This document shows, piece by piece, positions 1 through 64,000 of a stretch of DNA of 64,000 bases; the stretch's first letter is position 1; every line of letters begins with the position of its first letter. The notes under the pieces were generated by a model, which did not search any database, was not told the origin of the DNA, and saw only the letters and a list, made by a program, of their open reading frames with translations. The stretch lies in assembly GCA_020279385.1 (NCBI GenBank), contig GCA_020279385.1_4762.2, one strand, 5' to 3'. Made by a program: the position numbers and the translations under genes. The DNA is from a phage.

Positions 1-564
1 TTTAAACCATCCAGACTCTGTACCAAAGTTAATGGTTTTTTGGAACATCCGATCTACTTCTTGTTTGCTGTACACATTCAATTCTGACGGACTAGGCTTA
101 TCACCTTCGTGATACATGCGATATGAATATGCCAATGCACCATCAGCGTTATAACCATAGGTTTTTACAGTCGGAACAACGTTAGAACCATAAGTAAAAT
201 CCAACCCACGAGCATGATTTATACCGCTAGGATGGGGAATATGCAAAGCCAATGCTAGATGACCATCCATATCATTAGTACGAAATGCCCCAAATTTATC
301 AAGATTTCGTGCGGTCGGGTCATCGAAATAGTTTGCGGTATTACTCCACATAAGGTCATCTGCAACCACACGACCTTTTACATTAACGCTCTTGTCATAA
401 ACTGGAGGGCAACTTAAATTAACAATTTGCCCACCATCATTTTTTGTAAGCAGATATTGGTCTGCTAAGTTAATTGCCAACTCTCCCGGATTCATCGTAC
501 CAGCATCCGGTTTACGTCCGGCGGTGCTAGTGCGTTTAAACTGGATTCTGTTTAAATCTGCCAT
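1..564 (-). CDS. 37: Long tail fibre distal subunit gp37, N-terminal 188 codons (partial; continues past window start)
   Basis: Minus-strand ATG at 564..562; translation MADLNRIQFKRTSTAGRKPDAGTMNPGELAINL... resembles T4 gp37 N-terminus as recalled; no stop before position 1; absent from ORF track because truncated. Confidence 0.8.
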   Translation of the reverse strand, partial: MADLNRIQFKRTSTAGRKPDAGTMNPGELAINLADQYLLTKNDGGQIVNLSCPPVYDKSVNVKGRVVADDLMWSNTANYFDDPTARNLDKFGAFRTNDMDGHLALALHIPHPSGINHARGLDFTYGSNVVPTVKTYGYNADGALAYSYRMYHEGDKPSPSELNVYSKQEVDRMFQKTINFGTESGWFK

Positions 565-605
565 TTTATAAAATCCTTAAACGGTTATTAGAATAATATT
601 ATTTA

Positions 606-630
606 GAAAAGCGGGGAGAATCCCCGCTAA
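606..630 (-). terminator. Rho-independent terminator after gene 36
   Basis: Minus-strand GCGGGGATTCTCCCCGC hairpin followed by TTTTCT. Confidence 0.5.
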
Positions 631-632
631 TA

Positions 633-2123
633 TTAGAAAGTACCAAAATCAATTACCGCATTGAGCGGAACCGCGCCAACCTCGCCAGGAGTTGGTTTAT
701 GTCCTTCGTGGTATAATTCAAAGGTATCGGTGTCCTGAGTATTGTCACGAGATTTAACGAAAATAATTTTAGAATCATGTGTGATTCCTAGTTTCTCGTG
801 CGCTTTAATATCACTAACACGATGAATCATTGCTGTACCATTTAAGCTATTAAGTCCAGCATAGCAATTATCACCATTATAGTTAGATTCTGCGGTATGA
901 ACGCCGTTCGCAGCAGGAACCGTCAAAGCGCCAGTCATGGTATCGCCAGTCACATTAACATAGCGAATATCAGCCAATTTACGGTGATCTACATAGTTCC
1001 ATGCAGTCCATGATTCATTAGAACACGAACGCCAGCACATCGGATGGTCAATAGATTCAGGATAATAAACCTGAACAATTCGACGAGTACCGACCGCATC
1101 TTCTGGGCGATATACCATCAAAACGCCGTTATAATAGCTATCAGACGGTTTATTAGTACCTGACCCAGCATTTTCCACACGATAGATACCGCGATTAATA
1201 AGAGTGTTCCAATCAACGTTTCCAATGATGGTTGGATTTGCTACCATTGATTTTTTCTCAAAGTAGCTCAAACGAACCAATTCATTAGGACCAGCCGGAT
1301 CGTTTGTCGCCAACATTCTAGGCGCTTGTAAGTTACCTTCCATAATATCACCAGCACGTTTAACCTGTGCATCATTGGTGACATTGCCTAGTCCAACATC
1401 GGCTTTAGTTGGTTTATTGTTGGTGTGATAAAAACTACCTTCTTTGCCATTAACAAAAATGGTAGGCTCATCTTTACTTCGGAAGACCAACGTGTCAAGA
1501 ACGTTACCATAATAGATCTTAGTCGCATCAAAATTAATTAAATCACGTTCCCTTGCAATTAATTTCGAATCAACCGATAGTTTAACAGTGACAGTGTTTA
1601 AATTATATGTTCCTGTGAGGGTATCACCGCGACGAGACACCAAATCTAAATCATTATTCGTTGGTTTATTAACAGGGCTATAGACGCGTTGACCAGTGTC
1701 TTTAATGGTTGTCCCTTCGATGGTCCCTTTAGTTTTAAAATCACCTGTGGTAGTGTCAATATAAGCCATGATAACATCATCACGAGCATTAACAAAACCA
1801 ATAGATTTCCACGAATGCAACCCCCAACTTACACCGTCAAAGTTAGCCGCATCACTATTGCCTTTAAAGATCCCGTTCTTTTTGGTTTCTCCACCGGATG
1901 CGCTACCTACGCTTAAACCTTCCTCAAAATGGACCAGTTTCTGAAATGTACCCCCTTCGGATGCACTAACAGCATCAAAATCGGCAGCCGAAGGTTTATC
2001 AAAAGCGGTATAGATTTTATGACCTTTGTAGAAAAGCTGATCACCCGCTGGCTGGATCGTCAAGTTTCCTTGCGTCCAAATGGGAGATCCGCCTACAGTA
2101 GATCCATGTTTCAAATCTGCCAT
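633..2123 (-). CDS. 36: Long tail fibre distal-half connector gp36 (enlarged, 496 aa)
   Basis: N-terminus MADLKHGSTVGGSPIWTQGN...FYKGHKIY matches T4 gp36 as recalled (MADLKVGSTTGGSVIWHQGN...LYKSFKIY); synteny between 35 and 37. Confidence 0.85.
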   Translation of the reverse strand: MADLKHGSTVGGSPIWTQGNLTIQPAGDQLFYKGHKIYTAFDKPSAADFDAVSASEGGTFQKLVHFEEGLSVGSASGGETKKNGIFKGNSDAANFDGVSWGLHSWKSIGFVNARDDVIMAYIDTTTGDFKTKGTIEGTTIKDTGQRVYSPVNKPTNNDLDLVSRRGDTLTGTYNLNTVTVKLSVDSKLIARERDLINFDATKIYYGNVLDTLVFRSKDEPTIFVNGKEGSFYHTNNKPTKADVGLGNVTNDAQVKRAGDIMEGNLQAPRMLATNDPAGPNELVRLSYFEKKSMVANPTIIGNVDWNTLINRGIYRVENAGSGTNKPSDSYYNGVLMVYRPEDAVGTRRIVQVYYPESIDHPMCWRSCSNESWTAWNYVDHRKLADIRYVNVTGDTMTGALTVPAANGVHTAESNYNGDNCYAGLNSLNGTAMIHRVSDIKAHEKLGITHDSKIIFVKSRDNTQDTDTFELYHEGHKPTPGEVGAVPLNAVIDFGTF

Positions 2124-2156
2124 AAAGTAACCTCAAAAATTAGTTATAGTTCCGAG

Positions 2157-2164
2157 TATTTATA
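2157..2164 (-). promoter_or_regulatory. T4-type late promoter (TATAAATA) for gene 36
   Basis: Exact TATAAATA on minus strand 34 nt upstream of the gp36 start. Confidence 0.5.
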
Positions 2165-2282
2165 GAATGTTAACAAAATATCGCTTCGCGACGTGCCGTA
2201 GGCACTGACTACTTTTTAACCGAAACAAATTTTTTATTATTCTAAAGATCTTTCTTCGTTTTGGTTATGTTTTAACCAACTG

Positions 2283-2314
2283 TATAAAAATAAAGCCGAC
2301 CACGAGGATCGGCG
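2283..2314 (-). terminator. Rho-independent terminator after gene 35
   Basis: Minus-strand hairpin GCCGATCCTCGTGGTCGGC followed by TTTATTTTTA. Confidence 0.45.
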
Positions 2315-2325
2315 TGTTAAAAATG

Positions 2326-3465
2326 TTAATCAACATCGAACTCTTTAAAGTTGTTGGATGTGACATGTTTATTGTCTCTAGGTAGTTTAAGAAGACTCAT
2401 AACAGGGTTAGTAAAATCACCGTTATCCTGAATATGAGTTGTTCTAACACCATTAACACCAAAGGAAGTAGGACCAGTAGTTTTGACGACTCCACTGATC
2501 GGCGTTATTAGTATGTTTCTAATTTTAACAATACCTTCGTTGGAGTTGGTTGGATATCTGATACAACCAGTTACTACACTATCAACTCCTTCCGGTACGG
2601 TATAGACGGCTTCAAACTTTTCCCATTGATCTTTCTGGCTGGCATTATAACGAACGCCAGTTTTATATTGTCCATCGGTGAAGTAGTTGTGATAGAAACG
2701 CGCTGTTACGTTGGCTGCGGCTGCGGCACTATCACGGAACAATTCAAAGGATATTGATAGTTTGTCACCTGCCTTTATGTTAAAATATTCAAGTGGTGCG
2801 CTGATCTCATCATGAGGCCATTGTATTAGCTCGAAATGTTCGGCATCTTCGCTAACATATTCAACCGGATAATCTAAAAATCGTTGTGGTGTTCCTGTTA
2901 TAGCAAGATCATCTATAGTATCATAGACTTTCTCAATTTGTATAGATGAATCTTGTCCTTCCCCGTGGGTCGCTTGCATCCCTTCGCACACAATTTTACC
3001 CATTTTAGTAGAATAAATTGCTGCATAGGATACACGAGGCATTTGCTGTAACAAAATATGATTCGGGAATGATACAGATCCCATCTTAGAAAACACATCA
3101 TCGCTTATCGGATCTGCAAACAATTCTCCATGCGTTGCCATCGCAATGATATAGTCACCTTTCAGCAAAGAAAGATAATCACGCATTGCCAAAACAGCAC
3201 CGCGACCATAGAATACCTTTTCTTCGTGTAGTTGTCCAGTTGGAGTAAGAACTTTAAAATTTAGGCCATTTTCATAGCCAGTGCCAACGATCTCCACTCC
3301 ATTAAATCTAATTCTTGCTGGTTTGGTAGAATCCGCATTAGATCCGCGCACTTCCAGCTTATACATCACAGAGTTATTTTCTGAAATGCTGGTAAATGTC
3401 GCAGAGTCTTCGTCGAAATGCGCAAACCTAATTCCAGTGTTGCGTAATTCTATCTCTTGTGTCAT
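2326..3465 (-). CDS. 35: Long tail fibre hinge protein gp35
   Basis: 379 aa ORF between gp34 and gp36; size and position match T4 gp35 (372 aa). Confidence 0.65.
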   Translation of the reverse strand: MTQEIELRNTGIRFAHFDEDSATFTSISENNSVMYKLEVRGSNADSTKPARIRFNGVEIVGTGYENGLNFKVLTPTGQLHEEKVFYGRGAVLAMRDYLSLLKGDYIIAMATHGELFADPISDDVFSKMGSVSFPNHILLQQMPRVSYAAIYSTKMGKIVCEGMQATHGEGQDSSIQIEKVYDTIDDLAITGTPQRFLDYPVEYVSEDAEHFELIQWPHDEISAPLEYFNIKAGDKLSISFELFRDSAAAAANVTARFYHNYFTDGQYKTGVRYNASQKDQWEKFEAVYTVPEGVDSVVTGCIRYPTNSNEGIVKIRNILITPISGVVKTTGPTSFGVNGVRTTHIQDNGDFTNPVMSLLKLPRDNKHVTSNNFKEFDVD

Positions 3466-3498
3466 AATAACCCCATAGGGGGCTTTCGCCCCCTTTAA

Positions 3499-6400
3499 TT
3501 AGTCTTCCCAGATAAAATCTACGGTACGAGTCAAATTATTGGCAATAATTTTAACATTACCAACCTTGATCCAATCACGAACCGTCATAGAGTTCATCAA
3601 ACCACCTTCGGCAACCACTGCCCCGATTTCCTGAGCGGTAGGCTTGTTCTGTTTGGTGTAAATTTCGCCCCATGCGGTCCATTGACCATCTGTACCAGAA
3701 CGGATATAATGCTTATGAGTACCATCAGGCGACCAGATTTGGGTAAGGCCGTTTTCGTCAGTACCCCATTGCATCAATGTACCATTTTTCTTTTCTGGGT
3801 AGGTTTCTTTGATGTTTTGGGTAGTTACTCGCATGTTCCAGAAGCCAATGTTACCAATTGCTGGCGCAGTAGTAGCGATCGCTTCATGCTTAACGGATAC
3901 AATAGACGCATTATCCATAATCAATTTACCAGTCATTGTATCACCAGCATTCTTAACAAACTGACGATTAAGAACTTCGTCTGCGTTTCCTGCGTGGACG
4001 ATCTGATATTTCTGTCCGGCAATCTCTGTAGTAAGCGTCTGATAACCTGCTTTGATGTTAACACTTCCACCGTGACCGATATTCAGCATACCATCTGGGG
4101 AACGAGTCATTGCCGGATTAGACTGGTCAACAATGTATAAACCGCCTTGTTTCGCATACAGGTTACGACCTGCAATAAAGTCTCTATATGCTGTCGCGTC
4201 GCCATTGTGTTCCATAGCAAAGGCGTAATGCTCGACTAATCCACCATCATTGATTTTACCGAAAGCGATAGCATTACTATCAACAACTTGAGATGTTCCA
4301 GTGCCACCAACGATAATAGACCATGAGTTTTCCATACCTTCCGATGCGGTTGCGCCATGCAGAGTAATTCCGGTGTGACCGTCAACTCCACGCTCACCCA
4401 ACACCAGATGACCATTACTCGGATCATCAGTCGAGTTCTTAGTCACAAACAGAGTTTCAAAGGAACCTGATTTTAAGCACTCTAAATCGCCCTTCACGTT
4501 AACGTTTTTATTAAACGTGTAATTGCTCTCAATGGTCTGGTCAATGTCTCTACGCGCCCATTTAGCGGCCTCTACGTCACCCAATTTCAAACTATTCTGA
4601 GCGGTTGCCATCTTAGGTAAGAAATTAGCAAGTGCGTAGTTTAATCCTTTAGGGGTAACAGCAATTCCGTCATGCTGGTAGTTTCCTAGTTCTTGAGTAG
4701 AACCTTGCAGATTGTCACCAACAAAACAGTTTTCCTGAGTAGCAACTTTCAAGAAACCACGACGAGCTTCGGTTGCTTTCCATGTATCCTCTGTCTGAAC
4801 AACATATTTGAAGTTCTTCGGAGAAATTGCTACATTAGCCAGTGTACCAGCCACGGTTTCGGCTTGAGTACCAACTCGGATAATACCTTCTTTACCTTCG
4901 GTGGCCTTTTTGCCTTGCAGCTTTTTAGGAGTAATGATCGTAGCGTCATCTTCTCCTGCGTCTGTAAGCTGAGTAGTTGCAACTTTAGCGACACCTTTTG
5001 TATCTTCGGTTGCATCAAGACCGCTGATCATGATACCCTGCCACAAGTCACCAGTAAGGTTAAGCCCCTGAGTCGGGTCTACTTTCAAACGCTGCGCATT
5101 CTCAAAGAAGGTTTTAATCTTCAATGGGGTAGAAATGCGAGCATCGTCAAGACCTGCGTCAAATTCCGGTTGAGTTGCAATTTCTGCTAAACCATGTAAA
5201 GTTTCCGTTGCGCGGCGAGTATGCAGCTTTTTAGGCGTGATGATATGGTTATCACTTTGACCTAAGTTTGTTTCTTCCTGAGTTGCAATTTCAGCGATAC
5301 CAGTGCGCGATTCGGTAGCAGTACGTTTCGTTAGCGTGCGAGTCGTGATTAGTAAAGCATCTTGCGGGGTTGATTCTGTAGCCCCTTGCACTTCCGCGTC
5401 AGTTGCCAGATAACCAACACCACGGGAAGTTTCGGTCGCCTTGACTTCGTTGATGTTTTGTGGCGTAACAATTTTAACATGGTCGTTGATGTTATAGATC
5501 CCTGTACCAGCTTCACCACGTCTAGCGGCAGCACTACCGCCAGCCTGAACAATTTCAGCAATACCAGCGAGATCTTCGGAAGCGCGACGTTCTTCTAATT
5601 TCTTAGGAGTAATAGCGCGGGTATCGTCTAAACCTTCATTGGTTTCTTGCTGGGTTGCAATTTCCATCACGCCACGACGGGCTTCGGTAGCAACACAATC
5701 ATTTAACTTTTTAGGCGTAACGATAACATCATCCAGGAAGCTGGAACCAGTATCTTGATGCGTTTCCGCTTGAGTTGCAATGCGAGCAATACCGCGTCGA
5801 GTTTCGTTGGCTGTTTTGTTAGCCAGAACCTTTGGAGTCACCGCAACTTCGTCGCTAGGATTATCTTCATGGTTTTTGTTTGTTTCATCCTGGGTAGCCA
5901 GTGCAATTACACCAACACGATCTTTACGAGTCGGATCTACTCGTTCTACAATCGGGTGAGCATGTGCCACCAACCAGTATTTCTTACCATCATCACCTTC
6001 TGAATAAGAGAACTCCAGATAAGGTACATAATCATTTGCAGCGTTGAAAGACAATTCAGACACTCCCGTCCATGTATCGGTCCCATTGAATGGGTACTCG
6101 CTACGCTTAGGAAACTGAACCATGTTTTTCTGAATAAGGATTTTTGTATCCTCTGTGGCGGTGATAATACGGCAATTCTGGTTTCCGTGCATATACTGCA
6201 TAGAAACTTGAATACGATCACCCGGCTCGACATTGGTTGGTAAAGTCAAGGTAACATCACGTTCACCAAATACTGCAACATAGCTATTAGGGGATAAGCG
6301 AGTATCACTAATGATAGGATTCAAGCGAACAGACTGATCACCATCCCACAAACGCCATAAGTTTTCCGGTTTGTCAAATATGAATACACCATGACCGCTA

Positions 6401-7239
6401 CGCTTACCAACAATTTCTTTTACCCCGAAAGTACCGATCGATTGTTCTTGTGCACCTTCATGCACTTTTACCGTAACATGGTTGGTTGCAGTCAATCCGT
6501 CAAGATCGGTAGTCTGGATCATATCACCGTTATTAGCAAACTTAGGAAGCATCAAAACAATGTTACCCAAAGAACTACGGCGGAATACCTGATCACCGTT
6601 TTGCATCTGGATCGGGTCGATAGATGGTTGTGCATATACCCCGCGTGGCTCCGTTCCCGTCTGGTAAACGTGCCAGCGATTGCGAACAAAAATGAAGTAG
6701 TTCATTGCATAAGGGGTAGTACAGTACCATTTGCGGTTGTTTACCACACCGTTATGATAGAACTCATGACCAGCCGCAAGGAACGATAACTCATTAACAC
6801 CGCACTTGCCACCGATATCTTTTACTGTTATAGTGTCGCCCTCTGCCGGATTAGTAGGCATTGAGAATGTCAAGTTTGCAAACTGACAGTCCGCTGCGAT
6901 ATAGTCACCGGACTTTAAAGGAGTATCGCCGGAAGTTGCTGCAACATAATCCCAACGTGGGTCCGTGCGCAGTGCTTGCCATTTAGTCGGGTCAAAGTCA
7001 CCTGCTGGTTTTGCGATATCTTCTTTTGCATAATACGGACGGTTTTGATAGATTGTAGTGCCGTATTGATCATAACCGCGAGTTGTGTCATACTGAGTAA
7101 TACCATTATGGTAATTGAAAAATTCAACGTTGACCGCATCGGTGTTGACATTCTTATCAGCCAATGCTACATTGACGACCTTTTCATTACCAGCGTCAAA
7201 GCCAAATGTGGCCTTGAAATGTTGAGAAAAATCTGCCAT
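3499..7239 (-). CDS. 34: Long tail fibre proximal subunit gp34
   Basis: 1246 aa; N-terminus (...VVNVALADKNVNTDAVNV...YDTTRGY) and C-terminus (IRDWIKVGNVKII...VDFIWED) match T4 gp34 as recalled. Confidence 0.93.
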   Translation of the reverse strand: MADFSQHFKATFGFDAGNEKVVNVALADKNVNTDAVNVEFFNYHNGITQYDTTRGYDQYGTTIYQNRPYYAKEDIAKPAGDFDPTKWQALRTDPRWDYVAATSGDTPLKSGDYIAADCQFANLTFSMPTNPAEGDTITVKDIGGKCGVNELSFLAAGHEFYHNGVVNNRKWYCTTPYAMNYFIFVRNRWHVYQTGTEPRGVYAQPSIDPIQMQNGDQVFRRSSLGNIVLMLPKFANNGDMIQTTDLDGLTATNHVTVKVHEGAQEQSIGTFGVKEIVGKRSGHGVFIFDKPENLWRLWDGDQSVRLNPIISDTRLSPNSYVAVFGERDVTLTLPTNVEPGDRIQVSMQYMHGNQNCRIITATEDTKILIQKNMVQFPKRSEYPFNGTDTWTGVSELSFNAANDYVPYLEFSYSEGDDGKKYWLVAHAHPIVERVDPTRKDRVGVIALATQDETNKNHEDNPSDEVAVTPKVLANKTANETRRGIARIATQAETHQDTGSSFLDDVIVTPKKLNDCVATEARRGVMEIATQQETNEGLDDTRAITPKKLEERRASEDLAGIAEIVQAGGSAAARRGEAGTGIYNINDHVKIVTPQNINEVKATETSRGVGYLATDAEVQGATESTPQDALLITTRTLTKRTATESRTGIAEIATQEETNLGQSDNHIITPKKLHTRRATETLHGLAEIATQPEFDAGLDDARISTPLKIKTFFENAQRLKVDPTQGLNLTGDLWQGIMISGLDATEDTKGVAKVATTQLTDAGEDDATIITPKKLQGKKATEGKEGIIRVGTQAETVAGTLANVAISPKNFKYVVQTEDTWKATEARRGFLKVATQENCFVGDNLQGSTQELGNYQHDGIAVTPKGLNYALANFLPKMATAQNSLKLGDVEAAKWARRDIDQTIESNYTFNKNVNVKGDLECLKSGSFETLFVTKNSTDDPSNGHLVLGERGVDGHTGITLHGATASEGMENSWSIIVGGTGTSQVVDSNAIAFGKINDGGLVEHYAFAMEHNGDATAYRDFIAGRNLYAKQGGLYIVDQSNPAMTRSPDGMLNIGHGGSVNIKAGYQTLTTEIAGQKYQIVHAGNADEVLNRQFVKNAGDTMTGKLIMDNASIVSVKHEAIATTAPAIGNIGFWNMRVTTQNIKETYPEKKNGTLMQWGTDENGLTQIWSPDGTHKHYIRSGTDGQWTAWGEIYTKQNKPTAQEIGAVVAEGGLMNSMTVRDWIKVGNVKIIANNLTRTVDFIWED

Positions 7240-7267
7240 TATTGGGTCTCCTTTTATAGTATGTTCA

Positions 7268-7275
7268 TATTTATA
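7268..7275 (-). promoter_or_regulatory. T4-type late promoter (TATAAATA) for gene 34
   Basis: Exact TATAAATA on minus strand 29 nt upstream of the gp34 ATG. Confidence 0.5.
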
Positions 7276-7313
7276 AAATAAGGCTTGATAGAAACAAAAG
7301 AGGATGATATATT

Positions 7314-7499
7314 ATGGTTAAATTTGATTTGTCAGAAGGTGCAAAATGGATAGTTGACAGAATACCTGATAAGGATTATAATTATTTTCGCGCAGAACTA
7401 AACAATGCAATTCTGCGAGTTATGGAGAAATACGGGTATGATCGTGAAGTATCTAGCTCGTTTGATGAGTCTGTTGTTGTGAGAGTGGAGAGAACTTAA
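7314..7499 (+). CDS. Hypothetical small protein (61 aa)
   Basis: ORF just upstream of rnh, separated from its ATG by 2 nt; no recognisable motif. Confidence 0.4.
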   Translation: MVKFDLSEGAKWIVDRIPDKDYNYFRAELNNAILRVMEKYGYDREVSSSFDESVVVRVERT

Positions 7500-7501
7500 T
7501 T

Positions 7502-8449
7502 ATGACGTATAACCCGTTTACAAAAACTACCGCTACACTTAATGATTTCTTCGATGCTCCAGAAGATAAACTGCCGGAAGGTGTGCATTTGATTGATATG
7601 TCGCAGCTTATGATTGCTACTATCTCGCATACCTTTAAACCGGAAGACCCTATTAGTGAAGGCATGATCCGTCATCTTATTCTTGACACCATGCGTTATA
7701 ATATGACAAAATTCAAAGAGCAATACCCAATTACGGTACTTGCCTTTGATTCAAGCAAAGGTTACTGGCGACGTGATATCGCCCCTTACTATAAACGCAA
7801 CCGTAAGGAAAAACGAGACGCAGATCCGCGTGATTGGGAGATGATCTTTGCTGCGATCAATAAGATCACCGAAGAGTTTAAAGAGAACATGCCTTATCAC
7901 GTTATTAAGGTTGACAAAGTTGAAGCGGATGATATAATCGCTGTGTTAACTAAAAAGTTTTCTGTAGAAGGTCGCCAGGTGCTAATCAACTCCGGCGATG
8001 GTGACTACACACAGTTGCACAAATACAAAAACGTGAAACAGTGGGCGCCAGTACAGAAAGCATGGAAGAAATGCAAATATGGTAGCCCTTACAAAGACCT
8101 TATGGTAAAATGTGTTAAGGGTGACGCAAAAGACGGTGTAGCTTCGATCAAGTGCCGTAGTGATTTCATTATCTCACGACTGGAAGGAGAACGAGCTAAA
8201 CCAATTGCAACCAAATGGTTAGAGCAAATTTTCGATGCCGAAGATCCAAAGTCTTTGATGACAGAGGAAGAAGCACGACGCTTTGACGAAAACCGCGAAC
8301 TTATTGATTTTGAATTTATTCCTGATAACATCGAATATGAAATTTTGTTAGCATGGGAAAAATCTAAACCAGCACCACGCGGTAAAATTTATAACTATTT
8401 TGTAACAAATGCGTTAGTTAAAATGTTGCAGAAAATTGGTGAGTTCTAA
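7502..8449 (+). CDS. rnh: RNase H (5'-3' exonuclease, FEN family)
   Basis: 315 aa; GYWRRDIAPYYKRNR, ADDIIAVL, GDGDYTQLHKY, IYNYFV blocks match T4 RNase H as recalled. Confidence 0.9.
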   Translation: MTYNPFTKTTATLNDFFDAPEDKLPEGVHLIDMSQLMIATISHTFKPEDPISEGMIRHLILDTMRYNMTKFKEQYPITVLAFDSSKGYWRRDIAPYYKRNRKEKRDADPRDWEMIFAAINKITEEFKENMPYHVIKVDKVEADDIIAVLTKKFSVEGRQVLINSGDGDYTQLHKYKNVKQWAPVQKAWKKCKYGSPYKDLMVKCVKGDAKDGVASIKCRSDFIISRLEGERAKPIATKWLEQIFDAEDPKSLMTEEEARRFDENRELIDFEFIPDNIEYEILLAWEKSKPAPRGKIYNYFVTNALVKMLQKIGEF

Positions 8450-8459
8450 GGGTTGACAT

Positions 8460-9056
8460 ATGAAAGAACTTGAATTAAAATACTATGCACACTCACAAAT
8501 TGGCGTCGAAACAATCTGTGATTTGTGGGTAGCAATGTATGACGGGTACAATATCGTAGATCATGCTAACACACTAAAACACGAATTTTATTATGATACC
8601 GAAGAACATGCACTGCGTCGAAAAGGAATTTATGCTCGACTTGACGTTAATAGATCATTGATCATGGTCAAAATAGGTGATGGTGAATCTGGACTATTCA
8701 ACCGAGAAGAAATTACTTTTTCAACAATGGATGATTTTTATCACTATGTTGATAGTCTAGGCGTAAACTCCGACCTTATCGTTCCTTTATTGCAAGTAAT
8801 GACATACCGCAAGTCATTGACACTTGACCTTGAGGGTGCTATAGTGGAAATGTGCAAAGACACTTTATATTATTGCAAAGTCGGTGAAGGGATGGGCGAT
8901 GCTCACTATGAACTTGAGTTCGAGTTAAAATCAGGTGACGAAAAAGCACTTGACATTATCCGAGAAATGATGCTAAAATATGTTGGTGACGATTTACGTC
9001 CTAGCGAAATCTCAAAAGCTGAACGTGGTTTTCAATTAATGACTAAAGAGGGTTAA
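8460..9056 (+). CDS. CYTH-like protein (class IV adenylyl cyclase / triphosphate tunnel metalloenzyme-like)
   Basis: 198 aa; N-terminal ExExK (MKELELKYY) and C-terminal acidic YELEFELK patch typical of CYTH domains; not present between rnh and dsbA in T4 as far as I recall. Confidence 0.5.
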   Translation: MKELELKYYAHSQIGVETICDLWVAMYDGYNIVDHANTLKHEFYYDTEEHALRRKGIYARLDVNRSLIMVKIGDGESGLFNREEITFSTMDDFYHYVDSLGVNSDLIVPLLQVMTYRKSLTLDLEGAIVEMCKDTLYYCKVGEGMGDAHYELEFELKSGDEKALDIIREMMLKYVGDDLRPSEISKAERGFQLMTKEG

Positions 9057-9060
9057 TATT

Positions 9061-9336
9061 ATGACTGAACAGAAAAAAGAAAAAGTAGTATTTGATGAAG
9101 CAGTACACGGAAATACCCTGGCACAACTGATTAAAGAAGCCAGCGATCAGAAAACCATTCAAGAAGCATATGGCGATAAGATCAAAGAGATCAAACAGCG
9201 TGCTAAAGAAGAATTAGGCGTAGATGGTAAAATGTGGGGCATTCTGTTTAAACTGTATCACCAGCAACAGCGCGAAACCTTCGAAGCAGAACGCGACGAA
9301 GCGGTAGAACTCTATGATCGGGTGTTCAATGCTTAA
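9061..9336 (+). CDS. dsbA: dsDNA-binding late-transcription protein DsbA
   Basis: 91 aa, lysine/glutamate-rich; size and position (rnh-dsbA-33) as in T4. Confidence 0.7.
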   Translation: MTEQKKEKVVFDEAVHGNTLAQLIKEASDQKTIQEAYGDKIKEIKQRAKEELGVDGKMWGILFKLYHQQQRETFEAERDEAVELYDRVFNA

Positions 9337-9583
9337 TGAACATGCGGTAAAAGCCGCAAACAAAACAGCAAACGGTCTTGCAATCGAAAAACTGGTTGTT
9401 GAAGAGGGATTGACTTATCTTGAAGCGACAACGCAGTTTGTAGAGGAAAACTCTATCGAATATGGTCACTATCAGAAGTATATTCCGGTGTCCATTATTG
9501 ACAAGATCACACAAGAATGTATAGTAAATAGAACGCTCAGGAAGGGAGTGATCGACGAACCGACCAACACTCTCGATATTTAA
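9314..9583 (+). CDS. 33: Late transcription co-activator gp33
   Basis: LTYLEATTQFVEENSI and C-terminal TNTLDI match T4 gp33 as recalled; start could be 9314 or 9329. Confidence 0.75.
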   Translation: MIGCSMLNEHAVKAANKTANGLAIEKLVVEEGLTYLEATTQFVEENSIEYGHYQKYIPVSIIDKITQECIVNRTLRKGVIDEPTNTLDI

Positions 9584-9592
9584 GGGGTATGT

Positions 9593-10270
9593 ATGATCAG
9601 AAACCGTCTTCCTCCAGATCCAGATATGCGAATTAATGCTAAATCTGTGTATATGTTATATTGCATGATGAAAGCTCATATGAACGGGCGTTATGATTGC
9701 GTAAAATATAATTGGAGGATGCGGTTGTCTGATGCCGCATTCAATAAACGCAGAGATAAGTATTATTTCGCAAAATTAGCGGAAAAGTACAATCTAAGAG
9801 AATTATACTTCTTATTCCTAAGCAATCTGGTAGCCAATACCGATGCATGGGTAGGTGAAATCACCGATGTTGACGCATACGGCTTTTATATGGAATACAT
9901 AGGAAAGATAACTGATGCAGCAACACGATTTGACGATGACATTAAAAGTCTGGTATACTTCTCAGAGAAACGCGGGGTTACTCTTAAAGAGCTAATTACA
10001 TACAATCCCGCAACCGAAACTAGCGGTATCTTTAAACTACTGCAAAATCGGATTATATCGTTTGAGTCGTTTATGTTGTTAGATAGCTTTCTAAATATAA
10101 TCGACGAACACGATAAGGTAGCCAAAGACTTGATTTGGCAAACTTATAGTGTTAAAATGAAGGCGTACAAGAAACTACTTGTTATTGACGCCGCAAAAGC
10201 AAGAGCATTATTTGTTAAAGTAGTTAAAGAGTGTAAAGAAATATCGAGGTTAAAAGGTGAAAACATATGA
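9593..10270 (+). CDS. 59: gp59 helicase loader
   Basis: 225 aa; KSVYMLYCMMKAHMNGRYDCVKYNWRMRLSDAAFNKRRDKYYF... closely matches T4 gp59 as recalled. Confidence 0.9.
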   Translation: MIRNRLPPDPDMRINAKSVYMLYCMMKAHMNGRYDCVKYNWRMRLSDAAFNKRRDKYYFAKLAEKYNLRELYFLFLSNLVANTDAWVGEITDVDAYGFYMEYIGKITDAATRFDDDIKSLVYFSEKRGVTLKELITYNPATETSGIFKLLQNRIISFESFMLLDSFLNIIDEHDKVAKDLIWQTYSVKMKAYKKLLVIDAAKARALFVKVVKECKEISRLKGENI

Positions 10271-10853
10271 TCCTGAATTGTATGCTCGTTGTCATGAACT
10301 CTTTAAATATGATAACGGTAAGCTGATTCGCAAGATATCGACAAACCGAAAGCATAAAGTCGGATCTAGAGCGGGTGGAGTTAATCCTAGTCATGGATAC
10401 AGATTGGTGTGTATCGATGGTAAACATCATAAAGAGCATAGAATAATTTTCTTTATGCATCATGGATACATGCCAAAATACGTTGACCATGTTAACCGAA
10501 TTATAACAGATAATCGGATTGAAAACTTGAGAGATGCGAACGAGCAACAAAACTCAAGAAATATGGGTAAACAGAAAGGTCGATCGTCTGAATATATCGG
10601 TGTTAGTCTTTATAAACGAGATGGTAAATATGTTGCCAATATTCAGGTCGAAAGAAAGAAGTTGATATATTTGGGAATATATGTTCATGAGAAAGCGGCA
10701 GCACTTGCGAGAAACTTTGTTGCTGATGCTATAGACCCAAACTTTTTCAACAAAACAGAAGTAGTTGACATTTCTCCCGAAGAGATGTTAGAATTTGAAA
10801 ATAGAAAGCCAAAACTGTTAGATATAATTGATAAAGTATTGACAAGCAATTAA
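10257..10853 (+). CDS. HNH homing endonuclease with AP2-type DNA-binding domain (free-standing, inserted between 59 and 32)
   Basis: GTG start overlapping gp59 end; HNH_3-like GYRLVCIDGKHHKEHRIIF...VDHVNRIITDNRIENLR; AP2-like SEYIGVSLYKRDGKYVANIQ...GIYVHEKAAALA. Confidence 0.8.
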   Translation: MKTYDPELYARCHELFKYDNGKLIRKISTNRKHKVGSRAGGVNPSHGYRLVCIDGKHHKEHRIIFFMHHGYMPKYVDHVNRIITDNRIENLRDANEQQNSRNMGKQKGRSSEYIGVSLYKRDGKYVANIQVERKKLIYLGIYVHEKAAALARNFVADAIDPNFFNKTEVVDISPEEMLEFENRKPKLLDIIDKVLTSN

Positions 10854-10913
10854 GTATCTGATATAGTATAAAACGTAAATTAATCAATAGTTAATGTATA
10901 AAGAGGTATAATT

Positions 10914-11888
10914 ATGAACATGTTTCGTCGTCAAGATAGCTCCAAACTGCAAGCTCAACTGGCCGCACTGAAAGGTGGCAACGGTTTCTCCAAAGAAGAT
11001 CCGAAAGAGTGGAAGATTAAGACTGATGCAGCAGGTAACGGTGAAGCCCTGATTCGCTTCCTGCCGTCTAAGACAGAAGACGGTCTGCCGATTGTGAAAC
11101 TGGTAAACCATTCCTTCAAAGTTAATGGTAAATGGTATTGGGAAAACTGCTCCAGCACCCACGGTGATTTTGATTCTTGCCCTGTGTGCAAATATATTAA
11201 CGAAAAAGATCTGTACAATACCGATAAAACCGAATGGCAACTGATTAAGCGTAAAGCGTCTTACTACGCAAATATTCTGGTACTGAAAGATCCTCAAGCA
11301 CCAGAAAATGAAGGTAAGGTATTCAAATTCCGCTTCGGTCAGAAAATTTATGATAAGATCGTTGCGATGGTGAACGTGAATACCGATATGGGCGAAGTTC
11401 CGGTAGATGTAACTTGTGTGTTCTCCGGTGCTAACTTCCTCCTGAAAGCTAAGAAGGTTGATAAACACCAGAACTATGATGATTCTCGTTTCATGCAGCA
11501 ATCACAGCTTCCGAAAATTGAAGACGAAGCATATCAGAAATATCTGATGGAAAACATGGTTGATCTGAGTGAGATTGTAGCGCCTAGCCAGTTTAAACCG
11601 TTCGATGAACTGGAAACCAAATTTAAGAAAACTATGGGCGTTTCTATGGTAGCTGGTGCTGCGGCTTCCAGTGCCGCGGCAGCGATTAACAGCCAGCTTG
11701 ACGATTTTGACGCACAGATGAATGCATTCGATTCTGGTATGACCGCAGCTAGCACTGTAGTTGGTATTAACGCAGCTAGCACGGCGTTAGATTCTTCCGC
11801 TGATGACCTGATGGCATCTCTGGATCTGGGTGGCGGTACTTCCTCCGCTTCTGATCTGGATGACCTGGATTCTCTGTTAGCGATGTAA
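10914..11888 (+). CDS. 32: gp32 single-stranded DNA-binding protein
   Basis: 324 aa; [61 protein letters not shown] match T4 gp32 as recalled; S/A/D-rich C-terminal tail. Confidence 0.95.
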
Positions 11889-11896
11889 TGAATTTT

Positions 11897-11926
11897 ACAG
11901 CCTCCCTTCGGGGAGGCTTTTTTATT
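11897..11926 (+). terminator. Rho-independent terminator after gene 32
   Basis: AGCCTCCCTTCGGGGAGGCT hairpin followed by TTTTTTATT. Confidence 0.7.
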
Positions 11927-11950
11927 GCCTAAATTTTTATGAAAAAGGTG

Positions 11951-11979
11951 TTGACATGCTGATGTTAGGATGTATAATA
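11951..11979 (+). promoter_or_regulatory. Sigma70-like early promoter
   Basis: TTGACA - 17 nt - TATAAT, then the recurrent ...ACAAACATCGAAACA...AGGAGG leader. Confidence 0.6.
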
Positions 11980-12008
11980 CAAACATCGAAACAAAGGAGG
12001 ATAAAATT

Positions 12009-13187
12009 ATGTTAGTACGTCAAGCACATGAGATTCGTATAGAAATAAAAGGAAACACGAAAACTCCCTTCTATTGGGAAAATGTTGTAAAAAATTCATG
12101 TTTGGAAGTTGGTTATTCTTTCATGGGGTTTGTTGGAGAATGGTCTGGTCTCAAAACAAAAGCTCTTATATTATGTAATAACAAGCATGAATACACATCA
12201 ACTCTAGCAAATATCAGGAAAAAAGTTTCGTGTAAGAAATGTGTGGTTGATTCTCAAAGATTAAACCTAAACCATGTGATAGAAAGAATAAAACAAGAAA
12301 CAAACGATGTATTTGTTGGTTTTGTTGGTGGGGAGTATAAAAATAGCAGAACAAGACTCATTATGAACTGTGCAAACGGACACACATACCAACCAACATA
12401 TACAGATTTCATTCATCAAAAAACAAGATGTCCTTTATGTAACGGTGGCAAGATGTATGATAAAGAAGATTCCTTATCTTATATAAATGAAAATAAAGGA
12501 GATTATAAATTTTTGGGTATAATTGGGGAATGGAAAGGAACAAAAACTAAACTTAAATTTGAGTGTCCTAATAATCACATTTACGAACAAAGTTATGATA
12601 AGTTCAAACTAGGTCGTCGGTGTCACAAATGTAGCGGAACAGCACCAATAACAAAAAGTGACCGATTAAAACAAATTGAAAAAATATGCGAAACCAACAG
12701 ACTAAAATTTATTGGGATTTCAGGAAAGTGGAAAGGTGCATTAACAAGAATACTTCTGACATGCGAACGTAACCATGAATGGGTTGTAACTATTGATAAT
12801 TTTGTTAATCGCGGAACACGCTGCCCGTTGTGTTCTAAGCATGGTTATCAGGCATTAAAGACAGGAACTCTTTATATACAGAAATTAACCAACAATGATT
12901 CCTTTGTTGGCGTGAAATTTGGAATAACAAACAAAGAAACACATGAGCGCATGAGAAACCAATCTCGTGTTTCAAAGTTCGATCACGAGATCTTTTATGA
13001 ATTGACTTTACAAGATGGTCAAAAGATCTTAGAATTAGAAAACAAAATCAAGGAAGCGATGAAAGGTAAAACTTCCTATATCTCGAAAGAAGATATGCCG
13101 GATGGCTGGACAGAGACAGTAGCGCCGTCTGAATTGAGCACTATCATGTATATCGTAAAATCTTTTGAAAAAGAGTTGACAGCGTAA
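12009..13187 (+). CDS. Four tandem zinc-ribbon repeats plus C-terminal GIY-YIG-superfamily (T5orf172-like) domain; putative homing-endonuclease-like or DNA-binding protein
   Basis: Four ~65-aa repeats each with GxxGEWxGxKTK...C..NH.Y...Y..F.....C..C; C-terminus GTLYIQKL...VGVKFGITNKETHERMRNQ...DGWTET; start reassigned to ATG 12009 after AGGAGG. Confidence 0.5.
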   Translation: MLVRQAHEIRIEIKGNTKTPFYWENVVKNSCLEVGYSFMGFVGEWSGLKTKALILCNNKHEYTSTLANIRKKVSCKKCVVDSQRLNLNHVIERIKQETNDVFVGFVGGEYKNSRTRLIMNCANGHTYQPTYTDFIHQKTRCPLCNGGKMYDKEDSLSYINENKGDYKFLGIIGEWKGTKTKLKFECPNNHIYEQSYDKFKLGRRCHKCSGTAPITKSDRLKQIEKICETNRLKFIGISGKWKGALTRILLTCERNHEWVVTIDNFVNRGTRCPLCSKHGYQALKTGTLYIQKLTNNDSFVGVKFGITNKETHERMRNQSRVSKFDHEIFYELTLQDGQKILELENKIKEAMKGKTSYISKEDMPDGWTETVAPSELSTIMYIVKSFEKELTA

Positions 13188-13203
13188 CGCAACAGTGTAT
13201 AAT
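13176..13203 (+). promoter_or_regulatory. Sigma70-like early promoter
   Basis: TTGACA - 16 nt - TATAAT at the 3' end of the preceding ORF, followed by ACAAACATCGAAACAAAGAGAGG leader. Confidence 0.45.
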
Positions 13204-13234
13204 ACAAACATCGAAACAAAGAGAGGATTATATT

Positions 13235-13564
13235 ATGTGGACAGTAGAAAAAATCGTAGACGAATCAACCGAAATTGTCTCATGCGGGACTATTGAAGAA
13301 TGTCTTAACGCCGCTAACCGCGATTGTATTACGGTTTATGAATCTCGTCGCGGGGATGGCAGCTTAATTCAAAGTGATTATCGTTACACCGCACATAAAA
13401 TTGTATTCCGTTTCTGGGAAAACGGTGTTAATGTTGGTGTCAGCTTACTGAAAATGTGGCGTGATTATTCCGAACGCTATTATGTTTCTCCCGATGATGG
13501 TAATGAATTTAAAACCGAGATCACAGAAGAAAATGTAAACGAAAACTTCTTTAAACTGATTTGA
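13235..13564 (+). CDS. Hypothetical protein (109 aa)
   Basis: ORF with RBS AGAGAGG; no recognisable motif. Confidence 0.5.
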   Translation: MWTVEKIVDESTEIVSCGTIEECLNAANRDCITVYESRRGDGSLIQSDYRYTAHKIVFRFWENGVNVGVSLLKMWRDYSERYYVSPDDGNEFKTEITEENVNENFFKLI

Positions 13565-13578
13565 CAGGAGATTATATT

Positions 13579-14148
13579 ATGATTCAATGTGTATTTGCGA
13601 TTGGTAACACTAAAATGTCGGATGAAAATTGGGCTTTTGGTTTTAAAGGTGGCTTACCGTGGGGTCGTCCAATCAAAAAAGATATGGAAAACTTTCAAAT
13701 CCGCACTATTGGTGAGGTTGATTTTTCTGCGGTAGTAATGGGACGCAATACCTTTGAAAGTCTGCCTAAAGCACTTTGGGGACGTTTGAATGTGGTTGTT
13801 AGCACCGATACCAACAAGCCAGAACCGAAAGCTAAAAACGGCGACCAACCTGATGTGTATACTGGAATTGAATTGAAGGATCTGTTAAAAGCCCTAGAGA
13901 AAACGCAAGGTTTGGTAAGTGTTATCGGCGGACCTTCCCTGATTGAAAAAGCGGTTGACTTTGCGGACCGTATTGTGTTAACGTATGTTCAACGTTCAGG
14001 GATCAACGATCCATTTGAATATGATGTTGGAATCTCTAAGGAAATGATTCAGGAATTATATTTTGACTTTGCAACAAAAGAAGAACATAGTTACTTCCTT
14101 GATGATTACCTGATCAGCGAACAAATTTTAGAACGTAAGAAGGCGTAA
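13579..14148 (+). CDS. frd: Dihydrofolate reductase
   Basis: Position between 32 and td as in T4; size ~190 aa; start set at ATG 13579 after AGGAG. Confidence 0.75.
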   Translation: MIQCVFAIGNTKMSDENWAFGFKGGLPWGRPIKKDMENFQIRTIGEVDFSAVVMGRNTFESLPKALWGRLNVVVSTDTNKPEPKAKNGDQPDVYTGIELKDLLKALEKTQGLVSVIGGPSLIEKAVDFADRIVLTYVQRSGINDPFEYDVGISKEMIQELYFDFATKEEHSYFLDDYLISEQILERKKA

Positions 14149-14149
14149 C

Positions 14150-14242
14150 ATGAAAATTCTGACAGATTATGAGTGCAAACATTGTGGTGAATCTTTGATG
14201 TTTGCTGGTAGTCGGTGTTTACACTGCGGACGGGAACAATAA
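14150..14242 (+). CDS. Mini zinc-ribbon peptide (30 aa)
   Basis: MKILTDYECKHCGESLMFAGSRCLHCGREQ; CxxC-x13-CxxC; stop overlaps next ATG (TAATG). Confidence 0.3.
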   Translation: MKILTDYECKHCGESLMFAGSRCLHCGREQ

Positions 14243-14505
14243 TGAAAATCAGTATTATTCGATTATGGTCGGCAACCCATGAAAACTACGCAGTAGCAGA
14301 AGATCTTTACGGGTTGCAATATCTCTATGATGAATCGAAAGCGTCATGGTTTCCTGTACAAGAAAATAGCGATATATCAAGACCTGTTACTGTATTCGGT
14401 CCAGACGATATTTTTATTAACATTAGCGAGACAGTAGCAAAACTGCGTAAGAAAGCAAAGAAAAAGGGGAAGTGGGATGAAAGAATATTTGAAACTGTTA
14501 CGTGA
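14242..14505 (+). CDS. Hypothetical protein (87 aa)
   Basis: Coupled via TAATG to upstream mini-ORF; track ORF 14215..14505 probably starts at this internal ATG. Confidence 0.4.
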   Translation: MKISIIRLWSATHENYAVAEDLYGLQYLYDESKASWFPVQENSDISRPVTVFGPDDIFINISETVAKLRKKAKKKGKWDERIFETVT

Positions 14506-15712
14506 TGTTATTGATAATGGCTGGCCTCGTGAAGACCGCACGGGGGTAGGTACGCTCTCTAAATTCGGCGCAGAGATGCGAATTGATTTAAGCAAGGGTT
14601 TCCCCTTACTGACCACTAAAAAGATGGCTACAGCCTCTGTAATTGGCGAATTGCTATGGTTTATGGAGGGATCACTTGACCGCCGTCGCTTACAGGAAAT
14701 TACACGCGGCAAGTTTGACGAGGAAGCCTTTGATATTTGGCGCGGCAACTGTCTTGATATGAAAGAAAAGAATCCCTTGCGATTCAATGGTTATAATGTC
14801 GGCAATATGTATGGTATGGCGTGGCGACGCAAACCGATTCATCCACACGGTGAAATCAAAATTAAGCGAGTTAAGAGCAAATATGCACATACATTTAAGC
14901 ACCCGTGGGTAGAAGACTTTACGCCAACCAATGAAACAGAAGACCGTTTATGTGCTATCTGGCGTGGTATGCGTTATGAAGAGTTTGATTCTGAATATAA
15001 TCAATTCTTAGTAGCCGATCACTGGAAGACTCAATCTAATTTTGTTAATGATGCATATTGCTTGTGGGGATTCCAGGAATGGGTAGATGATGGTTATTTC
15101 GGTTATCTGCTTGATAGTGATTATCTGGGTGGGGATATTTTAGCACCAGATACCACGATCTTTGCTAGTATGGACGTAGACACATCAAGCACTAAAGACG
15201 ATGAAGAATATGTCTATCGCCCGAAGATTTGGGAAGACCAGTTACAAAAAGTTATTGACATGATCAAGAATGATCCGTATAGTCGTCGTATTATCATTGA
15301 TTCATGGAACGTACAGGAAACGCATAATGCTGTGTTAGGTGTATGTCATCCGATGGTACAGTTTTATGTTTCCAACGACAACAAATTGAGTTGTTTATTT
15401 TTCATGCGTTCGAATGATCTCTTTTTAGGGAATCCGTTCAACGTAGCGAGCTATGCACTGTTAACGCATATCATCGCGAAGATTTGCGGGTTAGAAGTTG
15501 GCGAACTGGTTTATCAGTGTGGGGATTGCCACATTTACAAAAACCATTTTGATCAAGTTATGGAACAGTTAAGCCGTGTTCCGTTTGATAAACCAACAAT
15601 TGAGTTGCCGGAATTTAAGTCTTTAGATGAGGTATTGACAAAGACTCCGAAAGACTTTAAAATTCACAACTATCAAAGCCATCCAGCAATCACCGCTCAA
15701 ATGGCAGTATAA
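14477..15712 (+). CDS. td: Thymidylate synthase with ~130-aa internal insertion
   Basis: TS blocks DRTGVGT, GFPLLTTKK, RRIIIDSWNV, CHPMVQFYV, LFLGNPFNVASYALLTHI, continuous frame; 411 aa versus ~286 in T4. Confidence 0.9.
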   Translation: MKEYLKLLRDVIDNGWPREDRTGVGTLSKFGAEMRIDLSKGFPLLTTKKMATASVIGELLWFMEGSLDRRRLQEITRGKFDEEAFDIWRGNCLDMKEKNPLRFNGYNVGNMYGMAWRRKPIHPHGEIKIKRVKSKYAHTFKHPWVEDFTPTNETEDRLCAIWRGMRYEEFDSEYNQFLVADHWKTQSNFVNDAYCLWGFQEWVDDGYFGYLLDSDYLGGDILAPDTTIFASMDVDTSSTKDDEEYVYRPKIWEDQLQKVIDMIKNDPYSRRIIIDSWNVQETHNAVLGVCHPMVQFYVSNDNKLSCLFFMRSNDLFLGNPFNVASYALLTHIIAKICGLEVGELVYQCGDCHIYKNHFDQVMEQLSRVPFDKPTIELPEFKSLDEVLTKTPKDFKIHNYQSHPAITAQMAV

Positions 15713-15781
15713 ACAAAAGGGGGCGAAAGCCCCCAATATGGAGGATAAACTTGTTCCTGCTAAAATATGAAGTGAGGTAAT

Positions 15782-18025
15782 ATGATTAAAAATGTTGTTA
15801 AGTCTTCCGGTCTGACTGTTCCGTTTGAAAAAGAAAAAGTAATGAAAATTCTGGAAGCGGCAGCCGAAGGTCATAACGTTGATCCATATGAATTGTTTGA
15901 TATGGTTGAACCACTTCTGACAGAAGGTATGTCTACCAATGATATCCAGAAAGTATTGATTAAGGTCGCCGCAGATAACATTACTGTAGAAACTCCTGAT
16001 TATCAATATGTAGCAAGTAACCTTGCAATGTTCGCGCTTCGTAAATCAGTATACGGTCAATTCCAACCTATTGATTTTTATAGCCATATTGAGCGTAATA
16101 TTGCAACCGGAAAATATGATCGCGAAATTCTACAAAAGTATTCCCGTGAAGAAGTGGAATATCTGGAGAAATTCATCGACCATAAACTTGATTTTAAAAT
16201 GACCTATGCTGGTGCGATGCAGTTAAAAGAGAAATATCTTGTTCAGGATCGCAGCACTAAGAAAATCATCGAAACACCGCAATTTGCGTATATGCTGATC
16301 GGTATGTGCTTACATCAAGAAGAGACAGAAAATCGACTTGAACATGTGATTGATTTTTATAATGCTGTTGCGAATAAGCAAATCTCTCTGCCTACTCCGA
16401 TTATGGCAGGTGTGCGTACCCCAACACGCCAATTTAGTTCGTGTGTGGTGATTGAAAGTGATGACTCATTGCAGGGTATTAATGAAACCGCAAATGCAAT
16501 CATTAAGTATATTAGCAAGCGTGCTGGTATCGGTATCAACGCTGGCATGATTCGCGCGGAAGGATCTAAGATCGGGCATGGTGAAGTTCGTCATACTGGC
16601 GTTATCCCATTCTGGAAACATTTTCAGACTGCCGTTAAGTCATGCTCACAAGGCGGTATTCGTGGAGGGGCAGCTACTCTCTATTACCCAATGTGGCATT
16701 TAGAGTTTGAAAGTCTGATTGTGTTAAAGAACAATAAGGGGGTGGAAGATAACCGCATTCGTCATCTTGATTACGGCGTACAGATTAATAACCTGATGGT
16801 AGAGCGATTCCTTAAACGGGATTACATTACTCTGTTTAGTCCAGATGTTGCAGGTGGCTTGTTGTGGGATCTGTACTTCCGAGATGAGGAAGGTTTCCGC
16901 CAGCTTTACGAAAAACTGGAAAAAGATCCGAGTGTTCGTAAAACTCGTGTTAAAGCCGAAGACCTGTTTTTAGCGGTGGCAATTGAACGTTTTAACACTG
17001 GTCGAATCTACCCAACATTCACAGACAACATGAACAATCACGGGGCGTTTATTCGTAATGTAGCACCAATTAAACAATCTAACCTGTGTTGTGAAATTGC
17101 TCTGCCTACTAAACCGATGGGGCGTGATGATTCAGAGATCAGCCTATGTACTTTGGCAGCATATGTTTTAGGTAATTTCGATATCGAAAACATGGAAGAA
17201 GTAGAACGCATTGCTATGGTTATGGTGCGTGCACTTGACAACCTGTTAGATTATCAGGATTATCCTGTAGAACAAGCTCTGACAGCCAAAAAACGTCGCT
17301 CTCTGGGTGTTGGTGTTACTAACTTTGCGTCATATCTAGCGGATAATTTCTTCACATATGAAGACGCTAACGAGTTTACGCATAAAACGTTTGAACGCTT
17401 GCAATATGCTCTGATTAAGGCTAGTGTGCAACTGGCTAAAGAGAAGGGTGCTTGCGAACTGATGCACGAAACACGTTATGGACGCGGTGAACTGCCTATC
17501 GACTGGTACAAAAAGACAGTAGATGAACTGGTTGATCCTGTGTATGAGATGGATTGGGAAGAACTGCGCGAAGACCTGAAAAAATATGGCATTCGTAATA
17601 GTACGCTTTCGGCTCTGATGCCTTGTGAGTCGTCTTCTCAGGTATCTAACAGCACAAACGGTATTGAACCGCCTCGCGGGATTGTATCGGTTAAAGGATC
17701 GAAAGAAGGGCAATTTAATCAGGTTATTCCGAACGTAGAGAATAATGCTGATGTTATTGACCTGCTTTGGACACTGATCAAGAAAGGTAACAAGCCCTAT
17801 CTGACACTGGCAGCGATCATGCAGAAGTTTGTAGATCAGGCGATTAGTTCCAATACATCCTATGATCCAAGCACTTATAAGACTGGTAAAGTCGATATTG
17901 CTGATGTGTTAGATGATATGTTGTTCGCTCAACATTACGGTCTGAAAACCCTGTATTATGCGAACGTTCGCGACGGTGCAGATGGTACGGAAGACGCTAG
18001 CGAGTGCTCATCTTGCAAGCTGTAA
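15782..18025 (+). CDS. nrdA: Ribonucleotide reductase large subunit (class Ia)
   Basis: 747 aa; N-terminal ATP-cone-like region; catalytic SNLCCEIALPT; synteny with T4 nrdA. Confidence 0.95.
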   Translation: MIKNVVKSSGLTVPFEKEKVMKILEAAAEGHNVDPYELFDMVEPLLTEGMSTNDIQKVLIKVAADNITVETPDYQYVASNLAMFALRKSVYGQFQPIDFYSHIERNIATGKYDREILQKYSREEVEYLEKFIDHKLDFKMTYAGAMQLKEKYLVQDRSTKKIIETPQFAYMLIGMCLHQEETENRLEHVIDFYNAVANKQISLPTPIMAGVRTPTRQFSSCVVIESDDSLQGINETANAIIKYISKRAGIGINAGMIRAEGSKIGHGEVRHTGVIPFWKHFQTAVKSCSQGGIRGGAATLYYPMWHLEFESLIVLKNNKGVEDNRIRHLDYGVQINNLMVERFLKRDYITLFSPDVAGGLLWDLYFRDEEGFRQLYEKLEKDPSVRKTRVKAEDLFLAVAIERFNTGRIYPTFTDNMNNHGAFIRNVAPIKQSNLCCEIALPTKPMGRDDSEISLCTLAAYVLGNFDIENMEEVERIAMVMVRALDNLLDYQDYPVEQALTAKKRRSLGVGVTNFASYLADNFFTYEDANEFTHKTFERLQYALIKASVQLAKEKGACELMHETRYGRGELPIDWYKKTVDELVDPVYEMDWEELREDLKKYGIRNSTLSALMPCESSSQVSNSTNGIEPPRGIVSVKGSKEGQFNQVIPNVENNADVIDLLWTLIKKGNKPYLTLAAIMQKFVDQAISSNTSYDPSTYKTGKVDIADVLDDMLFAQHYGLKTLYYANVRDGADGTEDASECSSCKL

Positions 18026-18033
18026 AATAAGTG

Positions 18034-18062
18034 TTGACGCGGGGAGAAATCCCCGCTATAAT
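18034..18062 (+). promoter_or_regulatory. PeSL-type early promoter
   Basis: TTGACG - GCGGGGAGAAATCCCCGC hairpin as 17-nt spacer - TATAAT. Confidence 0.55.
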
Positions 18063-18093
18063 ACAACCATCAAAAACAAGTGAGGATTTTATT

Positions 18094-18261
18094 ATGACCA
18101 AATTAAAATGTGTTGCTGTAGATTTTGAGCTAGCTGATAGCTTTGTTGTCGGTGATGTATATGAGGCTCGATATGATGGGACTTGCTACTACGTTGAGGA
18201 TGAATACGGCGTAGAATGGGCTATTCTTCCCGATGATAAATGTTTTGAGGTTGTAGGATAA
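18094..18261 (+). CDS. Hypothetical small protein (55 aa)
   Basis: ATG after GTGAGG RBS; track ORF start at 18031 lies inside the promoter. Confidence 0.45.
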   Translation: MTKLKCVAVDFELADSFVVGDVYEARYDGTCYYVEDEYGVEWAILPDDKCFEVVG

Positions 18262-18434
18262 TGGCTACTGTATGGTTATTGATTGCAATAAGCAATTCAA
18301 TGTATAATTACGGAAATATGTCAAGCATTGAGTTTGCAACAAAGCAGGATTGCGTTAAAGCTCGCGAGATTATCCGTGAAGACAATAAACGCTTTATGAA
18401 TCTATATTGCGTTGAAAAACAAAAGGTGAACTAA
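18261..18434 (+). CDS. Hypothetical small protein (57 aa), paralogue A
   Basis: MATVWLLIAISNS...; start overlaps upstream stop (TAATG); paralogue of next ORF. Confidence 0.45.
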   Translation: MATVWLLIAISNSMYNYGNMSSIEFATKQDCVKAREIIREDNKRFMNLYCVEKQKVN

Positions 18435-18601
18435 TGGCTACATTATGGTTATTGCTTTCCGTTAGCGTAGGATCATATAATAAAGGAACTGTTACCAGCG
18501 TGGAGTTTTCATCACATCAAAGCTGTTTTGAAGCCGTGCAGGAATTGCAACAGGATAACGAAATAAACAGAAATACTAAGTTCTTTTGTGTTAAAAAGTG
18601 A
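18434..18601 (+). CDS. Hypothetical small protein (55 aa), paralogue B
   Basis: MATLWLLLSVSVG...; TAATG coupling; shares MATxWLL, SxEF, FxCV with previous ORF. Confidence 0.45.
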   Translation: MATLWLLLSVSVGSYNKGTVTSVEFSSHQSCFEAVQELQQDNEINRNTKFFCVKK

Positions 18602-18616
18602 TAGTGAGGTGAATTA

Positions 18617-19804
18617 ATGAGCGTATTTAACCGCGAACATGTTGATATTATGAACGAACCGATGTTTCTGGGTAGTGGGTTGGGTATCGCTCGCTATGAT
18701 ATTCAGCGTCATCAAGTATTTGAAGAACTGATCGAAAAGCAATTGTCATTTTTCTGGCGTCCCGAAGAGATTTCACTTGCAACCGACCGCATACAATATC
18801 TTAATATGGGTGACGTTGAAAAGCGTTTCTTTACCGAAAACTTGAAGTATCAGACATTACTTGATTCTATTCAAGGTCGCGCACCGTCCGCAGCATTTGG
18901 TCCAATTGTATCTGATCCAACTCTCGATACATGGTTGCAAACATGGACATTCAGCGAAACGATTCATAGCCGAAGCTATACACACATTATGCGTAACTGT
19001 TTCATTGATCCGGCTAGTGAGTTCGACCAGATCATCGATAACCCTGCTATCATGAAGCGAGCGGAATCTATCGGGAAATATTATGATGATGTTCTTTATT
19101 GGATTCGTAAGTATGAGAATGCAAAAGAAGATCTCCGCTATTGGGAAGAAGAAGTTCTCCACCACTATTGGGAAGAACGAGACGATCAGACAGAATTAGA
19201 TGATGCAAGAAGATTTTTTGAAGATACAAAACGAGATCTGATGGCTTCGATTTATCTGTGTGCACACTGCGTCAATGCACTGGAAGCAATCCGTTTTTAT
19301 GTGTCCTTTGCATGTACTTTCAGCTTTGCCGAACGTGGTTTACTGGAAGGTAACGCGAAGATCATGAAATTTATTGCGCGTGATGAACAACTTCATTTAA
19401 AAGGCACACAATACATTATTCGTCAATGGCAAACGGGGGGTGATGGTGATGAGTGGAAACAGATTGCGGAAGAACTTGAAGGCGAAGCAACGAAAATCTT
19501 TCTGGATGTTGTCGAGCAAGAAAAAGAATGGGTAGACCACCTATTCGCAATGGGGGCAATTCCTAACCTGTCACCGGAAATTCTGAAAACCTATGTAGAA
19601 TACCTGGCAGATTCCCGTATGCGTGCTGTCGGACTGAAAAGCCCGTTTAGTGTTCGTCGTCATCCGTTACCGTGGATGCGTAAGTGGTTAAACTCTGACG
19701 AAGTTCAAAACGCGGCGCAAGAAGTAGAGATTATGTATCTGGTGTCTCAGGTTAATACCGATTTAACAGACGATGACTACAACCGATTCGGTAAATATCT
19801 ATGA
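18617..19804 (+). CDS. nrdB: Ribonucleotide reductase small subunit
   Basis: 395 aa, position after nrdA; continuous frame. Confidence 0.9.
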   Translation: MSVFNREHVDIMNEPMFLGSGLGIARYDIQRHQVFEELIEKQLSFFWRPEEISLATDRIQYLNMGDVEKRFFTENLKYQTLLDSIQGRAPSAAFGPIVSDPTLDTWLQTWTFSETIHSRSYTHIMRNCFIDPASEFDQIIDNPAIMKRAESIGKYYDDVLYWIRKYENAKEDLRYWEEEVLHHYWEERDDQTELDDARRFFEDTKRDLMASIYLCAHCVNALEAIRFYVSFACTFSFAERGLLEGNAKIMKFIARDEQLHLKGTQYIIRQWQTGGDGDEWKQIAEELEGEATKIFLDVVEQEKEWVDHLFAMGAIPNLSPEILKTYVEYLADSRMRAVGLKSPFSVRRHPLPWMRKWLNSDEVQNAAQEVEIMYLVSQVNTDLTDDDYNRFGKYL

Positions 19805-20277
19805 TATATTTTGTCGATTTAGATTTTACGATCACAGATCCAACACATCGACTAGCAAAGATGCCAACCGAAAATCTTGATAAAGTCGAGTCATGGATCG
19901 AATATAACAAGGCATGTGGGGGAGATTCCCCCATTTACGATGTAATTCGTGTTATTAATGCTCTTTCCGACAACGGGCATTTGATTTACATCCTCACCGG
20001 ACGAAGTTCACATGCTTACATGGAAACAATTGATTGGTTAATTTCTAACGGGGTGTGTTTTGATAAAATCTTTATGAGAGGCCGTACCGATTCCCGTAAA
20101 GATTATCACATCAAATTAGAGGTAATTAAATCCTTTGATAAAGATGAAGTTGTCGGAGTCTTTGAGGATAACCCAGAAGTGATTAAAGTTTTGCGTGAAA
20201 ATGGTTATCGTGTCTTTGACGTAGGAAATCACAAAGATAAGACGCGAGCGGATATTGCAAATCACGGTCATGATTAA
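19801..20277 (+). CDS. HAD-superfamily phosphatase-like protein (putative nucleotidase)
   Basis: N-terminal VDLDFTIT (DxDxT-like), LTGRS, FEDNP. Confidence 0.5.
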   Translation: MIYFVDLDFTITDPTHRLAKMPTENLDKVESWIEYNKACGGDSPIYDVIRVINALSDNGHLIYILTGRSSHAYMETIDWLISNGVCFDKIFMRGRTDSRKDYHIKLEVIKSFDKDEVVGVFEDNPEVIKVLRENGYRVFDVGNHKDKTRADIANHGHD

Positions 20278-20286
20278 TGTTTGTTC

Positions 20287-20314
20287 AAAGTCGCCCATAG
20301 TGGCGACTTTTTTG
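20287..20314 (+). terminator. Rho-independent terminator
   Basis: AGTCGCCCATAGTGGCGACT hairpin followed by TTTTTTG. Confidence 0.7.
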
Positions 20315-20324
20315 TTATTGGGTG

Positions 20325-20353
20325 TTGATAATCGGATCTTGCCATAGCATAAT
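20325..20353 (+). promoter_or_regulatory. Sigma70-like early promoter
   Basis: TTGATA - 17 nt - CATAAT, then CGCACATCGAAACGGAGGAACAT ATG leader. Confidence 0.45.
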
Positions 20354-20377
20354 ACGCACATCGAAACGGAGGAACAT

Positions 20378-20596
20378 ATGGAAACAGAAGAACAAGTCAT
20401 TGCATATTTTCATCGTAAAAAGATGAAACTTAGAATCGAAAAACAGTACATCAATCACTATATTGACCGAGTCCACTTAACAAGTACACCTTACCTATTC
20501 CGGTTGATAAACCCTCGAAAACGGTGGGATAAGTTGGATAGAAACACAAAAATAATTGATAAGCTCACTCAATGGTGGAATGAATACAACAAGTAA
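20378..20596 (+). CDS. Hypothetical protein (72 aa)
   Basis: ORF immediately after promoter/leader. Confidence 0.45.
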   Translation: METEEQVIAYFHRKKMKLRIEKQYINHYIDRVHLTSTPYLFRLINPRKRWDKLDRNTKIIDKLTQWWNEYNK

Positions 20597-20602
20597 AAAG
20601 TA

Positions 20603-20631
20603 GTTGACACTGAATAACGGGGGTAGTAATA
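20603..20631 (+). promoter_or_regulatory. PeSL-type early promoter (copy 1 of near-identical pair)
   Basis: TTGACA - 17 nt - TAATAT embedded in GGGGGTAGTAATATACCCCC stem-loop, then CATCGAAACGAAAC leader. Confidence 0.55.
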
Positions 20632-20665
20632 TACCCCCATCGAAACGAAACAAAGGAGAATCAAA

Positions 20666-20884
20666 ATGAAATTTACTTGCACCGACTCTATCAGCAAACA
20701 CTTTGTAGTAGGAGAAGTATACGAATCTACTACCATTCGCCAGCGTGACCTGATGGGTCGCCTTTACAATCAGCCAGTATTCATTATTGGTGAAGAATTG
20801 TTCTACATTGAAAACCGTCCGTGGGTTGCTTTCAATAAACGAGGACGCAAGGTAGCAAAATTCGAACTTGTCATTAAAAAGTAG
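20666..20884 (+). CDS. Hypothetical protein (72 aa), PeSL-flanked cassette
   Basis: ORF bracketed by two near-identical PeSL repeats. Confidence 0.5.
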   Translation: MKFTCTDSISKHFVVGEVYESTTIRQRDLMGRLYNQPVFIIGEELFYIENRPWVAFNKRGRKVAKFELVIKK

Positions 20885-20913
20885 TTGACAGCATGAAACG
20901 GGGGTAGTAATAT
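20885..20913 (+). promoter_or_regulatory. PeSL-type early promoter (copy 2)
   Basis: TTGACA - 17 nt - TAATAT in GGGGGTAGTAATATACCCCC stem-loop. Confidence 0.55.
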
Positions 20914-20954
20914 ACCCCCATCGAAACGAAACTAACTTACTAAGGAGTATCAAG

Positions 20955-21353
20955 ATGATTAAATTTCAAACTCGCAAAGACGTTCTGGACTTCGTTAAAG
21001 TTTTCGGTTACGCTGCATTGCAACATGCAATGGACAAAATGACCATCTCCCCAGATCAGACTATGCTGATCCGTATGGTTAAAGCAACCGCCTACAAAAA
21101 CGACATTACCCTCTCAGAAATCAACGACGGTAATAATGTCCGCGAGGTAATTGTTTCTTTCGAATCACCGAAAATTGGCGGTTTTCATACCACGATGTTA
21201 GGTGAAATCACTGTCACTGTATACGGGCAAGGTGGCGGAGTGTTTACCGTCAAAGAAGCAATGGAAAACGGAACACTGAACAAAGAAAAACTGGAATTTG
21301 TCCTGAAAATCATCAAGGAGCGTAACGAAGCTCGCGATATTCTGGAAAGTTAA
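20955..21353 (+). CDS. Hypothetical protein (132 aa)
   Basis: ORF with AGGAG RBS. Confidence 0.5.
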   Translation: MIKFQTRKDVLDFVKVFGYAALQHAMDKMTISPDQTMLIRMVKATAYKNDITLSEINDGNNVREVIVSFESPKIGGFHTTMLGEITVTVYGQGGGVFTVKEAMENGTLNKEKLEFVLKIIKERNEARDILES

Positions 21354-21358
21354 TAAGG

Positions 21359-21385
21359 TGGGCGGGAGAAATCCCGCCTTTGTTG
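21359..21385 (+). terminator. Stem-loop / weak terminator
   Basis: GGCGGGAGAAATCCCGCC hairpin followed by TTTGTTGTG. Confidence 0.5.
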
Positions 21386-21403
21386 TGACGTGAGGAAAGG
21401 ATA

Positions 21404-21865
21404 ATGATTAATGAGCTAATAGAAAACTATGGATTCGTTAAATATTCATGTTTAGAGTGTAAAGATGGTGATGTGATTCTACCGCCTCAGAAGAACCGTT
21501 TAAATGTTCTTTACGCTATTGTGGTTGATGATGAACTGGTATATATTGGTCAGACTGTTAATCTCAGAAAGCGGATCAATTATTACCGGACTAGCATTAA
21601 CAGACAGACACCAACGGCGGATACTCGCAAGAGTAAGAATATTCATAAGGCGCTAGAGGAAGGGAAGACAGTAACATTCTATTACCGCCAGTGCTTTGAG
21701 TTATATATTGAGAATCCAACGGGTAAAGATATTATAAGCACTGCCGATATCGAAGAACCTGTTTTGATCACCAAATTTAAACCAGAATGGAACACAAATT
21801 ATGTCAACAAAAGAAAACAACAAAAAAGTTTTAGCATTGTTCAAAAATCTGATGGCACTATGTGA
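21404..21865 (+). CDS. denA: Endonuclease II (GIY-YIG family)
   Basis: YAIVVDDELVYIGQTVNLRKRINYYRTSINR matches T4 DenA as recalled (YAIAINDELVYIGKTKNLRKRINYYRTAINR). Confidence 0.85.
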   Translation: MINELIENYGFVKYSCLECKDGDVILPPQKNRLNVLYAIVVDDELVYIGQTVNLRKRINYYRTSINRQTPTADTRKSKNIHKALEEGKTVTFYYRQCFELYIENPTGKDIISTADIEEPVLITKFKPEWNTNYVNKRKQQKSFSIVQKSDGTM

Positions 21866-22970
21866 CGGATCTGATACGTTCTATTACAAAGATGAAATTA
21901 CGGCGATGCAAACCCGTATGCGCATTTTTAGCTATCTGTACTTGAGCAAACCGGAAATGTGGAATAAACCAGATGCGTTAGAGTGTCGCGGGATCATGTT
22001 TGAAATTGACGATAAAGGTCGTCCGGTCCGCATCGCATCTCGTCCTATGGAGAAGTTTTTTAATTTGGGCGAGAATGATCGCGCTCGCTTTAAGCCGGAA
22101 GATGTGGAAATGGTCATGGACAAAATGGACGGTAGTCTAGTAAGCACATACATTGATAACGGCTATGTTCAGTTGAAGTCTAAAGCGGCCTTGTACTCAA
22201 GCCAGGCAGAGAGAGCAAACGGTCTTCTGTATTCAGAGAAGTATGCGGATCTACGCGCTAAGATTGCTGATATTGGGTCTGATTATACTTTCAACTTTGA
22301 ATATACAGCACCCAGCAACCGAATTGTTGTAGAATATTCTGAACCGTCGCTAACACTTCTGAATGTACGCCATAACGTCACAGGAGAGTACGTACCGCAT
22401 CAAATGCTATTTGCTGACGCAATCCTACGTCCTCATCTGGTAAATGCGTTACAGGTTGATTCAGCGCGTTTTAGCAATATTCTTGATGAAGTTAGGATCG
22501 CAGAAGGTATCGAAGGAATTGTTGCCCGCACTAAAGACGGTCAAATGTTCAAAGTGAAGAGTGAATGGTATATTGGTGTGCACAACATTAAAAACACATC
22601 GATGTTTCCTAATAACCTGATCTACTATGTCGTAGAAAGCGAAACCGATGATTTGCGTGCTGCATATGAAGGCGAACCGGAAGCAATGGAACGAATCGAG
22701 CTATTCGAGGAAGCATTCAGGTCTATTCTTCGCAATGCCTTCACGACAGCAACAGAATTTTATAACGCACACGCGGGAGAAGACAGAAAGACATATGCAT
22801 CAAATGCGACTATCGAATCACGTAAACACGGTGATGCACAAGCATATATTTTCATGTGTCTGATGATTGCATTTGATGGTCTTGATTATGACCGTATTAT
22901 GGATTCAATGAAAACTTACTATCTACGGAATTATAAGAAACTTATTCCGGCTGATAAGATTGATTGGTAA
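21801..22970 (+). CDS. rnlA: RNA ligase 1
   Basis: PDALECRGIMFEIDDKGRPVRIASRPMEKFFNL, FEYTAPSNRIV, NYKKLIP match T4 RnlA (gene 63) as recalled; start may lie later (long overlap with denA). Confidence 0.9.
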   Translation: MSTKENNKKVLALFKNLMALCDGSDTFYYKDEITAMQTRMRIFSYLYLSKPEMWNKPDALECRGIMFEIDDKGRPVRIASRPMEKFFNLGENDRARFKPEDVEMVMDKMDGSLVSTYIDNGYVQLKSKAALYSSQAERANGLLYSEKYADLRAKIADIGSDYTFNFEYTAPSNRIVVEYSEPSLTLLNVRHNVTGEYVPHQMLFADAILRPHLVNALQVDSARFSNILDEVRIAEGIEGIVARTKDGQMFKVKSEWYIGVHNIKNTSMFPNNLIYYVVESETDDLRAAYEGEPEAMERIELFEEAFRSILRNAFTTATEFYNAHAGEDRKTYASNATIESRKHGDAQAYIFMCLMIAFDGLDYDRIMDSMKTYYLRNYKKLIPADKIDW

Positions 22971-22974
22971 TAAT

Positions 22975-23000
22975 AAGCGGGGCTAGTTCCCCGCCTTTTG
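22975..23000 (+). terminator. Stem-loop after rnlA
   Basis: GCGGGGCTAGTTCCCCGCC hairpin followed by TTTTGTCG. Confidence 0.4.
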
Positions 23001-23014
23001 TCGTTGGGGGTAAT

Positions 23015-23338
23015 ATGTCAAAGCTGATATACATTGTTATCATATCTGTATTGCTGGGGGTGGGTGGCAATATGTGGTGGGAAAATAAAAAAGAGGTAGA
23101 TCGACTGAATCAGGAATTTACAGAATATAAGAAAAAGACAGATGAAAAGATGAAGGTCGTAGACTCACTACAAAAGGAGATGTACGGAATAAGAACTAAG
23201 TTTGCAGAAGAACAAAACAAAGCAATGAAAGACGCTACACGAGGCTATGTAGTAGCACAAAAACCCAAGTTGGTAGAGAAACAGCTTAATGATTCATTTA
23301 AGGAGTTTACCGAAGAATTAAAGGAGGCGACTAAATGA
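23015..23338 (+). CDS. Putative i-spanin (Rz-like; PseT.3-like)
   Basis: N-terminal TM helix LIYIVIISVLLGVGG then charged coiled-coil-like region; sits just upstream of pseT; start set at ATG 23015 after GGGGG RBS. Confidence 0.45.
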   Translation: MSKLIYIVIISVLLGVGGNMWWENKKEVDRLNQEFTEYKKKTDEKMKVVDSLQKEMYGIRTKFAEEQNKAMKDATRGYVVAQKPKLVEKQLNDSFKEFTEELKEATK

Positions 23339-23787
23339 GCATAGAAATATTGTCTACGCAAGAGCAGATAAACAATTTTAATCTTGTTGATTATCTGGGG
23401 ATAGGTGCAAGCATTATTATCCTGATGGTGTTTTCAATTTTCGTGATACACTGGATGTTTAAGAAAGCACATAAGAATTTTCAGACCGCCATAATCCATG
23501 TCTTCGCTGTGCCTATTGTATTTGCGCTTTCTTCGTGTACAATGGACCATTATTCACAGGAACCGAAATTACATCCTCCACTACCAGCACCAATAGAAAA
23601 AGTTGACATTGACCTGAAAGTGGATACAATAGACGGTAAACCTAGAGTTTCTATGTCGTGGGAGGACTCCCAAAAATTCAGAGTCTGGCTTGCGGATATT
23701 AAGAGATATACACTTGAAAGTAAGTTGATCATGTGTTATTATCGAAAAGAACTTAATGAGGAACGGTGCAAACCGAAGGAGAAATAA
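23335..23787 (+). CDS. Putative o-spanin lipoprotein (Rz1-like; PseT.2-like); alternative start near 23455
   Basis: Lipobox-like FALSSC after a hydrophobic stretch, then proline-rich PKLHPPLPAP; internal Met (MFKKAHKNF...) gives a canonical lipoprotein signal peptide. Confidence 0.4.
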   Translation: MSIEILSTQEQINNFNLVDYLGIGASIIILMVFSIFVIHWMFKKAHKNFQTAIIHVFAVPIVFALSSCTMDHYSQEPKLHPPLPAPIEKVDIDLKVDTIDGKPRVSMSWEDSQKFRVWLADIKRYTLESKLIMCYYRKELNEERCKPKEK

Positions 23788-24665
23788 TGCCGAAATGTGA
23801 AGTGATTTTAACCGTTGGTTGTTCTGGGTCCGGTAAAACTACATGGGCTATGGAAACATGTAAAAGGTTTAGTAATTATCGTAATGTGAATCGTGATGAC
23901 CTTCGTCTTATGTTGTTTGGTGTTGACTCACTTTTGAAATACAAATATACTAAGGAAAAGGAAAAGCTGGTAGAGTCTATTCAGAGAATGATTGCTCGCG
24001 AGACTCTATCACGCGGATTGAGTATCATTATCTCTGATACCAACCTGAAAGAAAAACATCGTGTATTCTACAAAGAACTTGCAAAAGAATTTAACGCGGT
24101 GTATACTGAACAAGTGTTCAATGAACCGTTTGAGACACTAAAGAAACGTAATTTCTATCGCGGCGAGAAAGCAATTCCACTTTCTCATTTGCGTAACCAA
24201 TTTTATCTGATGCAGGAATATATGGGTCAAGAAGTATACAAACCGAATACTATGCTGCCAAAGGCAGTGATCTTTGATATTGATGGAACATTAGCGGATA
24301 AGGGCGGTCGTCATCCGTTTGACTGGACAAAGGTCAAAGAAGATAAACCACGTCAGCAAGTGGTCGAAATGCTTAAACTGTATCGTGATAATGGTTATCG
24401 TATCATTACATGCTCAGGGCGTGAGGATGTTTGCGAAGAAGATACTCTGCAATGGTTGCGTGAACAGGGTATTGAACCTAGTGATCACTTTCAACGTGAA
24501 ACTAATGATCGTCGTCCTGATCATGAAGTGAAGAAAGAGATCTTCTTCTCTGAAATTGCACCGCGTTATCATGTTGTTTTGGCGGTAGATGACCGTGATC
24601 AAGTGGTTGACATGTACCGCGCAATTGGTGTAGAATGTTTTCAGGTTAACTACGGAGACTTTTAA
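23787..24665 (+). CDS. pseT: Polynucleotide kinase / 3'-phosphatase
   Basis: Walker A GCSGSGKTTW, HAD-like VIFDIDGTLA, C-terminal AIGVECFQVNYGDF match T4 Pnk as recalled. Confidence 0.9.
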   Translation: MPKCEVILTVGCSGSGKTTWAMETCKRFSNYRNVNRDDLRLMLFGVDSLLKYKYTKEKEKLVESIQRMIARETLSRGLSIIISDTNLKEKHRVFYKELAKEFNAVYTEQVFNEPFETLKKRNFYRGEKAIPLSHLRNQFYLMQEYMGQEVYKPNTMLPKAVIFDIDGTLADKGGRHPFDWTKVKEDKPRQQVVEMLKLYRDNGYRIITCSGREDVCEEDTLQWLREQGIEPSDHFQRETNDRRPDHEVKKEIFFSEIAPRYHVVLAVDDRDQVVDMYRAIGVECFQVNYGDF

Positions 24666-24868
24666 TGTTTACCGATAAACTCAAGCAATTAGGCGAAGCA
24701 CTTGCTAAACGTGGTTTTAATGTTGAAATTGAACCCGCACCAGTTAACCCGTTTAGCGATGAGCGTCGTAGTGTATATGTCATTATGAGCAATGGTCATG
24801 GCGTGAATACATTCAATGTAAAACAGTATAGCGACGGATCAGTAGAATACTTTCGCGTATACGGTTAA
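24665..24868 (+). CDS. Hypothetical protein (67 aa)
   Basis: ORF coupled to pseT stop. Confidence 0.45.
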   Translation: MFTDKLKQLGEALAKRGFNVEIEPAPVNPFSDERRSVYVIMSNGHGVNTFNVKQYSDGSVEYFRVYG

Positions 24869-24889
24869 TTAATATGTGAGGATTATATT

Positions 24890-25396
24890 ATGTTGTCACA
24901 AACTTACATGCAGATCGCCTATCTGATCGCAAAGAACTCTAAATGTGTTTCGTGGAAGGTAGGCGCACTGATCGAAAAAGACGGGCGAATCATTTCTACT
25001 GGATTTAACGGAACTCCAGCAGGGCAAGTAAATTGTAGCTGTCATGCACATAAAAACGGTTGGCTGGATGATGACGGCAAAATGATCCCAGAAAAACGAC
25101 CAGAGCATAGTGCATGGTCACAGAAAAACGAGATCCATGCTGAATTAAATGCTATTTTGTTTGCTGCCCGTAGCGGTGTATCGATTGAAGGCGCTAGTAT
25201 GTGGTGTACTGCTTCACCGTGTCCAGATTGCGCTAAAGCAATTGCAAACAGTGGTATTAAACATCTATACTATTGCGATACATACGACCGAAATGGTGGG
25301 CGTGATTGGGCTGATATTTTGGATAAAGCCGACATTACGGTTACGCGTATTCCAAAAGCATTATTGACTGATTTGAAGGGTATTGATAATGACTGA
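24890..25396 (+). CDS. cd: dCMP deaminase
   Basis: Cytidine/dCMP deaminase zinc motifs HAELNAI and PCPDC. Confidence 0.85.
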   Translation: MLSQTYMQIAYLIAKNSKCVSWKVGALIEKDGRIISTGFNGTPAGQVNCSCHAHKNGWLDDDGKMIPEKRPEHSAWSQKNEIHAELNAILFAARSGVSIEGASMWCTASPCPDCAKAIANSGIKHLYYCDTYDRNGGRDWADILDKADITVTRIPKALLTDLKGIDND

Positions 25397-25703
25397 ACAA
25401 ATTGATAATATCGCACTTCGTGAAGCACTAAAGAAAATGCTTGCTGTAGGTACTCACTCTTTACAGTTTACTAAGAAAGATGGTACTGTCCGTGAGATGT
25501 TCGCCACGCGAGATCCGGCACTGATGCCGTTTGAAACATACGAAAAGTGGTTAGTTCCTAATGTTGAAAAACCGCGTAAAGAATCAGAAACATCTTTGCC
25601 AGTATATGAAATTGCAGTTGAAGGTTTCCGTAGTTTTGGGCTTGATAGTCTGATTAATGTAGACGGGCTGACTCCAGCGCAGATCGTCGAAATTTATAAA
25701 TAA
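25383..25703 (+). CDS. Hypothetical protein (106 aa)
   Basis: ORF between cd and 31. Confidence 0.5.
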   Translation: MIMTEQIDNIALREALKKMLAVGTHSLQFTKKDGTVREMFATRDPALMPFETYEKWLVPNVEKPRKESETSLPVYEIAVEGFRSFGLDSLINVDGLTPAQIVEIYK

Positions 25704-25745
25704 TTCATCATTAAACTGTATTGATTTGAAGAGGTAATAAAAATT

Positions 25746-26069
25746 ATGACCGTTAAAACTCCTAAAGCACTTGGTGATTATGTAATTATCGAAGCTAAAG
25801 CAGAAAGCGCAGGGACCGAAGTAAAAAGCTCTATGGGGATCATTATTGAGCAAAAGCGCACTATGGGTGAGATTCCGCTGGTAGGTAAGATTATTGATAT
25901 TGGTGAAACGGTAGATAAAGAATTGCTGGGTAAAACTGTTCTACTGCCACACGGAAAGATGAATAAAGTTCCTCATCCAGACGTTATTAACGGCGTTAAG
26001 AAGGAAGAAGAGATCGACCTGAAATGGACTGTAACACACAAACAGAATATTGTGGTAGTTTACGGTTAA
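25746..26069 (+). CDS. 31: gp31 co-chaperonin (GroES-like)
   Basis: 107 aa; GDYVII...KVPHPDV resembles T4 gp31 as recalled (GEYVIL...NVPHPFV). Confidence 0.8.
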   Translation: MTVKTPKALGDYVIIEAKAESAGTEVKSSMGIIIEQKRTMGEIPLVGKIIDIGETVDKELLGKTVLLPHGKMNKVPHPDVINGVKKEEEIDLKWTVTHKQNIVVVYG

Positions 26070-26078
26070 TGATTTTAA

Positions 26079-26108
26079 ACGGCGGGATTATTTCCCGCCT
26101 ATATTTTG
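26079..26108 (+). terminator. Stem-loop / terminator after gene 31
   Basis: GGCGGGATTATTTCCCGCC hairpin followed by TATATTTT. Confidence 0.55.
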
Positions 26109-26151
26109 GCTATATGATTTTGTAAGTTATTGATTATTAAGGAATTTTATT

Positions 26152-26316
26152 ATGAAAACTATGAATGTAAACATCCACGAAATCCATACCGAAGTATTCA
26201 CCGAAGAAGACCAGTTTGGTGTATGGGTAAATCCTCATTCGATTACTATCGATATTCCTAATGACGATTATGATCCGTTCTCTCTGATTAGCGAGATTAG
26301 TTTCAATGACTTCTGA
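26152..26316 (+). CDS. Hypothetical small protein (54 aa)
   Basis: Short ORF with upstream AAGGAA; overlaps next gene start. Confidence 0.3.
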   Translation: MKTMNVNIHEIHTEVFTEEDQFGVWVNPHSITIDIPNDDYDPFSLISEISFNDF

Positions 26317-26785
26317 AATTGATATCTATGCGGGTGGACCTTATCCATCTGGTGAATTGAGTAATTTCAATAAAAGACCATTCCGTCTATTTGGTTGCGA
26401 TATTAACAGCACAGAAGGATTTTTACAGGGGCTAAGATTTAAGAACCCTCAGAGACAAAGAGAAATCTTTTTGATGCACGGTGGCAAAGCAAAAAGAACC
26501 GGAAGAACTGAAAAGATTGAGAATCACATGTTATATTTTCAGGGTCGCCCGATTCATCGAATGAGTGAGCATTATTACAGACTGGTACATCTGGCATTTG
26601 TTACGATGGCACGGAATAACCCAGAATTTTGTAAAGCATTACTCGCTACCGGAAATAAGAAATTACGTCATAGCATAGGTGGAACTGATCCGTTAAAGAC
26701 TATATTGACTGAATCGGAATTTTGTAGTATCCTCAATGATATTCGTGAACGTTTAACAAAACGAGGTGAAAATGTCAATTCTTAA
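26306..26785 (+). CDS. Hypothetical protein, possibly NADAR/YbiA-like
   Basis: 159 aa; N-terminal IYAGGPYPSGELSNF...FLQGLRF loosely resembles the NADAR (DUF1768) N-terminal block; weak assignment. Confidence 0.3.
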   Translation: MTSEIDIYAGGPYPSGELSNFNKRPFRLFGCDINSTEGFLQGLRFKNPQRQREIFLMHGGKAKRTGRTEKIENHMLYFQGRPIHRMSEHYYRLVHLAFVTMARNNPEFCKALLATGNKKLRHSIGGTDPLKTILTESEFCSILNDIRERLTKRGENVNS

Positions 26786-28268
26786 TATCATTAACCAGCT
26801 TGCAGCGACCGACAAAACATCGCTGAAAGAAAAGATTCTGAAAGAATCCGCGAGCAATGAAACGCTGAAAGAATGCTTTTATCTGGCATATTGCAAACAG
26901 GTTACGTTTGGCGTAAAGAAATACGATAAACCATCGCGCTATTCGTCTGTATTGTCTTTATCCGGTGCATTACAGGTCTTTAAAAATAAACTTGCCACGC
27001 GTCAAGTAACTGGTAATGCAGCATTACAGCTAGTTACCGATACTCTGACTTGCTTGTCAGAGGATGATGCTAAAGTTGCAATGATGGTCCTGAATCGTGA
27101 TCTGGAATGCGGTTGTTCCGCCACCACTGCAAACAAGGTATGGAAGAAACTGATCCCCCAGCAGCCGTGTCACCTTGCATCGTCATATTCTGATAAGGCT
27201 ATTGCTAATATCAAGTATCCGGCGTATGCACAACTTAAAAGCGATGGTGCTCGTGGTATGGCTGATATTGACGGGGAAACATTAGCAATCTATACCCGTT
27301 CAGGTAATACCTATCAGGGACTTGATGATTTGTTTGCGGTTTTAGAGCGTCTACGAGGCCGTGGAATTGTTCTAGATGGCGAATTGGTATATATGCCTAC
27401 CCTTTCGCAAACACCAGCGCAGAACTTCGTTGAGAGCGTTTATGATGGTACTCTGTCATGGATATTTGAAGAAGAGGAAATGCCATTAACGCCAGTAGCG
27501 GAAGCAGTAAAAGAATCCGTTGTTGCAGACCGTCAGACCGGAAATGGTATCCTCAACAAATCACTTAAAGGAACTATTCCAAAAGAAGAAGCCCAATGTA
27601 TTGTTTATACTGTCTGGGATGTTATCGACCGTGATGTGTATTACGGAAACGAGAAAGCAACGAAGCAATATAAAGATCGATTCGAAGAACTAAAACAGAT
27701 TGTTGAAGAACTTAACGATCCTCGTGTTCAGATAATCGAAAATACTGTAGTTAACAATATCGATGAAGCTCGCGAAGTATATCATCGCTATGTAAACATG
27801 GGCTTAGAAGGTATTATCCTTAAAAATTTACATGGTGTATTTGAAGATCGTCGCAGTAAAGATCAGGTTAAATTTAAAGAAGTGATTGACTTCGACGCTG
27901 AAATTGTTGATGTATATCCGCATAGTAAAGATCCTAATAAGGTAGGCGGTTTTACTGTCCGTAGTGCGTGCGGACGAATGATGACTAACACCGGATCGGG
28001 ATTAACCGACACCACAACCGAAAAAGGTGATGATGGTATTGAACGTGTAATTCCGTTCGATCGTCGAAATGAACTCGACCGAGAAATGTTATGGGCTGAC
28101 CGTCATAACCTGATTGGAAAAGTCATTGAGATGACATGCAACGGGTACATTCGCAGCAAATCACGTAAAGAAGATGAACCGGAGTTCTCTTTATTTCTCC
28201 CGATCATCAAACGTATTCGCTACGACAAGACCACTGCAAATACAGTAAAAGAGGTATTCGATGTGTGA
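26772..28268 (+). CDS. 30: ATP-dependent DNA ligase
   Basis: Ligase motif I KYPAYAQLKSDGARG and LDGELVY resemble T4 gp30 as recalled (KFPAFAQLKADGARC, IDGELVY); start set at ATG after GAGGTGA. Confidence 0.9.
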   Translation: MSILNIINQLAATDKTSLKEKILKESASNETLKECFYLAYCKQVTFGVKKYDKPSRYSSVLSLSGALQVFKNKLATRQVTGNAALQLVTDTLTCLSEDDAKVAMMVLNRDLECGCSATTANKVWKKLIPQQPCHLASSYSDKAIANIKYPAYAQLKSDGARGMADIDGETLAIYTRSGNTYQGLDDLFAVLERLRGRGIVLDGELVYMPTLSQTPAQNFVESVYDGTLSWIFEEEEMPLTPVAEAVKESVVADRQTGNGILNKSLKGTIPKEEAQCIVYTVWDVIDRDVYYGNEKATKQYKDRFEELKQIVEELNDPRVQIIENTVVNNIDEAREVYHRYVNMGLEGIILKNLHGVFEDRRSKDQVKFKEVIDFDAEIVDVYPHSKDPNKVGGFTVRSACGRMMTNTGSGLTDTTTEKGDDGIERVIPFDRRNELDREMLWADRHNLIGKVIEMTCNGYIRSKSRKEDEPEFSLFLPIIKRIRYDKTTANTVKEVFDV

Positions 28269-28737
28269 TAATGAAGGGGCGAAAGCCCCTAAACCTAAAA
28301 AATTGTCAAAGAAAGAGCAACGCCAGATCCTGAAAATGAAATACGGTGGACGTTGTGCCTATTGTGGCGAGGAACTAGGGGATCGCTGGCACGCAGACCA
28401 CATCAAACCAGTATTGCGACGCTCAAAAGTAGTCTATGATGAAAATGGACGAATTGCCCGTAATGATGATGGATCGTGGAAGTATAAGGTTGTAGGAATG
28501 CATAAACCGGAACATGATATACTTGATAACATGAATCCGTCGTGTGTGCAATGCAATCTTTATAAAAGCTGTATGGGCTTAGAATACTGGCGTAAGTGTA
28601 TACGCGAGAACTTCCAGAAATACATTCAGCGCAATATGGGGTTGCGAGCGGCTAAACGCTTTGGCTTACTGTCAATCCACGACCAGCCAGTAGAATTTTA
28701 TTTCGAAAAGTATGAGCGCGAGCATCAAGAAAAATAA
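28261..28737 (+). CDS. HNH endonuclease (small, free-standing)
   Basis: CAYCGEELGDRWHADHIKP...NMNPSCVQCNLYK: HNH His-Me finger with Cys pairs. Confidence 0.75.
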   Translation: MCDNEGAKAPKPKKLSKKEQRQILKMKYGGRCAYCGEELGDRWHADHIKPVLRRSKVVYDENGRIARNDDGSWKYKVVGMHKPEHDILDNMNPSCVQCNLYKSCMGLEYWRKCIRENFQKYIQRNMGLRAAKRFGLLSIHDQPVEFYFEKYEREHQEK

Positions 28738-28750
28738 TTCAAAAAAGTTG

Positions 28751-28779
28751 TTGACAGGGGATCACCGATCCCCTATACT
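28751..28779 (+). promoter_or_regulatory. PeSL-type early promoter
   Basis: TTGACA - GGGGATCACCGATCCCC palindrome as 17-nt spacer - TATACT; then ...CGAAACGA...AGGAGAATCAA leader. Confidence 0.55.
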
Positions 28780-28813
28780 ACACACATACCGAAACGAACT
28801 AGGAGAATCAATT

Positions 28814-28993
28814 ATGAACTTCAACGAAATCATCGCTAAAATCCGCTACAACGAAGAAACCATTGAACTGATGCAAAACAATATCACCAATGGTTATATG
28901 ATTGCAGCGTCACAAGAAATCATTGATTTGACGGTAGCAGAAAATGCTCAGTTGAAACATCAACTTTCAACGGCTGGCGTGATTGTTATGTAA
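28814..28993 (+). CDS. Hypothetical small protein (59 aa)
   Basis: ATG after AGGAGAATCAATT; track ORF 28712.. starts inside the previous gene. Confidence 0.45.
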   Translation: MNFNEIIAKIRYNEETIELMQNNITNGYMIAASQEIIDLTVAENAQLKHQLSTAGVIVM

Positions 28994-29010
28994 TAAAGAG
29001 AGGTGACTAA

Positions 29011-29313
29011 ATGGCAAAAGTTAAGGTAGGCGAGGTCTTCAAAATGGAAGACCACACCGTGGAAGAGATGAAAGGCGCAGTATTGAAAGTAACTAATTCA
29101 ATGTGTCGTAGTGTGCTTTACATCAACTTTATAGACGGTGATGTGTGGTGGGCTAGCGATAGCGATAAATGGGATATCAAGTTCTACAAAGGTCATACTC
29201 ACTGGTTAGGAACAGAGGATGTTGTAGAAGTTCTGGCGGTTGATGTTATGCCAGGCGAGATCGAAAGTCTTAGCGGAACCGCAAAAGAAGCATTGACACG
29301 CCATTTTGTGTGA
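29011..29313 (+). CDS. HxHW-motif small protein, paralogue 1
   Basis: ...KFYKGHTHWLGTEDVVEVLAVDV... Confidence 0.55.
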   Translation: MAKVKVGEVFKMEDHTVEEMKGAVLKVTNSMCRSVLYINFIDGDVWWASDSDKWDIKFYKGHTHWLGTEDVVEVLAVDVMPGEIESLSGTAKEALTRHFV

Positions 29314-29370
29314 TATAATATAACAATCATTGGGAGGGGTAATACTCTCCCACAAATTGAGGATAATATT

Positions 29371-29562
29371 ATGTGTGGTCTTAAAATGGTTGCTGAATAT
29401 AAGCGAACTGGTAATATTATTATGTATCGACGCAATGCCAACGAAGACTGGAAACCTTCCAACCGCATTAAATCCATCCAGACGTTTATGAATAACATCA
29501 AAGAAAACCTTTTCGTTAAGCGTGTTGGCGCTGAACATTGGGAAGTTTACGAAGCTGTATAA
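29371..29562 (+). CDS. Hypothetical small protein (63 aa)
   Basis: ORF with AGGATAATATT ATG start context. Confidence 0.35.
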   Translation: MCGLKMVAEYKRTGNIIMYRRNANEDWKPSNRIKSIQTFMNNIKENLFVKRVGAEHWEVYEAV

Positions 29563-29578
29563 TTTTGAGGAAAATATT

Positions 29579-29881
29579 ATGGAACGTACCAATTTGTTTG
29601 TAACCGAACCTTTCGTTGAAGGAAACAAGAACCTTGCTAATACGGTTATTCTTTACGAAGATTGGATCTTTTACATCGATGAGAATTTAGATGTATATTG
29701 TCGTCCAACCCCAAATGACTCATTCTATATCGAAGAAAACGATACCCATAATCATTGGTATGACGGAAACGACGAAACCGATCTTGCTATTGTTCTCGAA
29801 TCCGGCGTAGAATCGGAACATGCCGATGAAGTAGCAGACAAATTTATGAAATACGCATATAAAGATAAAGTTGAAGAATAA
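29579..29881 (+). CDS. HxHW-motif small protein, paralogue 2
   Basis: ...IFYIDENLDVY...NDTHNHWYDGNDETDLAIVLE... Confidence 0.5.
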   Translation: MERTNLFVTEPFVEGNKNLANTVILYEDWIFYIDENLDVYCRPTPNDSFYIEENDTHNHWYDGNDETDLAIVLESGVESEHADEVADKFMKYAYKDKVEE

Positions 29882-29889
29882 AAAAGTTG

Positions 29890-29918
29890 TTGACAGGGGA
29901 TCGGTGATCCCCTATAAT
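29890..29918 (+). promoter_or_regulatory. PeSL-type early promoter
   Basis: TTGACA - GGGGATCGGTGATCCCC - TATAAT. Confidence 0.55.
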
Positions 29919-29951
29919 GCACACATACCAACGAGATATAGGAGAATCAAA

Positions 29952-30119
29952 ATGTTCCAGACTAAAGCAGAATGCGAAGCATACATTGTAGCAAACCACG
30001 GTGAAGACTACCTGAAATTCGATATCGTAGTAGCACAGAAGATCACCGGAATGGTTGCAAAATATCTAGGTGTTAAAGAAGGTTACTATCCAAGCAACGC
30101 ACCAGAAATTAACAAATAA
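29952..30119 (+). CDS. Hypothetical small protein (55 aa), duplicated cassette copy 1
   Basis: MFQTKAECEAYIVANHGEDYLKFDIVVAQKITGMVAKYLGVKEGYYPSNAPEINK; near-identical to 33212..33379. Confidence 0.55.
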   Translation: MFQTKAECEAYIVANHGEDYLKFDIVVAQKITGMVAKYLGVKEGYYPSNAPEINK

Positions 30120-30122
30120 TAG

Positions 30123-30151
30123 TTGACAATGATTAAAGGGAGTAGTAAGAT
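30123..30151 (+). promoter_or_regulatory. PeSL-type early promoter
   Basis: TTGACA - 17 nt - TAAGAT within GGGAGTAGTAAGATACTCCC stem-loop. Confidence 0.45.
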
Positions 30152-30183
30152 ACTCCCATCAAGACAACAAACGGAGAATCAAA

Positions 30184-30363
30184 ATGAAAGCTATCGAAGT
30201 TCAGAAGTACATGGAACTCATCATTGAAGGTAAAGCACATACAGTATTGACTACCAACGTAGGATATGATAAAAATGTGCATATGCTGGTAGACAATATC
30301 GGCTGGATGAAGTTTAATCCTAATGAGAATGTACAAGCTCAAGAAATGACCATCCCTTTCTAA
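30184..30363 (+). CDS. Hypothetical small protein (59 aa)
   Basis: MKAIEVQKYMELIIEGKAHTVL...; ATG after GGAGAATCAAA. Confidence 0.4.
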   Translation: MKAIEVQKYMELIIEGKAHTVLTTNVGYDKNVHMLVDNIGWMKFNPNENVQAQEMTIPF

Positions 30364-30375
30364 GAGGAATATATT

Positions 30376-30654
30376 ATGATGCGAATTACTGCAACGCTGG
30401 ATAAGACACACAAAGAAAGATTTTTCGGTATGATCTTAAAAACGCCGATTTTCGATAATTACCTTTATGTTGACTATGAAGGCCATATTAGCTATAAATG
30501 TAAAAATGATATTCGTGATTCCTTTGGTGATAAATCACAAGCTGATATTCACGATCATTGGTGGACCTTCGACGAACCTTTACGGATTATCGCAGTTGAT
30601 GTAAAAACAATAAAAGAAGCTGATAAGGTAGTTAACGATTATGAGCAAATTTAA
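30376..30654 (+). CDS. HxHW-motif small protein, paralogue 3
   Basis: ...YLYVDYEGHISY...ADIHDHWWTFDEPLRIIAVDV... Confidence 0.55.
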   Translation: MMRITATLDKTHKERFFGMILKTPIFDNYLYVDYEGHISYKCKNDIRDSFGDKSQADIHDHWWTFDEPLRIIAVDVKTIKEADKVVNDYEQI

Positions 30655-30850
30655 AGACTATAAAGCATATCAACAGATCCTGCGAGTATACGCACCAGAG
30701 TTCGCCGAAAAGATGATGGAAGATGCATCAAAATGCCCGTCCTTTTCTGGAAACAAAAACCATTATTCGACTGGTATTGTGTCATGGAAAGAAACCGCAT
30801 ATACTCAACAATGGATAGATGTGTTTTCAAAAACTCTTGAGTGGTGTTAA
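30641..30850 (+). CDS. Hypothetical small protein (69 aa), MSKFKDY paralogue A
   Basis: MSKFKDYKAYQQILRVYAPEFAEKMMEDASKC... Confidence 0.5.
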   Translation: MSKFKDYKAYQQILRVYAPEFAEKMMEDASKCPSFSGNKNHYSTGIVSWKETAYTQQWIDVFSKTLEWC

Positions 30851-30852
30851 TT

Positions 30853-31068
30853 ATGAGCAAATTTAAAGATTATCGAGCATATAAAGCGATCTGCGATATA
30901 TTCGATGAAAAGACCGCTCATGAAATGATGGAAGATGCAGAACAATATGAATCATTCGTCAATTCCAAAGATTGCACAGTAAACGGGATTGTGTGCTGGA
31001 AAGATACAAAGTATGAAGAAAAATGGATTACCGTGTATTACGGAGAACTAGAATATGAAATTAACTAA
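30853..31068 (+). CDS. Hypothetical small protein (71 aa), MSKFKDY paralogue B
   Basis: MSKFKDYRAYKAICDIFDEKTAHEMMEDAEQY...; tandem paralogue of previous ORF. Confidence 0.5.
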   Translation: MSKFKDYRAYKAICDIFDEKTAHEMMEDAEQYESFVNSKDCTVNGIVCWKDTKYEEKWITVYYGELEYEIN

Positions 31069-31375
31069 AAAGATTTTCCCAGAATTGCGTAACTGTCTGT
31101 TATTGGTTACTGAATATAAGCCGTATACGATCTACTTGTATGTTGATGAAAATCTGAAAATCCGTTACTATGATTATACGTCTCCAGTGATGAAATCATT
31201 TGCTCACTCGATAGCAAATAACTGTATGAATCACAATCATTGGGTATCAGAAACGGATGACGATGCGTCAGAAGTTGTAGTGGTTGCATGGAATCTATCA
31301 CCAGCGGAAGCAGATCAAGCACGCATTAAGCATTATGCGAAAAACAATTGGTTTGACCTTATAAGTGAGGACTAA
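31055..31375 (+). CDS. HxHW-motif small protein, paralogue 4
   Basis: ...YLYVDENLKIRYY...NHNHWVSETDDDASEVVVVAWN... Confidence 0.5.
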   Translation: MKLTKKIFPELRNCLLLVTEYKPYTIYLYVDENLKIRYYDYTSPVMKSFAHSIANNCMNHNHWVSETDDDASEVVVVAWNLSPAEADQARIKHYAKNNWFDLISED

Positions 31376-31379
31376 TATT

Positions 31380-31658
31380 ATGTTCAAAGTAGGTGATAAG
31401 TTTATTCTTAGTCGTGATATTCTCCCTAATCTGAAAGGTTGTATCATCAATCCTAGTAAAAATTCATGGTTTTATCTGTTTATCGACGACAAACTGAATG
31501 TACGCGCAGAATATAAAGAAGGTCTTCGTACTGGTCTAGGTTTCTTTCACGATCATGATCATAGCCATTGGTTAAACGGTGGATTCGAAGCAACGGTGCT
31601 AGCGGTTGACGTGACCTACACAAACATCATAGAAAAATATCAAAAAATTATTTTATAA
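31380..31658 (+). CDS. HxHW-motif small protein, paralogue 5
   Basis: ...FYLFIDDKLNVRAEY...HDHSHWLNGGFEATVLAVDV...; ATG after GTGAGGACTAATATT. Confidence 0.55.
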   Translation: MFKVGDKFILSRDILPNLKGCIINPSKNSWFYLFIDDKLNVRAEYKEGLRTGLGFFHDHDHSHWLNGGFEATVLAVDVTYTNIIEKYQKIIL

Positions 31659-31664
31659 AAAGTG

Positions 31665-31693
31665 TTGACACCGGATCGGGGATATAGCATAAT
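31665..31693 (+). promoter_or_regulatory. PeSL-type early promoter
   Basis: TTGACA - 17 nt - CATAAT inside GGGGATATAGCATAATATCCCC stem-loop. Confidence 0.5.
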
Positions 31694-31739
31694 ATCCCCA
31701 TCGAAACGAGATACACTTTCTAACTAGGAGAATCAAATT

Positions 31740-32027
31740 ATGGCATACATTACTATCACTCTGAAAGTTAACAAATTTGCTCACGCTGCACACGAAACAG
31801 ACAATGCAATCCGTAACAACAAGTTCGCACGTCTGGTACGCGATGCAGTAGCTAAAGAGTTCAACTTCAAATTTGCAGACGGTAAAGTTATCACTAAATG
31901 GACTCATGACGGAGAAACTAAAGTAGAACTTGCTGATAACTTCGCAAATCAGGAATATGCACACCGTCGCATTAATGAAATTATCAGCGATGAACTCTAC
32001 TACGGTGTACAGGAAGGACTGTTTTAA
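31740..32027 (+). CDS. Hypothetical protein (95 aa)
   Basis: ATG after AGGAGAATCAAATT. Confidence 0.5.
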   Translation: MAYITITLKVNKFAHAAHETDNAIRNNKFARLVRDAVAKEFNFKFADGKVITKWTHDGETKVELADNFANQEYAHRRINEIISDELYYGVQEGLF

Positions 32028-32030
32028 TAT

Positions 32031-32056
32031 ACGGGGCGTTAAGCCCCACCCCTTTT
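32031..32056 (+). terminator. Stem-loop / terminator
   Basis: GGGGCGTTAAGCCCC hairpin followed by ACCCCTTTTCATCC. Confidence 0.45.
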
Positions 32057-32080
32057 CATCCAACTATTGAGGATAATACT

Positions 32081-32389
32081 ATGAAAGATAATATCTTTGA
32101 ATTTACCCGCGAAAATCTCCCAATGTTCCGAAAGTCTCTGCTTAAACTAGAGAACAGCAATTACAACGTATATTTTTACATCACCGAAGACCTAGAGATC
32201 CTTTACGCAGATTATCCAGGTCCGATCCGTACCTTCGAAGAAGCATCGCAGTATAAAAATGTTCACGGTCATGAGCACTGGTTACGAGAAAACCCAGGTC
32301 GCAAGAAAGCACGCGTTAAAGTGTTGGCGATTGACATAACACCAGCATACGCCGACCGGATTGCACTGAATGATTATTTGTCTAAATGA
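32081..32389 (+). CDS. HxHW-motif small protein, paralogue 6
   Basis: ...YFYITEDLEILYAD...HGHEHWLRENPGRKKARVKVLAIDI... Confidence 0.55.
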   Translation: MKDNIFEFTRENLPMFRKSLLKLENSNYNVYFYITEDLEILYADYPGPIRTFEEASQYKNVHGHEHWLRENPGRKKARVKVLAIDITPAYADRIALNDYLSK

Positions 32390-32395
32390 TTTCAT

Positions 32396-32426
32396 TAGCC
32401 GACCTTAGTGTCGGCTTTTTTATTTC
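32396..32426 (+). terminator. Rho-independent terminator
   Basis: AGCCGACCTTAGTGTCGGCT hairpin followed by TTTTTTATTTCC. Confidence 0.65.
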
Positions 32427-32444
32427 CAAAAATTAAAAAAGTTG

Positions 32445-32473
32445 TTGACACCTGATCACGCCTATAGCACAAT
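32445..32473 (+). promoter_or_regulatory. PeSL-like early promoter (weaker -10)
   Basis: AAAAAAGTTGTTGACA ... CACAAT, then ACACACATCGAAACGAGATACCACTTAGGAGAATCAAACA ATG leader. Confidence 0.4.
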
Positions 32474-32513
32474 ACACACATCGAAACGAGATACCACTTA
32501 GGAGAATCAAACA

Positions 32514-32783
32514 ATGGCACTGACTAAAACCACTACCAACTTTGCAAAACGTCACGGCTTCGACCTTGAAATCAATAGCTTTAACGATTACACCCTTCTG
32601 TGTGTATATGAAATCGAAAATGATTGCGAGTGGATGTTCAGCTATCGCGTAAACGAAGACGGATCTTTCACTTGGAACGGAAATATCTATCTTGCACAGG
32701 AAGTAAAAGAAGAACTTCCGGCGACTATCAAAGATGAGAAACATTTACGTCAAGTTTTAAAATTTATTTCTGAAAATATCTAA
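32514..32783 (+). CDS. Hypothetical protein (89 aa)
   Basis: ATG after conserved leader/RBS. Confidence 0.5.
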   Translation: MALTKTTTNFAKRHGFDLEINSFNDYTLLCVYEIENDCEWMFSYRVNEDGSFTWNGNIYLAQEVKEELPATIKDEKHLRQVLKFISENI

Positions 32784-32791
32784 AAAAGTTG

Positions 32792-32820
32792 TTGACACCA
32801 AAGTAAGAACATAGCATAAT
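32792..32820 (+). promoter_or_regulatory. PeSL-like early promoter
   Basis: AAAAAAGTTGTTGACA - 17 nt - CATAAT, then ACACACATACCGAAACGAACTGGAGAATCAAAA ATG. Confidence 0.5.
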
Positions 32821-32853
32821 ACACACATACCGAAACGAACTGGAGAATCAAAA

Positions 32854-33135
32854 ATGAAATTCATCAAAGCAACCGAAATCCTGAAAAACAAAGAAGCATA
32901 CATCGGAAACATCGTTGGTATGAACATTCGCGGCGCTGGTAGCCAGTGGACCAAACTGGTTGATGTTAAAGCTAAAGGCGATAAAATTGAGTTCACTGTA
33001 AAAATGCTTACTCATAACGCACATATGGGTATCAAGACAAAAACGATGGCCGCAGATAAAAGCATCAACTATCAAGATCTGGGCGATTGGTTGAACTGGT
33101 GCAAAATGCACAACATCGAAACTAATCACGAATAA
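32854..33135 (+). CDS. Hypothetical protein (93 aa)
   Basis: ATG after conserved leader/RBS. Confidence 0.5.
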   Translation: MKFIKATEILKNKEAYIGNIVGMNIRGAGSQWTKLVDVKAKGDKIEFTVKMLTHNAHMGIKTKTMAADKSINYQDLGDWLNWCKMHNIETNHE

Positions 33136-33149
33136 TTTTAAAAAAGTTG

Positions 33150-33178
33150 TTGACGGGGATCGGGAGATCCCCTATAAT
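33150..33178 (+). promoter_or_regulatory. PeSL-type early promoter
   Basis: TTGACG - GGGATCGGGAGATCCC palindrome spacer - TATAAT. Confidence 0.55.
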
Positions 33179-33211
33179 ACACACATAACGAAACGAAATA
33201 GGAGAATCAAA

Positions 33212-33379
33212 ATGTTCGAGACTAAAGCAGCATGTGAAGCATATATCATTGAAACCCACGGCGAAGATTATCTGAAATTTGACATTGTAGTAGCACAGAA
33301 GATTGTAGGGATGGTTGCGAAATACCTCGGAGTTAAAGAAGGTTACTATCCTAGCAACGCACCAGAAATTAACAAATAA
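33212..33379 (+). CDS. Hypothetical small protein (55 aa), duplicated cassette copy 2
   Basis: MFETKAACEAYIIETHGEDYLKFDIVVAQKIVGMVAKYLGVKEGYYPSNAPEINK; ~90% identical to the 29952..30119 product. Confidence 0.55.
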   Translation: MFETKAACEAYIIETHGEDYLKFDIVVAQKIVGMVAKYLGVKEGYYPSNAPEINK

Positions 33380-33393
33380 TTTTATAAAAAGTG

Positions 33394-33422
33394 TTGACAG
33401 GGGAGGATAACTCCCCTACAAT
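33394..33422 (+). promoter_or_regulatory. PeSL-type early promoter
   Basis: TTGACA - GGGGAGGATAACTCCCC spacer - TACAAT. Confidence 0.5.
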
Positions 33423-33462
33423 ACAACCATCAAGACGAGATACCACTTAGGAGAATCAAACA

Positions 33463-33714
33463 ATGGCTAACATCGAAACCGCAAAGAAAATCGCTAAAGA
33501 CCTGAACGTTAAAGGCTTCCGTAAACTGAAATTACAGCGTGTACGCTACACCATCGGCAAACAGTGCTCTTTCATGAGCGAAGAAGTTGCTAACAGCCTC
33601 ATTGATAACCTGATTGCGGCTGGCTGGGAAGTTGCGGATCTGAAAACTTGCCGCGAACTGGCTAACAAAGGTCTTTTAGATTCTGTTACTATCAAACCAA
33701 TGGGGGCAGCGTGA
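33463..33714 (+). CDS. Hypothetical protein (83 aa), first gene of coupled operon
   Basis: MANIETAKKIAKDL...; ATG after TAGGAGAATCAAACA. Confidence 0.5.
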   Translation: MANIETAKKIAKDLNVKGFRKLKLQRVRYTIGKQCSFMSEEVANSLIDNLIAAGWEVADLKTCRELANKGLLDSVTIKPMGAA

Positions 33715-33956
33715 AAAGAAAATTAATTAAACGCAATAAGGAATTTCTTAATAACTGCATTAAGGCCGCTAATGGTTGGCCTTTGTTCCTCTTCCTTTAT
33801 GATTGGTATTCTAAACAATCGGTAGAGGAAACACGACACTATAAGAAGATCAGAAAAGAATCATATACAAAACAAGGCCGCATTAACGGACTTTACTTAA
33901 TGTGGCACGGCAAAGAACCTTCTAAAATCTGTGTTGGATTAAAGGGGCGTATATGA
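33711..33956 (+). CDS. Hypothetical protein (81 aa)
   Basis: GTG start overlapping upstream stop (GTGA); basic N-terminus, hydrophobic WPLFLFLYDWY segment. Confidence 0.4.
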   Translation: MKRKLIKRNKEFLNNCIKAANGWPLFLFLYDWYSKQSVEETRHYKKIRKESYTKQGRINGLYLMWHGKEPSKICVGLKGRI

Positions 33957-34669
33957 AACAAAAATTAATATTCTGCAACTTTGACGGATCGGGGATAATG
34001 GGGCTAGAATGGGCTAAAGCAGGTCATAAGGTGATCTGCTTTAATGCTGACGATGGCGACCACGGCACATACAAAAAGTATAATACCCGATTTGAACATC
34101 CAAACATTACCTATGTAAACACATGGATTGATTTGAACTGGCTGGAAAGAGCAATGGACCTTGAATGGGGGAAACCGGATATTATCTTTGCATTCCCACC
34201 GTGCACCAATTTAGCTGTTAGTGGCGCTGCACACTTTGAACGAAAGAAACGAGAACAAGGACCATTGATTCAAGTTCATGATGTAAGGGCAGCTAAAATA
34301 ACCGCTTATTTGGGTGAATGGCTAGGAGTTCCCTACATGATAGAGAATCCTGTAAGCGTTATCTCTAGCATGTGGCGTAAGCCTGATTATATGTTCCATC
34401 CGTGGGAATATGGTGGTTATTTGCCGGAAGATGATAAGCATCCTACGTTTCCTGAGTATATTGCCGCCCGTGATATGTACCCGAAAAAGACTTGCTTATG
34501 GACCGGACAAGGCTTTATGATGCCAGAAAAGAAACCTTTGCAGATTAATAAAGGGTACAGTAAACAGCATTCTAAGCTAGGCGGGAAAGGAACGAAAACA
34601 AAGACTATAAGGTCACTTACCCCGCGAGGATTCGCAAAGGCAGTATTTGAAGCCAATAAGGATCTATGA
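33953..34669 (+). CDS. Cytosine-C5 methyltransferase-like protein (divergent, no obvious target-recognition domain)
   Basis: FCNFDGSGIMG (motif I-like), FAFPPCTNLAVSGA (motif IV-like Pro-Cys), YMIENPVSV (motif VI ENV-like); 238 aa; ATGA overlap with neighbours. Confidence 0.5.
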   Translation: MKQKLIFCNFDGSGIMGLEWAKAGHKVICFNADDGDHGTYKKYNTRFEHPNITYVNTWIDLNWLERAMDLEWGKPDIIFAFPPCTNLAVSGAAHFERKKREQGPLIQVHDVRAAKITAYLGEWLGVPYMIENPVSVISSMWRKPDYMFHPWEYGGYLPEDDKHPTFPEYIAARDMYPKKTCLWTGQGFMMPEKKPLQINKGYSKQHSKLGGKGTKTKTIRSLTPRGFAKAVFEANKDL

Positions 34670-34998
34670 TGAGATTGTTTAAGTATTCGCTAACGTCAAA
34701 TTACGATAAACAAGGTCATTGCATCCGTTGCCCTGATTGTCATAGCCATAACATCGAAAGCAAGATCACCGATCATATTGATGGACTTTGGTCGCCAGCA
34801 AGTGAAATAGAATACTATTGCTCTGATTGTGGAATTGTAGTAGCATATTGGGCATACGGATCATATGATCCATACTTCCAGATGGGAGAGCGTTCAATCC
34901 CTGCGCTCATCTGGAGAATTAAGAACAATATCCGCCATTCATGGGATGAGTTCTTAAAAGATATTGATTTACGTGATGATCCATTCAGGAGACTATAA
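34666..34998 (+). CDS. Zinc-ribbon protein (110 aa)
   Basis: CIRCPDC ... CSDCG (CxxC-x29-CxxC); coupled to flanking genes. Confidence 0.5.
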   Translation: MMRLFKYSLTSNYDKQGHCIRCPDCHSHNIESKITDHIDGLWSPASEIEYYCSDCGIVVAYWAYGSYDPYFQMGERSIPALIWRIKNNIRHSWDEFLKDIDLRDDPFRRL

Positions 34999-34999
34999 C

Positions 35000-35518
35000 A
35001 TGAACCGTTTAACGCCTAAACGCCGCTACTATACCAATACTAAAAACTTTGTTATCTCTGTTTACGAAGCATGGTTAGAAGATGGCTATATCAACATGAA
35101 CCCAGATTATCAGCGTCCTTTAGTATGGGACACCGAAAACAAACGTATGTTTATTGAAAACCTGATTAATGATTTTCCGGTTGGTGCTATCGCAATGGCT
35201 AAGATTGATGATGGCTCTCGCTATGAGATCGAAATCGTGGACGGTAAACAGCGTTTAAACGCAATATTCTCCTTTATGAAGGATGAGTTTAGCATTGCCG
35301 GTAATGATGATTCTATGTTGTATTACAGTGATTTTACGCCAGCAGAAAAGCGACGTTTCCGAAATCTCGGACTACCCGCGATCATGATGGAAGAGAGCAC
35401 ACGAGAAGACCGATTAGAGTATTTCTACAAAACAAACTTTTTCGGTGTGCCTCAATCGGAAGAACATCGCCAGCATGTGATTGCCCTATTGCAAGATGAG
35501 CAATTAAAAAATAACTAA
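35000..35518 (+). CDS. DUF262 (ParB/GmrS N-terminal-like) domain protein
   Basis: DYQRPLVWDTENKRMFIENLINDFPVGAI...IVDGKQRLNAI matches the DUF262 signature (DxQR...W...DGQQR); ATG after CAGGAGA. Confidence 0.6.
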   Translation: MNRLTPKRRYYTNTKNFVISVYEAWLEDGYINMNPDYQRPLVWDTENKRMFIENLINDFPVGAIAMAKIDDGSRYEIEIVDGKQRLNAIFSFMKDEFSIAGNDDSMLYYSDFTPAEKRRFRNLGLPAIMMEESTREDRLEYFYKTNFFGVPQSEEHRQHVIALLQDEQLKNN

Positions 35519-35525
35519 AAAGTTG

Positions 35526-35554
35526 TTGACAGGGGATCGGTGATCCCCTATAAT
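35526..35554 (+). promoter_or_regulatory. PeSL-type early promoter
   Basis: TTGACA - GGGGATCGGTGATCCCC - TATAAT; same spacer as 29890..29918. Confidence 0.55.
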
Positions 35555-35590
35555 GCACACATACCGAAACGAACTACTAAGGAGTATCAA

Positions 35591-35803
35591 ATGGCTAACA
35601 TCGAAATCATCATTACCGACGTAACTTATGACCGCATTAACGAAATCGGTACTGCATTACTGGAAGATGGAACAACTCGTACCATCAACTACGCAGAATA
35701 CGTTGAAATGCGTGGTTGTATTAAACGAGTAGGAAAATATACCCTGATTGAAAAAGACTATTCAGGATACACCTTAGAGCAATTGCTTGATGGTGCATTA
35801 TAA
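35591..35803 (+). CDS. Hypothetical protein (70 aa)
   Basis: MANIEIIITDV...; first five codons shared with 33463 ORF, so the repeat runs into the coding start. Confidence 0.5.
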   Translation: MANIEIIITDVTYDRINEIGTALLEDGTTRTINYAEYVEMRGCIKRVGKYTLIEKDYSGYTLEQLLDGAL

Positions 35804-35808
35804 TAAAA

Positions 35809-35833
35809 AGGGGGCGTTAAGCCCCGTTTTCAT
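35809..35833 (+). terminator. Stem-loop / terminator
   Basis: GGGGCGTTAAGCCCC hairpin followed by GTTTTCAT. Confidence 0.5.
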
Positions 35834-35871
35834 AAATATAGGTTTATAGGTTATCAACTAGAGGATATAAA

Positions 35872-37923
35872 ATGTTTAACTTAGAAATCGACGATCTAAT
35901 GATTGAATCTTTCGAGAAATGGCTGTTGACGGAAGAGGAAGAAAACTTTGGCAGTATTGCTCCTGTACAGTGCTTAAAGCCTAAGCAGAATCCTAAACAG
36001 CTTTTTGCAGTACAGACACGCGATAAAGATGTGATTGTCCGTCTTTGCAACTTCACCAACAAAACACCTAAAATCATTCGTATGGGCGACAAGACCGCAC
36101 ATGTTGTACTGTGCGAAATGAACAAAAGCGGTCGTATTGTACAGCTTAAAAATGGTCTAGGCGATAACCCGATTGCAGTCATGGCAAGTGCTTTTGATGT
36201 GGTTATGGAAACAGCCCGTAAAGCGCAATTAGACGCTGTTATGTTCCGTTTTAACGTATCCCGCATGAAAGGTAAGACCGAACTGATTAAGCGCGTTATA
36301 GAGCGTTTGGTGCGTCGTACACCGAAGTTTGAAGTATTCCAGCAGGAAGTAATGACCAGCAAAAAGATCGCTTTAGTTGTTGTCAAGCGTCGCGGGATAG
36401 CGATTGATAAGATTAAAGGGATTAAACTTGATGAATCCTTGTTCACTAAAGTAGAAAGTGATTTAGGTGATCGCTGGGTATCTAAGGCTACTGGTGAATC
36501 TCTGACTAAAGATGAAGCGTATGCGGCTAGTCTTGTGTCAGAAGAAGAACGAAACGCGGAAGCAGAACAACGCGTAGCGGCTAAATCTCGTTTGACTAAA
36601 GAAGAAATGCTGAAAACTCAAGCGACCTATAACAGCGACTATGTGAATCATCCAGAAAAAATTAATCTTAAACCGGAAGAAGATATCACCGAAGCCGAAC
36701 CTAAGAAACAGTTTAATACTCTGATTGACCGTCAAGCCTTAGAACGTTCAACCGCCCGTTCTCTGAATGACTGGACAAGTGATATTATCACTCGCTATGG
36801 TTTCATGCGTACTATTTTTGAAAGCGAAGCCGATGCAAAATACGCAGTAAGCGAACTGGTAAAAGTTCAGGATCAATATGATCCGTTGTCTGCGGAAGTT
36901 ATCGCAGCATCAATCAAACGCTTAAAAGAAATCATGAGCGAGGAAGTATTCGAAAACAAGATCACCGCCCTGGCAATGGATCGAGTAGACCAGTCTATGC
37001 CAGCAGATGTAAAAGCTGAAATGCTGCGTAGTCATATCACCCAGATTAAAACCGATGCCCTACGTAATGTTGCTTCCGGTATGTTTGAAGCAATTGCTAG
37101 CAACATGGGTGAAATGATGGCAGATATTGATCTTGATCTGCCAGGTGCGGAAGGTTTTGTGTTGAGCGAATATGCGGATGCAGCATACATCAATATGAAC
37201 AACTTCCTAACCGACCGTAAGCTGGAAGAATTTGATGGTATCGCAGATCCAGAAGAATTGGTCAAGATGTGCGATGCACTGGATAATGCCTTCTCTAACT
37301 ATGGTGTTAAACTTGATCCGGGTACTATTCTGTATCGTGGTATGGACTTCCGGTCTCAAATGTGGGAAACTGCACGTAAGCAAAAAGCGTTTTACTTTAA
37401 AAACTATGTGAGCACTTCCCTTGCACCTAACATTTTTGGCGGCTGGAATGCAAACGTGGCTAGTGCCGTTGCTGGTGTTGATTCTATGGCTGGCTCTCGC
37501 GGTGAAGGTGGCGCTAATGTTGCTTTCTCCATTGCTGGCGCGGAAAACATCCCTGTATTGCCAGTAGGTAACAAAGCATTTGCTTACAAAGAATGCGAGA
37601 TTTTACTTCCTCGCGGTGTTGTGTTATCCTTTGATACGGTAACTCGTGCTACGGCATCGACGGATTCACAAGAAACTTATTACATTGAGGCACATATTAT
37701 GAACAAAAATGAACTGGCAGCATTACAAGAATCTGGCGAGATGATCGCGGACGGTGATGCATTCATCCGTGAAGGTGTTGTTAAACCTGCTTCTGACCTG
37801 TCTTTCTCCAGCTTTATTACCGAAGCTAAAACCGAACGTAAGAAAGCAGATAAGGCAACTCTACGTCAGCTTATCGCTGATCTGGTATCTGTAGACGCAA
37901 TGCCAGATAAATTTAAAATGTAA
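35872..37923 (+). CDS. alt: Alt-like ADP-ribosyltransferase
   Basis: 683 aa (T4 Alt ~682 aa as recalled); ART R-S-E triad LYRG, YVSTSL, KECEILLPRG; position next to gene 30. Confidence 0.85.
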   Translation: MFNLEIDDLMIESFEKWLLTEEEENFGSIAPVQCLKPKQNPKQLFAVQTRDKDVIVRLCNFTNKTPKIIRMGDKTAHVVLCEMNKSGRIVQLKNGLGDNPIAVMASAFDVVMETARKAQLDAVMFRFNVSRMKGKTELIKRVIERLVRRTPKFEVFQQEVMTSKKIALVVVKRRGIAIDKIKGIKLDESLFTKVESDLGDRWVSKATGESLTKDEAYAASLVSEEERNAEAEQRVAAKSRLTKEEMLKTQATYNSDYVNHPEKINLKPEEDITEAEPKKQFNTLIDRQALERSTARSLNDWTSDIITRYGFMRTIFESEADAKYAVSELVKVQDQYDPLSAEVIAASIKRLKEIMSEEVFENKITALAMDRVDQSMPADVKAEMLRSHITQIKTDALRNVASGMFEAIASNMGEMMADIDLDLPGAEGFVLSEYADAAYINMNNFLTDRKLEEFDGIADPEELVKMCDALDNAFSNYGVKLDPGTILYRGMDFRSQMWETARKQKAFYFKNYVSTSLAPNIFGGWNANVASAVAGVDSMAGSRGEGGANVAFSIAGAENIPVLPVGNKAFAYKECEILLPRGVVLSFDTVTRATASTDSQETYYIEAHIMNKNELAALQESGEMIADGDAFIREGVVKPASDLSFSSFITEAKTERKKADKATLRQLIADLVSVDAMPDKFKM

Positions 37924-37940
37924 TTTTTAAGAAATAATGG

Positions 37941-37985
37941 TTGACTCAAACGGGGACTAGTTTTATACTAGCCCCGTTTTCTGTT
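37941..37985 (+). promoter_or_regulatory. Combined terminator / PeSL-like promoter
   Basis: TTGACT - 17 nt - TATACT with -10 inside CGGGGACTAGTTTTATACTAGCCCCG hairpin followed by TTTTCTG. Confidence 0.45.
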
Positions 37986-38001
37986 ATATGGGAGGTTTAA
38001 A

Positions 38002-38826
38002 ATGTTCAAACAATTACAGGATTTTCGTCTTTCAGAAGAATCACGCGAATCAATGATGGAACGTATGGACAATTATATTGAAACATATGACATTGAGGGG
38101 ATTAATGGTTACATGATCACTGAGATGATCAGCGATCAGATTAACTTTGATGATTATGTGAAGGTTATCCGCTTCCTTGAGCGTGAGACACAAGATTATG
38201 GATTTGTCAAGAAAATCATTAATGTGATGTATGAAGTACACTCCGAAGACTTTGGAGATAATGTATTCAAACATTACAAACATAACAACATAACCCCAGC
38301 AGAATATAATGCAATCTGTGATTATGTATCTGAACAATACGAATGGGTAAATGGTGCTCTCTTAGGGGAAGAAGACATGACCGATGAGATATCAGAGATT
38401 GTCGATTTGATGGATTGCGTCATGGATAAAACCGAAAAGTTAAACGGTACTCTTTATCGCGGTCAACATCTTGACATTCAGACAATAGAGCGCATCATTG
38501 AAGATAAGGAGTTTACCTTTAAAAACTTTGTATCGACCAGCATGACACCGATCATCTTTGGAGGATGGCTATCAAACAGCACTAGCCTTTATTGTGAGAA
38601 TCGATATGAATCAATGACCGGAAAGATGCAACATTCTTGTAATGTATCATGGGTAATTGACGTAAAAGATCATAAAGGTTTTGTTGTTGGGTCAATTGCA
38701 TGGAACCCTTGCGAATGTGAAGTAATTTTACCGCGCGGGACTTGCGTCAAGGTAAACGACGTAGTAGAATCTTTCGGCGATGAGAATCGTAGACAATTTA
38801 CAATTTTCGGTGAGGTGACTAAATGA
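38002..38826 (+). CDS. Second ADP-ribosyltransferase (Alt/Mod-like paralogue, 274 aa)
   Basis: LYRGQHL, KNFVSTSMTP, CECEVILPRG: same R / STS / ExE triad and flanking context as the Alt C-terminal domain. Confidence 0.75.
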   Translation: MFKQLQDFRLSEESRESMMERMDNYIETYDIEGINGYMITEMISDQINFDDYVKVIRFLERETQDYGFVKKIINVMYEVHSEDFGDNVFKHYKHNNITPAEYNAICDYVSEQYEWVNGALLGEEDMTDEISEIVDLMDCVMDKTEKLNGTLYRGQHLDIQTIERIIEDKEFTFKNFVSTSMTPIIFGGWLSNSTSLYCENRYESMTGKMQHSCNVSWVIDVKDHKGFVVGSIAWNPCECEVILPRGTCVKVNDVVESFGDENRRQFTIFGEVTK

Positions 38827-39308
38827 AAATGATTAAACTGATTGGTCTTGCGGCTGCATTCATGCTTACTGGTTGTGCCAACATGGAAGCTATGATGAAT
38901 GCTAAATCAGATCCGGTTTTCTTGCTTCGTGAATGTAAAGCAGCATATGCAAGTGATGATCAGATCGAATCGTGCTTTATTTCTAAAATGGAACGTCGAG
39001 ACGTGGATCGCGTTAAAGTTGGTTTAGCACCACAAACGCAGATGTTCAAGGATGCAATCAAAGAAGCGCGGGAAGAGAAAGCACAAGAAGAAAAGAAGCG
39101 TCAAGAAGAATTGCGCAAGCAGAAAGAAGAGTCTATACAACTTGAGAAGATGAAAGCACGGGATCGCTGTATTATCATGTCTGACATGCAGATAGAGCAA
39201 GAAGCAAGAAAGGCAGCATTAAACGGTGATTATGACCGTTATGAAGAACTTAACAGCGCAGAATTTCAAACTAAGGCACTAAAATATTGCAATGATTTAG
39301 CAAAATAA
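38823..39308 (+). CDS. Putative lipoprotein with charged coiled-coil region
   Basis: Signal peptide MKMIKLIGLAAAFMLTGC with lipobox LTGC; K/E-rich EEKKRQEELRKQKEE segment. Confidence 0.6.
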   Translation: MKMIKLIGLAAAFMLTGCANMEAMMNAKSDPVFLLRECKAAYASDDQIESCFISKMERRDVDRVKVGLAPQTQMFKDAIKEAREEKAQEEKKRQEELRKQKEESIQLEKMKARDRCIIMSDMQIEQEARKAALNGDYDRYEELNSAEFQTKALKYCNDLAK

Positions 39309-39336
39309 AAAGGCGGGGGATAATCCCCGCCTTTCG
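39309..39336. terminator. Hairpin between convergent genes
   Basis: AGGCGGGGGATAATCCCCGCCT between plus-strand lipoprotein gene and minus-strand gene 54. Confidence 0.55.
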
Positions 39337-39340
39337 CTTA

Positions 39341-40273
39341 TCAGAACCAGTTAGTGACAGTATTCACCACACGCCCACCAACGCCATTTAGACGCGATAA
39401 AGCATTACCAGCAGCAGATAACCCACTATCAAGTAAATTATTGCCGAAAGTGTTTGTTATTGCGTTTATTGCCTTATCCTCAATCCATTCTCGCGCGGCT
39501 TGCTCTCCTACAGCACCAGTTTGCATAGAACGATATGCGAAAGTAACATCGAATGTTGTGATTTCGTTGTTGTTTTCATAGTTTAATTCCGGTGCACTCA
39601 CACCAACAGGAACACAACCATTAAACATCATGATCGTGTGAGGAACTCCCATTCGGTTATGTAAGTTGACCTGAATATCTGCTTCAACGTCAACAGGAAG
39701 CGCACGAAGCCCTGTAACGGGGTCTTCCACTGAGTTAACCCAATCCTGCATTGCTCTATAGTTTGATGCGCTAGAGTCCATTCTAAAGCTCAATACAAGC
39801 GGATCAAAATCACGTCCGGTAATTCGAATGTTTGGCGCATTGTGGTTACGGTCCATTTCATAATTCAATCTGTTTTCTGGAACCTTAACAGCATACACCA
39901 GAAGACCGCTTGTCTTATATGCCATATTGAACCAGTCAAGAGCATACGTACCAACATCAAATTGCCCCAGAAGAGATTGAACTACGCGGGATGACATTGC
40001 ACCTAAAAGATACTTTTTGACACCGGATGAATCAACAGCACGCCTAACACCCTGTACAGCAAGATTTGTTAATGCGTCAGTATAATCACCACGAGTAATC
40101 CCGAAATAGTCATTTAATGCATTTGGTATAATATCATATACCGCACCGCCCATACTTTCTAGGATCGCTTGTGTCTTATTACTTGGAGTGGTGGCAAATG
40201 CCACACTGAATAAGTTCGATCGCTGAAAGTCAAGGTTAGCGGCTTGTTCGTTAAAGTCATTTAAATCAAACAT
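39341..40273 (-). CDS. 54: Baseplate tail-tube initiator gp54
   Basis: 310 aa; FDLNDFNEQAANLDFQRSNLFSV..., NIRITGRDFDPLVLSFRMDS, YRAMQDWVNSVEDPVTGLRALP match T4 gp54 as recalled. Confidence 0.9.
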   Translation of the reverse strand: MFDLNDFNEQAANLDFQRSNLFSVAFATTPSNKTQAILESMGGAVYDIIPNALNDYFGITRGDYTDALTNLAVQGVRRAVDSSGVKKYLLGAMSSRVVQSLLGQFDVGTYALDWFNMAYKTSGLLVYAVKVPENRLNYEMDRNHNAPNIRITGRDFDPLVLSFRMDSSASNYRAMQDWVNSVEDPVTGLRALPVDVEADIQVNLHNRMGVPHTIMMFNGCVPVGVSAPELNYENNNEITTFDVTFAYRSMQTGAVGEQAAREWIEDKAINAITNTFGNNLLDSGLSAAGNALSRLNGVGGRVVNTVTNWF

Positions 40274-41331
40274 TATGCCGCACTCCCAAATATAGTACCA
40301 CGGGAAAGTGTCAAGATCTCTCTAAATGATACTTCCAGAACAAAGGTACTCGGCAAGTTAGGAGAAATAGCAAGGCCATTAAACTTACCATCAGGCGACT
40401 TGTCCAGACGTACACTTGAGATCTGAGCGGGACCAAATGCATCGCTACGCCCTTCAAACGATGTACGCTTGCCGAAGTTAGAGATCATCCATATTGTCGG
40501 GTTAGATACAGTAATTACGTTTGATAGAAAATCGGTGATCCCTTCAAACAGCGTATCATTTCTCTTTGCCTCGGCTGGAGTGGATTTGCTCAATAGTGTA
40601 TTTTTATACCACGCATCAACTTCCGCTTTTAATTCTTTTGCTGTGCTGGAAATACCACTAGAACCATAAGACAACTCTAAAAACGTTTCGTATATGATCA
40701 GAATATTGCGAAGGTCTTCAATACTACGTGGGGTTAGATGCCATACGTAGTTTTTCGTTCGTGCGTCAGCACCCGCATACATGCTTCGCGCAGTATTATA
40801 AATCTGTTCACCGTGATCGGCAAGGTATCCACCAGTAATACTTTCGATACCACCAAAAACGGCAGTAGATGCCATATTAGAAAGAGCACCGCCTAAAGTA
40901 CCACCGCCGCGAGAAATAACAGATTCACCAACATCATTAAACTTATGGCTGGCAGCGTCAACGTCAGATTGACTACGAGGAAGAAGAATATTAGCAATTG
41001 CCTCGCGGTCAAACGCAGCATTTCTCCCTCCCAAATTTAAATCAAAACCAGCGATATTAACGCTACCGCCAAAACCGCTAGCAACATTTTTCTTTTTCCT
41101 GAAATCACGCAGCGATCCAGTAGTACGAGATGTGTAATCGTATGCAGTGAATAACAGACCATTATTATATAAGTCGTTGATATAATAACCGCTAGCATCA
41201 TTACCGCTAGCACGTTCAGCGGGGAATTGAGCGGTTAATGTTTTCCCTTTATTTTTTGAGGTAAAACCAGCGGAGGTTTTAACCCCCGCTTTAAAGCTAT
41301 CAACGGCATCATTGATAACACTAATTTTCAT
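40273..41331 (-). CDS. 48: Baseplate tail-tube cap gp48
   Basis: 352 aa; position and size as T4 gp48. Confidence 0.75.
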   Translation of the reverse strand: MKISVINDAVDSFKAGVKTSAGFTSKNKGKTLTAQFPAERASGNDASGYYINDLYNNGLLFTAYDYTSRTTGSLRDFRKKKNVASGFGGSVNIAGFDLNLGGRNAAFDREAIANILLPRSQSDVDAASHKFNDVGESVISRGGGTLGGALSNMASTAVFGGIESITGGYLADHGEQIYNTARSMYAGADARTKNYVWHLTPRSIEDLRNILIIYETFLELSYGSSGISSTAKELKAEVDAWYKNTLLSKSTPAEAKRNDTLFEGITDFLSNVITVSNPTIWMISNFGKRTSFEGRSDAFGPAQISSVRLDKSPDGKFNGLAISPNLPSTFVLEVSFREILTLSRGTIFGSAA

Positions 41332-43064
41332 TAAAAGTTCCCCATATTAATTGTACCGGGGGCATCAATTCTAGTTGTTGGTGCACCCTGTTTAATAGTT
41401 CTATTGTTTGTTACAATTTGTGTATTATTTACGTTTGAGGTCTGATTTGTCGTTTGTTGCTGGATTGCAGCTTGTTTCTGCATTTGTTCAGTACGCTCCG
41501 CTTGTTTTGCTGTTTCCGTTTCAGTTGCAGGAACAGGTTTAGCTGGAACCACACCCTTAGTTTTATCGGTATACATCTCATCAAATTTTTCAATAAGACG
41601 CTCTAACTGAGAACGATCACTTTCAACTAATGTAGGATCTTGAACTTGCTCACGGTAAACATCAATATCCTTTTTCAACTCTTCCATTCTTTCTTTGTCA
41701 TAGTCACCGCTCAAATTCTCCATAACTTCATTAATATTATTGATCGCTCCCTCGCTTTTAATTCTAAGTTTACGACTAGCAGATCGTTGTTCAGCAGAAA
41801 CAGACTTATATTCTCCGCGTTTTAATTCTTCTTGTCGTTTCTCTGCGTCAACATCCTTTTGATCTCTCCAGCCCAGACTAACAAGACCTTCGTTAACTTT
41901 ATCCTTAATAGATTCGCCTATGGCCTCGCCAATATCACGGGCTTTTCCGGTCCAGCCAGTACGCTCCCCGTATTTGTCCTCTTCGTGTTCAGACTCGACC
42001 TTATCCATTAATTCGAGTTCTCTTTCATTTGGCGTATAGCCTTGAGCGACAGCAGATTTTAAAGCACCATATTCTAACTTATCGGCATAATCACCCATAC
42101 CAGGGATCATGCGAAGAATTTTAGCAATACCCGTAGTGATAATTCGATCAAGTTGGATAAAGGTTTTATAGAATGCATCACCAATACCCATAACAAGAGA
42201 TTTAATTAATTCTCCATATTCACCTTTAGACCAATAATCTCGAACTTGACGAATAGTTGTTAGAATATCACTAATTGGTCCAGCCCATTCTCCGGCCTTA
42301 TCCATAAATTCATCGAATTTTGTTTCGAATAAATCACTCCAATATCTGAAATGAATCATAAGGGTGTCGATGGCAAAAACAATACCCATCAAAATAGCGC
42401 CCCATTTTGCGGCTTCTGCCATAGCGGTCAAGGTGATCTTAAATAACATCCCTAAGACCTTATTAGAGATACCTATGGTTTCTTTAAATCCTCCACGAAC
42501 AACTTTAAGAAGATTTTCCATAGAATCCGCATTGCGCTTATCTGCGGCGTTCTTCTTCTTCCGTTCCTCAACATCTGGTTTTTTCTTTGGAAGACCTTGA
42601 TAGTTGTCATTATTAGGCTGTTCCGGTACAATAGGCAAAACTGGCTGAGGTGATGGCATTGTTTGCGGTTGTTCCGGTTTTTTCAGTGCTTCTTCAATCG
42701 CACCAATACCGCTAGCCATTTTACTGACAACACCAAATCTACGTTCCATCATAACACCAAAACCACGTAATTTCTCATTCATCTGAGAAGAGAAATTATT
42801 GAGTTTTTGCAATTCTTCATAAGTTTTTTGGGTATTGCCAGCGGTAGATTGGGTATTCTCTGCCGTCAATTCATTGGCTGCGGTGTTATCCTCTACCGCA
42901 CCAACAACTTCATTAGATTTTTGTTCTACTGTCTCCGCCACCAATTCGGTAGCGGCTTGCAAATTATCAATAGAATCAAGTTTATCTAACTTGTTAAGTT
43001 TATCAATCGGATTTTCTTCCGCTTCCTTGCGCATCCCGCGAAATGATGTTAATGCGTCATTCAT
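41331..43064 (-). CDS. 29: Baseplate hub / tail-length protein gp29
   Basis: 577 aa with central hydrophobic segment and charged C-terminal half; synteny 28-29-48. Confidence 0.75.
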   Translation of the reverse strand: MNDALTSFRGMRKEAEENPIDKLNKLDKLDSIDNLQAATELVAETVEQKSNEVVGAVEDNTAANELTAENTQSTAGNTQKTYEELQKLNNFSSQMNEKLRGFGVMMERRFGVVSKMASGIGAIEEALKKPEQPQTMPSPQPVLPIVPEQPNNDNYQGLPKKKPDVEERKKKNAADKRNADSMENLLKVVRGGFKETIGISNKVLGMLFKITLTAMAEAAKWGAILMGIVFAIDTLMIHFRYWSDLFETKFDEFMDKAGEWAGPISDILTTIRQVRDYWSKGEYGELIKSLVMGIGDAFYKTFIQLDRIITTGIAKILRMIPGMGDYADKLEYGALKSAVAQGYTPNERELELMDKVESEHEEDKYGERTGWTGKARDIGEAIGESIKDKVNEGLVSLGWRDQKDVDAEKRQEELKRGEYKSVSAEQRSASRKLRIKSEGAINNINEVMENLSGDYDKERMEELKKDIDVYREQVQDPTLVESDRSQLERLIEKFDEMYTDKTKGVVPAKPVPATETETAKQAERTEQMQKQAAIQQQTTNQTSNVNNTQIVTNNRTIKQGAPTTRIDAPGTINMGNF

Positions 43065-43579
43065 GATAGGCGATCCAATATGTTAATTCCACCATAGATA
43101 GTGCCTTCCGGCGTATCCAGCGCAATAGTTTTTCTTAATCCTGTAGCCCAATCCATAATAAAAGCTGGGAAATCATGGAAGTCTACGCTAGGATCGTGAT
43201 AATGATGACTCAAGAAATCAGCGTCATCGATAATGGGGTCAGAAGTATACATTGGATTTTTAAATTTAAAGACTTTACCATTTAAAGTAAATTCAGTCTC
43301 TGTACAAATATACACATCAGACAGCTTAAGACCATCTTTTTCTTCCAGACACTTACCATTAAACGCACAAAGGTTAAGCATAACCAATTCCGACTCGGCA
43401 GCGTTTAACCCAGGACAGATTGAATCAAGAAGAATCTTTAATGTTTCATCACAGCTACGAACATCTTTTAATAATCGATGTTGCTTAATCCCCATTTTTG
43501 GGATCTTGATATGTTTCCCGTTTATCTCTAAAGTTTTTACAGGAACAACAAATTTTAGCATAGGTTTAGTTTCTGTCAT
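43061..43579 (-). CDS. 28: Baseplate hub distal subunit gp28
   Basis: 172 aa; synteny and size (T4 gp28 ~177 aa). Confidence 0.7.
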   Translation of the reverse strand: MTETKPMLKFVVPVKTLEINGKHIKIPKMGIKQHRLLKDVRSCDETLKILLDSICPGLNAAESELVMLNLCAFNGKCLEEKDGLKLSDVYICTETEFTLNGKVFKFKNPMYTSDPIIDDADFLSHHYHDPSVDFHDFPAFIMDWATGLRKTIALDTPEGTIYGGINILDRLS

Positions 43580-44688
43580 TATATCTTACCTTCAAATTTG
43601 ACTTCCTGTAATTCTTCGCTGTTACCGATCATATACAGGTGAGTTAATGATTGTTCTCGGCTAATTTCATGCACCACTTCATCAACAATAAAATCATTGC
43701 GTGCTTGTTGCTTCTCATCAAAGAATCGAATAACCATACCAGGGCGCAACGAAAAATTACCATGACACACGGCGGTAGCATATGAATCATATTGTTCTAT
43801 TGTGGCAAGTTTAGAACCTTCCAAAAATGCATTCTTATAAGTCAACTCCCCATAAGCGCCACCATGTGCAAAATGAGCAATGTTATCCCCGTTACCAACA
43901 ACAATTTTATTATACTGCTTAGTAACAAAATCAATAGTCGTGTATGTCACATTGTTAAATGAATTTTTAACTTTAGCATTGCTCTTAGTCTGCCACTCGA
44001 AATTAAAAACCATCAGATTAGGTGACATATCAATAAATTGCCCCATGAGTCTAGGCTCACAGATTATAGCTGGTATTGGCTCATTTTTTAATATTGTATC
44101 GTGTCCGGCTATAGTTATACCATCAAAATCTTCCCAGCAATACACGAAAGACTCGGTTTCTACGCTTTGCCCGTATGCCCTCACAAAATCCATATAGTCA
44201 TTTATGGTACTAACCCACGGACAACGAGGAATAACAACGTTATCACCTTTTATGGTTGGTTTCCATAAAGGAACTTCTTTATAGATAGCGTCAATCATGC
44301 TGGTTACGTTATTAACAGCGTTATTTGTCAATGCGCGAGAAAATTTAAGGTTTAGTGTTTCGTGATAGCTCTTTAACTGGAATGTTAAAATGTTGTCGGA
44401 TTTTTGGTCAATCGTTACATTACTATGAGAGATCCCATAGATTCGGTTGAACACTTCATCTGTGTTGGCAGTAGATAACGAAATCTGAATGATCTCCCGC
44501 CCGTTTAATTTTGTATGCATCGCTTTATTATCATAGAATTGCAACAATCCTTCGTTCACCCCACGAATCGAATCACGCAGAGTCATTGTAACAAAGGTAG
44601 CACCCAATTCTATAAAGCGATGATTTAGAAACGCCTCATAATCCTGATAAAGTTTTATTGAGACATTAGGAAACCCCGTTCTTTGCAT
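43579..44688 (-). CDS. 27: Baseplate hub subunit gp27
   Basis: 369 aa; synteny (T4 gp27 ~391 aa). Confidence 0.7.
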   Translation of the reverse strand: MQRTGFPNVSIKLYQDYEAFLNHRFIELGATFVTMTLRDSIRGVNEGLLQFYDNKAMHTKLNGREIIQISLSTANTDEVFNRIYGISHSNVTIDQKSDNILTFQLKSYHETLNLKFSRALTNNAVNNVTSMIDAIYKEVPLWKPTIKGDNVVIPRCPWVSTINDYMDFVRAYGQSVETESFVYCWEDFDGITIAGHDTILKNEPIPAIICEPRLMGQFIDMSPNLMVFNFEWQTKSNAKVKNSFNNVTYTTIDFVTKQYNKIVVGNGDNIAHFAHGGAYGELTYKNAFLEGSKLATIEQYDSYATAVCHGNFSLRPGMVIRFFDEKQQARNDFIVDEVVHEISREQSLTHLYMIGNSEELQEVKFEGKI

Positions 44689-45436
44689 TGTTTGCCTCTT
44701 TTACGTCTTTCTCGACCAGTGTCAGTGCAATGTTTCTCTCGACGGGTAACATTTCCATAAGATCACTGATAGAATAATTTGATTTTGCCAACAGATGATT
44801 TATTCGATAAAATATGAATAACTCATCTGGATTCAACAACAATTTGAATAATGGAAGAAGACCTATGTATTTCAGGTCATGACTTTCACAACAAGATATC
44901 TTTTGTTCGATCTTGATCGTGTGCATTTGTTTAACAACTTCTTCAAATTCAGCAAACGAGATTGAATCGATAACCTGTTCTCTAACTTCTTCCGGTAATT
45001 CGGTCCACAGATAATCATTAACACCATCAGATACACGCTCTATCGCATCTAGAAACGTTTTTGCATAGTCGGTTGATGGTTTCACATACCGGAAAGTTAT
45101 TTTAAGCCCTGCGGCCTCCAGAACGATTGGTTTTAGTGCTTCGACCTGTAAGTTGAGCAACATTTTTCTTTCTTTGTTGCAAGTCGGGCAAGTAAAGCAA
45201 AGCGGTATCTTTGTTTTACCTATTGAGCTAGTAAAAACGTTCAGGAAAATATATTCACGAAATGCAGGGTCTACGTCTGGATATATTTCTTCTAGTAGCT
45301 CATCCAGGATAGTTTGTTCTTCTTCTGGATTCATCTTAATTTCAGTTGACACCAGAAGGAAATCTCTGTAATCTTTAACAGTGAAAGGTTTAAATCGCTG
45401 TACACCTTCCGGTAGTTTTATTCGTATAATATTCAT
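44666..45436 (-). CDS. 51: Baseplate hub assembly protein gp51
   Basis: 256 aa with Cys pairs; divergent from gene 26 as in T4. Confidence 0.7.
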   Translation of the reverse strand: MNIIRIKLPEGVQRFKPFTVKDYRDFLLVSTEIKMNPEEEQTILDELLEEIYPDVDPAFREYIFLNVFTSSIGKTKIPLCFTCPTCNKERKMLLNLQVEALKPIVLEAAGLKITFRYVKPSTDYAKTFLDAIERVSDGVNDYLWTELPEEVREQVIDSISFAEFEEVVKQMHTIKIEQKISCCESHDLKYIGLLPLFKLLLNPDELFIFYRINHLLAKSNYSISDLMEMLPVERNIALTLVEKDVKEANNAKNGVS

Positions 45437-45456
45437 GGTATAATCCCCCTTTCGGG

Positions 45457-45464
45457 TATTTATA
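45457..45464 (-). promoter_or_regulatory. T4-type late promoter (TATAAATA) for gene 51
   Basis: Exact TATAAATA on minus strand in the 51/26 divergent intergenic region. Confidence 0.4.
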
Positions 45465-45506
45465 AAATACTAAATAATTCTATGTGTTTATAAAGGGTGT
45501 TTTATT

Positions 45507-46136
45507 ATGCAATACTTTTTCAAGTTCCAAATAGGCGAAAAGTTGATACACGCCCGTGCTTTCACCTTCGGCGAATTTCAAAAACTAGTAGCAGCAAAAG
45601 AGACTGGCAAGCTGTCAGAGGTTGTTATAGAGATCATACATGAATGTACGGGGATCAATGCATTAGAGCTAGAGAAATGCGAAGCAGAATATATTTTTCT
45701 TCTCTTATGGTGTCACAGCCTCAATAAGATGAAAATTGATGCTACTTGGGTGTGTGGTGTATGCAATAAAGAGAAAGTATACTCTCTTGATGTTTCACGC
45801 ACACAGATACCAGAAGTTGAACCGTATATTCTGGACGTAGGACAAGTAAAAATCAAGTTTCGTCAACCTAAGTTTACAGAAGATGTTGATATTATGCAGA
45901 TGGTAATTGCATGTATCGAATATATCGTGATCGGCGATCAGCAATTCAATATAGACGACCTGAACGCACAGGACTTTGACCGCGTGCTGGATATGCTTAC
46001 CACGGATAAAGTGGAAGAAGTGATCGACGAGCTAACAAGAAATCAAATCACGCTGGCAGTACCGATCAAGTGCGAATGCGGGGAATCTGGTGTATATTCA
46101 TTATCAGGTCTATCCAGTTTCCTTAAAATTCTTTGA
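45507..46136 (+). CDS. 26: Baseplate hub subunit gp26
   Basis: 209 aa (T4 gp26 ~208 aa); synteny. Confidence 0.75.
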   Translation: MQYFFKFQIGEKLIHARAFTFGEFQKLVAAKETGKLSEVVIEIIHECTGINALELEKCEAEYIFLLLWCHSLNKMKIDATWVCGVCNKEKVYSLDVSRTQIPEVEPYILDVGQVKIKFRQPKFTEDVDIMQMVIACIEYIVIGDQQFNIDDLNAQDFDRVLDMLTTDKVEEVIDELTRNQITLAVPIKCECGESGVYSLSGLSSFLKIL

Positions 46137-46531
46137 GGTATAACATGGCAACTATTAATCAGATGTATACCGATTTGGATCTCAATATATCCAGATCGTG
46201 GAATAACGACGTTAAAAAGAACATAGGGATTAAAGCGGTTAAGGATTCTATTCTACTGATCGTTACTACTCGCAAGGGATCTCGTCCATTTGATCCACTG
46301 TTTGGATGCGATCTCAATAAATCTTTGTTTGAGAACATGAACCCACTGACGGTGGATACCTTATCAAAAAACATCAATGAGGCGATCCGAAACTATGAAC
46401 CACGGGTCCGAAACCTGACAGTAGAAGTAACTCCGCAGTACGACGATAACTCAATCATAGTATCAATCTACTTTTCAGTAATAGATAACCCGGATGATCT
46501 TGAACAACTACGCATAAGACTTGCAAAGTGA
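46133..46531 (+). CDS. 25: Baseplate wedge subunit gp25
   Basis: 132 aa; TTRKGSRPFDPLFGCDL and FSVIDNPDDLEQLRIRLA match T4 gp25 as recalled. Confidence 0.9.
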   Translation: MRYNMATINQMYTDLDLNISRSWNNDVKKNIGIKAVKDSILLIVTTRKGSRPFDPLFGCDLNKSLFENMNPLTVDTLSKNINEAIRNYEPRVRNLTVEVTPQYDDNSIIVSIYFSVIDNPDDLEQLRIRLAK

Positions 46532-46578
46532 TTTTGTGTGTGATATGATATAGGTCTTAGTGTGAATAAGGGGATATT

Positions 46579-46986
46579 ATGGACCTAAACGATTTGAAAG
46601 AACAATTAGAAGCTGACATGAAGATCGATGCGACTAAGTTGCAATGGGAGGCGCTGAATAATCCGGTAGTATACTCAAAGTGGTTAAGGATTTACAGCGA
46701 GGCGAAGCGAGAGACGATTGCACTTGAGGCTAAAAAGAAAAAGGCTATGAAAAATCGTCTTGACTTTTACACTAACCGTAGTGATGACTGGTGTCGCGCT
46801 GAATATGAGAAATCAGAATTGAAAGTTGTCATGGCAGCAGACGACGAGATCTTACCGCTTGATACGAAAATTGCATATTACCAGATGGTAATGGATTTCG
46901 CTGGTCGCGCACTTGATATCGTTAAATCTCGTGGATTTGCGATCAAGAATGCTATAGAATTGCGTATGCTGGAATCTGGTCGCTAA
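46579..46986 (+). CDS. uvsY: Recombination mediator UvsY
   Basis: 135 aa; YSKWL, RLDFYT, KSRGFAIKNAIELRMLESG resemble T4 UvsY as recalled. Confidence 0.85.
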   Translation: MDLNDLKEQLEADMKIDATKLQWEALNNPVVYSKWLRIYSEAKRETIALEAKKKKAMKNRLDFYTNRSDDWCRAEYEKSELKVVMAADDEILPLDTKIAYYQMVMDFAGRALDIVKSRGFAIKNAIELRMLESGR

Positions 46987-47006
46987 ATACATGCAGGAGG
47001 AATTTT

Positions 47007-47183
47007 ATGAAAATCTGTATTTGTTGTAAACAACCTGTCGAGGATGCGTTAGCCGTCCAGACAGAAAACGGCGTTGTTCACACTGGCTACTGCTTACAGC
47101 TAGTAACAGAACGTTCGATTAGTGAAGATGCGAACGGCGAAGAACAAGAACAACTCGTAGAGCAAACAATGCTGTTAATGTAA
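47007..47183 (+). CDS. Hypothetical small protein (58 aa, Cys-rich)
   Basis: ATG after AGGAGG; MKICICCKQP...; corresponds positionally to the small ORFs downstream of uvsY in T4. Confidence 0.45.
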   Translation: MKICICCKQPVEDALAVQTENGVVHTGYCLQLVTERSISEDANGEEQEQLVEQTMLLM

Positions 47184-47214
47184 TTTGTTGATAACCGATT
47201 TTAATTGGTTTATT

Positions 47215-47245
47215 TTGCCCCATCATTGATGGGGCTTTTTTATAT
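47215..47245 (+). terminator. Rho-independent terminator
   Basis: GCCCCATCATTGATGGGGC hairpin followed by TTTTTTATATC. Confidence 0.7.
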
Positions 47246-47246
47246 C

Positions 47247-47483
47247 TTAAAAATCCTCTTCCGGCTCCTCTTCTGGCTCGTTGTCCGCTTCCAATTGCTT
47301 ACGGCGTCCAGCGATGGCATCACGGATCGAAATATCATCAGCAGGTTTCAATTCTGTTTCTTTCTTGCGCTTCTCATAATATGCCTCAAGTTCATTTAAT
47401 CCCTCGATAGTATTACAAGAATAAATCTTACGCATGAAACCGTCAATAGCGGCCTCAACCAAAAAACGTTTAAAGCTAATCAT
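47247..47483 (-). CDS. uvsW.1: UvsW.1-like small protein
   Basis: 78 aa ORF immediately downstream of uvsW on the same strand. Confidence 0.55.
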   Translation of the reverse strand: MISFKRFLVEAAIDGFMRKIYSCNTIEGLNELEAYYEKRKKETELKPADDISIRDAIAGRRKQLEADNEPEEEPEEDF

Positions 47484-47499
47484 TTTTAATCTCCGTAGA

Positions 47500-47526
47500 A
47501 TAAAGGGGCATTAAAGCCCCTATTTA
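47500..47526 (-). terminator. Stem-loop / terminator after uvsW
   Basis: Minus-strand hairpin AGGGGCTTTAATGCCCCT followed by TTATTCT. Confidence 0.45.
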
Positions 47527-49044
47527 TTAGATCTCGATTGTTTTCGTGACATATTCGAATCGATCGGTGTTGTAAATTTTTATTCTTTCAAGGGCATGTT
47601 TAAGAGCATAATTAAGGTGGCTAAACTGTTTCTTAGCATTCTTGCTCTTTGTCTTAACCGCCAAATGATCGATAAGATCCCAGACCGTTGCAATGTCTTT
47701 CGAACCATGTTTACGCAATGCACGACCGATACTCTGACGAACGATAGTTGATTCCTTCACTGGATGACCGAAAATAACATGATGCAAATTCTTAATTGAA
47801 ACACCAGTAGAGAATACACCATAAGACGCAACACAAATGATCCCGGTGTCACCCTCCGCCATTTTCTTAAATTCATCACGTTCTTCTGTCTTAACTCCAC
47901 CGTCAATATAATAAACCTTGTCATGTACCTTCTGTAACGCGTCATACATAAGTTTTCCGTGCTTAGTATTGCGGAACATCAGGAATACGTTTTCGCCCTT
48001 CTTAGCGAGTTTTAGCGCCAAATTACAAGCAAACTTATTTCGTCGTGGGTTAGACGTAATATACTTGATCTCTTCCGCATATTCTCTCCCCTTAACCGCG
48101 CTACATTCCTCATCGGTATAACGAAGGAAAAGACAGTTAATTTTCAGTTTTGTCACCTGCCCTTCTTCCATCAGGCGGTCAATACTCACGATCTTAGAAA
48201 TATCACCGAAAAGCCCGACATACTGCATCATGTTAGCTTTCCCATCACGAGGGGAACCAGTCATGCCGATCTTAAATTGGCAATGATCCATATCAGTAAC
48301 GATGTTTAGCAGGTTTTTAGCAGTGGCCTTGTGACATTCATCAACAATTACCATCCCAAATTGCTGGAACCACTCACGAGGTTGTTTACATGCAGATTGC
48401 CACGTACTAACAACGATCAGGCGATCACCTACGTGTTTACTAGTACCGCTCATGATAGTATGAATTGCTTCATAAGGAAACTGGCGATAATCAACAAAGT
48501 CATCACGCATTTGCAGCACTAGCGACGTGGTAGGAACGATGATCAGCACTTTCCCTTCGTAGTTCTCTAAGTACCAGCGAGACAACATACAAGCAATCGC
48601 AGATTTACCAGCGGACGTAGGCAAAACTAACATACGGCGTTTATGATGAATACCTTCAAAGACAGCCTTTGATTGATACCAATGCGGGGTGATCCTGTTA
48701 GCACCGGAATATAATTCTAAGTCATTACACCATTTTGTAATTTCTTCTTCTGTAACTTGTTCTTTTTCGAATAAGCGAGGATCTACCCATACGCTATAGC
48801 CCATATTTTTAGCGAAGATTCCCACGGTTTTAGTTAGGCCGATTGGCAGCTTTCCGTTGTAATCTAAAAGACGAATACGCCCATCCCATCCACCATACTT
48901 AAATCTTTTTTGAAACCGCGCTCTCTCGACTTCAAAACTAAAATAATCTCGCATTTCTAATAAAATTGAATCGCTACATTCAATTTGAACATGGGAGTAG
49001 TTCAGAAAGTGAATTTTAATATCTTGCATAGCGAATAGCCTCAC
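47527..49044 (-). CDS. uvsW: UvsW SF2 helicase
   Basis: 505 aa; Walker A LPTSAGKS, DECH box (VIVDECHKAT), helicase C-terminal motifs; synteny. Confidence 0.9.
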   Translation of the reverse strand: MRLFAMQDIKIHFLNYSHVQIECSDSILLEMRDYFSFEVERARFQKRFKYGGWDGRIRLLDYNGKLPIGLTKTVGIFAKNMGYSVWVDPRLFEKEQVTEEEITKWCNDLELYSGANRITPHWYQSKAVFEGIHHKRRMLVLPTSAGKSAIACMLSRWYLENYEGKVLIIVPTTSLVLQMRDDFVDYRQFPYEAIHTIMSGTSKHVGDRLIVVSTWQSACKQPREWFQQFGMVIVDECHKATAKNLLNIVTDMDHCQFKIGMTGSPRDGKANMMQYVGLFGDISKIVSIDRLMEEGQVTKLKINCLFLRYTDEECSAVKGREYAEEIKYITSNPRRNKFACNLALKLAKKGENVFLMFRNTKHGKLMYDALQKVHDKVYYIDGGVKTEERDEFKKMAEGDTGIICVASYGVFSTGVSIKNLHHVIFGHPVKESTIVRQSIGRALRKHGSKDIATVWDLIDHLAVKTKSKNAKKQFSHLNYALKHALERIKIYNTDRFEYVTKTIEI

Positions 49045-49099
49045 TCAATAAATACAGTATACAAATATTTATACAAACACCCCCAATCAGGAGAATAAC

Positions 49100-49825
49100 A
49101 TGTTTGATAAAGAATATTTCGAAGAACTCCGCGCTATTGCGGCGTCCGACGACAAAGAAGCACAGAAAACAGCTAAAACAGAATTAGCTGACTACGCAAA
49201 ACAATTTGATATTAAGGTCAAAAAGACGCTCTCGTTAGAGAACATGATCGAGTTCGTAGAAACCGAATTAACTAAACTGGCTTCCGAAATGGAAGAAGAA
49301 ACTCCGGCAGAAGGAACCAGTATTAACGATCTTATTCTGGCAGCAGACACCGCAGATGATAAAGTGGTATTCGACGAAGTTGATCCGTCTCTGGTTGAAG
49401 CAATGAAAGAACCTGAGATCGTCATTGAAGAAACAAAAGAAGAATCTCCAGCAGTTGAACCAGTGGTCGAAGAAGTTAAGTCAGATGTTGAAGAAGCACC
49501 GGAAGTTAAAGTGGAATCTCCGGCAGCCAACATTTTCTCTGACGAAGCAGAACATCGTTCTCCAGCACATAACACTGATTCATTTTGCGATCTTACTGGC
49601 TTCCGTCCGACCATTTGCTTGATCGGTGGCGGTCGTGGTTACTACTCCTGCCCGTGGTGGATTTTCGACTGGATCGTTAATACTCCAGATTGGAAGAAGT
49701 ATCCAGAGCGTTTCCCGCACGCGTATGTACACGACACCCTCAAGTCACTGATCTATTATATCAAACGCGATGGGTCTGTCAAGGTGAGAGAGACTAAACA
49801 TAGCCAATTCCACACACTCAAGTAA
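49100..49825 (+). CDS. Acidic capsid-associated protein at the inh position (Inh-like; C-terminus with Hoc-like WW motif)
   Basis: 241 aa, E-rich low-complexity middle; C-terminal YYSCPWWIFDWI resembles Hoc IYIGWWVFDEI; between uvsW and hoc where T4 has inh. Confidence 0.4.
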   Translation: MFDKEYFEELRAIAASDDKEAQKTAKTELADYAKQFDIKVKKTLSLENMIEFVETELTKLASEMEEETPAEGTSINDLILAADTADDKVVFDEVDPSLVEAMKEPEIVIEETKEESPAVEPVVEEVKSDVEEAPEVKVESPAANIFSDEAEHRSPAHNTDSFCDLTGFRPTICLIGGGRGYYSCPWWIFDWIVNTPDWKKYPERFPHAYVHDTLKSLIYYIKRDGSVKVRETKHSQFHTLK

Positions 49826-49921
49826 TTTTTGGGTGATAAAAGTTGTGAAATATTTGTTATAATTTTAATTGTAGTTCCGTTATGCAATTAAAAAGAGGAT
49901 ACTACATGTCTAACAAAATCA

Positions 49922-50119
49922 ATGTATTACATCAAACAGAACAAATACCCAGACGAGATCGATACTATTTCGTCCTCGTTGCATCACTATTCTAATACTC
50001 ATGTATTGGAATCTCGCAATGGTTATCTGGTTGATGGCAATCAACTATTTCAATTAATTAAATTCGGATTTTCTATGGGAGTGGCTTTATATGGCTTTCA
50101 CAGTATCAATACAATCTAA
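49922..50119 (+). other. Short ORF with Hoc C-terminus-like ESRNGY motif (possible remnant)
   Basis: 65-aa ORF containing VLESRNGYLVDGNQL, similar to Hoc C-terminal CMESRNGFMYHSKEL; overlaps hoc start; coding status uncertain. Confidence 0.25.
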
Positions 50120-51305
50120 CAAAAGATGTTTTCTTGCTGGTGATGGTTTCACCTTAACGGCGACTGTAGCGGGTGACGAACCATCACCCAGCAATTTGAC
50201 ATATACATGGACAAAAGACGGCAAACCGCATGAAAATAAGACAGCTACGCTAACTGTAGAAGGCGCAACAAGTGAAAATGCGGGTAGCTATAAAGTAACG
50301 GTACAAGATACCGATACGACGGAATCAGTAGAATCTGAAGTTTTCCTCATGGAAGAAGCGGAATTAATCGTAAATATCACCGAACCGCCGCATTTCTACG
50401 TATCATCACAAAAAGACGTAGAATTACATGCAACAGTAAAATTTTCGGGTGGGAAGACTCCAGCAGACAACTATGAACTACATTATAGTTGGAGTAAGGG
50501 CGAAGAAGTTATAGACACAAAACAGAATATTACAATCCAAAAATTTACAGCAGATAAAAACGGCGTGTATACTGTAAAAGTGTGGGGCGAGTCGGAAAAT
50601 TCAGCCGATAGCGCATCGACTAAAATCATGCTGGCAACAATGAACGTAGATCAGGATGTGGTGGAATCAAAGACCGTGGCACTAGGTAATGAGATCTTAC
50701 TTAATTATGTTGTGTCAGAGGACATTGTAGGCGATTCTAGCGGTATGCCTGAATTGACGATCAAACATAACTGGTATTTGCAGCGCGAAGGGCAACTGTC
50801 ACCGACTCTGATCGGTAATGAGGTCGGCGAAGCACTGGAAGGATTTTCTATCACTCCAGACGGTCATCTGTTCAAAGAGAGTGCTACTTACGATGACACA
50901 GCCAAATTCTGGTGTGTTGCTAAACTATATCAACAGATTGAAGATGAACCAGTAGAAGTTGCAACAAGTACAAGTAGAAAATGTTCAATGGAAGTTGTTA
51001 AAATGTTTCGTTACGTACACCCGATCCCGTGGCGCAAAACTTCATTTATCTACATTGGATGGTGGGTATTTGACGAGATTGTTAAATTCAATGAGGCTGG
51101 GTTAGAGTGGCGTGACCGAGAAGTTTATTCTACCAGCAAGTACGCCAAAGATCTGGAGACAATCGCGGCAGCGGAAGAAAAATATAGTGATTGCACTTGC
51201 ATGGAATCTCGCAATGGTTTCATGTATCATTCCAAAGAGTTACATAAACTGGACCGAGATACGTTAGAGCGAGTTCTACGCATTCGTGAAACGCATCCTG
51301 CTTAA
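50091..51305 (+). CDS. hoc: Hoc outer capsid decoration protein (Ig-like domains)
   Basis: 404 aa; Ig-like repeats (TYTWTKDGKP...SYKVTV); C-terminal YVHPIPWRK...GWWVFDEI...ESRNGF matches the T4 Hoc capsid-binding region as recalled. Confidence 0.85.
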   Translation: MAFTVSIQSNKRCFLAGDGFTLTATVAGDEPSPSNLTYTWTKDGKPHENKTATLTVEGATSENAGSYKVTVQDTDTTESVESEVFLMEEAELIVNITEPPHFYVSSQKDVELHATVKFSGGKTPADNYELHYSWSKGEEVIDTKQNITIQKFTADKNGVYTVKVWGESENSADSASTKIMLATMNVDQDVVESKTVALGNEILLNYVVSEDIVGDSSGMPELTIKHNWYLQREGQLSPTLIGNEVGEALEGFSITPDGHLFKESATYDDTAKFWCVAKLYQQIEDEPVEVATSTSRKCSMEVVKMFRYVHPIPWRKTSFIYIGWWVFDEIVKFNEAGLEWRDREVYSTSKYAKDLETIAAAEEKYSDCTCMESRNGFMYHSKELHKLDRDTLERVLRIRETHPA

Positions 51306-51314
51306 TGAAATCTA

Positions 51315-51347
51315 TCAGCCATCCTTCGGGGTGGCTTTTTTGTTTTT
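51315..51347 (+). terminator. Rho-independent terminator after hoc
   Basis: AGCCATCCTTCGGGGTGGCT hairpin followed by TTTTTTGTTTTT. Confidence 0.7.
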
Positions 51348-51352
51348 AGTGC

Positions 51353-51380
51353 TTGACAGAGCGATTTAGATGCCTATAAT
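51353..51380 (+). promoter_or_regulatory. Sigma70-like early promoter
   Basis: TTGACA - 16 nt - TATAAT. Confidence 0.55.
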
Positions 51381-51507
51381 GACACGCATCGACATGCTAC
51401 TGTCCATAGTGAGGCGAAGAAAATATTATGAATATGGGGTTGAAAATGGCGTTGATAACTGTTACTGTATTATTCGTTGTTGTGTTTATGAATGTATGAG
51501 GTGAAGT

Positions 51508-51705
51508 ATGAATGAGATTGTACGATTGATCAAAGAAGCACCAATCGAGATGTATTTTCTGGCTTTGGTTGCAACAATGGTCTATCAGCTAGTCGCATGT
51601 CATGTGTGGAAGTCGGAAAATGCGTTTATCCGGTTTTTTGGTACTGTCATGATCCAGTTTCCGGTACTGATCACTATCCTGTTAATCGTCAATGGGGCGA
51701 AGTGA
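51508..51705 (+). CDS. Hypothetical small membrane protein (65 aa)
   Basis: Two hydrophobic segments (FLALVATMVYQLVA; VMIQFPVLITILLIV). Confidence 0.45.
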   Translation: MNEIVRLIKEAPIEMYFLALVATMVYQLVACHVWKSENAFIRFFGTVMIQFPVLITILLIVNGAK

Positions 51706-51980
51706 TGGACAAGAAAACAGCGTTAATGGTTTACATGCTACGCGAAGACCACGGTCTTAATTTTGTTGATATTGCTAAGAAGATTGGCGGTATCAGCGGA
51801 CAAGATGCGGCTAAGGCATGGTTGATGGTAAAAGATGCACGCGAGGCTTACGCCAACCGTGAAAAGGTTGTTTATCGTAAACACCACATCAACAAAAAAT
51901 TTAAAAATAAAGTTCAAAAACGTGTTGACAAGCCAAATAACACTGTTATAATGGACGCATTCAAACGGGCAATGTCCTGA
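51705..51980 (+). CDS. Hypothetical protein (91 aa)
   Basis: ATG overlapping upstream stop (TGATG); basic C-terminus. Confidence 0.45.
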   Translation: MDKKTALMVYMLREDHGLNFVDIAKKIGGISGQDAAKAWLMVKDAREAYANREKVVYRKHHINKKFKNKVQKRVDKPNNTVIMDAFKRAMS

Positions 51981-52026
51981 TTTGTAATTAATATTCTGAA
52001 TAACTAATCAATAGAGGTGACTAATT

Positions 52027-52464
52027 ATGAAATTCCGTAAAAACCACGTAGCAATGAAAAAGGCAATGTTCGAAGCATTCAAAGCAGTTGATCAGGGCGG
52101 TGTTACTCTGATTGAGCAAATTAATGTTGATGTTTGGCAATCTCCGGCGATCACCTGCTCCCGTCTTGCTACGGCTGGCCTTCTGAAAGTTCACAGCTCT
52201 ACCGCATACGACGAAGCATTGCAAGTTATTAAGGCTTTTGCTGGAGACGTTACCAGCAAGTGGGTCTATGAGAATAAAGGTGAAATTGCGGTTGCTCACG
52301 TAGGCAACAATATCCAGATGGAAATCAAGATTAAGGAAGGGTCTAAACGCAATCAGATGCTTGTTCGCTTCCAGCCATACAAAACTAACGTAGTGCCGGA
52401 TGATCTGATCATCTCTAAGAGTAATGTTACCATTCGCCGAAATCAGATCGTTATCAACAAATAA
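52027..52464 (+). CDS. Hypothetical protein (145 aa)
   Basis: ORF with GAGGTGA RBS. Confidence 0.5.
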   Translation: MKFRKNHVAMKKAMFEAFKAVDQGGVTLIEQINVDVWQSPAITCSRLATAGLLKVHSSTAYDEALQVIKAFAGDVTSKWVYENKGEIAVAHVGNNIQMEIKIKEGSKRNQMLVRFQPYKTNVVPDDLIISKSNVTIRRNQIVINK

Positions 52465-52470
52465 TTAACA

Positions 52471-52500
52471 TTAGCCGTCCTTCTGGGCGGCTTTTTTGTA
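52471..52500 (+). terminator. Rho-independent terminator
   Basis: AGCCGTCCTTCTGGGCGGCT hairpin followed by TTTTTTGTATC. Confidence 0.7.
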
Positions 52501-52520
52501 TCTGTTATTAACATAATTTT

Positions 52521-52576
52521 AGTTTACATGTGCACAATATTAATACTGTTTGATTAAATTATGATCAAAACGAAGA
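52521..52576 (+). repeat. Intergenic direct repeat copy 1 (TTACATGT...TGATTAAATTATGATCAAAACGAAGA)
   Basis: 26-bp core TGATTAAATTATGATCAAAACGAAGA at 52551..52576 repeated exactly at 52700..52725; both preceded by TTTACATGT. Confidence 0.6.
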
Positions 52577-52686
52577 AAGATCTTTAGAACATAGAAAATG
52601 TATCTTTGGTTAATTATTAATCACTACATATTGTAACACAAATGTTATACTCCGTAGGAGTTCGCGAAGCGATATCCTTTTGTGTA

Positions 52687-52725
52687 GTTTTTACATGTAT
52701 GATTAAATTATGATCAAAACGAAGA
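52687..52725 (+). repeat. Intergenic direct repeat copy 2
   Basis: Exact second copy of the 26-bp core. Confidence 0.6.
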
Positions 52726-52878
52726 CTTATCTTATAGAATAATAAAAATTTGTTTCGAACATTTATTAATCAATTACTGGAAGTGTTTTTATTGCTCGCT
52801 GTGCTCGCTTCCGCTACGCGGATACTTGTATTTGTTATTAACTTGTAGTATGATATTGCTTTCTATGGAGGAAATATT

Positions 52879-53466
52879 ATGTTTGACCAGTTACAAGATC
52901 TATTTGGAGTAAAACCACTTCGTAGATGTGCTTTAATAGGCTCTAGAAAAGCGCCTAGCGACATTTTGATAATGGCTAGTACCATTGGGAGGGTATTGTC
53001 AGAAAATCGCGTTGTAGCGCATTCTGGAGGGGCTTACGGTATGGACAATGCTTTCATGAAGTATTACGATCCAGATTATAGAAAAATTTTCATTCCAAAT
53101 TGGAAGTTTTATGACCACAAGCATAACGGTCATGATGTTATTGCATGGCAAACATTAGAACAAAAAAATCTGGCGATGGATGAATTAGAACATGTTTATG
53201 ATAATCCTCGTTCTATACCGTTATACATGCAAAATCTGTTTTCTAGAAATGTTGCTCAAGTCTTAGGTGAGACACTTGATGATCCTGTAGATTGTGTGAT
53301 ATTCTGGGCGAAAGAAGTTAATGGAATCGTTTCGGGAGGAACTAGAATTGCTGTTTATGTTGCCCGTAGACATGGGATACCATGTTTTAACTTATATCAT
53401 CAAGAAAATAGATCCGCCGTCGAAAAAATCTTGGGCGGATCTGACTTGTCTTGGTTAGATATTTAG
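52879..53466 (+). CDS. SLOG / DprA-like Rossmann-fold protein
   Basis: LIGSRKAPSD, HSGGAYGMDNAF, SRNVAQV, IVSGGTRIAVYVARRHGIPCF resemble DprA/SLOG motifs; sits where T4 has rnlB but lacks a ligase KxDG motif. Confidence 0.45.
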   Translation: MFDQLQDLFGVKPLRRCALIGSRKAPSDILIMASTIGRVLSENRVVAHSGGAYGMDNAFMKYYDPDYRKIFIPNWKFYDHKHNGHDVIAWQTLEQKNLAMDELEHVYDNPRSIPLYMQNLFSRNVAQVLGETLDDPVDCVIFWAKEVNGIVSGGTRIAVYVARRHGIPCFNLYHQENRSAVEKILGGSDLSWLDI

Positions 53467-54708
53467 TTAAGCGTTGTCAATCTCAAGCGGTGGCAGTTCG
53501 ATTCCTAAAATGTAGGACATTTCTGAACGTCCAGCCATTTTACCCCAATCGTCACCCTTGATGACCTGGTGTTCTTCCTGATCAACTTTTGATGTGTATG
53601 GGTTGACAGAGAGTGAATAACGATTCATAATAGCTACATGATGCTGGAAGCTATTGGGGTCAATTACACTCTTATACGCGCCAGCGCCGTCGGCTTCTGT
53701 ATATGGGGAGTAGAACAGAGAACCTACACTCTCCATATCACCGATCATGTGCTTACAACCAACGAGCATATAATCGAAAGGTGTTGTCGTGTCTGCGTAC
53801 ACTTCCAGACCGCAACGTAGACGACCTTCGCTTAGAGCATTGTCGGTTTCTTCCATCCAACCGGAAGATTGCAGGAGGCCAACCACGCGAGAAGACGCCA
53901 AAACGTATGTACCAGCAAAGGAGGAAGTCCGCAACATTTGATTGCTCATTTCGCAAGCATAGCGGTAAAGTTCACGCGCTTGTGCTGGTGCATCCTGAAC
54001 GCTAACGAGAGAAAGTACGCCGTCAGGGGTGATCCCTTTAATTTTATAGCGAGATGATACAGTGATCAACTTCTGAATAATATCTTTGTTGATCTCTTCG
54101 GAAGCGATCGTAGCCAGAAGATCAATTACAGAGTTTTCAGAGTTGATTTGGCTTGCCTCAAGATCCTGCATCAATTCGGTCGTGAATGAGGTTTTCAGTT
54201 TACGAGAACCTACATTAACCTGCCATTTATCAAACTGCATAGAGGTAGACGAAATTTCGGTGTTTTTATCTTCAAAGTATTCTACCGATGCACAATCGCT
54301 ATAGAAACGAATTTTGTTTGTCATTACGCCTTTAAAGATTGCGGCTTCTGGAGTTTCGGCATCTTCACCGACTGTACCAGCGGTCACAACTTCGTATACA
54401 ACATCGCCTGATTTGAATAGTGCGCCTTCGTCATAAGATTTTTCTTTTGAAAACTCTTCAATCTCTGTGCGATCACCAGCCGCGCCACCGTAGGTTGTAG
54501 CAGTTCGGAAAGTCATCTGACCATCACGATTAAGATAACGTAGTCCGTACAATGCAGATACTGGTTGATCCGTTGGCTGGATTGCTACCAGATCAGAGAA
54601 AATCAGGTTGTTTACCGCGCGAGTTAATGATAATAGTTGCGGTCGCGCTGTCTGGTTAGCTACTGAGGAAGTAGATTCCCGCAACAGTTCAGTAAAAATA
54701 TGAGTCAT
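53467..54708 (-). CDS. 24: Head vertex protein gp24
   Basis: MTHIFTELLREST... aligns with T4 gp24 N-terminus as recalled (MAKINELLREST...); start moved to internal Met at 54708 so the late promoter lies upstream; gp23-like fold. Confidence 0.85.
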   Translation of the reverse strand: MTHIFTELLRESTSSVANQTARPQLLSLTRAVNNLIFSDLVAIQPTDQPVSALYGLRYLNRDGQMTFRTATTYGGAAGDRTEIEEFSKEKSYDEGALFKSGDVVYEVVTAGTVGEDAETPEAAIFKGVMTNKIRFYSDCASVEYFEDKNTEISSTSMQFDKWQVNVGSRKLKTSFTTELMQDLEASQINSENSVIDLLATIASEEINKDIIQKLITVSSRYKIKGITPDGVLSLVSVQDAPAQARELYRYACEMSNQMLRTSSFAGTYVLASSRVVGLLQSSGWMEETDNALSEGRLRCGLEVYADTTTPFDYMLVGCKHMIGDMESVGSLFYSPYTEADGAGAYKSVIDPNSFQHHVAIMNRYSLSVNPYTSKVDQEEHQVIKGDDWGKMAGRSEMSYILGIELPPLEIDNA

Positions 54709-54745
54709 GTTTATGAATCCTGTATTTGCCTTAATGGATATATCA

Positions 54746-54753
54746 TATTTATA
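54746..54753 (-). promoter_or_regulatory. T4-type late promoter (TATAAATA) for gene 24
   Basis: Exact TATAAATA on minus strand 38 nt upstream of the proposed gp24 start. Confidence 0.5.
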
Positions 54754-54793
54754 CAAAAAGAAAAAGGAATCCGAAGGATTCCAAAAATAAACT

Positions 54794-54945
54794 TACTTCT
54801 TCCTAGAAACATTATCAACGCTACGGTTAACTTTGTTTACCAGATTAATTGCATGGTCAGAACGAATAATTGCATAAGCTAATGCTAACATCAATTCGTT
54901 GTATTCCTTACGAGTCATAACATAGCTGTTTTCTTTCTTACTCAT
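54794..54945 (-). CDS. Hypothetical small protein (50 aa) between genes 23 and 24
   Basis: Minus-strand ORF MSKKENSYVMTRKEYNELMLALAYAIIRSDH... after strong AAGGAGGAAATGC RBS. Confidence 0.4.
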
Positions 54946-55197
54946 GCATTTCCTCCTTATGGAGAATTTGGGGTTAATTCAGGGAACAGCGTACCAAAAC
55001 CAAAATTACCGCTAGCGTCACGCTGAAATGTCATAACAAGGCAGATCTGTATATCTACCAAATCTATCCGACCTAATATCAACATGAACGCTCATTTCAT
55101 TCATTGGTCCTTTGCCATGCAGTTACTACGAAAATTTGTGGAATTGTTTGTTGTGTGTATCTATTTTCGCTCCCAATAGAATATAGGCTTGCAACCC

Positions 55198-55205
55198 TAT
55201 TTATA
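55198..55205 (-). promoter_or_regulatory. T4-type late promoter motif (TATAAATA)
   Basis: Exact TATAAATA on minus strand just downstream of the gene 23 terminator. Confidence 0.35.
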
Positions 55206-55208
55206 TAC

Positions 55209-55240
55209 GCAAAAAGGGAAGACCCTTTCGAGTCTTCCCT
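55209..55240 (-). terminator. Rho-independent terminator after gene 23
   Basis: Minus-strand hairpin GGGAAGACTCGAAAGGGTCTTCCC followed by TTTTTGCG. Confidence 0.7.
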
Positions 55241-55323
55241 TTGGAATTAACACTTTACACTGTCATAAGGTTTATGATAAGTCGGGCATTGCACCCGACA
55301 GGAGTTTTCAGGAATGGCTTATA

Positions 55324-56910
55324 TTAGCAACCTTTAACCCATACACGACGGAAGTATGCGTTTTTACCTACGCTGTCTTTGCTCAACATACCGGAGGTGA
55401 TGCGAGCGGACGGTGCCTGGGATTTGCTGTCTGCAAACGGGTTAATACCGATGCCGTAGCGAGTCTTGAAGCCCAGAACCGGGTGGAAAGACTGCGGATC
55501 AGTTGCACGCAGCGGAGTCAGAGCAACATACGGAGCATAGTAGATACCAGCATCCATTTCGTTGTCGCCTTTGTAACCTACGGTGAAGTAGTCCTGACGA
55601 GCATACTGGTCGATGAATACTTTGTACTTACCAGCCAGAACACCAGCGAAAACAGCTTTAGTGGTGTCGGTATTCAGACCTTTTGCAGCACCCTGCATAG
55701 CAAGACTGATACCCTGATCAGCAGAAGCCAGAATGTTTACAACGTTACGGGAAGCGATAACAAAGTTACCAGCACCGCGACCAGTCTGACGAGCGATTTC
55801 AGCAGCTTCTTTGTCGATCTGGTAGATCAGAGATTTGAAGGATTCACCAGCCCAACGAGCACCGCGAGTATCGATCGGGTCTTGCAGGTCAAATACACCA
55901 GCTTTAGAACCAACGGTCTGAGTCATACCAGTCTTACCCACCTGAGCGGTAAAGTTGATAACGTCAACGATTTCACGGTTGATTTCCAGCAGAACTTCGT
56001 TAGCTAGGATAGCATTCAGTTCAGCGTCAGCGTCCATACCGTGTACAGCACGCAGATCCTGCGCAACTTCGATAGAATAACGAGCTTTCAGTTGGCGAGA
56101 TTTCGCTTCAACAACCTGTTTGTCAATACGCATTGACATTTCAGCCCACGGGTTATTGCTGGAACCGTTAAAACCTTCCTGAATTTCGGCAATGGAAGTA
56201 GCCATACCATAAGCGATTTCAGCCAATTTACCTTCTTCCATCAGCTTCATAACAGTTTCGTCTGCGGTTTCTTGACCTGCTTTGGTAGGGGTTACTGCGT
56301 CTGCGGTAACGTTTTGCAGATATGCAATACCAGTTTCTGCGAAGGTGTGGTGAACAATATCACCAGCTGCAATCTGAGTACCGATTTCCAGTTTAGCAAA
56401 CGGAGTACCAGTCGGGGAACCAGTGGTTGCACCTTTAGCAGCCAGAGAGCTATGGAACACATCAGGCGCATACATCGGATGGAATGCTTCTTTCGCCTGA
56501 GATGCCAGCGGGTTAGGACCGTATACAGAACGGATTGCAAAGATCTGGCTAGTCGGAGTGCTCATCGGCTGAACGCCACAAATATCAAATGCGATCAGGT
56601 TAGGGATAGCACGGCGAACCATACCGATAACAGCCGGACCTACGTTGGTGATTGCACCAGTAGTCTGACCAGACGCGATATTAGATGCGTCATAACCGTG
56701 GTCGCCAGCAACTTCGGCTTCTGCGATAAAGCCACCGAATGCTTCAACAACTTTTTCATCCTTATAGATCGGGTCTACAGCAAAATCCGCTTCCTGAGAT
56801 TCCAGAATTTTAGCAACCAGTTTCTGCTTAGACGCAGTTGCGATTTCCGGCAGTTTTTCGTTCTCCAGCAGCGGGGACCATTTTTCCATCAGTTCTTTGG
56901 TAGTTTTCAT
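55324..56910 (-). CDS. 23: Major capsid protein gp23
   Basis: 528 aa; long stretches match T4 gp23 as recalled (VRRAIPNLIAFDICGVQPM, RIDKQVVEAKSRQLKA, GIYYAPYVALTPLR, KNAYFRRVWVKG). Confidence 0.97.
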   Translation of the reverse strand: MKTTKELMEKWSPLLENEKLPEIATASKQKLVAKILESQEADFAVDPIYKDEKVVEAFGGFIAEAEVAGDHGYDASNIASGQTTGAITNVGPAVIGMVRRAIPNLIAFDICGVQPMSTPTSQIFAIRSVYGPNPLASQAKEAFHPMYAPDVFHSSLAAKGATTGSPTGTPFAKLEIGTQIAAGDIVHHTFAETGIAYLQNVTADAVTPTKAGQETADETVMKLMEEGKLAEIAYGMATSIAEIQEGFNGSSNNPWAEMSMRIDKQVVEAKSRQLKARYSIEVAQDLRAVHGMDADAELNAILANEVLLEINREIVDVINFTAQVGKTGMTQTVGSKAGVFDLQDPIDTRGARWAGESFKSLIYQIDKEAAEIARQTGRGAGNFVIASRNVVNILASADQGISLAMQGAAKGLNTDTTKAVFAGVLAGKYKVFIDQYARQDYFTVGYKGDNEMDAGIYYAPYVALTPLRATDPQSFHPVLGFKTRYGIGINPFADSKSQAPSARITSGMLSKDSVGKNAYFRRVWVKGC

Positions 56911-56944
56911 GTTCTTTAAACCTTGTTTGTTGTTAACCTAAAGT

Positions 56945-56952
56945 ATTTATTA
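56945..56952 (-). promoter_or_regulatory. Late promoter-like motif (AATAAATA) for gene 23
   Basis: One mismatch from TATAAATA, 35 nt upstream of gp23 ATG. Confidence 0.35.
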
Positions 56953-56968
56953 GTAGATTTGAATTGCA

Positions 56969-57763
56969 TTAGATGAAATTCAGGTAGCGAGATACGCCGG
57001 AATCTACAGTTGCTTTTTTCTCTGATTCTTCGACAGCTTCTGCAATAACATTCAGCTTGTCGGCATCAGTATTTAGTGATTCTTCAATCTTCGCTGGTTT
57101 GTCTTCTTTCTTAGCCACCATTTCGACAATTGTAGTTAATTTCTTATCGAAAGTTTCGCTATATTCCAGACCTTCAATCAGCGCGGTTACTTTTTCTTTC
57201 TGAGTATCGGAAAGATCACGAGTGCTTTCATTGATCGCTTGTTCGCGCTTCATGCCACGAATTTCGCTTTCAAGTTGCAGTTTGGCATCAAAGAGTTCGG
57301 AGGTTTTTTCTTTTTCTTCTTTGAGTGCTTCGTCAAGTTCAGCAACAACGTCTACAGATTCTTCCGGTACTACAACATTGTGAGTAACGAAAACATCTTT
57401 CAGAGAACCAATCAGGGATTCGCACAGATCCGCTTTAATATTACGGGTGACGGCTTCTTTATTTTCTGCCAGCCATTTAGCGCCTAAGTGATTCAGGAAT
57501 TTATCTGCATCTTCGTACAGTTTGGTTTCAATCTCGGTGCGTGCTTCTTCGACCTTTGATTCTACCAGTTCATCGGCTTTAGCGGCGATTTTTTCAATGT
57601 GGCTTTCTGCCAGTGCAACAGCATTAGCTTTTACCGCCTGAGCGTAGATAGTACCAAAATTTTCTTTTACTTCCGGCGACAGTTCGACGGATTCAAACAG
57701 GTCATCGAGAGCAACGTCTACGGTGATCTGTTTTGCTTCTTCGAGCAGCATTTCTTTAAGCAT
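56969..57763 (-). CDS. 22: Prohead core scaffold protein gp22
   Basis: 264 aa, acidic coiled-coil; N-terminus MLKEMLLEEAKQI... and HNVVVPEESVDVVAE match T4 gp22 as recalled. Confidence 0.9.
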   Translation of the reverse strand: MLKEMLLEEAKQITVDVALDDLFESVELSPEVKENFGTIYAQAVKANAVALAESHIEKIAAKADELVESKVEEARTEIETKLYEDADKFLNHLGAKWLAENKEAVTRNIKADLCESLIGSLKDVFVTHNVVVPEESVDVVAELDEALKEEKEKTSELFDAKLQLESEIRGMKREQAINESTRDLSDTQKEKVTALIEGLEYSETFDKKLTTIVEMVAKKEDKPAKIEESLNTDADKLNVIAEAVEESEKKATVDSGVSRYLNFI

Positions 57764-57794
57764 GGTTATAACCTTCTTGTTGATAACGACGTTA

Positions 57795-58490
57795 TTATTT
57801 ATAGCGTTTAGATAACGCTTCTGCGAGCGCCATAAACGCGCTATTATTCGATTCTACGATGTTTTGTTGTGAGACTGTAGGGTTAATCACTTTTTCGGTT
57901 TTATCGCTTTCTGGTGCGTCTGACGCGCTAGAATCGCTATCCGTTGACTCAACCACAGGAGTTACCCACGCATCCGGTGCGCTCGGACCCCAAACAACAT
58001 CAACACCAACCGTCAACACAAAACCTTCCTGTACAATATTGTATCCGCGACCAGAGTCTTTCAACCGACCCAACCCACGGGAGGAAACGCCAGGAATCCA
58101 GCCAGCGCGAATCAGTGCCGCAAGTTTATCACCTGCGCCTTTATCCCCTTCAATAACACGGGCTTTACCCATCACGTTATTACCTTCCCACCATAATTTT
58201 TCAATTATGATGCAAGCATTAGATGGGTCTGGCATTGCTCTTGCTGGGTGATTAAGTTCGCCTAGAGCTTGATGTGTCTCAACTTGTTCATGTATGTATT
58301 TAGTAACCGCATTTTCTAGAACACTGCGAGGATACCAGCGTTTATTGCGGTTTACCGTTTCGGCTTGCAGGAAAATCCCTTGAATATAGAGATTTCCTGT
58401 AGCCTTATCATCAAATGATTCAAGCAATGACGAACTACCGCGAGCACAAGGAACGCCCCATTGTTCGATCAGTAATTCGTTCTTTTCCAT
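57795..58490 (-). CDS. 21: Prohead protease gp21
   Basis: NRNKRWYPRSVLE, QALGELNHP, IRAGWIPGVSSRGLG, VWGPSAPDAWVTP match T4 gp21 as recalled. Confidence 0.93.
   Translation of the reverse strand: MEKNELLIEQWGVPCARGSSSLLESFDDKATGNLYIQGIFLQAETVNRNKRWYPRSVLENAVTKYIHEQVETHQALGELNHPARAMPDPSNACIIIEKLWWEGNNVMGKARVIEGDKGAGDKLAALIRAGWIPGVSSRGLGRLKDSGRGYNIVQEGFVLTVGVDVVWGPSAPDAWVTPVVESTDSDSSASDAPESDKTEKVINPTVSQQNIVESNNSAFMALAEALSKRYK
57796..57803 (-). promoter_or_regulatory. T4-type late promoter (TATAAATA) for gene 22
   Basis: Exact TATAAATA on minus strand 33 nt upstream of gp22 ATG, inside the 3' end of gene 21. Confidence 0.45.
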
Positions 58491-58501
58491 GTTGTTTCCT
58501 G

Positions 58502-58909
58502 TTATAATCCTAACGCCTTACGTTTACGCATTGCTTTTTTGCGCTTACGTTCCGCATGACGTTCGATAGATGGATTTGCGCGTTTGGTTTTTGCAGCACG
58601 ACGGGCAATTTGACGGCGTTTAGCTTTGCTTAGGCCAGTAGTCATGTAAGCATTACGCTCACGGGTTTTGCGATCTTTCTTACGTGCAACTTCCCCGCGT
58701 GCGTTTACATGTTTAACCATTGCTTCATTTACAGTAATTCCGTCGATGATAGACAGCATTGCTACCGCCAGTTCCGGCTCATCCTCGGAGATACCTTCAA
58801 CGATTTTCAATAGTTCTTCTGACTCAAACATAGCCAACATGTCCAATTTTTCCTGTGCTTCCGGCAGAAAAGTTTCTAAGTCAGCTTTAGGAGTAAAATC
58901 TTTAATCAT
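58502..58909 (-). CDS. 68: Prohead core protein gp68
   Basis: 135 aa, basic C-terminus; position between 67 and 21. Confidence 0.7.
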   Translation of the reverse strand: MIKDFTPKADLETFLPEAQEKLDMLAMFESEELLKIVEGISEDEPELAVAMLSIIDGITVNEAMVKHVNARGEVARKKDRKTRERNAYMTTGLSKAKRRQIARRAAKTKRANPSIERHAERKRKKAMRKRKALGL

Positions 58910-58921
58910 GTTGGCTTCCTA

Positions 58922-59164
58922 TTATTCGTCGTCTTCTTTGTCTTTTTTATCGTCTTTGCGATCTTCGTCTTCGTCGTCCTCATCATCCATATCTTTTTCA
59001 TCATCGCGGTCTTTTTCTTCTTCACCTTCGATCATGATACTGGATGCGATTTCGACACGCTGGGATTCGATGATCTGGGCTTTTTTAGCCTCCATGATCT
59101 TATCAAATTCTTTTTCGATCAGCGTTAGATCGCGAGTTTTAATTGCTTCGATAAATTGTTTCAT
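58922..59164 (-). CDS. 67: Prohead core protein gp67
   Basis: 80 aa with highly acidic D/E-rich C-terminus; position after gene 20. Confidence 0.75.
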   Translation of the reverse strand: MKQFIEAIKTRDLTLIEKEFDKIMEAKKAQIIESQRVEIASSIMIEGEEEKDRDDEKDMDDEDDEDEDRKDDKKDKEDDE

Positions 59165-60730
59165 TTAAAAATCCTCTATTTCATCGGGAGTTTGTTTAAA
59201 GCGCGGATCGTTCGCTTCTTCTTCGATCTGTTTCTTCTCGGTGTCCATCTGGTCATCGGTATATTTCAGAATGTCACGCATCACTGTCTGGTTAGAGAAA
59301 TATTTACCAATGTAAGGTGTAATACGTTCGATTAGACCGATTCGACGTTCTAAAATTTCCGCGTCTTTAACTTCTGTATAGTAAGAGTCCCGATGGAAAA
59401 CCACCTTGATATTATTTATTTCACGATCCCAATCGTCTTCCGTAATTACATTTTTGAGAATCAGATTATATTTCAGAGGATCGCGCAATACTTCCGAAAA
59501 CTGTGATTGCAGAGTTCTAATGAATTTCGAAAATTCCAACTCATCGCGAGTAATTTCTGAACCGTCACCACCGATCACCATATTAGCATCGGAGAGATTA
59601 CTGCGTGACAATGGTACACGCAACGCTTCATACAATTTACGGTTAAAGTAGCGAATATCATCGATATCACTCATACCGGATGCACCGGGTAAAGTAGTAA
59701 CGTCGGTGATTGCTTTACCATCTCGACGCTGTAACCAGTAGTCCTCTGTCATTGATAGATTTGCTTGCTGGTTTTTAAGTTTACCAGTCGATGCATCATA
59801 AACAACGCGGTTTTTAAAAGACTGTGCCACTGAGTTCATGTGCTGTGCAGCCTTGCGGTTGTTCATGTTTCCGGTATCAATAAAGAACACTCGGCGTTCC
59901 GGTGCACGCGTGATACGATAAACGACCATTGCGTCTTCCAACAATTTAAGCTGGTTTGCTGGCTTAACAGCCCGATGCAAATAACCAATGATATATTTAT
60001 CATCACAATCCATCAAGCCGCTGTGAGCGTATGTAATAGCACTACGCGGGATTTTAACGCGACTATTAGGAGAGAATACTTGACCACCCGCGCAATAAGA
60101 ACTATTGCCTACGGTGTAAATGAAATATTCTTTCGTTGCTTTATAAATTTTACCTTCCGGTGTGTCTTCTGTAATGATCTCGCGAACATATTCAAGATTA
60201 CGTGGGTCAAGCTGGCGTAATTCTACGATACCATCTTTTGGATTTTTGCCGATGATTTTATGGAAGAAAATACGCGAATCGACATACCAGCGACGGAACA
60301 TATCCTGACCGCGCCTATCAAACTGGATAGTGTTTAAAAGATCTTTAAATTCTTCATGAATGCGCTCTTTTACAGATTCACTAAAGCCAGTCGCCTCAAG
60401 ATTTAATGAAACAACTTCATGACCTTCTTCAAATACAATCGCATCGTTAACGATATTTTGTACAGCGTTTTCGACTTCATGGTTATTCATCAAACCGCGA
60501 TATGTGTTAACTAATTGCTTAGTTGTGCTGATTTTCTGGTCGGTGCTGTAAAATTGCTGGGTAAGAGAGTTCCACGAGCTAGCCGGAGAATTATCATTAA
60601 TTTCTACTTCCGTAGCACCATCATTGTTTTTAGGTGCGGCGATAGACTCTGCTTTATCTTTAATTTGTTCTTCGTATTTGTCGTTGTCAAAATCAGCCCA
60701 ACGCGCAAGCATTTTTAATCTACTAAACAT
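59165..60730 (-). CDS. 20: Portal vertex protein gp20
   Basis: 521 aa; FRRWYVDSRIFFHKIIG, GYLHRAVKPANQLKLLEDA, MTEDYWLQRRDGKA match T4 gp20 as recalled. Confidence 0.95.
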   Translation of the reverse strand: MFSRLKMLARWADFDNDKYEEQIKDKAESIAAPKNNDGATEVEINDNSPASSWNSLTQQFYSTDQKISTTKQLVNTYRGLMNNHEVENAVQNIVNDAIVFEEGHEVVSLNLEATGFSESVKERIHEEFKDLLNTIQFDRRGQDMFRRWYVDSRIFFHKIIGKNPKDGIVELRQLDPRNLEYVREIITEDTPEGKIYKATKEYFIYTVGNSSYCAGGQVFSPNSRVKIPRSAITYAHSGLMDCDDKYIIGYLHRAVKPANQLKLLEDAMVVYRITRAPERRVFFIDTGNMNNRKAAQHMNSVAQSFKNRVVYDASTGKLKNQQANLSMTEDYWLQRRDGKAITDVTTLPGASGMSDIDDIRYFNRKLYEALRVPLSRSNLSDANMVIGGDGSEITRDELEFSKFIRTLQSQFSEVLRDPLKYNLILKNVITEDDWDREINNIKVVFHRDSYYTEVKDAEILERRIGLIERITPYIGKYFSNQTVMRDILKYTDDQMDTEKKQIEEEANDPRFKQTPDEIEDF

Positions 60731-60754
60731 TATTCACCTCGAATTGGGAGAAAT

Positions 60755-60777
60755 TAGGCGGGGAACTTCTCCCCGCA
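60755..60777 (-). other. Stem-loop between genes 19 and 20
   Basis: GCGGGGAGAAGTTCCCCGC hairpin on minus strand. Confidence 0.35.
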
Positions 60778-60788
60778 TGATAATATAT

Positions 60789-61283
60789 TTATTCTACCCA
60801 ATCGATAGCAAAAGTAACTTCAAACGTTTCAACTTCGTTGTTTTGTTCCCAATCGAGGGTTACTTCACCAACGTTGGTCGGGAAAATACCGTACAATGTT
60901 TTTTCGCTAGTTGATTCGGTGTTACGGTTAAGTTGACGAACAATAGCTTGTTTCTTATATTGTGCAGGAGTTGCACCAGTGATTGCCGAACCAGTGCCAT
61001 GTGTCTGATCGCTCCATGCAACGATAGCATCACGGATCTTGTGTGCGTCATCGTTGAATACAGTGATGGTCCAGTCGTCGTATACACGGTCGCCAGCGAT
61101 GTTAATTTTACGGTTTTGATAGCCTACAGCAATTTTTTCTACGGTAGCAGCCGGGACAGTAGCAGCCTTACACATCAGCTTAAAGTTTTGCCCCAGATAT
61201 GGGATCTCAACTTCAAACAGGTTAGGACGAGCAAAATCGCCAGACTCGAAACCGCGTGTAATATCATTCAAATCGAGTGCCAT
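60789..61283 (-). CDS. 19: Tail tube protein gp19
   Basis: 164 aa; FESGDFARPNLFEVEIPYLGQNF and C-terminal TFEVTFAIDWVE match T4 gp19 as recalled. Confidence 0.93.
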   Translation of the reverse strand: MALDLNDITRGFESGDFARPNLFEVEIPYLGQNFKLMCKAATVPAATVEKIAVGYQNRKINIAGDRVYDDWTITVFNDDAHKIRDAIVAWSDQTHGTGSAITGATPAQYKKQAIVRQLNRNTESTSEKTLYGIFPTNVGEVTLDWEQNNEVETFEVTFAIDWVE

Positions 61284-61309
61284 AATTGATATTCCTTAAT
61301 AGAGCGGGG

Positions 61310-61330
61310 ATTTTCTCCCCGCTTGATTTA
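61310..61330 (-). other. Stem-loop between genes 18 and 19
   Basis: GCGGGGAGAAAATCCCCGC hairpin on minus strand. Confidence 0.35.
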
Positions 61331-61356
61331 ACTTTTAATCTATGCTAATTTACTGA

Positions 61357-63366
61357 TTATGCCTGGTTAGCTGGACCGATAATTTCGTCAAAGTCAGCAC
61401 CAGTTGCAACAGCAGTGAAATTGAGCATGATATAGTTGATCGATTTTGCTGGTTTGATGAACATACTAGCAACAAATTCATTACGATCAATTACATCCGG
61501 CGTGTTGTTCGTGGTGTCGCATTGTACTCGGAAGTCATAAATGCCGCCCAGAGAGCGAATCGTGCTGAGATATTGCGAAACCTCCATACGGAAGGAAGCG
61601 CGAGTAAAGTTATCGTTGTTTTCAAACAGTTTGTATTTGCTTGAATCGCCGATATTCTTTTTCAGCATGTTAAACAGACGACGAACGTTAATTCGGTCAA
61701 ACGGGCTAGGAACAGTCGTAGCGGTTTTATCACCCATCAGGATAAACCCTTCACCACCAGCACCGATCACCGGGTTAATTGCGGCCTGATACAGACGATC
61801 GCGGTGCGCCTTGCGAGGCTCAATTGCCAGTTTAACCACGTTCATGATCTGACCACGGTTATAACCTGCCGGACTCATCCACGGCTGGGATACAGCATCA
61901 GTACGAGCGCACAAACCAGCAATATCAGCAGCCAACGGAACCCAACGGTTTACGTCGTTGTATTTGTCATACTGATATTTGTAGTTACCATCAATAACCG
62001 CGTAAGTGGTATTAATGTTCATGTTGTTTTCATTATAGTTTCCTGAACCTTCGCGCCATGCAATCAGGTTATCAATTGCGGTAGTCACCGGAATATTAAC
62101 AACAGTGCTACGCGGCGGAGAAACCATTACTAAGCAATCCTGACGCTCATCACCGATGGAAACAGCATGTTTCTGTACGGTAGAGAACGCATCGCCTTCG
62201 CCAGCACATGCACCAGCGATCAACAGGTTTACGTGAATAGATTCACGTTCAGCAAACAGATCCCAACCTTGCATCATCGCACCGATGAACGGATCAGCAC
62301 CAACTCCACCAGTCGTTGCTTCGTTAGCAGAAACACCACCAGCAAGAGAGATAATACCACTGAAACCATCTACCCACCCTTGAGCGGTTGCATAGATGTA
62401 CTGGCTAGAACCACGAGCAAAGAAGTCGTCCATGTAGATAGAATTTCCGTATACGTCTTTATCCCCTTTCAGAGTAGACAGTACATAGGATTCTACCACA
62501 ACACCATCGCGACGAACAATAAATGCATATTGATTATCATTCTGCGGTGCATATGGAATCAGGTTGCGTGCTGCGGCACGAGTTCCGCCGAACGGATACA
62601 TAGTTAATTCAGGTGCTACCGCGCCACTGAACGCGCTACGTGCCAGAATTTCAACTTCCAGCGAGTTGCCAATCTCACCAGCATAGATCGCGCTTACCGC
62701 TGGCATATCATACTTCTGGAGTTTAGTCAAGAAAGTCTGATTTGTGATATTGGCGCGGGAAGTTTCCAGATCCGTTAACAGAAGACCGGAATCAGTAACA
62801 ATTTTAGTTACTGACAGCGCCGCACTACCGTTACCTGACGAAGAAGTGAACTCTGCCGTCCAACCGCCATCAAGTTCTGGATATACACCGATTGCTTTAG
62901 CGTGAGCGATAATTTTACCAGTTGGGATAAATACGCCCTTAACTTTACCATCACCATCACCATCAACTTTAGTTACTTTACCAGCCGTTTCAATATCTTG
63001 ACGGTTATGTTTAATCTTGATGGTATCGCCTACTTCATAGTTTGAACCTTCGTTTGTGATTTCAAACTCTACGTTACCAGCTAGGGCAGTTGCGTTTTTT
63101 GCTTTTTCTTTATTGAGTACACGAACAACACGCAGGTCATTGCCATACTGGAGGAAGTTAGCCCCGCTCATGAAATAGTCTGCGGTGTTATTATCCGGCT
63201 GACCAAATTTATTAACTAATTCAACTTCATTAGTTACTTGAACAATCTGGAAAGCTGGACCCCATTGAAATTTACCTACCAGCGCCGCGCGACCAGTCGC
63301 AGATTGCACAATGGTAGTGGAGAGAGTAGTTTCTTTCGTTTCGAAACCCGGTGATAATAGAGTCAT
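61357..63366 (-). CDS. 18: Tail sheath protein gp18
   Basis: 669 aa; MTLLSPG..., GKFQWGPAFQI, YKYQYDKYNDVNRWVPLAADIAGLCARTD, SPFDRINVRRLFNMLK match T4 gp18 as recalled. Confidence 0.96.
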   Translation of the reverse strand: MTLLSPGFETKETTLSTTIVQSATGRAALVGKFQWGPAFQIVQVTNEVELVNKFGQPDNNTADYFMSGANFLQYGNDLRVVRVLNKEKAKNATALAGNVEFEITNEGSNYEVGDTIKIKHNRQDIETAGKVTKVDGDGDGKVKGVFIPTGKIIAHAKAIGVYPELDGGWTAEFTSSSGNGSAALSVTKIVTDSGLLLTDLETSRANITNQTFLTKLQKYDMPAVSAIYAGEIGNSLEVEILARSAFSGAVAPELTMYPFGGTRAAARNLIPYAPQNDNQYAFIVRRDGVVVESYVLSTLKGDKDVYGNSIYMDDFFARGSSQYIYATAQGWVDGFSGIISLAGGVSANEATTGGVGADPFIGAMMQGWDLFAERESIHVNLLIAGACAGEGDAFSTVQKHAVSIGDERQDCLVMVSPPRSTVVNIPVTTAIDNLIAWREGSGNYNENNMNINTTYAVIDGNYKYQYDKYNDVNRWVPLAADIAGLCARTDAVSQPWMSPAGYNRGQIMNVVKLAIEPRKAHRDRLYQAAINPVIGAGGEGFILMGDKTATTVPSPFDRINVRRLFNMLKKNIGDSSKYKLFENNDNFTRASFRMEVSQYLSTIRSLGGIYDFRVQCDTTNNTPDVIDRNEFVASMFIKPAKSINYIMLNFTAVATGADFDEIIGPANQA

Positions 63367-63397
63367 TAGAATTTCCTCATCTTTTTATGCATTATCG

Positions 63398-64000
<603 letters not shown>

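Follow-up and report, generated by a model that had tools for sequence, protein, structure and literature searches.

Our analysis shows that positions 38823–39308 of the window, the 64,000-nucleotide stretch of phage DNA studied here (contig GCA_020279385.1_4762.2), are a genuine gene of the RB49-like (Krischvirus) coliphages, and its features indicate that the product is most likely a helical lipoprotein held under the host outer membrane. As for its role, we tentatively propose that the protein acts early, from a tether in the outer membrane, and excludes other phages or competes with them once adsorption has taken place; we rate this proposal as possible and somewhat short of probable. The exported part of the protein is exchanged as a cassette between phages that are otherwise nearly identical, as would be expected for a protein engaged in phage–phage or phage–host conflict. 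The features of the locus are collected in Table 1.

Table 1. Features of the lipoprotein locus (positions in the window)
Feature	Position	Strand	Basis or remark
σ70-type promoter (predicted)	37941–37969	+	-35 TTGACT 37941–37946, 17-nt spacer, -10 TATACT 37964–37969
PeSL stem-loop	37952–37983	+	GGGGACTAG-TTTTAT-ACTAGCCCC, then GTTTTCTG; overlaps the -10 box
ART2	38002–38826	+	274-aa Alt-like ADP-ribosyltransferase; PF03496 E=4.3e-16; phrog_15144 E=4e-198
Shine-Dalgarno region	38809–38818	+	GGTGAGGTGA, within the end of ART2; GAGG 7 nt before the lipoprotein ATG
Lipoprotein gene	38823–39308	+	161 aa plus stop; orthologue of RB49p182 / NP_891753.1
Signal peptide with lipobox L15-T-G-C18	38823–38876 (lipobox 38865–38876)	+	Cys18, predicted lipidated first mature residue
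Allelic replacement cassette	38861–39291	+	No nucleotide similarity to phage 011D4
N-terminal helical hairpin	38934–38975	+	Invariant Cys38 (38934–38936) and Cys51 (38973–38975); AlphaFold2, homologue invariance
Charged helix, aa 76–112	39048–39158	+	Inside a predicted 62-residue helix, aa 72–133
C-terminal helical subdomain	39168–39290	+	Invariant Cys116 (39168–39170), Gly135 and Cys156 (39288–39290); AlphaFold2, invariance
GC-rich hairpin	39308–39335		AAAAGGCGGGGGATAATCCCCGCCTTT; between the convergent lipoprotein and gp54 genes; bidirectional intrinsic terminator

A lipoprotein gene of RB49-like phages

The lipoprotein matches the profile phrog_16112 over its full length (E=9e-110, residues 1–161 of a 161-position profile), and the same profile is matched by 14 of its 15 divergent homologues. 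Orthologues in RB49, Phi1, JSE, ECD7, Cognac and others are 99–100% identical to it and occupy the same slot, with ART2 on one side and gp54 on the other; their database entries carry no function and read 'hypothetical protein' or, in W115 and KFS-EC, 'putative lipoprotein' or 'Lipoprotein'. The gene occurs in 59 phage records, which are all the Krischvirus-type records found, and its pairwise dN/dS of 0.10–0.12 does not point to positive selection. The family is tiny. When 1.84 billion representatives were searched exhaustively with an HMMER profile, only 12 clusters emerged, and none was of a different kind. Every member is a lipoprotein with four further invariant cysteines besides that of the lipobox, and the homologues, at 23–46% identity, retain these cysteines and the lipobox together with D60, G67 and G135.

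Searches of Pfam, NCBIfam and PHROGs returned for this protein only phrog_16112 and signal-peptide matches, and sequence matches to solved structures (PDB) were likewise confined to lipoprotein signal peptides. Neither by sequence nor by fold did we find a relative of known function or a likeness to the characterised exclusion proteins, and a literature search on lipoproteins, exclusion, transcriptomes and virion proteomes of RB49 and Krischvirus found nothing on the RB49p182-type gene. [quoted passage not shown] The T4 gene alt.-3, which occupies the same slot, was considered as an orthologue and rejected, as its product lacks a signal peptide and does not resemble the lipoprotein.

Lipoprotein signal and predicted location

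The earlier note, made from the sequence alone, had described a canonical lipoprotein signal peptide, and we agree with this description. The N-terminus, MKMIKLIGLAAAFMLTGC, passes all the sequence criteria applied (a positive n-region, an uncharged hydrophobic h-region, and a lipobox [LVI][ASTVI][GAS]C with the cysteine at 15–35): two lysines lie within the first seven residues, the core is hydrophobic and uncharged (mean Kyte-Doolittle value 2.0), and the lipobox LTGC ends at residue 18, in agreement with a PROSITE PS51257-style rule and with the G+LPPv2 pattern. A signal peptidase II site, on which the same note had made its reading depend, is thus predicted at LTGC with Cys18. The family as a whole has kept this signal, since Gly17-Cys18 is invariant in the 15 homologues, whose signal peptides otherwise diverge and whose lipoboxes read LTGC, LNGC, INGC, LVGC, LFGC or MTGC.

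The protein would be exported by the Sec pathway, lipidated at Cys18 and cleaved by signal peptidase II. The residue that follows the cysteine (+2) is alanine in the window protein and alanine or serine, never aspartate, in the 15 homologues, and because of this residue the Lol system would be expected to sort the lipoprotein to the inner leaflet of the outer membrane.

Structure of the mature protein

In the AlphaFold2 model the N-terminal hairpin consists of helices 31–41 and 45–65, with pLDDT above 90. The four invariant cysteines look like a periplasmic hallmark, and they would form one disulfide between Cys38 and Cys51 and a second one in the C-terminal subdomain (Cys116, Cys156). The earlier note had also pointed to a K/E-rich, coiled-coil-like segment. 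The composition is as described, 59% of residues 76–112 being E, K or R, but the coiled coil did not withstand scrutiny when heptad registers were scored by hand. Over residues 72–133 the best of the seven registers places only 6 of 18 L/I/V/M/F residues at a/d positions, and residues 83–104 offer only A87 and L97. Moreover, natural indels of -5, -7 and -15 residues and an 11-residue duplication all fall at residues 81–101. Opposite charges pair 10 times at i/i+3 and 8 times at i/i+4. The stretch therefore resembles a single charged helix or a spacer of variable length. We propose that two small Cys-stapled helical subdomains are linked by this helix, which would keep the C-terminal one close to the peptidoglycan, at a depth of several nanometres beneath the outer membrane.

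Such an arrangement recalls Lpp and OprI, which are also helical lipoproteins anchored in the outer membrane and projecting into the periplasm. The C-terminal lysine of Lpp/OprI, which serves for linkage to the peptidoglycan, is shared by many members of the family but is not invariant (11 of 15; allele C and P0048 end in asparagine). In contrast to Lpp/OprI, the window protein has no heptad or alanine-zipper seam, and Lpp in turn has no Cys-stapled subdomains. Membership of the Lpp/OprI family was rejected, since its model NF040598 scored E=0.017 at best, short of any cut-off, and did so with only 2 of the 15 members.

Organization of the locus and predicted expression

ART2, which lacks the N-terminal two thirds of Alt, is the first gene of a two-gene unit and the second ADP-ribosyltransferase gene of the region, after alt (35872–37923); its RB49 counterpart, RB49p183, is annotated as 'similar to C-terminal part of T4 Alt'. 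The lipoprotein ATG (38823–38825) overlaps the ART2 TGA (38824–38826) in the sequence ATGA, so that both the overlap and the nature of the upstream gene were correctly read in the earlier note. In all loci examined the lipoprotein gene lies between a short ART gene and a convergent gp54 gene, and the GAGG motif is retained at the equivalent place in most of them.

The same note had called the two genes coupled. As translational or operonic coupling this stands: in every locus examined, counting those divergent loci whose ART2/lipoprotein junction lies on the contig, the order is kept and the stop and start codons overlap or abut, down to 23% identity. As co-evolution it does not, because a 100% identical ART2 is found beside a 25% identical lipoprotein (phage 011D4, see below) and dS jumps at the junction. 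The constant order could also be explained if the lipoprotein were a dedicated partner of ART2, acting as an immunity, chaperone or targeting factor. Against this, the swap and the recombination boundary separate the two genes, and ART2, in which we found neither a signal peptide nor a transmembrane helix, needs cytoplasmic NAD+ whereas the lipoprotein is exported, which suggests that they act in different compartments. We regard this explanation as extremely improbable.

The predicted promoter lies 32 nt ahead of the ART2 start codon. It is found unchanged and at equal distance in three divergent loci (L007, L011 and L013), in which ART2 is only 44–62% identical and the stem pairing of the overlapping stem-loop is preserved through changes on both arms; a fourth locus (L009) has a variant, TTGACA-17-TAGAAT, 28 nt ahead of the ATG. 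Positions 37920–38004, with AT-rich sequence, TTGACT-17-TATACT, a GGGG...CCCC stem over the -10 box, GGGAGG and ATG, correspond by sequence criteria to the PeSL cassette, defined by an AT-rich upstream region, near-consensus σ70 boxes, a stem-loop of G/C tracts at the promoter, and then a Shine-Dalgarno sequence and start codon (PMC2839356). Other PeSLs of RB49 and phi1 have been tested, and their early promoters were active (PMC2839356). We found no late promoter (TATAAATA) on the + strand between 35 and 39.3 kb. The conserved σ70 PeSL ahead of ART2 and the lipoprotein gene thus argues that both are expressed early, and its stem-loop is likely a terminator or attenuator for alt transcripts. 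A hairpin equivalent to the one that follows the lipoprotein gene is present in most related loci.

Allelic replacement of the mature protein

The window and phage 011D4 share 98% nucleotide identity, which is broken at 38860 and returns at 39292. The segment replaced begins at codon 13 of the signal peptide, ends five codons before the stop and is essentially the mature protein: Alt (99%), ART2 (100%), gp54 (100%) and gp48 (99%) are nearly the same in both phages, while the mature lipoproteins are 25% identical. When 011D4 was compared genome-wide with three genomes carrying the window's version (allele A), only three segments differed, and the lipoprotein cassette was the largest of them. 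The other private replacements of 011D4 are small ORFan segments, and the one inspected (window 20368–20594) holds small ORFs without signal peptide or membrane segment. Across these whole genomes, no phage gene co-varied with the lipoprotein allele. At least three versions of the lipoprotein, mutually about 30% identical (among them allele A of the window, B of 011D4 and C of Whisky), exist within genomes that are otherwise 98% identical. Signal-peptide types and mature-domain types have also been recombined with each other, as seen in Whisky versus JK32 and in P0039 versus P0042.

The lipoprotein gene is the most diverged of its neighbourhood in all comparisons, yet its dN/dS is low, as given above. 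Since dS leaps from ~0.2 to ~0.9 at the ART2/lipoprotein junction and dN/dS indicates no positive selection, the alleles could have been exchanged through neutral mosaicism, at a module border that is prone to recombination. In its strongest form, this explanation makes the gene a passenger that could largely be dispensed with, carried at a recombination hot spot and of no specific benefit in most conditions. The PeSL promoter and terminator elements at the module border, which mediate shuffling (PMC2839356), would be consistent with it, as would the equivalent slot of T4, which is filled by the unrelated small ORFs alt.-1 to alt.-3. A passenger, however, would not be expected to show such a low dN/dS, to retain its lipobox, cysteines and other invariant residues at 23–46% identity, or to be present in all 59 records, and we find this explanation improbable.

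A possible role in exclusion after adsorption

What could be the role of this lipoprotein in the phage cycle? We propose that a small all-helical lipoprotein would be produced early, as the second cistron of the σ70-driven ART2–lipoprotein unit, and would alter the infected cell's envelope in a way that blocks or handicaps later phages after adsorption. Its relation to T4 Sp/Imm or T5 Llp would be one of functional analogy without homology, and being in conflict with variable outside partners would keep several interchangeable alleles of the exported domain in existence. We infer the exclusion function itself; superinfection exclusion in the broad sense is plausible on account of the early promoter, the envelope location, the allelic diversity and the lack of an sp or imm homologue in RB49. 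Neither gene was found there by tblastn or annotation, methods that miss remote homologues of such short proteins, and the exclusion niche may thus be free. In T4, secondary infection is blocked after adsorption by two early envelope proteins, Sp (Spackle, gp61.3), which is soluble in the periplasm and inhibits the gp5 tail lysozyme of incoming phages by binding to it, and Imm, which resides in the inner membrane, whereas the window protein is a predicted outer-membrane lipoprotein. Homology to Sp was rejected, as hhalign of the family profile gave a probability of 7.9% over 19 columns, all of them signal peptide.

An early, envelope-located and variable protein would also fit anti-defence or host-takeover roles. 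Here the lipoprotein would bind a periplasmic or outer-membrane component of the host, such as an envelope-stress sensor, a cell-wall enzyme or an envelope-associated abortive-infection system, and its alleles would track the variation of E. coli strains and not that of competing phages. That the alleles are linked to no phage gene and that the operon is shared with a host-modifying ART speak in favour of this possibility, and most of the early genes that PeSLs flank in RB49-like phages are accessory ones belonging to hyperplastic regions (PMC2839356). However, Pfam, NCBIfam, PHROGs and PDB revealed no similarity to anti-defence or regulator-binding proteins, and different alleles are carried by phages isolated on the same laboratory strains, which makes a host-takeover role rather unlikely in our view.

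Extending our preferred reading, exclusion after adsorption, it can be speculated that the family is a new and structurally unrelated class of envelope 'incompatibility' determinants, with a ruler-like spacer and cassette alleles under frequency-dependent selection. The exchangeable exported domain would then determine the co-circulating T4-type phages that are shut out, or the host envelope defence that is neutralised, and the conserved signal-peptide and terminator sequences would serve as recombination arms. We put this forward as an unlikely but attractive extension. Krischvirus phages (RB49, Phi1, JSE and their relatives) are common in therapeutic coliphage collections, and if the lipoprotein sets the specificity of exclusion or counter-defence it would be relevant to the design of phage cocktails, since the members of a cocktail could interfere with each other. 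It would also add a helical, spacer-bearing type to the few phage lipoproteins that act on the envelope (Llp, Cor and the o-spanins). Were it to have no measurable effect, the locus would still offer a clean, domain-precise cassette exchange at a PeSL-bounded module.

Comparison with receptor-masking lipoproteins

Llp of T5 and Cor of phi80/N15/T1-like phages are, as the window protein would be, phage-encoded outer-membrane lipoproteins that face the periplasm. By analogy, and as the earlier note had suggested, the lipoprotein could mask the phage's own receptor from the periplasmic side, which would block superinfection and spare the progeny adsorption to debris. Our results disfavour this role, which we consider very improbable. 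An outer-membrane lipoprotein of probable early expression would resemble Llp, which is made early (Decker et al. 1994, as cited in PMC11990801), and weak matches to Cor were obtained in PHROG and NCBIfam (phrog_1119 and NF047972, E=0.0014–0.058). These matches, however, cover residues 1–45 alone and correspond to the signal peptide; in PHROGs and NCBIfam no homology to Cor or Llp extends beyond it. The mature protein (143 aa) is all-helical and without a fold match, and it differs from Llp and Cor in being about twice as long and in having four cysteines and a charged spacer.

The receptor side of the argument points in the same direction. OmpA is a plugless barrel of eight strands, and its masking from the periplasm therefore seems unlikely. 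The lipoprotein gene is not adjacent to any receptor-binding gene: in RB49 it lies at 111 kb, with gp38 at 45.4–46.1 kb and gp37 at 151.7–154.7 kb. The alleles are spread evenly over the two groups of the gp38 adhesin (A to non-A, 11:3 versus 10:4, Fisher p=1.0) and do not co-vary with the gp37 tip variants. Nor does the allele match OmpA dependence, as OmpA is needed by RB49 and Cognac (allele A) and by Whisky (allele C), but not by Brandy (allele A) (PMC9569957).

Lysis and spanins

The lipoprotein could finally be an accessory of lysis timing, that is, an outer-membrane partner modulating the spanins, the holin, the antiholin or lysis inhibition. The location, conserved cysteines and long helix of the lipoprotein loosely recall spanin components, and RB49 carries spanins and t, rI and rIII-type genes. 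Nevertheless, the lipoprotein gene is distant from the lysis genes and has no inner-membrane partner next to it, and a complete T4-type spanin pair, pseT.3/pseT.2, is present elsewhere, at 23.0–23.8 kb, where the earlier note had rightly placed it (the o-spanin lipobox ORF is at 23455–23787). The spanin genes of 011D4 keep about 97% nucleotide identity in the shared 48 kb despite the allele swap, and genome-wide no lysis gene falls in any of its replaced segments. We therefore assign a low probability to a role in lysis.

The o-spanins (Rz1, T4 PseT.2) are also phage outer-membrane lipoproteins with functionally important cysteines, but they are short and proline-rich, whereas the window lipoprotein is long and helical. 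Its identification as an o-spanin was rejected, since no i-spanin gene is adjacent and its neighbours are ART2 and the convergent gp54 gene. The genes pseT.3 and pseT.2 appear in a published listing of spanin families (PMC6139136), and the o-spanin is the only other credible lipoprotein that we found in the genome. The spanin pair lies about 15 kb from the lipoprotein gene.

Identity of the gene and its export signal

The product of the open reading frame (ORF) shares 99–100% identity with a 'hypothetical protein' that occupies the same position in RB49, Phi1, JSE, ECD7, Cognac and about 50 further Krischvirus (RB49-like, T4-type) coliphages. Its RB49 counterpart, RB49p182 (NP_891753.1), is flanked on one side by alt (RB49p184) and the gene for a short Alt-like ADP-ribosyltransferase (RB49p183; ART2 in the window), and on the other by the convergent baseplate/tail genes 54, 48 and 29; the map of the window matches that of RB49 around the ORF. 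Since distant homologues exist and dN/dS is 0.10–0.12 (against an 82% identical orthologue), we consider the ORF to be a real gene, and the comparisons firmly indicate a conserved, fast-diverging gene for a secreted lipoprotein. In T4, the same slot holds small ORFs unrelated to the lipoprotein, and T4 alt.-3 has no signal peptide.

Features of the region (window nucleotides) and of the predicted protein model (aa)
Feature	Position	Strand	Remark
ORF upstream of the second PeSL	34964-35518	+	~172-184 aa
Second PeSL promoter	35526-35554	+	TTGACA-17-TATAAT
Small ORF	35593-35803
Hairpin terminator	35811-35825
Late-promoter-like motif	35832-35839		CATAAATA
alt	35872-37923
ART2	38002-38826	+	PF03496, E=4.3e-16
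Lipoprotein ORF	38823-39308	+	161 aa
GC-rich hairpin	39308-39335
gp54	39341-40273	-	then gp48, gp29
Helical hairpin	aa 31-41, 45-65		AlphaFold2 model
62-residue helix	aa 72-133		AlphaFold2 model
Two short C-terminal helices	aa 137-143, 146-159		AlphaFold2 model

The earlier note had proposed a lipoprotein signal, and the N-terminus, MKMIKLIGLAAAFMLTGC, bears this out: its n-region has two Lys, its hydrophobic core carries no charge, and the lipobox is LTGC with Cys18. It passes the G+LPPv2 pattern as well as a PROSITE PS51257-style rule. All full-length family members start with such a signal, the lipobox varying among LTGC, LNGC, INGC, LVGC, LFGC and MTGC; the called start of the homologue P0045 is probably 4 codons short, an ATG further upstream giving MKKIMILGV.... 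In E. coli the '+2 rule' is an established predictor of Lol-dependent outer-membrane transfer, and Ala at +2 here, or Ser, predicts this destination. Scanned for lipoboxes, the RB49 genome and the window yielded only two credible lipoproteins, the ORF product and the o-spanin (window 23455-23787). The spanins do lie elsewhere, as first read, the RB49 annotation naming pseT.3/pseT.2 as Rz-like spanins, a T4-type pair; an accessory role in lysis for the envelope lipoprotein studied here is improbable.

A predicted charged helix between two conserved modules

The earlier description of a charged coiled coil survives in its first half: residues 76–112 are 59% E/K/R, with many opposite-charge pairs at i/i+3 and i/i+4. 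A packed coiled coil was rejected because the best heptad register of the predicted long helix brings just 6 of its 18 L/I/V/M/F residues to a/d, residues 83–104 being nearly devoid of a hydrophobic seam in this hand test, and because natural variants of the main allele, which lack 5, 7 or 15 aa or duplicate 11 aa, all differ within residues 81–101. Residues 76–112 would rather behave like a charged single helix or spacer.

In a 15-member alignment (23–46% identity), M1, G17, C18, C38, C51, D60, G67, C116, G135 and C156 are invariant. AlphaFold2, run on a 14-sequence alignment, gave an all-helical model (mean pLDDT 87). That an exported protein conserves four Cys, placed as they are in the model, is most simply explained by two disulfides, C38–C51 and C116–C156. 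The protein may thus consist of two small disulfide-stapled helical modules parted by a charged helix of variable length, of which ~37 residues (~5–6 nm) could hold the distal module near the peptidoglycan. A BFVD match to the protein of PHB13 (E=1e-6, probability 1.0) confirms a common fold for the divergent alleles.

Word-indexed searching of 5.8 billion proteins turned up 41 relatives; an exhaustive profile search with HMMER, over 1.84 billion cluster representatives, gave 12 matches at E<=0.001. Ten belong to the same kind, being proteins of 155–174 aa or fragments; the other two, weak and in proteins of >1,200 aa, probably reflect low-complexity charged helix. Among Pfam, NCBIfam and PHROGs, phrog_16112 (function unassigned) is the sole full family match, those to TraV, Cor, 'T6SS immunity lipoprotein' and Lpp/OprI being weak and confined to the signal peptide. 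T4 Spackle likewise aligns in the signal peptide only, and a PDB sequence search returned nothing beyond signal-peptide matches.

A conserved, probably early ART2-lipoprotein unit

ART2, as previously proposed, is a genuine ART-fold protein, and the ATG of the lipoprotein gene does share bases with its TGA (ATGA), with GAGG 7 nt upstream. In a survey of 10 metagenomic loci, with 7 divergent homologues at identities down to 23%, the order alt, short PF03496 ART (264–282 aa), lipoprotein gene and convergent gp54 was kept in all 10 as far as the contigs reach, and the ART/lipoprotein junction was ATGA, TAATG, an 8-nt overlap or a 1-nt gap. Because order and junction are kept across divergent loci, the two genes are rightly called coupled at the level of operon structure.

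The element upstream of ART2 fits the architecture of the promoter-early stem-loop (PeSL) described for RB49 and phi1, in which other copies are, by experiment, strong sigma70 promoters and terminators (PMC2839356). TTGACT-17 nt-TATACT, preceded by AT-rich sequence, sits 32 nt upstream of ART2; its -10 box shares bases with a stem-loop (GGGGACTAG...CTAGCCCC), after which comes a T-run. This PeSL is kept at equal distance where ART2 identity is just 44–62%, its stem pairing surviving changes on both arms; at one related locus (L008) it is absent upstream of ART2. On the + strand no TATAAATA late promoter was found between 35 and 39.3 kb, CATAAATA lies directly upstream of alt, and a GC-rich hairpin closes the unit. 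From these conserved motifs, early expression of the unit is probable; no transcriptome was found in the literature searched.

The exported domain as an exchangeable cassette

In 8 of 59 phage records, the protein at the lipoprotein position is just 27–30% identical to the ORF product; these represent at least two types, B (e.g. 011D4) and C (Whisky, JK32), further to the window/RB49 type, A. Phage 011D4 has the same species classification as RB49, and its Alt (99%), ART2 (100%), gp54 (100%), gp48 (99%) and gp29 (98%) are nearly those of the window, whereas the mature lipoprotein is 25% identical. Nucleotide identity of 98% ends at 38860 (signal-peptide codon 13) and returns at 39292, 5 codons before the stop. 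Over the 48 kb common to both, only two stretches are dissimilar: 38861-39291, and an ORFan segment of 227 nt at 20368-20594, whose small ORFs have no signal peptide or membrane segment. When 011D4 was compared with the complete allele-A genome OZ035808, with RB49 and the window as extra allele-A controls, the lipoprotein cassette (431 nt) was the largest of three 011D4-private segments; the others (210 and 138 nt, the latter placed only by coordinate mapping onto RB49) lie among small ORFans, one of them being the stretch at window 20368-20594.

Whisky joins an A-type signal to a C-type mature domain and JK32 a B-type signal to a C-type domain, and the homologues P0039 and P0042 likewise differ in their combinations. 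Such reassortment points to repeated recombination at the lipobox, and on this sequence evidence we regard the exported domain as an exchangeable cassette. At two related loci (L015, L016) synonymous divergence jumps from ~0.2 (alt, ART2) to ~0.9 (lipoprotein, gp54, gp48), which puts a recombination boundary right at the junction of ART2 and the lipoprotein gene. Identities to the window at L013 (1-1821) are 96% (Alt C-terminus), 62% (ART2) and 44% (lipoprotein), and at L017 (2-972) 91% (gp54), 74% (ART2) and 42% (lipoprotein); at both of these metagenomic loci the module has diverged far more than its flanks, and everything from PeSL to terminator seems to be exchanged together. In every comparison, no neighbouring gene has diverged as far as that of the lipoprotein.

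Possible functions

The Krischvirus gp38 adhesins form two groups (>=94% and ~80–84% identity to RB49), across which allele A to non-A is 11:3 and 10:4, with no association (Fisher p=1.0). The gp37 tips nearest that of RB49 (allele A) come from the allele-B phages AV108 and PHB13. According to published host data, OmpA is required on K-12 by RB49 and Cognac, both with allele A, as well as by Whisky (allele C), but not by Brandy, another allele-A phage (PMC9569957). The A/B swap leaves ART2 unchanged. Since the alleles follow none of these, the variable partner is probably neither the phage's own receptor-binding machinery nor ART2, nor any protein differing between 011D4 and RB49-type genomes. 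A dedicated partnership with ART2, despite the shared operon, is extremely improbable; masking of the phage's own receptor, as by Cor or Llp, is disfavoured by four independent observations and very improbable.

The lipoprotein would belong among phage-encoded envelope lipoproteins, and we tentatively favour, at somewhat less than even odds, a factor that acts after adsorption, in exclusion or competition. This reading is suggested by probable early expression, a predicted envelope location, alleles that vary independently of phage partners, and the absence from the RB49 genome of detectable T4 spackle (sp) and imm homologues, by tblastn or annotation. The allele pattern could also come from neutral mosaicism at a border set by PeSL elements, and dN/dS reveals purifying, not positive, selection; a dispensable passenger is improbable. 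The strongest rival, a host-directed role in takeover or counter-defence, is unlikely. The RB49 61-41 interval carries the unrelated ORFs dc1 and dc2, without signal peptides.

As the gene is already in databases, sometimes as a 'putative lipoprotein', the observation alone adds nothing new. Four points appear undescribed in the literature searched: the domain-precise allelic cassette, the lack of any link between it and the receptor-binding proteins or ART2, an early ART-lipoprotein unit conserved down to distant relatives, and the conserved Cys framework with its length-variable charged spacer.

Other features of the compared genomes

The window segment 20368-20594 codes for a 72-aa basic ORFan and its 011D4 equivalent for two unrelated ORFans of ~55 aa, as is typical when small genes are replaced in hyperplastic regions; 011D4 also carries ~765 nt extra at window ~28721-28741. 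In the allele-C phages JK32 and Whisky the neighbouring genes have diverged too (gp54 86%, gp48 76%, gp29 53–66% against window 39341-43064), and the baseplate/tail genes beside allele B are 98–100% identical to the window; among the structural genes here, that of the tape measure, gp29, evolves fastest (dN/dS 0.13–0.15). Genes for a Gp38_N-domain protein and a Peptidase_M15 lie a few kb ahead of alt in a distant relative on a 168-kb contig (L009:3512-4330); this arrangement was not seen in the window.

Upstream of alt, a second PeSL with a perfect sigma70 promoter, whose spacer holds a GGGGATC...GATCCCC hairpin, precedes a small ORF, followed by a hairpin terminator and a late-promoter-like motif just upstream of alt. 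The ORF before this PeSL has an orthologue at L015 that carries PF03235 (GmrSD_N / DUF262), and would be a phage N-terminal-domain-only relative of a type IV restriction enzyme family.

Follow-up and report, generated by a model that had tools for sequence, protein, structure and literature searches.

A predicted Hoc-type capsid-binding module in the phage Inh protein and the relic of a second hoc gene beside it in a Krischvirus genome

We analysed a 64,000-nucleotide stretch of phage DNA (contig GCA_020279385.1_4762.2 of assembly GCA_020279385.1; hereafter the window), which comes from a Krischvirus, an RB49-like member of the T4-like phages. At the locus described here, uvsW on the minus strand is followed by inh, a gap of about 265 bp and hoc (Table 1). 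This uvsW-inh-hoc order is that of T4 and RB69, and inh adjoins hoc in both of these phages, in Acinetobacter phage PhaR5, in Edwardsiella phage PEi26 and in Krischvirus. The window Hoc matches PDB entry 3shs (RB49 Hoc, residues 1-304) with E=7e-184, aligns with T4 Hoc (5vf3/8t1x) over residues 297-384 with E=2.7e-14, and contains Pfam Ig and PKD domains, with no Pfam family listed for its C-terminal domain. Residues 320-330 of the protein read IYIGWWVFDEI, and residues 370-384 read CMESRNGFMYHSKEL.

Table 1. Features of the inh-hoc region (window coordinates).
Feature	Coordinates	Strand	Remarks
inh, T4 Inh ortholog	49100..49825	+	241 aa; PHROG 1051, identity to T4 Inh, synteny
Inh N-terminal helical domain, residues 1-66	49100..49297	+	AlphaFold2 pLDDT 89-97; helices 4-15, 19-34, 46-66
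Inh very acidic linker, residues 67-160	49298..49579	+	pI 4.05; pLDDT 54-74; composition
Inh C-terminal domain, residues ~161-241	49580..49822	+	pI 9.3; predicted remote homologue of Hoc capsid-binding domain
YYSCPWWIFDWI, Inh residues 181-192	49640..49675	+	counterpart of Hoc IYIGWWVFDEI
RETKHS, Inh residues 230-235	49787..49804	+	aligned by hhalign with Hoc capsid-contact loop (Q)ESRNG
Old hoc2 Shine-Dalgarno, AAGAGGA	49893-49899	+	just upstream of 5' relic
hoc2 5' relic, start codon and 12 codons (MSNKINVLHQTE)	49906..49941	+	matches intact hoc2 start (UPWr_E1, JK32, others)
29-aa ORF left by relic	49906..49995	+	JSE EpJSE_00174; 54 aa in Phi1 as ORF168.1
65-aa ORF, accidental	49922..50119	+	spans 3' relic, decayed terminator and hoc start; no Shine-Dalgarno; PHROG 32100 'unknown function'
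CAGAA, where both deletion junctions coincide	49937..49941		Phi1, GEC-3S, JSE alignment; junction mapping
hoc2 3' relic, last 36 codons (..KYPDEIDTISSSLHHYSNTHVLESRNGYLVDGNQLF), +1 frame	49942..50053	+	former stop TAA now CAA, 50051-50053
Decayed hoc2 terminator site	50054..50078	+	both hairpin arms lost in window
hoc	50091..51305	+	404 aa; WW motif 51048-51080; ESRNG 51204-51218
Intrinsic terminator closing inh-relic-hoc unit	51317..51336	+

The inh product is an acidic protein (pI 4.59; 52 D+E versus 28 K+R) that matches PHROG 1051 with E=7e-77 over residues 1-241 and is 43% identical to T4 Inh (gene inh/lip/hoc.1) over its full length. Precomputed matches to PF26097 (Phage_Inh_N) and PF26098 (Phage_Inh_C) exist on a protein 100% identical to it; our own Pfam scan, with a model set that apparently lacked these two families, returned noise only, and a PDB sequence search with Inh as query found no match. 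Conserved Inh proteins occur in essentially every T4-like phage (1,423 records). The T4 protein is annotated as 'minor head protein / inhibitor of prohead protease gp21', which is a label only. Older T4 literature names Inh a protease inhibitor and describes its processing by gp21, and the recent T4 head reviews consulted do not mention the protein.

AlphaFold2 modelling suggests that Inh would consist of a helical N-terminal domain, a long acidic linker that is probably flexible, given its low predicted confidence and composition, and a C-terminal domain, basic and some 80 residues long, modelled at pLDDT 94-98. The DNA of the linker contains imperfect E/P-rich repeats. The window protein shares this three-part architecture and its position between uvsW and hoc with T4 Inh, from which it differs in a linker 15 residues longer and in a C-terminal loop that reads RETKHS instead of RETRNS. 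The initial annotation had this protein end in YYSCPWWIFDWI, reminiscent of the Hoc IYIGWWVFDEI; the motif is indeed present, as are the other quoted sequences at their given positions, but it lies at residues 181-192, and 49 residues follow it. Pfam finds neither Ig nor PKD domains in Inh, and its N-terminus is helical; Inh is therefore not a Hoc, despite the anchor domain that the two appear to have in common.

The relationship of the two C-terminal domains is invisible to pairwise methods. BLAST of the window Inh against the window Hoc gave only a borderline match between WWIFDWIV and WWVFDEIV (E=0.05), the T4 pair scored E=1.3, which is not significant, and phmmer with the Inh C-domain against 1.84 billion representative proteins returned 88 matches, none of them Hoc; every protein found was about as long as Inh (118-279 aa) and was matched at its C-terminus. 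Since these searches miss Hoc, profiles were needed. An hhalign comparison of a 92-sequence Inh_C profile with a 52-sequence Hoc_C profile gave a probability of 95.8% and E=8e-9 over 72 columns across the domain, while 100 column-shuffled alignments scored at most 17.7 against 51.9 for the real one and the reversed alignment scored 10. Reciprocal profile-to-sequence searches between the two domains (hmmsearch) matched at 20-33 bits.

Predicted structure pointed the same way. Two structure-comparison methods each returned the C-terminal domain of T4 Hoc as the top match of the Inh_C model in the PDB; in Foldseek a chain of this domain ranked first among 350,542 chains with a probability of 0.90, at an E-value of 0.53 that is insignificant taken alone. 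The authors of the Hoc structure reported that no other PDB domain has the Hoc C-domain fold (PMC10385173), which makes the match specific. In BFVD, nine or more of the entries at ranks 8-27, directly beneath the Inh family, bear the name Hoc, outer-capsid or capsid protein, and most of the remainder are listed without a name. The hhalign alignment is collinear in the order of secondary-structure elements and in the motifs WW, DWK and E-x-R-N-x. Chance, or convergence of an unrelated Inh_C on a Trp-rich motif, would fit the non-significant BLAST scores, the absence of Hoc from the phmmer matches and the status of Phage_Inh_C as a separate Pfam family, with none listed on the Hoc C-domain; against the profile-profile E-value with its clean controls, the first rank in the whole PDB by both structural methods, the collinearity and the adjacency of inh and hoc, we consider such a coincidence quite unlikely. 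We found no statement of an Inh-Hoc relationship in the literature searched, virion proteomics included.

These profile and model comparisons make the C-terminal domain of Inh (residues ~161-241) a remote homologue of the capsid-binding domain of Hoc, described for T4 Hoc residues 281-376 (8t1x chain X, 5vf3 chain Z; Fokine et al. 2023, PMC10385173). Common to the two are a predicted fold in which helices pack against a beta-sheet, the WW(V/I)xD start of helix 1, the DWK motif, the position at the protein C-terminus and the gene neighbourhood, and the loops before the last strand are related. Identity to the Hoc domain is about 18-25%, so that it takes profile or structure comparison to detect the relationship. 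T4 Hoc_C is acidic (pI 5.1; PMC10385173) and Inh_C basic; Inh_C also lacks the conserved YVHPLPxR motif of the N-terminal strand and is joined to a helical domain and acidic linker in place of Ig-like domains. The conserved ESRNG loop of Hoc, between its last two strands, contacts the centre of the gp23* capsomer (PMC10385173). Mutations in ESRNG abolish the binding of Hoc. Opposite the Hoc VQESRNG, hhalign places the Inh IRETRNS; the aligned segment is E-T-R-N-S in the family consensus and E-T-K-H-S in the window, related to but not identical with ESRNG, and across 81 Inh proteins conservation is 90% or more at R230, E231, N234 and S235. An equation of the Inh RDG with the Hoc RNG was considered and rejected, the true counterpart in the alignment (ETRNS/ETKHS) lying eight residues further on. 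The Hoc-type module is not specific to this lineage: it is an old trait of the whole Inh family, T4 included.

On this view the capsid-binding domain of Hoc has an ancient paralogue in the Inh C-domain: both would have the fold, a helix that starts WW(V/I)xD(E/W)I and the DWK motif, and, ahead of the final strand, related loops of the form E-(S/T)-R-N-(G/S). Because the two genes lie side by side in T4-like phages generally, tandem duplication is the most likely way in which the module spread. By analogy with Hoc, which sits at the centre of the gp23* hexamer, Inh may bind gp23: its C-domain would dock on the lattice of the major capsid protein and tether the N-terminal part to the shell. We tentatively propose, as a possibility we hold to be doubtful rather than probable, that Inh is an unrecognised capsid-docking protein, present in more than 1,400 sequenced T4-like phages, whose Hoc-type anchor occupies a Hoc-like gp23 site, perhaps on the prohead ahead of Hoc or in competition with it, while its acidic arm and helical head modulate prohead maturation. 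The cleavage motif of gp21 is (L/I)-x-E; the conserved (I/V)-R-E|T-R-N-S loop resembles it, so that Inh could double as a protease pseudo-substrate, which, if true, would explain the old 'protease inhibitor' label. Processing of Inh by gp21, if correct, would imply an internal location, unlike that of Hoc.

The gap between inh and hoc holds an object of a different kind. As the initial annotation had noticed, a 65-aa ORF lies between the genes, contains VLESRNGYLVDGNQL and matches the CMESRNGFMYHSKEL region of Hoc: BLASTP aligned the two with 13 of 39 residues identical (33%; E=8e-8), and the fragment also matched the Hoc-like PHROG 1149 (E=3.6e-6), with no match in a Pfam scan. The ORF overlaps the start of hoc by 29 nt. 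A tblastn search with the fragment found 59 Krischvirus records, in six of which (JK32, SSG23, SFHK24, Brandy, UPWr_E1 and G2248) the match ends a gene of 2541-2544 nt between inh and hoc. This gene, which we call hoc2, encodes an intact second Hoc of 846 aa, a long run of Ig-like repeats followed by a capsid-binding domain; its translations start MSDKINILHQT...GPVY... and end ...KYPDEIETIAASLHHYSNTHVLESRNGYLVDGTQLF*. The intact second gene that the initial annotation suggested looking for in related genomes thus exists in these six sister phages. In full length it occurs only there among 50,697 phage records, plus one metagenomic contig, and its alleles are deeply diverged (60-94% amino-acid identity). 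In JK32, SSG23, G2248 and UPWr_E1 the gene is followed by a GC hairpin and a run of Ts, annotated as a terminator in G2248.

Both ends of hoc2 survive in the window. By blastn, 49700-49937 leads into the 5' end of hoc2, and 49935-50299 matches its 3' end plus hoc; between them 2309-2312 nt (~2.31 kb) are missing, a length that leaves a remainder of 2 on division by three and is therefore out of frame. Against a closer allele than that of JK32, that of UPWr_E1, the junction follows GCAGAA, the length is again no multiple of three and no obvious microhomology is seen; an in-frame deletion at a GAyTTT microhomology with a frameshift, suggested by the JK32 allele, was rejected on this closer comparison. 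Alignment with Phi1, GEC-3S and JSE shows a second, later deletion of 75 bp between CAGAA repeats. The 3' fragment (49942-50053) is 75-82% identical in amino acids to the C-termini of intact Hoc2 proteins and is an unmistakable piece of a Hoc capsid-binding domain, from hoc2, and the window copy retains no intact frame for the Ig-like repeats and the complete capsid-binding domain. The N-terminus of Hoc2 matches PHROG 19377 (Phi1 ORF168.1) and its C-terminus PHROG 32100, both of 'unknown function' and built from relic ORFs.

On the homologies, deletion anatomy and phage distribution shown here, the ESRNGY fragment is a pseudogene relic of hoc2. An ancestor of RB49, Phi1, JSE and the window phage would have lost about 2.31 kb in a single out-of-frame deletion that left 40 N-terminal and 36 C-terminal codons; later decay would have included a 9-nt loss, the 75-bp loss in the window lineage, the change of the stop TAA to CAA and the loss of the terminator hairpin. 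The direction, loss of hoc2 rather than gain, we infer from this anatomy and not from a rooted phylogeny. The opposite course, a recent insertion of hoc2 in six phages with the short sequences of the window as the empty target site, would suit a gene found in just 6 of 59 Krischvirus records; an insertion, though, would leave none of the traces seen here, where the site holds 12-37 of the 5' codons of hoc2 with their ribosome-binding site and 36 of the 3' codons, out of frame, with the stop mutated and the terminator eroded. Moreover, the 60-94% identity among alleles implies long residence in the genus, and we regard recent insertion as exceedingly improbable.

A copy of the neighbouring gene, whether by partial duplication of the 3' end of hoc or by a gene-conversion tract, was suggested by an exact 18-nt repeat, TGGAATCTCGCAATGGTT, at 50007-50024 in the fragment and 51202-51219 in hoc, which at one position has CGC as in hoc where most intact hoc2 alleles have CGT. 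Outside these 18 nt, however, protein identity is 33% to Hoc as against 75-82% to the Hoc2 C-terminus, the 12-36 codons upstream match the N-terminus of Hoc2 and not Hoc, and the metagenomic hoc2 allele (L008) likewise has CGC. Origin from hoc is largely refuted and in our judgement very unlikely, though there may be a small gene-conversion patch at the ESRNG codons.

It is similarly hard to credit, and highly improbable in our estimate, that either the 65-aa or the 29-aa ORF functions as a small gene, for instance by encoding a minimal capsid-binding peptide or by regulating the translation of hoc. The 65-aa ORF does overlap the hoc ribosome-binding site, the 29-aa ORF retains the old Shine-Dalgarno and ATG of hoc2, both are annotated as CDS in several records with PHROGs of their own, and conservation of the sequence across about 50 Krischvirus genomes is 95-98%; yet the flanking DNA is equally conserved (97-98% identity throughout the 2.4-kb region). 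No Shine-Dalgarno precedes the ESRNGY frame, and in Phi1-type genomes a stop closes this frame and no ATG lies upstream of it. The frame covers no more than roughly the final third of the domain (36 of ~100 residues) and then reads through the former stop and terminator, and the lengths of the relic ORFs vary by lineage, 29 versus 54 aa, because of the 75-bp indel. The relic is an ordinary pseudogene that derives neither from Inh nor from the adjacent hoc, and the two ORFs are by-products and not genes.

Loss of the hoc2 terminator has a consequence for the surrounding genes. No terminator-like site was found on the plus strand between inh and hoc, so that the two share one terminator-free stretch ending at the intrinsic terminator downstream of hoc. 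The terminator-free stretch suggests that inh and hoc may be co-transcribed. Neither the relic nor hoc is preceded on the plus strand by a T4 late promoter (TATAAATA); the sole nearby copy (49066-49073) lies on the minus strand and faces uvsW.

The initial annotation had offered a duplicated, diverged Hoc-type module or a decayed remnant as alternatives; both descriptions apply, each to a different object. The diverged module is the Inh C-domain, matched to Hoc by profile and by the top PDB hit, and the decayed remnant is the ESRNGY fragment, left by the separate 846-aa hoc2. Both similarities extend beyond the short motifs, over 39 residues for the fragment and 72 columns for Inh_C. Inh carries a loop of its own that corresponds to ESRNG (RETKHS, or RETRNS in T4); it and the fragment are therefore not the halves of a single broken module. 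To the joint reading, Inh_C as a relative of the Hoc domain and the 265-bp gap as a relic of hoc2, we assign a probability of about 0.85.

Comparable arrangements have been described in phages Muldoon and PG7, which carry two Hoc-like proteins or re-used capsid-binding domains found by BLAST (PMC10385173). The six Krischviruses with hoc2 resemble this type in having a long and a short Hoc in tandem, and Inh would be another capsid-binding module on a non-Ig partner, as in the lipase fusion of PG7; the window differs in that its second hoc is dead and its Inh module is far more diverged than the published examples. Arbiol et al. 2010 listed Phi1 'ORFan168.1' as an ORFan unique to Phi1 (PMC2839356). 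The 29-aa ORF of the window occupies the same locus, 75 bp shorter, and ORF168.1 is the 5' stump of hoc2. Annotations can be corrected correspondingly, a dead hoc2 being the source of the fragments known as Phi1 'ORFan168.1', JSE EpJSE_00174 and PHROGs 19377 and 32100.

For the biology of these phages, some Krischviruses have, as judged from their genes, two different Hoc fibres, of which the RB49-type phages have lost the long one; presence and loss of hoc2 thereby offer a natural experiment on Hoc function, for example in adherence to mucus or surfaces. The link between Inh and Hoc is a modest new lead. It indicates re-use of the Hoc anchor module far outside the range that BLAST can detect, the Inh C-domain may provide a second natural scaffold for capsid display, and an anchor domain common to Inh and Hoc would give a concrete, testable hypothesis on where Inh is located and how it acts.

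The inh-hoc locus lies in a stretch of 2.4 kb that other Krischvirus RB49-like coliphages, among them Whisky, E26, JSE, Phi1, and GEC-3S, share at 97-98% identity, and inh and hoc are arranged alike in T4 and RB69. The 241-aa acidic protein (pI 4.59) of the initial annotation is clearly orthologous to T4 Inh (PHROG 1051, E=7e-77; 43% identity over the full length), whose annotated role is that of a gp21 prohead protease inhibitor, and members of the family were found in 1,423 phage records. An AlphaFold2 model computed from 81 diverse Inh sequences has three parts: a helical N-domain predicted with confidence, an acidic linker of low confidence, and a C-domain (Inh_C, residues ~161-241) with pLDDT of 94-98, which is basic (pI 9.3), whereas the remainder of the protein is very acidic. 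Since it carries no Ig-like domains, Inh is not itself a Hoc. All quoted peptides were found in their places, with one correction: YYSCPWWIFDWI, taken as the end of the protein, occupies residues 181-192 and is followed by 49 more.

Pairwise BLAST gave little for the proposed likeness between Inh and Hoc, returning an eight-residue WW match alone (E=0.05), and T4 Inh against T4 Hoc was not significant (E=1.3); profile and structure comparisons were positive. We aligned 92 Inh_C sequences, mostly representatives of the 50%-identity clusters that an exhaustive phmmer search returned, with T4, RB69, RB43, Acinetobacter, Aeromonas, and Edwardsiella phage Inh added, and compared them with 52 Hoc C-termini. 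hhalign matched the two over 72 columns, the whole domain, at 95.8% probability (E=8e-9); the real score was 51.9, against 17.7 for the best of 100 column-shuffled alignments and 10 for the reversed one, and profile-to-sequence searches were positive in both directions. Three motif pairs are collinear between Inh and Hoc: PWWIxDWI/GWWVxDEI, pDWK/dWK, and IRETRNS/VQESRNG. The window's Hoc has IYIGWWVFDEI at residues 320-330 and ESRNG at 372-376, and the last motif of its Inh reads VRETKHS (residues 229-235), with the loop ETKHS two positions off the family consensus. In Hoc, the ESRNG loop occupies the gp23* capsomer centre, and binding is affected when the loop is mutated (PMC10385173).

A Foldseek search of the Inh C-domain model against 350,542 chains placed the T4 Hoc C-domain first, with a probability of 0.90 but E=0.53. 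The match is specific, because, according to the paper on the Hoc structure, no other PDB domain is similar to it (PMC10385173). In the viral structure library BFVD, ranks 8-27, right under the Inh family, hold at least nine proteins named Hoc, outer-capsid or capsid, most of the remainder being unnamed in the table. From these profiles and the predicted fold, we conclude that the Hoc capsid-binding domain has a diverged paralogue in Inh_C. No mention of this relationship was found in the accessible literature, probably because even the two T4 proteins do not match in pairwise comparison; other papers or database entries may note it.

The linker and N-domain have features of their own. Imperfect direct repeats of 25-28 nt (49282-49567; GAAG..TCTCCRGCAG) encode the E/P-rich linker, the part of Inh that varies most in length between phages, and are consistent with expansion by slippage. 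BFVD also holds "Inh N-terminal domain-containing" proteins beyond the classical T4 group (Aeromonas phage phiAS5, Pseudoalteromonas phage H101, Escherichia phages FV3 and V18), matches that are partial (49-60 aligned columns in three of the four); the helical domain seems to travel apart from the Hoc-like C-domain.

The 65-aa ORF at 49922-50119, whose 3' end overlaps the hoc start, contains VLESRNGYLVDGNQL as described, and its likeness to Hoc exceeds that short motif (13/39 identities over 39 aligned residues; BLASTP E=8e-8). Searched by tblastn against 50,697 phage records, it matched 59, all Krischvirus: in 53 the match is 95-98% identical and located in the inh-hoc spacer, and in six (JK32, Brandy, SSG23, SFHK24, G2248, UPWr_E1) it is 75-82% identical and forms the 3' end of an intact 2541-2544-nt gene between inh and hoc, here hoc2, which the JK32 record labels a second "head outer capsid protein". 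The encoded 846-aa protein contains several Ig-like domains and a full Hoc C-terminal domain; the N-terminus (MSDKINILHQT.GPVY.SVGH...) matches a small ORF at 49906 (MSNKINVLHQTE...) and Phi1 ORF168.1, and the C-terminus (...KYPDEIETIAASLHHYSNTHVLESRNGYLVDGTQLF*) matches the fragment. With the entire protein as query, full-length hoc2 was found in those six phage records only and on a 170-kb metagenomic contig. The fragment is a pseudogene relic of hoc2; databases list it under PHROG 19377 and PHROG 32100, both of "unknown function", and its 5' stump is listed as an ORFan in the Phi1 genome paper (PMC2839356). An exact 18-nt repeat common to the fragment and hoc reflects the conserved ESRNG codons, and a small gene-conversion patch at this repeat is conceivable.

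The deletion was mapped by blastn and direct reading of the sequences. By comparison with intact alleles, it removed 2309-2312 nt, a length that is not a multiple of three, leaving 40 N-terminal and 36 C-terminal codons at an out-of-frame junction. In Phi1-type genomes (12 records) this state persists, with nine more nucleotides lost; the window, RB49, JSE, and 38 other records have lost a further 75 bp between CAGAA repeats. The hoc2 stop codon has changed from TAA to CAA, both arms of the GC-rich terminator hairpin 3' of intact hoc2 are gone, and no terminator-like site was found on the plus strand from inh to hoc. The ESRNGY frame has no ribosome-binding site and, in Phi1-type genomes, no ATG whatsoever, so the 65-aa ORF arose by accident from the second deletion. 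As a deletion pseudogene, the relic is ordinary and routine. A diverged Hoc-type module and a decayed remnant, offered as alternatives, are both supported, as two independent facts and not as one broken module.

Intact hoc2 alleles (L004:2580-5120 in JK32, L005, L006, L007, and L008:6790-9333 on the metagenomic contig) share 60-94% amino acid identity, against 90-99% for the flanking inh, and the long Hoc fibre therefore diversifies fast. The relic is nearest the UPWr_E1 allele in its 5' part and the JK32/SSG23 allele in its 3' part, which suggests past recombination between alleles.

Features of the locus and perfect-consensus promoters of the window
Feature	Position	Strand	Remark
uvsW	47527-49044	-	
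inh	49100-49825	+	241 aa
inh-hoc spacer			265 bp, between inh and hoc
hoc	50091-51305	+	
Terminator	51317-51336		3' of hoc
Perfect promoters	7354, 7911, 11951, 13176, 29293, 29890, 35526, 51353, 51925	+	9 of 10
Perfect promoter	49782	-	1 of 10

Perfect TTGACA-N15-18-TATAAT promoters number ten in the whole window, against 0.08 expected by chance, and are presumably phage early promoters. The minus-strand copy (49755-49782; TTGACA, 16-nt spacer, TG-n-TATAAT, a perfect extended -10 sigma-70 consensus) lies antisense in the inh 3' end, within codons of the conserved Inh_C helix SLIYYIKRDGSV, and faces uvsW. It is kept in all eight Krischvirus loci examined, the most divergent included, and no equivalent was found in the examined stretches of T4, RB69, RB43, Acinetobacter, Aeromonas, and Edwardsiella phages; it probably drives uvsW as an early promoter and also yields an antisense inh transcript. 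Two identical promoters (29890-29918 and 35526-35554) carry a GC-rich stem-loop in the spacer (TTGACAGGGGATCGGTGATCCCCTATAAT) and resemble the mobile promoter-early stem-loop (PeSL) cassettes reported for Phi1 and RB49 (PMC2839356).

The analysis shows homology in sequence and predicted fold, inh-hoc adjacency, and the three-part architecture of Inh; by inference, Inh would dock on the gp23 lattice via Inh_C, much like Hoc at the hexamer centres. Tandem long and short Hoc genes are known in other phages, as are cases in which non-Ig partners carry a re-used Hoc anchor (PMC10385173); compared with the latter, Inh_C would have diverged much more and be far more widespread. Its remote homology to Hoc is a useful lead on a T4-type head protein that is universally conserved and neglected.

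Follow-up and report, generated by a model that had tools for sequence, protein, structure and literature searches.

The AT-rich gap at positions 52501–52878 of the window (the whole 64,000-nt stretch of phage DNA analysed here) contains two tandem copies of a 73-nt palindromic core, each followed by short GC-rich hairpins. We tentatively read these modules, from sequence and with a probability of only about 0.38, as promoter-less, recombination-prone stem-loop cassettes that may serve as terminators or insulators. On this reading, a 330-bp insert would consist of two tandem promoter-less cassettes placed after the upstream gene's terminator and before the weak promoter of a DprA-like gene, with each cassette composed of a 73-nt AT-rich core, one or two GC-rich triloop hairpins and a T-rich tract. 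The GC-rich hairpins would most likely work at the RNA level, protecting 3′ ends and serving as back-up terminators or insulators that halt read-through from the upstream operon ahead of the next promoter. The AT-rich core would be the dispersed and probably recombining part; homogenised within the genome and shared by exchange with a prophage family of E. coli, it probably carried the cassette to three intergenic sites. No description of this four-copy element family was found in the libraries and literature searched.

The window phage is a Krischvirus, an RB49-like T4-type coliphage. The 436 bp around the gap are 100% identical to phage Whisky, and conservation in related phages, which the initial annotation had proposed as a check, was evident throughout: in a phage collection search the gap region was at least 95% identical in 59/59 Krischvirus records, and it has a counterpart in a divergent contig, L190. 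Among phages outside Krischvirus in the same collection there was no match to the 436-bp region. The RB49 counterpart (97435–97847) is the interval between RB49p165 (hypothetical) and RB49p164 (DprA-like), in a wider neighbourhood flanked by hoc/inh and, at the opposite side, gene 24; at 413 bp it ranks second-largest among the unannotated gaps in the RB49 RefSeq annotation. The GC content is 0.29–0.31 in the gap compared to about 0.37–0.46 in the flanks, and the AT-richness first ascribed to 52501–52878 is real (GC about 0.30), as is the terminator reported just upstream, for which a terminator scan returned 52473–52492 and its T-run. At the far end of the window, positions 1–300 gave no megablast match to RB49, suggesting that this stretch is missing from, or diverged in, the reference genome.

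The gap was initially described as non-coding and our data agree. It contains only TTG-start ORFs of 28–32 aa, and the 32-aa ORF, at 52750, was rejected, its frame being shifted by a T-run indel at 52786 among relatives. A tiny ORF in core A (MIKTKKDL*) was likewise discarded; it is not conserved, and its ATG is missing in copies C and D. No ORF of at least 50 aa lies inside the L190 gap, and a tRNA/tmRNA search found none. The SSG23 and UPWr_E1 records show an ORF inside module B (window 52750–52848) or a DprA-like gene stretched upstream into the gap. Because the T-run indel at 52786 shifts the frame, the gap ORF annotations in these few records are not credible, and calls of the SSG23/UPWr_E1 type appear spurious given this indel and the absent ribosome-binding site.

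The direct repeats proved to belong to a unit that is longer than first noted, ~78 nt with 78% identity and 149-bp spacing, and that has more copies outside 52501–52878. The 26-mer TGATTAAATTATGATCAAAACGAAGA is exact at 52551–52576 and 52700–52725, where shuffled sequences expect 0. The TTTACATGT motif said to precede each 26-mer is present at 52523 and 52690, at unequal distances of 19 nt (first copy) and 1 nt (second copy). Of the shorter repeats, TGTTATTAAC was recovered as part of a 17-nt repeat (16/17 identical, 52496–52512 and 52826–52842), and TTATTAATCA is present at 52614 with its second copy at 52763, one position from the 52764 first given. By contrast, the description of the repeats as iteron-like did not hold: there are only two copies, at 149-bp spacing, of a palindromic unit of 73–78 nt. 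No array was detected in the gap by Tandem Repeats Finder, three or more evenly spaced repeats of about 12–22 bp, as in an iteron origin, do not occur in it, and there is no GC-skew change there. What survives of the initial annotation is a non-coding region with non-random repeats that are conserved in relatives; the iteron-like origin is not supported.

Each core is an imperfect AT-rich palindrome, TGATTAAA...TAATCA, of 73 nt (72–76 nt in every case) with a GC content of 0.19–0.25. The core ends, TGATTAA...TTAATCA, pair over 7 bp in A and B, over 6 bp with G.T pairs in C and D and over 6 bp in the prophage copy described below, and the inverted repeat of core B has 31-nt arms that are 71% complementary. 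A covariance model located exactly three cores in the window and a fourth (D) in RB49, with none elsewhere in the 164-kb genome (Table 1). The Krischvirus genome holds exactly four copies at three intergenic loci, each oriented like the gene that follows it. Copy C is upstream of the gp36 late promoter, which Nolan 2006 placed at RB49 150089–150131, and copy D is flanked by two divergent late promoters, those of RB49p130 and gene 3. In the 5′ arm, columns 16–26 (CAAAACGAAGA) and 30–34 (ATCTT) do not vary among the paralogues, and the 3′ arm is variable. A 14-mer, ACTGTATAAAAATA, at window 2279–2300 (RB49 149979–150021) recurs in sense orientation upstream of copy D; a high-scoring late promoter over it, on the strand opposite copy C, was predicted in Nolan et al. 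2006.

Short GC-rich triloop hairpins follow each core. The core, hp1 and hp2 layout is kept and the stem sequences differ between copies; the C-GAA-G loop of hp2 is found in RB49 copies A and C, in L190 and in the prophage, again on different stems. The hp2 block TTCGCGAAGCGATATC is 16/16 identical in L190, and TCGCGAAGCGATAT is identical downstream of core C. The two-module insert is bracketed by a hairpin plus the 17-nt repeat TTGTATYTGTTATTAAC, 16/17 identical at 330-bp spacing.

Table 1 Features of the gap, of the further copies of the module and their counterparts in contig L190. Coordinates are those of the window unless stated; hp, hairpin.
Feature	Position	Strand	Sequence or structure	Remarks
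Intrinsic terminator of RB49p165 homologue	52473..52500	+	AGCCGTCC-TTCT-GGGCGGCT then T-run	86% identity to L190
17-nt junction repeat, copy 1	52496..52512	+	TTGTATCTGTTATTAAC	Directly 3′ of hairpin
Box ahead of module A	52523..52531	+	TTTACATGT	TTTAC box heads both L190 modules too
Core A	52551..52623	+		Covariance-model match 82.5 bits; few variable sites in 9 genomes
A-specific AT-rich tail	52624..52649	+	CACTACAT...AAATGTTATA	71% conserved with L190
Module A hp1	52650..52660	+	CTCC-GTA-GGAG	L190 ATCC-GAA-GGAT, compensatory C-G to A-T; hp1 + hp2 match L190 at 24/27 positions
Module A hp2 (GCGAAGC minihairpin) and T-rich tract	52662..52692	+	TCGC-GAA-GCGA then TATCCTTTTGTGTAGTTTTT	Terminator-like
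Box ahead of module B	52690..52698	+	TTTACATGT	Direct repeat
Core B	52700..52772	+		Covariance-model match 74.9 bits; 3 variable sites in 9 genomes
Direct repeat GCTCGCT split by G	52794..52809	+	GCTCGCTGTGCTCGCT	L190 has GCTCGCTTTGCTCGC
B tail including GCTCGCTNTGCTCGC				70% identity to L190
Module B single hairpin (no hp2) and T-rich tract	52810..52822	+	TCCGC-TAC-GCGGA then T-rich tract	Terminator-like (terminator scan); L190 TCGGC-GTA-GCCGA, compensatory flip
Putative weak sigma-70 promoter of DprA-like gene	52826..52854	+	TTGTAT-N17-TATGAT	Overlaps junction repeat copy 2 (52826-52842); TTGTWT-N17-TATGAT 78% identity to L190
DprA-like gene	52879-53466	+	Shine-Dalgarno GGAGG + ATG	Shine-Dalgarno and ATG at 52867..52881
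Core C	2206..2278	-		Covariance-model match 88 bits; gp35 terminator (2295-2313) / gp36-like gene interval
Module C tail	2157..2205	-	hp1 GTGCC-TAC-GGCAC, hp2 TCGC-GAA-GCGA, then T-rich tract TATTTTGTT	hp1 2193-2205, hp2 2181-2191; late promoter TATAAATA 2157-2164
Core D	RB49 about 62810-62881	-		Covariance model; outside window
Module D hairpins and tract			hp1 GTGCC-TAC-GGCAC, hp2 GTCGC-AAA-GCGAC, then AT-rich tract AATTGTTAATAAATATTTT	

The comparison that best separates the parts of the module is with L190 (IMGVR_UViG_3300005711_000029), a divergent Krischvirus-like contig that is not represented among sequenced phages. Its DprA-like protein is 87% identical to that of the window (about 81% nucleotide identity over the coding sequence), and its syntenic gap of 574 bp has two tandem modules at 170-bp spacing that are 89% alike over 104 nt. 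Compensatory substitutions in L190 affect the terminator (G-C to A-T), hp1 and the module-B hairpin, and the identity values of these elements are given in Table 1. From this comparison the small hairpins and the weak promoter are under selection, while the AT-rich cores evolve in concert within each genome and differ between lineages. Indeed, the sequences point to concerted evolution of the cores, as the L190 pair are 89% alike and show only 51–59% identity to the RB49-type cores. L190 also has ~190 nt of extra leader (2250–2440), from the TATGAT promoter to the start codon of the DprA-like gene, that holds TTTACTAGAAT, a motif repeated also in the non-coding region of the prophage.

Within Krischvirus, the sites that vary among 9 genomes cluster in the spacer at 52497–52547 and not in the cores or hairpins. 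The cores have 6 (A) and 3 (B) variable sites per 73 nt, which is not above neighbouring genes in these 9 genomes, and copies C and D are also present in the variant genomes whose other loci were compared.

The position of the modules relative to transcription units speaks for the terminator or insulator reading. At all three Krischvirus loci they lie just upstream of the promoter of the next gene; the A/B and C loci, two of the three, also have the terminator of the preceding unit immediately before the modules. The terminator after RB49p165, which is also annotated in the GEC-3S, G2248 and Makalu records, is the sole element that Nolan 2006 gives for RB49 97435–97847, with no early or late promoter there. 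The proposed promoter of the DprA-like gene keeps its hexamers and 17-nt spacing (TTGTWT-N17-TATGAT) in G2248 and L190 with a variable spacer sequence; it falls below the thresholds of a simple promoter scan and of an RB49 early-promoter matrix. This position weight matrix was built from the 41 published RB49 early promoters (Nolan 2006; consensus AAAAAGTTGTTGACA...TATAAT) and returns 45 windows scoring at least 5 genome-wide. Its scores stay below 4 on both strands of 52440–52900, in the surroundings of copies C and D, and on the sense strand at the prophage copy. A generic sigma-70 scan found no sense-strand promoter inside the gap, and the late promoter TATAAATA is absent from it. Individual candidates also failed: TTTACA as an early-promoter −35 has no −10 at 16–18 nt in any copy, TAGAAT in the core as a −10 has a poor −35, a "spacer" that is invariant, unlike in promoters, and no conservation in L190, and by eye no sigma-28, sigma-E, sigma-54, IHF, DnaA or CRP site fits. 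As a separate observation, the terminator at window 52473–52517 is 83% identical over 48 nt to RB49 75307–75354, the terminator upstream of gene 9, where a late promoter, TTTTATAAATAA, follows directly.

Several observations temper the terminator and recombination components of this reading, among them the weak folding of the long hairpin described below. The prophage element does not have a co-oriented upstream gene to terminate. Little read-through may reach modules A and C because both directly follow strong terminators; only two sites pass a simple terminator scan, and the hairpins are short (4–6 bp). A purely recombinational role does not account for the 5′ arm, strictly invariant in paralogues and prophage copy alike next to a variable 3′ arm.

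The closest known elements are the promoter-early stem-loops (PeSLs) of RB49 and phi1 (Arbiol et al. 2010, PMC2839356; Comeau et al. 2014, PMC4122927). PeSLs occur in the same phages as small repeated intergenic cassettes with stable stem-loops beside AT-rich sequence, and the roles proposed for them are the termination of transcription from upstream and modular shuffling. The stem-loop feature is present in the gap, with hairpins at 52473–52492, 52650–52672 and 52810–52822 for which termination is predicted from the sequence, and the gap cassettes, too, are flanked by short direct repeats. A further likeness is an ORF inserted at a cassette end in L040 (IMGVR_UViG_3300045988_033703). However, PeSLs are built round a near-consensus sigma-70 promoter that the gap and copies C and D do not have, number about 51 per genome compared to 4 here, and in their published description have no 73-nt palindrome. 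Because the early-promoter matrix, Nolan et al. and the late-promoter check were all negative, the gap is not a PeSL array. A PeSL sits directly before an ORF, with the Shine-Dalgarno sequence and start codon at its 3′ end; in the gap, only the last hairpin with the weak promoter (52810–52854) abuts a gene, and modules A and B precede another module rather than an ORF. The tandem terminators and intercistronic hairpins of T4-type phages similarly place GC-rich hairpins and U-rich tracts between units and show compensatory changes, but they are not coupled to a conserved 73-nt AT-rich palindrome with further copies elsewhere in the genome and in another phage. RB49-type phages are the model for mobile regulatory cassettes proposed to drive modular genome shuffling, and this element family would add a second, promoter-less cassette class to them; were the modules only back-up terminators, the result would be a useful annotation but biologically ordinary. 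In L040 the extra ORF (about 2741–2892) begins exactly after the second hairpin of module D, and the junction CAATTG|ACA makes a TTGACA −35 with a TAGATT −10 lying 17 nt downstream.

Outside Krischvirus the core was recovered from one source, a prophage family of E. coli. Scanning viral contigs for the exact pattern, then running BLAST, identified a core of the same 73-nt length and about 80% identity, followed by the hairpins GCAACC-GAA-GGTTGC and TCCC-GAA-GGGA, in about 25 prophage-type contigs. The family is present in 57/5426 complete E. coli genomes, integrated for example at ycdX. Searches of E. coli genomes with the RB49 element returned only this prophage family; the 601-bp prophage element region matched only Krischvirus cores among phages and nothing among plasmids, and a metagenome scan gave only Krischvirus and the same family. 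A second shared segment lies within RB49p262, which encodes an LprI-domain protein: 387 bp at 12186–12572 of contig L036 (also in L066 and L177) are 96% identical to RB49 158303–158689, whereas the whole LprI-domain proteins of prophage and RB49p262 are only 56% identical. This segment indicates that Krischviruses and some members of the prophage family recombined recently, and it is direct evidence, accompanying the element, that a virulent T4-type phage and a resident E. coli prophage have exchanged sequence.

In the ycdX prophage (L162, E. coli NZ_CP098223) the element sits in a 1.4-kb non-coding stretch (12522–13910) in which PGAP annotates no RNA. The stretch contains about ten TTCAGGGGCAA(A)AAT iterons (13200–13400), many small GC hairpins, AAGTGAT motifs and, after the iterons, two near-consensus sigma-70 promoters at 13432–13489. 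It is probably the origin or control region of the prophage.

Alternatively, every module could be a separate gene for a small non-coding RNA, about 60–150 nt long, in which CAAAACGAAGA...AUCUUUAGAA would be the functional seed or would bind protein and the GC hairpins with the U-tract would form the terminator. Small RNA genes were already among the initial suggestions, and the hairpins with U-tracts would fit them. In favour are the conserved 5′ segment, the terminal hairpins of A and C with their U-tracts and the terminator-like ends of A, B and C, together with the orientation of the copies along their neighbour genes, the invariant 5′ and varying 3′ arm, and the 71–89% conservation of the tail and hp1/hp2 with L190. 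The sharing of the module by a lytic and a temperate coliphage would be explained, on this account, because the RNA acts on a host target. Phage small RNAs such as T4 rnaC/rnaD and the prophage small RNAs of Rfam also resemble the element in size, intergenic non-coding location and hairpins with U-tracts. The main objection is the promoter, as the early matrix and the generic sigma-70 scan were both empty and no canonical RB49 early promoter is present. Moreover, the "invariant" arm is not conserved in L190, and Rfam 15 gave 0 gathering-level matches across the window, with chance-level hits only in 51900–53500 and the prophage region. A search of RB49 and the prophage for RNA targets complementary to the invariant arm returned only the copies themselves. 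Homologues of T4 rnaC and rnaD were rejected for want of similarity by covariance model, and retron-like, type III antitoxin-like and c4-like elements because a reverse transcriptase, a toxin gene and an Rfam C4 match are all missing. Literature searches for expression of the element found no transcript report, and a full-text search for the motif retrieved unrelated primer sequences only. We consider small RNA genes unlikely.

Tests of the folded structure bear on this alternative in both directions. Across 24 distinct cores, whose effective sequence number is only 2.55, 86% of cells are paired in the long-hairpin register compared to 27–53% in slid registers, and in the same set pair 13–61 occurs as CG, AU, GU and GC and pair 15–59 in three forms. 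G.U pairs make up about 10% of cells and let the sense strand fold better than the antisense, which speaks for the sense strand, whether as RNA or as single-stranded DNA. The long hairpin is nonetheless weak, with z-scores of about −0.2 to −2 and energies near those of shuffled sequence, so that the structure gains no stability over such controls. RNAalifold recovers the invariant GAAGA/UCUUU hairpin and not the long helix, and L190 remodels the core interior.

A broader formulation takes the core and the C-GAA-G minihairpins together as a strand-specific nucleic-acid module common to a lytic T4-type phage and a temperate prophage. The module would be either a trans-acting small RNA in which CAAAACGAAGA...AUCUUUAGAA engages a host factor, or a single-stranded DNA priming or origin signal that marks late-region replication starts in a phage without MotA-type origins. 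We regard this as doubtful. If the cores were small RNAs or origin signals, the regulation of replication starts or accessory genes in MotA-less relatives of T4 would become testable, as would the purpose of the second-largest non-coding gap of RB49.

Somewhat less probable still is a selfish or neutral repeat, similar to a miniature inverted-repeat transposable element and functionless for the phage. Homology stops sharply at the terminal inverted repeats TGATTAA...TTAATCA, the copies are dispersed, with one in an unrelated prophage, and the cores diverge fast between lineages. Miniature inverted-repeat and REP-like elements share the small size, the dispersal, the palindromic form, the terminal inverted repeats and the concerted evolution within a genome. 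Against a selfish origin, no target-site duplications are present in the flanks of A, B, C, D or the prophage copy, the region is whole in all 59 genomes, core length is held, the two-module layout survives in L190 and the cores vary less than the adjoining spacer. The family also differs from those elements in having no known transposase partner, four copies and fixed GC hairpins.

A DNA-level replication origin or priming site, in which the AT-rich palindromes would be unwinding elements and single-stranded DNA would be the working form of the GCGAAGC-type minihairpins and GCT-rich tract of the sense strand, as for single-strand initiation signals, appears improbable. The d(GCGAAGC) sequence forms an unusually stable DNA hairpin and has been reported at phage origins. 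The C-GAA-G hp2 loop is common to copies A and C, L190 and the prophage despite different stems, modules C and D lie outside predicted late transcripts, and some ten iterons form an array about 500 bp away from the prophage element. The low GC content of the cores (0.19–0.25) and the location of the three loci in late-gene regions recall the T4 origins E, F and G (PMC3016281). Like the element, both T4 oriF/oriG (a promoter plus an unwinding element) and oriE (12-nt iterons) are AT-rich non-coding DNA in late regions near changes of transcription direction. In the gap, however, no promoter was found that would send transcripts into the AT-rich element in the manner T4 oriF and oriG require, there are no true iterons and no skew change, and RB49 is without MotA and middle-mode promoters. 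Unwinding elements, furthermore, need no specific sequence (PMC3016281), and no conservation among copies is expected of them, yet the cores are conserved in sequence among paralogues.

Equally improbable is the proposal that the cores are sites for a sequence-specific phage or host protein, forming four regulatory sites by late- or accessory-gene promoters: conserved blocks (CAAAACGAAGA, ATCTT and TAGAA) do stand in a fixed 73-nt frame, C and D adjoin late promoters, and the copies are homogenised per genome and differ by lineage (89% within L190 vs about 55% to RB49-type cores), as binder co-evolution would give, but the asymmetric conservation of the arms is ill-suited to a dimeric palindrome binder, RB49 and the prophage share no candidate protein except the LprI-domain one, which is unlinked to the element, and no IHF, DnaA or CRP consensus was matched by eye.

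One prophage core, in the metagenome contig L171 (OJJG01000368.1), has lost 17 nt at its apex, between two direct repeats of ATCTTT, and the shortened core forms a tidy hairpin, CAAAACGAAGA-AGTA-TCTTTCTTTTG.
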